A stretch of 63,594 bases of DNA, counting the filler, from Octopus bimaculoides (Eukaryota): NCBI RefSeq assembly GCF_001194135.2. It is 6 parts of 5 records of this genome, joined end to end, with 100 filler letters (N's around TTAATTAATTAA, not from the genome) between each part and the next. Parts side by side here need not be neighbours in the genome. Positions count along the whole stretch, not along the records: positions 28,330 to 53,847 come from NC_068988.1; positions 53,948 to 58,160 come from NC_068982.1; 4 more parts are not named here. One strand, given 5' to 3'. Both the position numbers and the translations under genes were made by a program. This document shows positions 1-63,594 of this stretch, one piece after another. Below the pieces are notes generated by a model. The model was not told the DNA's origin and made no database searches. It saw only the letters and a list, made by a program, of their open reading frames with translations. How positions within the stretch are numbered: the first letter of the stretch is position 1; every line of letters starts with the position of its first letter.

Positions 1-39905: not shown

Positions 39906-42470
39906 TGTGTACTCCAACAAATATGTCACTATTGTCGTCAGAACCTCTCGTTTGAGCATATTCAAACCCATCTAACATCTATGCCAATATGATAGCTAAT
40001 TGTATGTTGGCACAAATGGTCTGGTATTTTATTTTATCAATCACGGAAGGAAGGAAGACAACTTCGTATGCATCGAGATTTGAACTAAGAGCGTAATATG
40101 CCGGAACAAATACAGAAAGGCATTGTCTGATGCTCTAGTGAGCACTACCCAATATTAGTAACATTGTGTTAACATAAAACTTTGCTCAATAAGCTGAAAT
40201 TGAAAAGAAATCTAATGAATCTTAATTGAAATAGTTTTCATTTTTTCTGTTAGTATGTTAATTTTGGTGTTGATTTTCTTCGGTCTGTGACTAAGCAAAC
40301 CTATGATCAAAAACATTTTAACCGAAGCCATTCTGTCTTCCTTTTGGACATTGTATATCTAGGGATACATTATGCAATGTGGCACTCTTTTTTGAAGTGA
40401 GAGTATACTATGATGAAAATTATCGAGTGAAAATATAGAAGCTCATTCGCTGCTTGTATATACACTATTTATCTCAGAAAGGGTAACTAACCCTCCGAAA
40501 TTTTCACACAACACGTCAGCTCTATTTCACATTCTTCGAGTTACCAGTGAGTCATTTACAGCAGTCTTTTATATAGTTTTTAATGAGAGGAAACAAACAA
40601 TAACACTAGCTTTGTTTCGAGTGGGGTGTCAGATTAGTTTCTGTAAGAATATTCAGTTTCAAAATTGAAGATATACTTTACAAATATCACTCCTATGTAT
40701 AACTTATGTGATTTCTCTTGTATGATATGAAGAAAATGCAGAGATCAATTACACCACAACCTTGGTATGAGTTTACACTTTTGCAGACCATGTCTCCATC
40801 TCACCGCCATAGCATTCATTAGAAAAGAGCATCAAGCGATAAAGAACTTTCTACGGTTCCTCGACAAATTAAAAATAAATATTGTCCCTGTATACAAAAA
40901 TATTGTGTAATCACAACTGGAACGGTAGTGTTGACAGGTCTGCTCGTTCGGATGTGAACAGGAACTAATCAGTTATTACGTAGGGCAAAGCACATTTTTT
41001 TCCTGAACTACTAGAACATGCGAAAAGATAATCATTGCAAGTGAAGGTGCCAGCTGTCTCCTCTACTAAGTATTAAAAAAAATAACAACCTCAGGTTTTG
41101 TCCTCTTTTTCCTGAAATTCGAGAATGTTGGAATACAGCACACTATATTCCAACATTCCGTATCAGTTATTTTGGTGGATGGAGTGAAAATCAACTTTCA
41201 TAAATTTAGCCGTTAGTTTATGTACAGCTAGCGAAATTGACCTTGATCTCCAGTAAATTTTATGGAAATGGTTAATTACCACTAAAATATAGTACAATAT
41301 ATTAATTAAGAAAAAAGCTAATGACCAGAAGCGAGAATAATTAGACTTAAGAATTCCTTATTAAGTTACTGAGCTTTGATTATAGATTTTTGATATATTT
41401 TTACTGCTTTTATTTTAATTTATAAATTAAATATATTCAATTTAGCTGTCTTTGCTTTATTGACTTATTTCTGACGTCAATTTACCAATACATTTCATAC
41501 AAATATTCTGGTTATTACTGTTGTTTTTTTTACTTTTACCGGACAGATCTGAGAAAACAACCCGTTTTTGCTTTCAAACACAGTATTTTTAGGACTACGT
41601 TGCAATTTCTGAACTCTACACTATCCAGTGTACCCCTCCCGTTTTTTTAAAGACGCTACAATGTGATATGAGTAACGTTTGACTGGTATTTCTAGCAATT
41701 AGACTGACCACATAGCAGTTTCCTGTCTGGCGAGTGAAACTTCTATTGATGCTGTTGTTGTTTTTGTTGTTGATGTTATGTTACTGTTCATATCTATAAC
41801 AAGAGTCAAAATCGATTTTTATGCATCATTGCTAAAAATACTAACTGGCCTCTTTCATCGTATACTCACTAGTTCATGATATATAGAAACTTAATAAAAG
41901 AATAAAACAAAACAAAAATTATCAAGAAGTTTTCCAAATCTAAATCTGTGTTGCCTGCTGGCTCCTTTGAAGTTCATGCACTTTCCCCTTTCATTTTATT
42001 GATTTGCTTAGATCTGAGAGATCTTTCCCCCAATATATTGAACAATCAACAAAATACATAGCTTATACTCTCTGGTACATTAATGAAGAAATTAGTAAAT
42101 TAGTGCTATTTAAATGAAAGAGCCGTCTTTGTTGTCAGAAAACTGATCAAATGGAAGACAATAAAGTAATCGAAGTATAACTTAGAACTACAAACAGATG
42201 TCCATAAAAACATAAATACATGTATATGTAATAGATATTTTTATGACTTAGTTGTAGGAGGAACTTTTCTTCCAGGGCATCAGTTAGTTGTAGAAAGAAG
42301 GATGGAAATTATCCTCTAACTGAAGACTTAAACTGAATACTTGCAATAGAGTGAAGTCTACTTCGGGTTAATTTTCTCGTTCCTGTTGGGGAATGAGAAA
42401 ATTAAACCGTAGTAGACTTCACTCTATTACTTCCTGTTGGTGAAGTAATTCAATATATATATACATATAT

Positions 42471-42522
<52 letters not shown>

Positions 42523-42988
42523 GTGTGTGTGTGTCTACGGATATGTATAGATGGATAGATGGATGGATGGATGCATAGTTAAATGCAAACTACCATACTT
42601 GGGGTGATCAGAAGTTAATGACGTCCTTTGTCGTTGGCGCTATAATTTCAATTCAAAGAAAATTATTTTCCGCTCACCACATCACATATGGTAGCTTGCT
42701 TAGATATTTCTAATAGTTCTTGTATTAACTCCTCGGGAAATTTTCGAGTGTCGTTATTTTTAACTTACCAACCTGTAGCTTTTCATTAGACAAAAATCTG
42801 CTAGTAGTCTTTCAACCATTTAGTGGACTACACTTCGCTGAGGTGTATGAATCACACATACCTACCACCACATAATATCATTGAAATTTCTTGATAAGAA
42901 TGACTGATATTCGATCCATCATTTTAAGCACGATACTATGTACCTGATTATTTGAATTTCTTGTCGAACTCACTTAAGAATTATTCCA

Positions 42989-43021
<33 letters not shown>

Positions 43022-43271
43022 NNNNNNNNNNNNNNNNNNNNNNNNNNNNNNNNNNNNNNNNNNNNNNNNNNNNNNNNNNNNNNNNNNNNNNNNNNNNNNN
43101 NNNNNNNNNNNNNNNNNNNNNNNNNNNNNNNNNNNNNNNNNNNNNNNNNNNNNNNNNNNNNNNNNNNNNNNNNNNNNNNNNNNNNNNNNNNNNNNNNNNN
43201 NNNNNNNNNNNNNNNNNNNNNNNNNNNNNNNNNNNNNNNNNNNNNNNNNNNNNNNNNNNNNNNNNNNNNNN

Positions 43272-43322
<51 letters not shown>

Positions 43323-43344
43323 TGTATACATATACAAACACATA

Positions 43345-44244
43345 CGAAGTCTGATCAATAAGTATCCGGATTCTTGACATACTAACAAAGCTAAAGCATA
43401 CATAGTAAAGCTTGGTGTAGATTGATTTTAAACTCTGTTGTGCATGCGCACTATGTCTTAACGTTCTAGCTCACTTCTGCTGTTTACAGCAGTGCTTGGA
43501 ACGAAGGAATGTTAGTATATGATCGTCGCATTGTCCATGACAGAGAAAAGTGAGCAGAGAATCTGTATCAAGTTTTGCCAAAAGCTTGGTGATACCTACT
43601 CAGAGGCCAATATAAAGTTTCCAAAAAGGTTTCATCGGTCTCAACATAATCAGGGAGTTCTTGTGCAACTGAAACCCTTTTTGGTCAGCTGAAGGCAGTT
43701 TTGGTACGAACTTGGTAGACACGCGTCTCATACCCAAATCTTCAGTGACGATGAACAGTGACAACAGACTGAGCTTAACCGTAACTAACCTGCACATCCT
43801 CTGATAACTCAGGGATGGTGATTCGACGGTTTCCCCTCAAAGCTGCACGCACATTTGCGATGTTTTCTTCAGTTCTGCTGGTTGCAGGTCTCCCAGAACG
43901 TTCAGCAATATCGACATTTTTTTCAGCCATCTTGGAAACGTTTGAACCACTCGTACACTTGTGTGCAACTCAGACACTCCTCTCCATACACTTTCTGCAA
44001 CTTTGCGCAGGCCTCTCAGCAGGTATCGATATGACAACTTTCTCTGTCATGGTCAATGCGACGATCATACGCTACACACCTTCCTTCCAAGCACTGCTGT
44101 AAACAGTGGAAGACAGCTATAATGTTTAAACTTAATGCGCATGCACAGTCGGGTTCAAGATCAATCTGTGTCAAGCAGCTTTACTCTGCGTGCTTTAGCT
44201 TCGTTACTATGGTATCAGTCTGGATACTTATTGATCAGACCTCG
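43345..44244. mobile_element. Mariner-derived non-autonomous element built from two inverted 5' ends
   Basis: TIRs CGAAGTCTGATCAATAAGTATCCGGA / TCTGGATACTTATTGATCAGACCTCG with TA flanks. The plus strand gives MTEKSEQRICIKFCQKLGDTYSEA; the minus strand carries a frameshifted N-terminal transposase from ~44050 to ~43610. Confidence 0.8.
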
Positions 44245-44252
44245 TATATATG

Positions 44253-44304
<52 letters not shown>

Positions 44305-45624
44305 NNNNNNNNNNNNNNNNNNNNNNNNNNNNNNNNNNNNNNNNNNNNNNNNNNNNNNNNNNNNNNNNNNNNNNNNNNNNNNNNNNNNNNNNNNNNNNNN
44401 NNNNNNNNNNNNNNNNNNNNNNNNNNNNNNNNNNNNNNNNNNNNNNNNNNNNNNNNNNNNNNNNNNNNNNNNNNNNNNNNNNNNNNNNNNNNNNNNNNNN
44501 NNNNNNNNNNNNNNNNNNNNNNNNNNNNNNNNNNNNNNNNNNNNNNNNNNNNNNNNNNNNNNNNNNNNNNNNNNNNNNNNNNNNNNNNNNNNNNNNNNNN
44601 NNNNNNNNNNNNNNNNNNNNNNNNNNNNNNNNNNNNNNNNNNNNNNNATATATATATATATATATATATATACATACATACAAACACATTGTTACTAGAG
44701 GTGCTCCAGATGGCCACAGCCTTAGGACTGAAACATGTAAAAGAATAAAAGAATTACATACATACATACATACATATGTACATATACATATCTATCTATC
44801 TATCTATCACGGCATGCTTGGATAAAATTAGCGACTATCGATATAGTAAAACAATGGTTAACTGGTGTCCAAATGGCTGGCAGACCAGATTAAAGTTCGT
44901 TATTAGCGGTGGAAGCACAATTAGTTCAAAATAGCATTCTAGATTTCTTACACAACCTGCTTATGCTGTAGAAAGCCACAAATCATCAGATCCCTCACAT
45001 CAGTAATGTTGTCAGGGACACATAGTTGTCTATTTATCAGATATTACATTTGTTTGTTCCGTCAACCTTTGCATTAATTGCAAAGTCTGTGCTTGTGGTG
45101 GTGAGTTGTAATGATGGCGGAGAGGGTGGGGCGCTAAGAAAGTGGCTTCAGTGCTAAGGCAGCCTGAAAATGCTTTGAAACTGCTGCTCTAGACCTTGAC
45201 CAAGGTCTAGAACAGTTTATCCTGGAGGACCTTACTACATTGCATGATCACGAGGAAATTGAAATTATATCGGTGAAACAAACAAAATTAATGGACCGAA
45301 TCAGTGTTAATAAAAGGAAAAACAAGTCAAGAATCTTGATGTTAGATATATCCCTTGCAGTGGTCACTTAGGCACCTGTGCGGATGGGAAATTCAAAATA
45401 TACCTCTTTTTCGACATAAAAGGGTAAAATGAACAAATATGAAAGACTAAGGTTAAGCACTTGAAAATACGCCATGAATGCAACCTGACAACCAAAAGTC
45501 TTTGCAAAGATAAATCGTCTGCAATTCTTCTGTCAAGTTTATGCTAACCTGCTTCTAAAGACTTTTATATAATATTTAAATATTATTTAAATATTGTGAC
45601 TCTATCAAAAAACTTTGCTTAATC

Positions 45625-45835
<211 letters not shown>

Positions 45836-46517
45836 CATATTGTTATAATATGGATCCTCCTCCACTTGTGTGCTGTCGTCGGCACTGTAATATTCTTGTC
45901 CCCATTAATATGCTGTGGCGTTATTCCGCGTCTTATTATCTTCGACTCGTGCACGTATCGTGCTATTGCTGATAGCTCAGCAAGACAACGACTTTAAAAT
46001 GTCTACCGTGACGGTAACTCGAACTCGTGTATATCACGTATCTGACACTGACCAGGGATACCACTATTGTGTTTTTCCACCCAGATCGGTTTTTTTTTTT
46101 TTTGAGCAATGATGGGTTTATGGATTTTAATTTCCAAATTTACATTAAATCGGGGTTTTTAAGTTAATTTTGGCTGCAAACTTATCTTTTAATGAGAATT
46201 CGGTGTCATACTCTTTGTATGCAATCTGTACCAAAGCTTCACCTCTTCTAATACTTTGTAAACTTTCTATATATCATCTATAATCATCTCACGTAATGAA
46301 TTTATTGATACAAACATTGTATGTGACATTGTATGCTGATCGTACGGCAACTACAAGTTACAACGCGTTGGTAGCCGCTTGTACACTTGTCTGAAACTCT
46401 GACACTGCCAGTCGACAACTTGACTCGGTTGATGGTGTACGCTTCGATTGTTACTCGCGATTCAAAATTTATTTAACAACGTTTTGGGTGAGTGCTTTTG
46501 TTTTGTAAACCATTGCG

Positions 46518-47058
46518 AAGTAATAGCAGACAATAGTGTGTCCAAAAAGAGGAAGAGGTACACCCAAAATTTCAAGAAGTCATGGTTGGAGGATGCTGAG
46601 CTTAAAAATTTGTTACAGCAAGGTGATAAAAATCCTGACACCTGCTACTGCGTTTGTTGCAACATTGTATTGAAAAATGCTAACAAATCAATGCTGTTAG
46701 CTCATAAAAACACTGCCAAACACAAGAAAGCTTTTGATTGTGCGAAATCTGCTATTAAATTAGATTCATTTATTGTTAACAAAAAAATCAGATGATACAT
46801 TAGATGAAAAAGTAGCTAAGGCAGACTTGCTACTAACAGGTTATGTTGCTGAATATCACGTACCTTTTATCCATATAAATCACTTAGCTGAAATTTGTAA
46901 AAGGGTCTTTCCCGATAGTGAAATAGCTAAAAATCTACAAATGAAAAAAAAAAAATTAACGTACATTATGCAAGACGGAATTGCACATTATGAACGAAAT
47001 GAAATCTTGGAAATTCTCAAGAAACAAAAGGTTTCATTATTAATACATGAGAGTACAT
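46518..47058 (+). pseudogene. hAT-like transposase N-terminal fragment (Zn finger plus start of catalytic region), frameshifted and truncated at a TA microsatellite
   Basis: KRKRYTQNFKKSWL...CYCVCCNIVL...LLAHKNTAKHKK, then VAKADLLLTGYVAEYHVPF...VFPDSEIAKNLQM...FPDS/SLLIHESTC (resembles S+++DESTD). Confidence 0.65.
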
Positions 47059-47090
47059 GTGTATGTACGTATGTATACATAAATACATAC

Positions 47091-47164
<74 letters not shown>

Positions 47165-47781
47165 AATGCAACCATATTTTTCACTTTGTTTATGTTTTCC
47201 TCAACGTCCTCACATCCGATCACTTATGCCGCTGATGCCACCAAAATGTACAATCATATATATACATACATATATGTAGTATAAATGAGTAACAAAGTGG
47301 TACATGTGTCAATTCATTACGGTCGTTTCAAGCGACTCCTTTAATTGATTGATGAAAACATTAGATCATTGGAAAGAAACCGTTTTCGTCAGATGACTGC
47401 ATGAACTTCAAACATAAAGGAAACTTCGACTGATTTTGTACAGTTACAATTCCACAGAGCCCAAATATTTACATTGATTCTGCTGCTATTCAGTTGGCAG
47501 AATGATTTTACCAAATAATTTATACCTTGTCTGAAAAAATAGAATTTAGAGGATAGTAGAGGTTATAGTAGGGGGAAGGAATAATTGAAATCAGTGATCA
47601 AGTTACCTATACTTCAAAACGAAAGAGGGAGGATTGTATCTAACCGTCTAGAATTAAGCATTATGAGAGTTGTACATGTACTCTGTTCAGTGGTGATAAA
47701 TTATTTAATGCCATAGGCGTGTGGGGTACTCCATCGTAACAAGGTGCCTCAATTTAAGTACCTAATGCAACTGAATTTTAG

Positions 47782-47824
<43 letters not shown>

Positions 47825-47891
47825 CGCACATAATGTATACATATACATTTAGGCCACCACAAAGTATATATACTTATATATATATATATAT

Positions 47892-47941
<50 letters not shown>

Positions 47942-49769
47942 GTATGCGTGTGTGTGTGCATGCATGTTCGTGTCTATAAACTCATACATGTTATAAACAC
48001 TTATGCATGTGCATACATATACTTATGTTTGCATGCGTGCGTGAGTTTGTGAACGTGTTCGCGTGCGCACATGTTTGTTTACATTTCTTAGAGCGATGTC
48101 ATCTGTAAAATGTTATTCTTTATTTGGAAAGAGAAATAGTACTTCGAAAACAAAAGAGTTTGATATTTCCTTTCATACATATATTTGTGGGGGTGGGGTG
48201 AAACTGATAAACTGAATAAAAGTAACGATAAAAATTTGCAATTTTTTTTCGATTAAAATACCTGCAACTTCAGAGCAAAACCTACTAAAGTTCGCCTGCA
48301 TTTAACGTCTCCGACAATCACTCCCACTCCGTTTCTTGTTTTAGACTCCTTTTACCAGTGTGACCGATGGGACACACATTGCATTATATATTCACTTAAC
48401 TATTACTATGATTAGATAGATACGTATTCGTTTACATTTGCATAAACATTTGAAATTTTCAACTATTCGTTTGCTTAATATTGGTGTTTTATTTTCAATC
48501 TTTACAGTACCACTGAAGACTGATTTCAAGTAAACTGTCAGAAGCCAGACAACCTGACACGGTGCTAGCGTCGTTCTAGGTGACAATTGGAGTGCCTATT
48601 AGATGTACCGGGCTGTTAAGTATCACTGTTAAGACAGCGAAACGTTAGTGGTACGACACGAAATATTAATCTTTCGGTATGTAGAGGAGCAAATGTAGCG
48701 ATCAGTCAACAACTACTCCCTACAGACTCTCTACAGACAATTAATTTGTAAAAGCAGGATAAAAAAATACGTATTTGGTTAATATTTCCAGAAAAAATAA
48801 TGCAATCTTAAAGTTCCGCCTGTGGATGGGATGAAAAGTACTGTTGGGTAAAAAGTGTGGGAACACCGTGGTGGGGGGGAAAATATTATAAATTGGAGCT
48901 AATTAGTTATTGTTTGAAGCGACACGATTTTCAAAGTAGTGCTCTTAGCTATAAGACAAAACAAAAAGTCAGCAGGGGAAATCTAAAGATGACTGTTCAT
49001 CTGTGCTTTCTTCCATTACATGCTATAATGAAGTTACTGTGTTCGTCAAATTTAAGCAATAGTTCTATTAAATAAATAATTATTTTACATTCCTTTTAAG
49101 AACAGGGTTAGCAAAATTGTTTATTGTTTCTGGGGGGTTTTTCTGTTAGAGAAGGGGTTGTTTCTCTATTCTAATACTTCTGTCGTGTACCTAATAAATT
49201 TGATTTCAGCATTTTCTTTGGTCTATTATTTCATTTCATAAAATTGAACTATTTTCACACACGAGGTGGGGTGAATATCGAAATAAAATTCATTGCTTTA
49301 TTTTTTAAGTGAAATCGTAAATCAAATCAATAGAAAATATTTGTAGTTTTTTAAATCGAATTTCGATTAAAACTTGAATTTCGATCTCATTGCTCCCATC
49401 TTTATATCGGTTTATGAAATAATCTGTTTTATCCACATTAAATTTAAAATAAAAAGAAAAGATGGTAAAAAAAATAGAAATAATGCTTCAATCAAAAATC
49501 TCATTCTAAATGTGACAGAAAGATAAAAGACCAGGATTGGCCGCAAGGCTTTCATCTCATAATGTCCAATTCACTGTGGTGGACCACAGAAGTGATGAAG
49601 CACCGAACCAAAATCTCTTACGGTATGTTCCGAGTTCAAACGCCACCAGAATCAACTTTCTTCAGATTGGCAATCCATAAAATGAAAATAGCATTCACGT
49701 TACTAAGGATACTTAATTGGTTATATGTCTTTTACAAAATATGAGGCTCTATGTTAATATTTAATATAG

Positions 49770-49901
49770 TTATCCTATCGGTCTCTTTTGTTGAACTGTT
49801 AATGTTACGGGGACGTAAACACACCAACATCGGTTGTCAAGTGATGGTGACGGGTCAAACACGCACACACACACACACACACACAAACACGCACACACAC
49901 A

Positions 49902-49975
<74 letters not shown>

Positions 49976-50080
49976 ACGGGCTTCTTTCAGTTTCCGTCTA
50001 CCAAATCCACTCACAAGGCTTTGATCGGCCCGATGCTATAGTAGAAGACACTAGCCCACGGTGCCACGTGGTGGAACCTG
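49770..50080 (-). mobile_element. SINE family C, partial
   Basis: Reverse complement of the family C body with CA/TA microsatellite. Confidence 0.8.
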
Positions 50081-52294
50081 AAAGCATAGCCTGTGTTGTG
50101 TCTGTAGGGAAAGAAAGTCGCTCATCTGCTACTCATTGAAAAGTGAAAAAAATTGGAATACAATGATTACTTAATGCACTTTATATACTTTATGCACAAT
50201 TTTATACACTTAATATGCAGCACTCATAAACTAAATATTCACTCTTTTTTTCCATTTTCTCCTATAATAAAAAAGAACATATCCCGTACATATGATACAA
50301 CCTTTAGTTAAATTGCATATATCTGCCACGTAAATAAGCGTGAATATTTCACGGAGTTTCCCTTATGAGCATGTGTTACGTGATAAATGATATAAAAAAA
50401 ACTTAACTCAATTTAAAAAATACACTTTTCACTATCTAATCACCACCACCACCACCACCTCCATCTCCACCACTATTATCACCCCAATCGTCATCTCTCT
50501 CTCTCTCTCTCCTCTTTCTTCTCCTCTCTCTTTCTCTTCTCTCTCTCTCTCTCTCTCCCTCTCTCTCTCTCTCTCTCCCTACCTTCCTTTAACCTCACCA
50601 TCAGTACATCACCCTTCTAAATTTATATTTTTAACTCTCCTCTACTTTCAACTAACTTTTCTAACCATGTAATAAATATTACGTTCCCCCACCTCACGTC
50701 ATGGACGCTTATCTCTCCCTCTTTCTATCTCACTCTTCGCCTTCTCTTTTTCTCTCTCCTTTTTCTTTTTCCTCTCTTTCCCTTCAAATAATCACGTGAA
50801 AGTGTTACAATTACATTCCTTCTACCTTACGTCATGGACGCTTCTCTCTCCCTCTTTTTCTTCCTTCACTCTTTTTCTATCTCCCTCTTTTTCTCCCTCA
50901 CTCTCTTTCTTTCTCCCTCTTTTTCTCTAATTACGTGAAAACGTTACCGATGGGCTAAGTAACACAATGACAAGCGGAATTATTATAAAATAGCCTACAT
51001 CATCTTTAAATTTTCAATATTCTGTGGCTTAGTTATGACACCTGTCTAGATAGTCTTAGTATAAAGATCGTTGTGTAAATGTGTATGCATATTCAGTTGG
51101 TAAAGAGTGCGTCTTACATAAGATCCATTATATTTATTACATATTATGTGACACACAACGTATGCCAATAAATCATGTCTGCAGGATAGTTAACTAAGAG
51201 TCACGAAATTTTAATATGCACAGACCAATTTTCAGGTAGTTGTTTTCTTAGAGATGGTCCAGAATGTGACAACTGTATATTTAGTCCTGCCCTAAAAATC
51301 ATCTTGGGGATTGCAGCAGTGATTCTATCACGAAAGTGCGTCTACTTTATAAAGAAACGTAATCGCATATGAACATTCATGGGAGGTTTAATACCAGACC
51401 TGGTATGAAAATTAGATATCCGATATTTACAGCCTATCCTTTGGGATTGCTTGCTTGCAGATGTATCTATTGTTTCACAGATTGCGCTGTTTATGTAGAT
51501 TTCATTTTGTGTGTAATCTATTTTGGTAGGTTGGTAGGACTGGCCCGTAATACACAAACAGACGCTATGATGTAGTTATTTATAGAATTTGATATTAATG
51601 AATTTTATCTCTGTAACGTTGATTCGAAAAAGGAATAGAAAGAGAGTGGGTATGATTAAGAAGAGGAGAAATTCAATGAGGTCGCAATGTTCCATTTCGA
51701 AATTCATATGATCGACGACGACGTCTTTGAAAATGATATATGCTAATTACTATCGCTGAGAACTCGACATGGTGATGTGCTGTACATGTCATATAAGAAA
51801 TTCGTGTGAGTATCAGATGTTTGCAATCTTAGGTGGCATAGCACATAGAATATAATATTTGGCGGATCTTACATTGGAAGCACTGCTTATAAACTGGATC
51901 ATTTAAAAATCATTCGTTTTAAAATTTAAGTGGAGAAGTATAACCAAGATATCACGTTCACCGACAAACAAATTACTGTAAATCTGAAGATGAAGGAGGC
52001 TGTTCCTAATTAGTGCATTAATTCCTCTACCAATAATAAACTGTTTAATATAGCATTAGTAATCTACTCTATTACACACATCATCCTCACGTATCTGTGC
52101 GGATCAAATCTCATCTCTATTTTCTCTTGTGAATTCATTTTAAAACCAAAACACTGACATATACGATAAAAGTGTAAACCAAAGTCTTACATATTTTTGA
52201 TCTTTATTTACTGTTGTTTTCTTTCTAAATAGAATTGAAGTAACTGCCTAATACATTATTTTACTCTATTTTACAATAATTAATATATAATATA

Positions 52295-52453
52295 GGCGCT
52301 GGAGTGGCTGTGTGGTAAGTAGCTTGCTTTCCAACCACATGGTTCTGGGTTCAGTCCCACTGCTTAGCACCTTGGGCAAGTGTCTTCTATAGTCTCGGGC
52401 CGACCAAAGTCTTGTGAGTGGATTTGGTAGGCGGAAACTGAAAGAAGCCTGTC

Positions 52454-52513
<60 letters not shown>

Positions 52514-52705
52514 GTATGTATTTATATGTCTTTGTGTTTGTGCTTGACAACCGGGGTTGGTGTGTTTGCGTCCCCGTAACTTGGCGGTTCAGCAAAAGTG
52601 ACTGATAGAATGAGTACTAGGCTTACAAAAAATAAGTCCTCGGTCGATTTGTTCGACTAAAGGCCAGTGCCCTAGCATGGCTGCAGTCAAATGACTGAAA
52701 CAAAA
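52295..52705 (+). mobile_element. SINE family C, full length
   Basis: Head GGAGTGGCTGTGTGGTAAGTAGCTTGC through CAGTCAAATGACTGAAACA. Confidence 0.9.
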
Positions 52706-52918
52706 AATATACTGATCTAATATGCATGCAGAGACATGATGTTGTATTTAGAACGCTCTATAATGAAATTGTAATGTTATTGTCAGACCGAATATGCTTG
52801 AGAAACGTTCGAACTGGGGAACAAGCTACTCACAGCGTTTTGTCACGGAAAATATATCCAGTTTGTTGACAAATGGTTTGTATACACCTATGTCAGCTCG
52901 CAGCGCCGTCTACCCAGA

Positions 52919-52966
52919 CTGTGAGATGCAAGCATTTCGGAGTAGTAATCTGCTCTTCAGTCACAG
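52919..52966 (-). ncRNA. Type I hammerhead ribozyme motif (left arm)
   Basis: Minus strand: CTGTGA-CTGAAGA-GCAG(ATTACTA)CTCC-GAA-ATGC(TT)GCAT-C-TCACAG. Canonical CUGANGA/GAAA core, 6-bp stem I, AUC cleavage triplet, one C-C mismatch in stem II. Confidence 0.75.
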
Positions 52967-53128
52967 ACACCAGGAAAACGGCGCTGCGAGCTTATTGAAG
53001 AGACCGATTCTCTTATGCTTTTCCTGTTACCATAAGCGCACAGCGCTGCCAGTCGCCGTATGGCAGCTGGAAAAGCATAAGTGAATCAGTCTCTTCAATT
53101 AGCTAGCAGCGCCGCCTGCCTGGTGTAC

Positions 53129-53172
53129 GTGACCGAAGAGGGGATAACTACTCCGAAATGCTTGCATCTCAT
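53129..53172 (+). ncRNA. Type I hammerhead ribozyme motif (right arm)
   Basis: GTGA-CCGAAGA-GGGG(ATAACTA)CTCC-GAA-ATGC(TT)GCAT-C-TCAT. Intact stems, U4-to-C core change, enclosed by a 9-bp helix 53106-53114/53185-53193. AATAAA at 53224. Confidence 0.7.
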
Positions 53173-53949
53173 AGTCTGGTTAGACGGCGCTGCAAGTTGA
53201 CAGGTGTATACAAGCCATTTGTCAATAAACAGGTTATATTTTCCATGACAAAACGTTGTGAGTAACTTGTTCCCCAGTTCGAACGTGCATATTCGGTCTA
53301 ATAATAACATTGCAATCTCACATATCATTACTGAAAGCTTCCCCTCTGTAAAATACTCTATAATGAAATCCGTCGGAAGGATAATTCCGAGGACAAAGAA
53401 ATAAGAACCCACAGTATGGTAGAAGCCATAGCCACTCATAATAAAAGGGAGTACTAGTGGAATGTCCCAGTGAAAACCTCAATAAAATGTAAGCACAACA
53501 GACCTGATATAAGGATTTGGGATAGAGAAGAGAAATTGTGTGCAGTTGTGGAAATTAGCTGCCCAATGGATGTTAACATAAAACTGAAGATCAGTGAAAA
53601 AGAGAACACCTATGCTGAACTATAGAGAAATCTGCAGTTACTCTATCCACATTACAATTCGGGTTTATACATGTAATTATTGGGACCTTGGGATATGTAG
53701 CACACTACCTAAATACCAATTTTGAGAAGTATAGGCTTCTCAAAACTAGAAAGAAGAAAGTTGATTCGAAGACTACAGATCCAATCAATCACTGGAACTG
53801 TAAAAATCTGTAGAACTTTCCAGAAGTTTATCATTTACGTGTATATANNNNNNNNNNNNNNNNNNNNNNNNNNNNNNNNNNNNNNNNNNNNTTAATTAAT
53901 TAANNNNNNNNNNNNNNNNNNNNNNNNNNNNNNNNNNNNNNNNNNNNTT

Positions 53950-54238
53950 TTCTGATAGTAGCCCTCCAGTGAAATCCGGCTTTATGCAGCTCTCGGCGAA
54001 TAGTTTTTGTGGAAACTGGGTTCTCGAGGTGGTCATTAAGCTCTGCAGTAATTATGGGAGCTGTACTTTTGTGATCCTTTCTAACAATTGGCGTAAGAGT
54101 CCGAGGGTCCCTATTTGAAAGTTTTGGTTTTCTTCCGGAGTTTTGTTTCGACGAGGAGGTTTTTTTTTCTCTTTCTCAAAGGCTGTCATTACTTTTGAGA
54201 CAGTATTTCTTGATACACCAAGCAGTAATATGCAATAA
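53950..54238 (-). mobile_element. Tc1-like transposase N-terminal fragment
   Basis: ORF 54052-54255 contains LLGVSRNTVSKVMTAFEKE, a Tc1 HTH, and is frameshifted downstream. Confidence 0.6.
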
Positions 54239-54239
54239 T

Positions 54240-54690
54240 TGGCTATAGAAGACACTTGCCCAAGATGCCACGCAGTGGGACTGAAACTAAATCTATTTGG
54301 CTGGGAAGCAAGCTACTTACCACGTAGACATGCCTTCGCCTATTCTTTTACTTGTTTCAGTCATTTGACTGTGGCCATGCTGGAGTACCGCCTTAAAGGG
54401 TTTTTAATCGAAGAAATAGACCCCCAGGACTTATGCTTTGTAAACCTAATACCTAATATATCTGTCTCTTTTGCCGAACTGCTAGGTTAGAGGGACGTAA
54501 ACACACTAGCATCAGTTGTCAAGCGATGGTGGTGTTCAAATAAATACACATGCATTTAGGACGGGCTTCTTTCAGTTTCCGTCTACCAAATCCATTCACA
54601 AAGCATTGGTCGGCCTCAGGCTATAGTAAAATACACTTGCTCAAGTGGGACTGAACCCGGAGCCATGTGGCTGAGAAACAAACTTTTTAC
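54240..54690 (-). mobile_element. Two adjacent SINE family C pieces (54240-54340 head; 54345-54690 near full length)
   Basis: Reverse-complement matches to family C. Confidence 0.8.
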
Positions 54691-55226
54691 TACATAACAA
54701 CCCTTTAAATTTGTAACATCCGCAGAATATTGTGCAACGAAAATAATAATGCCTCTGCTATCAAAATACGAAGCAGAATTTAGTTACATGCCTGTGTCTT
54801 GAGTTCAAACCTGATCACATGTGGTTTTGAACTTACTCTTCCTGGCCAAGGGAAATAAAATATACGCAAATTATTGAGGGTCATAAAGTCGACTACATTT
54901 AATGGACTCACTACTGTGACTAACATATCAATTAATATATACCGTTGCAGTTACTATTTTTGAAATGAATGCCACTCAATGTAAAATAAATTTAGTGAAG
55001 AAAACAGATATTAATTGACAATACGGCCAGAGTAAAGTTATTTTCAGCAAATATTCATTCTATCTAATTAACAAAATCTTCGGTGACTCTCTTTCATTCG
55101 TTCACTTTCTTCTCTCACCTCATCTCAAGCGTGTTATCTAATGAATTATCCCGGCCACTCTACTCCTCATGATATAATCTTCGTAGCTAGAGAATAATCA
55201 GAAATTTTGAAAGAGACTGGCAAATA

Positions 55227-55297
55227 TGTGTCCATTCTTCTTCTTCTTCTTCTTCTTCTTCTTCTTCTTCTTCTTCTTCTTCTTCTTCTTCTTTTTC

Positions 55298-55377
<80 letters not shown>

Positions 55378-55378
55378 T
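55227..55378. repeat. (CTT)n(ATT)n compound microsatellite
   Basis: Directly visible. Confidence 0.95.
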
Positions 55379-57875
55379 ACACTTCAATGCCAGACTTGTT
55401 TGCGGGCCTCTTGGCGAACGTCTACTGCAGCTAGCAACAAAACGGGCGAATTCTTGCATTTGTTAGTCGAGGAGTGGTGGCATTGCTAAGAAAGGATCCC
55501 CAAACAAGGGGGACGTGACAGGGAACTTTAGCCCCATCACTCTGCTCAATGCAGTGTTGAAGATTTTGGCCAAGGTGCTAGCCAAGAGGTTGGCGCTTGT
55601 CGTGGGCAAGCTGATTGGCAAGGCGCAGACATACGTCACACCGACAGGTCTATACACGATAACCTCCATCTCATGCGCTACATCATAGAGAGGGTGGGCA
55701 ACGAAGCTGGCGCGGGTGGGGCTTTTATAAATTTAGATCAGTCTAAAGCCTTCGATAGGGTCGACCATCGATACCTGGCAGCAGCTCAAGGCCGCCGGTT
55801 TCGGTCCGGTCTTCCGCTTTATATAGTGGTATGTGCTCGGTCATACGGGTGAACAGTCACCTTTCGGAGTCGTTGAACATCTTGCGTTCGGTCCGCCAAG
55901 GATACCCTCTCTTCCCTCCTCTACGTTTCGATTCTCGAGCTATTACTGCGGAAGTTGGAGACTTTGAGGGGTGTCTCGTGTCATCTGGGATGTGGAAAGA
56001 GCGTGTCTGCCTATGCCGACGACCTCACCGTGATGGTATCGAACCACTGGCACATCGACCTGATTGGCGAGACGCTAAACGAGTACGAAGCGGTGACAGG
56101 TGCGAAAATTAACGCGGAAAAGTCGGTGAGCTTGCAACTGGGCACCTGGAGGGGCAAGTCCATGCTGTCCAGCAGCGTCGTAGGGCGCTGGACAGACAAT
56201 GCCGTTAAACTGCTCGGGGTCTGGTTCGGTTCGGACCTCCAGGTGGAGAAAAACTGGGACGAAGTGACGAGCAGGGTAGCCAATCTCACCAAGAAATGGA
56301 CCGAGAGAAAGATGTCCCTGAAAGGTCGAGCGGGGGTAGCGAATGCGTACATCGCTTCCGTCATCTATTACCGATTGACTGTCGTTCCTTGTCCCGACCG
56401 CTGGTTGGCCAAGCTGTTGCGCTTACTCTTCGACTTTCTGTGGAAGGGTCAGGTACCACTGGTCAGGCGCTCCATCTGCTGTCAACAGCCGCTGAAAGGA
56501 GGCCTAGGCATGCGTTCAGGCTACGGCATCTCAAACGTTTCCTAGATGGTGAACAGGTGTACATTGAACAGCCGAGGTTTTGCTTCAATAGCAAAACCAA
56601 ACAATGAATTTGTAAATGTTTCTGTAGAATCTAGCAAAGACTACAGAAACATTAAAAATAAAAGCAAGATGTTTTTCGATAAACACACTACCAGAGATTA
56701 TAGATAAAACAAACAAATGTACCANNNNNNNNNNNNNNNNNNNNNNNNNNNNNNNNNNNNNNNNNNNNNNNNNNNNNNNNNNNNNNNNNNNNNNNNNNNN
56801 NNNNNNNNNNNNNNNNNNNNNNNNNNNNNNNNNNNNNNNNNNNNNNNNNNNNNNNNNNNNNNNNNNNNNNNNNNNNNNNNNNNNNNNNNNNNNNNNNNNN
56901 NNNNNNNNNNNNNNNNNNNNNNNNNNNNNNNNNNNNNNNNNNNNNNNNNNNNNNNNNNNNNNNNNNNNNNNNNNNNNNNNNNNNNNNNNNNNNNNNNNNN
57001 NNNNNNNNNNNNNNNNNNNNNNNNNNNNNNNNNNNNNNNNNNNNNNNNNNNNNNNNNNNNNNATCTGGCACCTTGAGTGTCGCCCGGCGCTCACGCTCAT
57101 CAGCCAGTCGACCAATGCGGTTAGTGGAAGTTCTATTATGCCGTTGTATAGAGGGTTTGTGGTGAAAGGAAACGACGTTCTCGGGGGTACTCTAGGCGTT
57201 GATAAATTTCAACTCGCCAGTCTGTTCCGGAGGACATTCGGGTCGGGTCCGTCGGACCTGTCCAAGATGTGCGCAGAGCGACGAAACCGTTCTGCATGCA
57301 CTCGTCCTGTGCCCGAGCATATCTGATATATGGGTTTATGTCGAACACCTGCTGTCACGTATAGCACGTGTCCGCTTGCCGGCTGATTCCATCATGAAGA
57401 TTGCCCCGCCGTCTTCTTTTGGCCGGTGAGGGGAAGCAATTTTTATTTGTCTCTTGGCTGTAGAGAAAGAGGTTGTGTAGTGGACTACACCAAAACGGCT
57501 GAAGACAAATACTTTTCTCTTTGACCTACTCCTCATCAACTTTTTCAGGTAACATTTGAAAAGGAAAGTGAGGATTGAGAGAGAAGTGTTGACTTCCAGC
57601 AAATTTGTTGAAAGATAGGTGAATGTAGCAGGCTGAAAGATGGGGAGAGGGCTCTTGCACTAGTGATCGGGGCGCTTGTTCATTTTTCGTGGGATCTCTA
57701 TGAGTAGTCCTGAGTTGCCTGCCTCTTTTAGACACTTCCTTGTTATATTTTTCATTGCTATCGATTTTTACACACTTTATGCAACCCCACTTTGTCCTTC
57801 ATGTTTTGTAATGTCCAATCTTATTTTTGCCGGCCCTTGTAGCTACTAAAGAAAGGATTATTATTATTATTATGT
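55377..57875 (+). mobile_element. 5'-truncated L1/Tx1-clade LINE (RT plus C-terminal zinc finger), multiply frameshifted, with internal gap
   Basis: PITLLNAVLKILAKVLAKRL, LDQSKAFDRVDHRYL, SVRQG, YADD, VKLLGVWF and CPRCAQSDETVLHALVLCP motifs. Ends in (TTA)n at ~57858-57873. Confidence 0.9.
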
Positions 57876-58092
57876 TGTTGTTTCTTTTCTTCTTTCTTCA
57901 AATTTTCTTCCATTTCTCGCCGAGTGTTTTCCGTAGACCCTAGGGCAGAGAAACTCATTGTATGCATTCCCATTTTACATACGCAAATTCATAGGTAAAA
58001 TATGTATTTAAAAAAAAAAAAAATTCATGAATGGATGTTGTTTTCACAGCGATAATGCTCCTCTCAGTACATGAGTCGTTCCAGTTAACACG

Positions 58093-58160
<68 letters not shown>

Positions 58161-58260
58161 NNNNNNNNNNNNNNNNNNNNNNNNNNNNNNNNNNNNNNNN
58201 NNNNTTAATTAATTAANNNNNNNNNNNNNNNNNNNNNNNNNNNNNNNNNNNNNNNNNNNN

Positions 58261-58333
<73 letters not shown>

Positions 58334-59004
58334 TACACACACGTATCTATAGATATGTATATTTAATATATACACGTTCATTATATATATATAAGATACA
58401 TTTTCCATAAACATTAGTGATAAACTGGAAGAATGAATTCTCAACACTGCTTAGATAAATGATTTCTTTAAATAGAATTTAGTTGTCTGATACCACAGGT
58501 TTTATGGCTAAATAAACAGGGAAAGTGATGGGTTATAAAGTCCCTCTGCTCTTGTCTCACTAGATGTAATGTAAACCTCGGGCTTTTCTTACTGTTAAGT
58601 TCCTTTAAATTGTCTCTTCCCATGTATTTTAAATGGTTTGGCACACATTTTTTGGTCATACTCTCAATGAAGACAAATAAAATTACTGTAGGGGGAATTT
58701 TGCAGAGCCTTCTTCAGTGCTAGTCCTGAGAATGAGTTCAGTTTATGTCTGCCACTAAACCTTATATTTAAGGTTTTCTGTGCACTACGTTTTGGAAATA
58801 CCAGTACATTCAGTGAACACAGATTACAGTACCTGTGACTTGTTATTGGGAAGAGTGCCAAGAATGCAACAACGAATTGTTTTGAATGTTTTGGTTGTGA
58901 GCCATATGTTTACTGTCTGCCAATGTCTCGACTCTGACATGGCCACGACATCGTCAATGTTCATTACTTTATTTTCTGATATTTACTGTACCATTTTATT
59001 CTTT

Positions 59005-59360
59005 TATTTGTTTCAGTCGTTTGACTTCAGCCATGCTGGAACACCACCTTTAGTCGAACAAATTGACCCCAGGACTTATTTTTTGTAAGCCTAGTACTTA
59101 TTCTATTGGTTTTCTTTTGCTGAACCACTAAGTTACAGGGACGTAAACACACCAACATCGGTTGTCAAGCGATGGTGAGCACACACACACACACACACAG
59201 ACACACACACATACACATGCATATATATGTATATATATACATGACTGGTTTCTTTCAGTTTTGGTCTACCAAATCAATTCACAAGGCTTTGGTTGGCCAG
59301 AGGCTATAGTAGAAGACACTTGCCCAAGGTGCCACGCAGTGGGACTGAACCCGGAACCAT
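59005..59360 (-). mobile_element. SINE family C
   Basis: Reverse complement of the family C body. Confidence 0.85.
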
Positions 59361-59746
59361 GTATGACCATAGCCTAATCTACACAGTTGTTTTTTTGTTT
59401 TTTTTTTTGCACTGGTGTTTATTGAGCATCTTTTATCAGTGTTTGTTATATTTTTATTATTTTATATTAACATCCTTTACTATTGCCACTTTATTTGTAA
59501 AAAGCAAACCTATCAAAACCTGCCAGTACATAACCAAAATATTAAGATACCATGACCTCATTAGTAACTTTTAACCCGATAATCTTTAAAAACTGTATTC
59601 ACTTTGAAATCCTAAAAAGTCATGATTGCAGTTTTTTACCGCAAGTTCCTGGAATTCATCAGCTTCTTCCCATTGCTCGGGGTCATTGTTGTTTTCAGAA
59701 TCAGATGTGTCGCTATCATTATGTAAAAAATCACCTAGGGTGTTAA

Positions 59747-59967
59747 CCCTTTCATTACCGTATTTATGTTGAGATGCTCTGTGTTTCTTTTAATTATTTT
59801 AAATATAACAAAGAGTTTAGTAAAATAATTTAGTTATCATTCAGCTAGTGTTAGGAACATAAGTTGTGACTAAAGTTTGGTGGAAGATTTTAATTCAAAA
59901 CTTATGGAAACAAGACATTTGTACTACAGAGCCAGAGCCGGTTTCAGCCGGGTTGGTAACGAAAGGG
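59747..59967 (+). mobile_element. piggyBac-type MITE, copy 1
   Basis: TTAA|CCCTTTCATTAC...GTAACGAAAGGG|TTAA, 221 bp. Confidence 0.85.
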
Positions 59968-60508
59968 TTAATGATACCACATTTTTTGAAACCTGATATT
60001 GTTTTAGTTTTTACTGCTTCCCACGAATTTTTCACCCAATGAACTCCCTGGGAAAATGTAGGCTTGTTGGTGTCAGTTCATGTTCATTTCACTGAATGAT
60101 AATATTTGCCCCGTTATATGTTACTGATATTTACTGTAATTCTGATTGAACAGATAGGGAATAGCAAAGTGCCACTGCGACGAGGTCCATGTTCAAGCTG
60201 GTGATGTCGTTGGTTTTGGCTGGCTGCCCACTGCAACTGTGCATATGCTTTGTGGGTGTCAGACTAGGTTGGTACTACCAAAACAAAATAAAGAATGTCC
60301 GCGAGATGGTTATAACGGAGAATCAATTGTTTCGTTCTTTGTTTAAGTGTTAGATAGAATTGAAGTATTTTGTGCTTCATTGAAGATTTGTTTTATTTAT
60401 ACGATATTGTTACTTGTTGATACAGGAAATATAACAATGGTTACTGGTTGGAAATCTATAAACACCAATGATAATACGTTGTTTGCCTCACCACAGCCAG
60501 TAGTTTAA

Positions 60509-60730
60509 CCCTTTCGTTACCAACCCGGCTGAAACCGGTTCTGGCTCTGAGTACAAATGTCTTGTTTCCATAAGTTTTGAATTAAAATCTTCCACCAATC
60601 CTTAGTCACAATTCATGTTCCTAACACTAGCTTAATGATAACTAAGTTATTTTTACTAAATTCTTTGTTATATTTAAAGTAATTGAAAGAAACACAGATC
60701 ATCTCAAAATAAATTACAGTAACGAAAGGG
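60509..60730 (-). mobile_element. piggyBac-type MITE, copy 2 (inverted relative to copy 1)
   Basis: TTAA|CCCTTTCGTTACCAACCCGGCTG...GTAACGAAAGGG|TTAA; close reverse complement of 59747-59967. Confidence 0.85.
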
Positions 60731-60929
60731 TTAATGAATTATCACAGTCACTTATGGAACATTCCATGTTTAACTTATTATGGCATTCTAGTAGTTTCAA
60801 AAATTATCATATGGAAAAATGTCTGGTCTCCAGTACAGTCTTGAGCAACTGGATGCGAATTCAAAATCCACGCCAATGGTGCATGTTAGTTTCCAAGCAG
60901 CTCAAGTGTATAAACAAGCAGGTGTATAA

Positions 60930-61644
60930 AGACAGGTGTATAAACAAGCAGATGTATTAGTTTGATACTCGGGAAGGTGAGAAAGTCTTTTACGTTTCGA
61001 GCCTATGCTCTTCAACAGAAAGGAACATGAGGAAATAAACAGAGAGAGAATAAAGACAAAACTTGTGGATTTAGCGGTCAATCATGGTGACTGGTTGGGA
61101 AAAGGTAGTTGGACAGGAGAGCTAGGAAGAAGGGGAGATAATAAAGTACTAGTGATCCCAAAACGAAGGTATACATGCGTGTGTGTATTTGAGAGTGTGT
61201 GCGTGTGGATAGAGGCTAGTGACTTTGACATGTGGATGTGTGCTTCTGTAATGTGTGGGTGTGCGAATGATGGTGTGTAGGTGCTGGGAAGTGGTCAGTG
61301 CTAGTGTGTGTGGAGTGGTGTGATGTGGTGTGCTGTGGGATGTGAGGGTGATGTGTGGGTTTAGGGTGTGGATGTGGAGTGGGGTATGTGGTAGTGGGAT
61401 GAGTGAGGGTGGGGGTGTGGATGGAGGGGTATCAATGAAGAGAGAAGGTGGGTAGGAGTAAAGACAGGAAGTAGATGTCAGGTGAAGAGAGGAGAGGTGG
61501 AGAGTTGAGCCCATGTGATGCAAAGTAGCGAAGAGAGAAGATTAATTCCTGTTCACAGTGAAGGCAGGAGTCCAGATGGCCCATATGCAATGACAATCTG
61601 AACACAGACAGGTGTTGTAATGAATGACTGGCAGAGCGGAAATG
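60930..61644 (-). mobile_element. Penelope-like element 3' remnant (GIY-YIG C-terminus, UTR, hammerhead-like motif)
   Basis: Minus strand 61644-61501 translates HFRSASHSLQHLSVFRLSLHMGHLDSCLHCEQELIFSLRYFASHGLNS, the HF...HS...EQ.LIF.L....GLN end typical of PLEs. This frame is not in the ORF track. Confidence 0.75.
60987..61022 (-). ncRNA. Minimal type I hammerhead-like motif with variant core
   Basis: CTTT-CTGTTGA-A-GAGC(ATAG)GCTC-GAAACGT-A-AAAG: 4-bp stem I, 4-bp stem II, palindromic ACGT stem III, GUA site. The core is CUGUUGA rather than CUGANGA. Confidence 0.55.
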
Positions 61645-61645
61645 G

Positions 61646-61870
61646 CCATCATTTAACGTCCATTTTCCATGCTAGCATGGGTTGGACGATTTGACTGAGG
61701 ACTGGTGAACCACGTTGCTACACCAGGCTCCAATCTGATTTGGCAGAGTTTCTACAACTGGATGCCTTTCCTAACGACAACCACTCCAAGAGTGTAGTGG
61801 CTGTTTTTCGTGCCACTGGCATGAACCCCAGTCAGGCGGTACTGGCAATGGCCATGCTCGAAATGGTGAA
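61646..61870 (-). mobile_element. RTE-tail-like retroposon (family D)
   Basis: Reverse complement of 62372-62543 (GGAAGGGCATCCAGCTGTAGAAACTCTGCC...CCCATGCTAGCATGGAAA..GGACGTTAAA.GATG). Confidence 0.7.
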
Positions 61871-62371
61871 ATATATTAATAATAATATAATGTTTTTTTG
61901 GACGAATTTCTGGAAGAAAAAAGCGCATTGTTTGTATTTGCTGCCGATAAGAAAAACTGCACATGCGCGGTAAATATGAAAATTTATAACACATAAGCGT
62001 GTGGCATGTTTCCATGTAGTGCCTCATATTTATGTGTTAATCTTGGCTTTCCTGCTGATGATAGCTGGCCTTGCAAATTATTTTATTTTGCTAAAAATAG
62101 CTTGAAACCTTGGTTCAGGAAATAGATGGTAAATGTTTTTATTTTTCATTTCATTTCGAAATTATCCCTAATTGTGGTTTGAAGTTTGATTGCTCCTTCT
62201 AGCAGATTAGATCTCCTATTATGGACATCTCTCTTATGTGTTTAAATGTACACTGTATGTACTTATATTTANNNNNNNNNNNNNNNNNNNNNNNNNNNNN
62301 NNNNNNNNNNNNNNNTTAATTAATTAANNNNNNNNNNNNNNNNNNNNNNNNNNNNNNNNNNNNNNNNNNNN

Positions 62372-62543
62372 CCTACTACACTCTCTGAGTGGTTGGCATT
62401 AGGAAGGGCATCCAGCTGTAGAAACTCTGCCAAATTAGACTGGAGCCTGGTGTTGCCATCCGGTTTCACCAGTCCTCAGTCAAATCGTCCAACCCATGCT
62501 AGCATGGAAAGCGGACGTTAAACGATGATGATGATGATGATGA
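62372..62543 (+). mobile_element. RTE-tail-like retroposon (family D) with (GAT)n tail
   Basis: Homologous to 61646-61800. The 5' end is lost in a gap. Confidence 0.7.
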
Positions 62544-62553
62544 TATATATATA

Positions 62554-62940
62554 GGCACAGGAGTGGCTGTGTGGTAAGAAGCTTACTTCCCAACCACATG
62601 CTTCCAGGTTCAGTCCCACTGCGTGATACCTTGGGCATGTCTTCTACTATAGCCTCAAACTGACCAAAGCCTGTGAGGAGATTTGGTAGATGGAAACTGA
62701 AAGAAGCCTGTTGTACATATATATATGTGTGTATATGTCTTTTTGTTTGTGTTTGTGTGTGTGTGTCCCCCACCACCACCACCACCACTTAACAGCCATA
62801 ACTTAGTGGTCCAACTAAAGACATCTATAGAAAAAGTCTCAAGATTTAAAAAATCAAGTTCTGGGGTTGATACATTCAATTAAAAATTCTTCAAGGCAGT
62901 GCCCCAGCATGGCCACAGTCTAATGACTGAAACATGTAAT
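62554..62940 (+). mobile_element. SINE family C
   Basis: Head AGGAGTGGCTGTGTGGTAAG through CAGCATGGCCACAGTCTAATGACTGAAACA. Confidence 0.85.
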
Positions 62941-63552
62941 ATAGATATGAAGTTATTCATCTTATTTTCCTTAATTACTCTTTGTCTGTATCTATAAATT
63001 TGCAATGCAGTCTGTCGCTTGCTATTCCTGTCAAATGGCTTAAACTGACAGTCTCTAACAACATGCTGTATTAAATCTGAGCGAAACCTCTTATTACATC
63101 ACCTGATGAGATGCTTCAGCATCAAGGGATGCATCACAACTAGATTATAGTTTCCCACTCATGAGGGACCGATGTAGGTTGGGTCAAAATGATCCTTGAG
63201 AGCAAAGATGTTTTCTATGTATTTTATTTTCCATCTCTCTACACATAAACATTTGTAGCCAAGATTAAAATCATACGTTTAGCCACATTCTAAGTATTCA
63301 TTTAATAAATGTATAAATGTGGTCGCGGTTACGATTTCAATCACTCAAAAACAGAAAAACATGTCTATGCTCTTTGTGTGTATGTATGCATGCACGTGCT
63401 TCAGTGCAGGTCAATGTAATTACAGATGTGATAATGAAGACGTAATTTTGTTTAAACAGAGTAATTGGACTTGATAGAATTAATTGGAGAAAACAAATGG
63501 AAAAAACCAACATTGAAAGTGCTACCCTATCATGACCAGAATAATTGAAACC

Positions 63553-63594
<42 letters not shown>

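What the first reader, a model, noticed from the sequence alone, without database searches (positions are those of the whole stretch)
52756..53369. TSD-flanked 586-bp palindromic element with a hammerhead ribozyme in each polarity
Seen in sequence: (1) an exact 14-bp direct repeat CTCTATAATGAAAT (52756-52769, 53356-53369) brackets 586 bp with no recognisable coding content; (2) removing the insert plus one repeat restores the reading frame of the surrounding R4-like ORF (RHDVVFRTLYNE|IRRKD...HNRPDI), so this is a discrete insertion event; (3) the insert is one inverted repeat of two ~265-bp arms around a 24-nt spacer; (4) each arm holds a type I hammerhead pointing outward from the centre (minus 52919-52966, plus 53129-53172), with AATAAA or its variant downstream. 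Established knowledge: Penelope-like elements carry hammerheads in their pLTRs and can leave inverted pLTRs; non-autonomous hammerhead-bearing retrozymes exist; ribozymes in both polarities of a rod-like RNA are a hallmark of viroid-like RNAs. Inference: this is either a PLE insertion reduced to pLTR plus inverted pLTR, or a mobile non-autonomous 'ambisense' ribozyme element whose transcript from either strand is a ~560-nt hairpin containing one hammerhead.
Basis: partly seen in the sequence, partly recalled or inferred. Interest (0 to 1): 0.9.

Follow-up and report, generated by a model that had tools for sequence, protein, structure and literature searches.

The report
Head-to-head hammerhead repeat insertion in octopus
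The 586-bp palindrome is real, but it is most likely one old retrotransposition event that placed two back-to-back copies of a known kind of hammerhead-carrying repeat (Penelope-associated, retrozyme-like) into a decayed octopus LINE, not a new viroid-like element.

Summary
There is an exact 14-bp target-site duplication, a 586-bp insert made of two ~265-bp inverted arms around a 24-nt spacer, and a type-I hammerhead-shaped motif pointing outward in each arm. Homologous octopus LINE proteins and a paralogous O. bimaculoides locus read straight across the insertion point, so this is a discrete insertion. The hammerheads fit a structural descriptor (0 hits in 60 shuffles) but reach no Rfam threshold. 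One has a core mutation (U4C) and the other a helix II mismatch.

I found relatives of the arms (65-75% identity) in octopod-like sequencing-run contigs. One is a solo unit and one is three direct tandem units with a ~340-nt period. None is a foldback, and none lies next to a PLE ORF. The 35-nt extra sequence at the right end is part of the family unit; the left arm stops exactly where it begins.

Outward 3' ends, a one-sided 30-40-nt tail and a TSD match the published integration signature of Penelope-like elements, whose enzyme nicks and extends both strands from two start sites. The best reading is a twin, head-to-head insertion of a retrozyme-like unit that has since decayed neutrally. It is a new member of a known kind, of modest interest.

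The parts
52756..52769 (.). Left copy of the target-site duplication, CTCTATAATGAAAT. Its last 6 nt (TGAAAT) also resemble the element's own end (TGAGAT), so there is possible microhomology at the priming site.
52770..53034 (-). Left unit copy, 265 nt, with its sense on the minus strand. Its 5'-truncated end lies at the centre and its 3' end at 52770. It lacks the last ~35 nt (the tail) of the family unit.
52895..52992 (-). Long imperfect stem (17+5 bp) extending helix I and enclosing the left hammerhead. It is conserved across the family and shows compensatory changes.
   Evidence: (I4)
52919..52966 (-). Type-I hammerhead-like motif: CUGUGA CUGAAGA GCAG-AUUACUA-CUCC GAAA UGCUUGCA UC|UCACAG. 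The core is complete, helix II has a C:C mismatch (52952/52940), and the predicted cleavage is after the C opposite 52925.
53035..53058 (+). 24-nt spacer. At least its right part (GTCGCCG, continuing into TAT) is homologous to the family, so it is the 5' extension of the right unit. The junction between the two cDNAs lies at about 53034/53035.
53059..53320 (+). Right unit copy (the part that pairs with the left arm), with its sense on the plus strand.
53101..53198 (+). Long stem enclosing the right hammerhead. It is degraded, with an A:A mismatch and a wobble pair.
   Evidence: (I5)
53129..53172 (+). Hammerhead-like motif with a core mutation: GUGA CCGAAGA GGGG-AUAACUA-CUCC GAAA UGCUUGCA UC|UCAU. 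U4->C is at 53134, helix I has only 4 bp, and the predicted cleavage is after C53168.
53321..53355 (+). One-sided 35-nt 3' tail, CATATCATTACTGAAAGCTTCCCCTCTGTAAAATA. It is homologous to the ends of the L005 and L006 A/B/C units, so it derives from the element and not from the target.
53356..53369 (.). Right copy of the target-site duplication.
52727..53847 (+). Host: a decayed C-terminal fragment of an endonuclease-bearing LINE (RHD...NRPDI...D...E motifs, several stops), interrupted by the insert. It runs off the end of the piece.

Best explanation
A single target-primed retrotransposition event, most likely carried out in trans by a Penelope-like element (PLE) RT/GIY-YIG enzyme, inserted two copies of one ~340-nt hammerhead-bearing repeat unit head-to-head into an old LINE fragment of an octopus genome.

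Proposed steps:
1. The enzyme nicked the two DNA strands 14 bp apart; this stagger later became the TSD.
2. Each 3'-OH primed reverse transcription of the unit RNA. One strand used the downstream start site, giving the right copy with its 35-nt tail. The other used a start site ~35 nt further in, giving the left copy without a tail.
3. The two cDNAs ran inward for ~265 and ~300-320 nt and were joined at the centre.

The product is a palindrome whose arms each carry the unit's type-I hammerhead pointing outward. The unit belongs to a family that elsewhere occurs as solo copies and direct tandem arrays. That is the architecture of animal non-LTR retrozymes, which are thought to be non-autonomous PLE derivatives. 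After insertion the copy decayed neutrally (arms now 88.8% identical), damaging both ribozymes.

Shown: the insertion, the TSD, the twin inverted copies, the element-derived one-sided tail, the hammerhead-shaped motifs, the existence and layouts of the family, and the conserved stem.

Inferred: that a PLE enzyme did it, that both arms arose in one event from identical templates, and that the ribozymes are now inactive.
For: Clean insertion with TSD.

Twin inverted copies with 3' ends outward.

Family relatives at 65-75% identity: L005 is a solo unit, and L006/7/8 carry three direct tandem units with a period of 335-397 nt.

The tail at 53321-53355 aligns to the ends of all four other units, and the left arm stops where the tail starts.

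The spacer aligns with the 5' continuation of the unit.

Literature:
- PLE insertions often carry an adjacent inverted 5'-truncated copy and a 30-40-bp tail at one end only, and hammerheads lie in the terminal repeats (PMC8557442).
- Purified PLE protein cleaves and extends both strands and starts reverse transcription at two adjacent internal sites that define the tail. Hammerhead cleavage is not needed for insertion (PMC11167929).
- Paired hammerheads 100-700 bp apart on opposite strands were already reported in Schistosoma (PMC4209133).
- Retrozymes appear to be PLE-derived (bioRxiv 10.64898/2026.07.22.740005).

PLEs live in this genome: a GIY-YIG fragment lies at 34169-34573, and PLEs are abundant in Octopus (PMC13282606).

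Arm divergence (28 substitutions in 250 sites, 18 transitions, 2 indels) is compatible with an intact 14-bp TSD (P=0.19), so in-situ decay from identical arms is sufficient.

The hammerhead region is no better conserved than the rest of the arms.
Against: No autonomous PLE whose terminal repeat matches the arms could be found. The tools gave no DNA search of an octopus genome.

The GIY-YIG fragment in the window shares no DNA similarity with the insert, and its protein search returned nothing.

Only two other loci of the family were recovered, so the frequency of foldback copies is unknown.

The PAc study reports no homology between the cleaved target and the start site, whereas here 5 of 6 nt match at the left end.

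Rfam hammerhead models do not recognise the motifs.

The C at core position 4 is shared by the right arm and L005. The template itself may therefore already have had a defective core, and the left arm's CUGA could be a CpG-decay product.
Confidence: 0.68

Rival explanations
1. The foldback itself is the mobile unit. It would be a non-autonomous 'ambisense' ribozyme element that propagates as a palindrome, whose hairpin transcript from either strand carries one hammerhead.
For: The exact 14-bp TSD contrasts with ~11% arm divergence, which could mean the arms were already divergent at insertion. The whole insert folds into one hairpin at -398 kcal/mol, z = -38.
Against: Neither of the two other family loci is a foldback; one is solo and one is a direct tandem. 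P(TSD intact) = 0.19 under in-situ decay, so divergent arms at birth are not needed. In the full hairpin each hammerhead is buried in ~270 bp of duplex. The hammerheads are not preferentially conserved, and one has a core mutation. The termini are asymmetric because of the 35-nt tail.
Confidence: 0.06
2. Two-step origin. Either a second unit inserted in opposite orientation exactly at the 5' end of a first one, or a solo insertion was later duplicated in inverted orientation (for example by fold-back replication or repair).
For: The arms differ by 11% plus a 7-bp and a 2-bp indel. This would fit two different source copies.
Against: The only direct repeat brackets the whole palindrome. No second TSD flanks either arm alone. 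An inverted duplication confined exactly within the TSD is improbable. A single both-strand priming event explains the layout and the tail asymmetry.
Confidence: 0.09
3. The unit was mobilised by a LINE (RLE- or APE-type) reverse transcriptase, and the inversion arose by twin priming. No PLE enzyme was involved.
For: LINEs (Dong-R4, RTE, CR1) are very active in octopus (PMC13282606). TSDs of 10-20 bp are typical of LINE-mediated insertions.
Against: Twin priming joins different segments of one RNA and does not give two copies of the same 3' segment. There is no poly(A) or microsatellite tail. The alternative 3' ends ~35 nt apart and the hammerhead are hallmarks of PLEs.
Confidence: 0.1
4. It is a foldback or MITE-type DNA transposon that happens to contain hammerhead-like motifs.
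For: It has long inverted arms, no coding capacity, and a flanking direct repeat.
Against: The actual termini are not inverted repeats of each other: the right end carries 35 unpaired nt. A 14-bp TSD is longer than those of known cut-and-paste superfamilies (own knowledge). Relatives occur as direct tandem arrays and solo units of a single arm.
Confidence: 0.03

Closest known systems
Penelope-like element insertions with an inverted 5'-truncated copy and a one-sided 30-40-bp tail (Evgen'ev & Arkhipova; Craig et al. 2021, PMC8557442; PAc in vitro work, PMC11167929)
   Same: Head-to-head inverted copies with 3' ends outward. A 35-nt extension at only one end that is part of the element sequence. 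A TSD. A type-I hammerhead in the terminal region. An A/T-rich target.
   Different: There is no RT/GIY-YIG ORF in or near the insert or the related loci. Both copies are only about one terminal unit long. Homology to an autonomous PLE has not been shown.
Animal non-LTR retrozymes: tandem 170-400-bp repeats with type-I hammerheads (Cervera & de la Pena 2020, PMC7229834; Li et al. 2026 preprint)
   Same: The family unit is ~340 nt, non-coding and below 50% GC. It carries one type-I hammerhead with a 6-bp helix I, a 4-bp helix II and a short helix III. It occurs as a direct tandem array (L006) and as solo copies, with TSDs longer than 4 bp.
   Different: The window copy is an inverted dimer, not a direct tandem. 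circRNA expression was not tested. The hammerheads in all copies recovered are damaged to some degree.
Paired minimal hammerheads on opposite strands in Schistosoma mansoni (Cervera & de la Pena 2014, PMC4209133)
   Same: Two hammerhead motifs lie 100-700 bp apart on opposite strands and are attributed to truncated PLEs. Here the two cleavage sites are 243 bp apart.
   Different: That report did not describe TSDs, tails or the palindromic anatomy. The hammerheads here are of the canonical rather than the minimal type.
Viroid-like / Avsunviroidae-type circular RNAs with hammerheads in both polarities
   Same: A ribozyme is readable on each strand, and the predicted RNA fold is rod-like.
   Different: Here both features come from a DNA-level inverted duplication of one sense unit. 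Each transcript would carry only one sense ribozyme, buried in a perfect-hairpin duplex. It sits in the genome as an insertion with a TSD, and nothing indicates RNA-RNA replication.

Membership tests
Hammerhead ribozyme, type I | Conserved core C3-U4-G5-A6-N7-G8-A9, G12-A13-A14, A15.1-U16.1 and H17 | tested here: inconclusive
   The left (minus-strand) copy has every core nucleotide. The right copy has C at position 4 (53134). Among relatives, L006 unit C has CUGAUGA but has lost the GAAA box. L005 has CCGAGGA and L006 unit B is degenerate.
Hammerhead ribozyme, type I | Three helices around the core with helix I open; G10.1-C11.1 closes helix II | tested here: met
   The descriptor scan finds both copies and nothing else in 25.5 kb, and 0 hits in 60 shuffles. 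The left copy has a 6-bp helix I and a 4-bp helix II with one C:C mismatch. The right copy has a 4-bp helix I and a perfect helix II. Helix III is 3 bp with a CUUG loop in both.
Hammerhead ribozyme, type I | Match to the curated covariance models (Rfam Hammerhead_1/3/II/HH9/HH10) at gathering score | tested here: not met
   No hit at gathering score. At E<=10 the only hit is a truncated 10.6-bit (gathering 37) Hammerhead_II fragment covering the CUGAAGAG box of the left arm. There is nothing on the right arm.
Hammerhead ribozyme, type I | Self-cleavage after H17 | not testable with these tools
   This needs in vitro transcription and a cleavage assay. From established mutagenesis knowledge, U4C should be strongly deleterious.
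Penelope-like element (PLE) | ORF with a telomerase-like RT plus a GIY-YIG endonuclease | tested here: not met
   The insert has no coding similarity. No RT or GIY-YIG ORF lies in L005 or L006 around the related units. The window's own GIY-YIG fragment (34169-34573, Pfam E=0.012) is 18 kb away and unrelated in DNA.
Penelope-like element (PLE) | Insertion signature: adjacent inverted 5'-truncated copy, optional 30-40-bp tail at one end, TSD, hammerhead in the terminal repeat | tested here: met
   compared with the descriptions in PMC8557442 and PMC11167929.
Penelope-like element (PLE) | Sequence homology of the arms to the pLTR of an autonomous PLE in the same genome | not testable with these tools
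   No DNA search of an octopus genome or of Repbase/Dfam was available. The protein search with the window's EN fragment found nothing.
Non-LTR retrozyme | Non-coding unit of ~170-400 bp with one type-I hammerhead, found as direct tandem copies | tested here: met
   L006/L007/L008 carry three direct units with spacings of 335-397 nt. No ORF was found. The hammerheads in those units are decayed.
Non-LTR retrozyme | Expression as small circular RNAs delimited by the hammerhead cleavage site | not testable with these tools
   No read-level RNA data were available. The only hint is that L006 unit A starts within ~5 nt of the predicted cleavage site.
Foldback / MITE DNA transposon | Terminal inverted repeats at the true ends of the insertion | tested here: not met
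   The left end is TGTAATGTTATTG... and the right end is ...CCCTCTGTAAAATA. The 35 nt at the right end have no inverted partner.
RLE-bearing LINE (R2/R4/Dong type), the host of the insertion | C-terminal zinc-binding motif followed by an RHD/N ... (K/R)PD ... D ... E endonuclease region | tested here: inconclusive
   The motifs are visible in the window copy and its homologues. P0006 has a weak zf-RVT match, E=0.06. There is no PDB sequence match. Assignment to the R4 clade was not tested.

The most novel reading that the evidence does not exclude
The palindrome is one copy of a propagating foldback retrozyme family. Its hairpin transcript would be processed, either by the hammerhead at its tip-proximal stem or by Dicer, and re-integrated by PLE enzymes. 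That would make it a new 'ambisense' class of ribozyme-bearing non-autonomous retroelement, and possibly a source of small RNAs against PLEs.
Probability: 0.05. Interest if true: 0.7.

Novelty: new member of a known kind. Interest (0 to 1): 0.3.

Why it matters
The hammerhead-bearing ~340-nt repeat family in octopods does not seem to have been described; my literature searches found no paper pairing hammerheads or retrozymes with cephalopods.

This one copy is a clean anatomical footprint. It has an exact TSD, an empty paralogous site, twin inverted copies and alternative 3' ends 35 nt apart. A non-coding retrozyme-like unit therefore bears the integration signature of Penelope-like elements, which fits the recent in vitro finding that a PLE enzyme primes on both strands from two start sites. 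It gives small, independent support to the idea that animal retrozymes are mobilised by PLEs.

It does not open a new category. The 'ribozymes in both polarities' are a by-product of DNA-level inversion.

Tried and rejected
Rfam: searched at gathering score over the whole piece. Also searched at E<=10 over 1.4 kb, 116 nt, 61 nt and 59 nt. There was no usable hammerhead hit.

Second copy in the piece: BLAST found none. A covariance model built from five family copies found no further copy in the window or in loci L001, L002 and L004-L006.

Protein searches:
- Pseudo-ORF of the left arm in the word-indexed database: nothing.
- The window's GIY-YIG ORF in the same database: nothing.
- Exact look-ups of window ORFs: not on record.
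- The exhaustive HMMER search with the pseudo-ORF was the step that worked.

Exact DNA patterns: a 21-mer of the hammerhead and a degenerate 25-mer of the most conserved block gave 0 hits in metagenome contigs. The 21-mer alone gave 0 hits in viral and prokaryotic genome contigs.

PDB sequence search with the host ORF: nothing.

Coding remnant of a PLE EN inside the arms: none. A conserved ORF start downstream of the hammerhead, as in the anole PLE: none, because both arms have the same stop.

AATAAA as a poly(A) signal: rejected, because it is not conserved in the family.

A longer TSD (21-25 bp with mismatches): cannot be decided. The tail alignment to L006 units favours 14 bp.

The organism behind runs SRR11869384/90/91 could not be identified from the literature.
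Full report
**What is in the sequence**

The 14-mer CTCTATAATGAAAT occurs exactly at 52756-52769 and 53356-53369 and brackets 586 bp. The insert is one inverted repeat. Its arms are 52770-53034 and 53059-53320, around a 24-nt spacer, and no second copy exists elsewhere in the piece.

The right arm is followed by 35 nt (53321-53355) that have no partner on the left.

Excluding gaps, the arms differ at 28 of 250 sites (18 transitions, 10 transversions). There is also a 7-bp and a 2-bp indel. This gives 88.8% identity and a Jukes-Cantor distance of 0.12. As RNA the whole insert folds into one ~270-bp hairpin (-398 kcal/mol, z = -38), which is the trivial consequence of the inverted repeat.

**Is it a discrete insertion?**

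With the insert and one repeat removed, the flanks translate to ...RHDVVFRTLYNE|IRRKDNSEDKEIRT...KHNRPDIRIWDREEKLCAVVEISCP.... A protein search with this found six relatives. They include Octopus bimaculoides XP_014788340.1 and LOC106878562, plus unnamed proteins from ENA and Logan assemblies.

These relatives read MRHDVVAKTMYNAIRRKDSPENK... and ...VYNEIRRKDIPEDKEIRT... straight through the junction without a gap. Paralogous DNA from O. bimaculoides chromosome CM046628.1 (L001) carries ACTCTATAATGAAAT|CCATCGGAAGG uninterrupted. L002 and L004 align through the same site.

The host is therefore a decayed C-terminal fragment of an endonuclease-bearing LINE in an octopod genome. One relative has a weak zf-RVT match. 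Assignment to the R4 clade was not tested. The TSD is at least 14 bp. Weak similarity continues 7-11 nt further upstream, but the family alignment described below shows that those bases belong to the element's tail.

**The hammerheads**

Read outward from the centre, the two arms give:
- Left arm (minus strand): CUGUGA-CUGAAGA-GCAG-AUUACUA-CUCC-GAAA-UGCUUGCA-UC|UCACAG.
- Right arm (plus strand): GUGA-CCGAAGA-GGGG-AUAACUA-CUCC-GAAA-UGCUUGCA-UC|UCAU.

I wrote a descriptor in the style used in this field: core boxes, helix II closed by G10.1-C11.1, a short helix III, UH, and helix I of at least 4 bp. It finds none in 60 dinucleotide-preserving shuffles. A more relaxed minimal-hammerhead scan finds nothing in the piece or in L001.

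The left copy has a complete core, a 6-bp helix I and a 4-bp helix II with one C:C mismatch. The right copy has a perfect helix II but C instead of the invariant U4 (53134), and only a 4-bp helix I.

Rfam does not recognise either copy. There is nothing at gathering score. At E<=10 the only hit is a truncated 10.6-bit fragment of Hammerhead_II over the CUGAAGAG box. 'Hammerhead' therefore rests on the descriptor and on family context, not on a curated model.

Each motif sits at the tip of a long imperfect stem that extends helix I (52895-52992 and 53101-53198).

**Relatives**

No DNA search of an octopus genome was available, and exact-pattern scans of the metagenome, viral and prokaryotic collections were empty.

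What worked was treating the chance ORF across the left arm (52794-53081) as a protein and running it against 1.84 billion representatives. It gave three hits.

P0009 is a Nucella lapillus 'hypothetical protein' made of 55-residue repeats. The repeat implies a ~165-nt tandem array in the DNA. It matches the query only over the stretch that is the antisense translation of the hammerhead boxes.

P0007 and P0008 come from Logan assemblies of runs SRR11869384, SRR11869390 and SRR11869391. Two of those runs also carry a copy of the host LINE. Their contigs could be fetched. They match the window arms at 65-75% identity.
- L005 holds one solo unit.
- L006/L007/L008 are the same locus seen in three runs. 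It holds three units in direct tandem, with spacings of 335-397 nt; the largest spacing is inflated by a 63-nt internal duplication.

None of these loci is a foldback, and none has an RT or GIY-YIG ORF within the ~0.6-1.2 kb available on either side.

**What the family alignment shows**

1. The 35-nt tail of the right arm aligns with the ends of L005 and of all three L006 units. It is therefore element sequence, not target. The left arm stops exactly where the tail begins.
2. The right part of the spacer (TCGCCGTAT) matches the 5' continuation of the unit in L005 and L006. The spacer therefore belongs to the right copy, which covers about 304-321 nt of a ~340-nt unit.
3. The AATAAA of the right arm is private. 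The family consensus at that position is CAACAAG.
4. Core position 4 is U in the left arm and in L006 unit C, and C in the right arm and in L005. The site is a CpG, so the ancestral state of the window's element is ambiguous.

Across five copies, the hammerhead plus its enclosing stem keeps 82.8% of cells paired. Seven pairs show changes on both sides. Controls with the 3' partners slid by 1-3 columns give 33-44% pairing and 2-4 such pairs. In the shuffle control, 19 of 500 shuffles reach the observed pairing and 51 of 500 reach the observed number of double changes. This is modest support that the stem was selected during the family's spread. Helix II is the least well kept, at 68%.

**Mechanism**

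The anatomy has three parts: two copies of the same 3' segment with their 3' ends outward and their 5'-truncated ends meeting in the centre; a 30-40-nt extension at one end only; and a TSD.

This is the published signature of Penelope-like elements. Craig et al. describe the adjacent inverted 5'-truncated copy and the one-sided 30-40-bp tail, and place hammerheads in the terminal repeats (PMC8557442). The in vitro study of the anole element shows three things. The enzyme cleaves and extends both strands, unlike R2 or L1. Reverse transcription starts at two adjacent internal sites whose spacing is the tail. Hammerhead cleavage is dispensable for insertion (PMC11167929). Paired hammerheads 100-700 bp apart on opposite strands were already noted in Schistosoma (PMC4209133).

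The unit's own layout elsewhere is a non-coding ~340-nt direct tandem repeat with one type-I hammerhead. That is the layout of animal non-LTR retrozymes (PMC7229834), which a recent preprint derives from PLE terminal repeats.

PLEs are present in this genome. A 5'-truncated GIY-YIG fragment lies at 34169-34573, next to a (TA)n run, and PLEs are abundant in Octopus (PMC13282606).

I therefore read the insert as one PLE-type, both-strand-primed insertion of a retrozyme-like unit.

**Age and function**

If the arms were identical at birth, a divergence of 0.112 still leaves a 19% chance that a 14-bp TSD stays intact. Pre-diverged arms are therefore not needed. On the octopus calibration quoted in PMC13282606 (JC 0.09 is about 25 My), 0.06 per arm is roughly 15-20 My. 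This is a rough inference.

The 48-nt hammerhead region differs at 7 positions (14.6%), against 11.2% overall. There has thus been no purifying selection on the ribozymes since insertion. This copy is best regarded as a dead relic. A read-through transcript would be a long hairpin, and could in principle feed small-RNA pathways, but nothing here tests that.

**Comparison and verdict**

The 'ambisense, viroid-like mobile foldback' reading is not supported.

This is a new member of a known kind. Its value is as a clean footprint linking a retrozyme-like repeat to PLE-style integration in a cephalopod.

The decisive test could not be run with these tools. It is a census of the family's layouts, 3' ends and TSDs in an octopus genome, together with a search for a PLE with a matching terminal repeat.

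Noticed in passing
window 34169-34573 (+), with 3' UTR to ~34950 and a (TA)n run at ~34955-34975: A 5'-truncated Penelope-like element remnant. The ORF has a CX2C...GIY-YIG-type endonuclease domain (LIYVLRCSGCRQNYIGSTG; Pfam GIY-YIG E=0.012, below cut-off) and ends next to a TA microsatellite. No hammerhead was detected downstream, and it shares no DNA similarity with the palindrome.
   Followed up: partly
L006 2166-2160 (minus strand), also L007/L008: The first tandem unit (unit A) begins within about 5 nt of the predicted hammerhead cleavage site (...aaagaat|atc|ACACAGTCTAGG versus GCAUC|UCACAGUCUGG). It directly abuts an A-rich sequence ending in tgaaacaagtaaaa that looks like a SINE tail. 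This could be a 5' end defined by self-cleavage, or a coincidence.
   Followed up: no
L005 ~1040-1033 and ~727-720 (minus strand): The solo unit is bracketed by an 8-bp direct repeat, GTTACTAG. Its GTTAC is also the end of the unit's own tail. It is therefore either a TSD or terminal redundancy from copying slightly more than one unit of a multimeric or circular template.
   Followed up: no
P0009 / P0010 (Nucella lapillus KAL8586503.1, 560 aa, and KAL8586504.1, 4398 aa): P0009 is annotated as a 'hypothetical protein' and consists of 55-residue tandem repeats. These are most likely translations through a ~165-nt hammerhead-bearing satellite, because the motif ...LRSSCFILGHQ... matches the antisense reading of the hammerhead boxes. 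It is probably an annotation artefact. P0010 is in the same 90% cluster, but I did not read its sequence. The DNA could not be fetched.
   Followed up: partly
window 52540-52715; also 35463-35870 and 49767-50082: Copies of a short interspersed repeat (...GTAACTTGGCGGTTCAGCAAAAGTGACTGATAGAATGAGTACTAGGCTTACAAAAAATAAGTCC...GACTGAAACAA). Copies 69-85% identical occur at several places in O. bimaculoides locus L001. One lies immediately upstream of the host LINE fragment.
   Followed up: partly
L006 1359-1427 and 1422-1490: A 63-nt internal tandem duplication of the most conserved block of the unit (GGTGTATACACACCATTTGTCAAC...) inside unit C. It lengthens that period to 397 nt.
   Followed up: no
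window 53463-53524 (+): A weak Rfam match to the C/D-box snoRNA family snoZ107_R87 (30 bits against gathering 50, E=0.0007) inside the LINE coding fragment. It lacks the whole central part of the model and is probably chance.
   Followed up: no
window 46448-47165 (+): Two adjacent ORFs (115 and 130 aa, lysine-rich, with CX2C...H...H-like spacing) that look like the N-terminal part of a transposase-derived protein. Pfam gave no significant match.
   Followed up: partly
window 31840-32120, 43020-43330 and 44300-44640 (approx.): Runs of N (873 in total in the piece) sit inside TA/CA/ATAC microsatellites, so these are assembly gaps at simple repeats. Outside the gaps, the piece is about 35% GC and very rich in microsatellites.
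   Followed up: no
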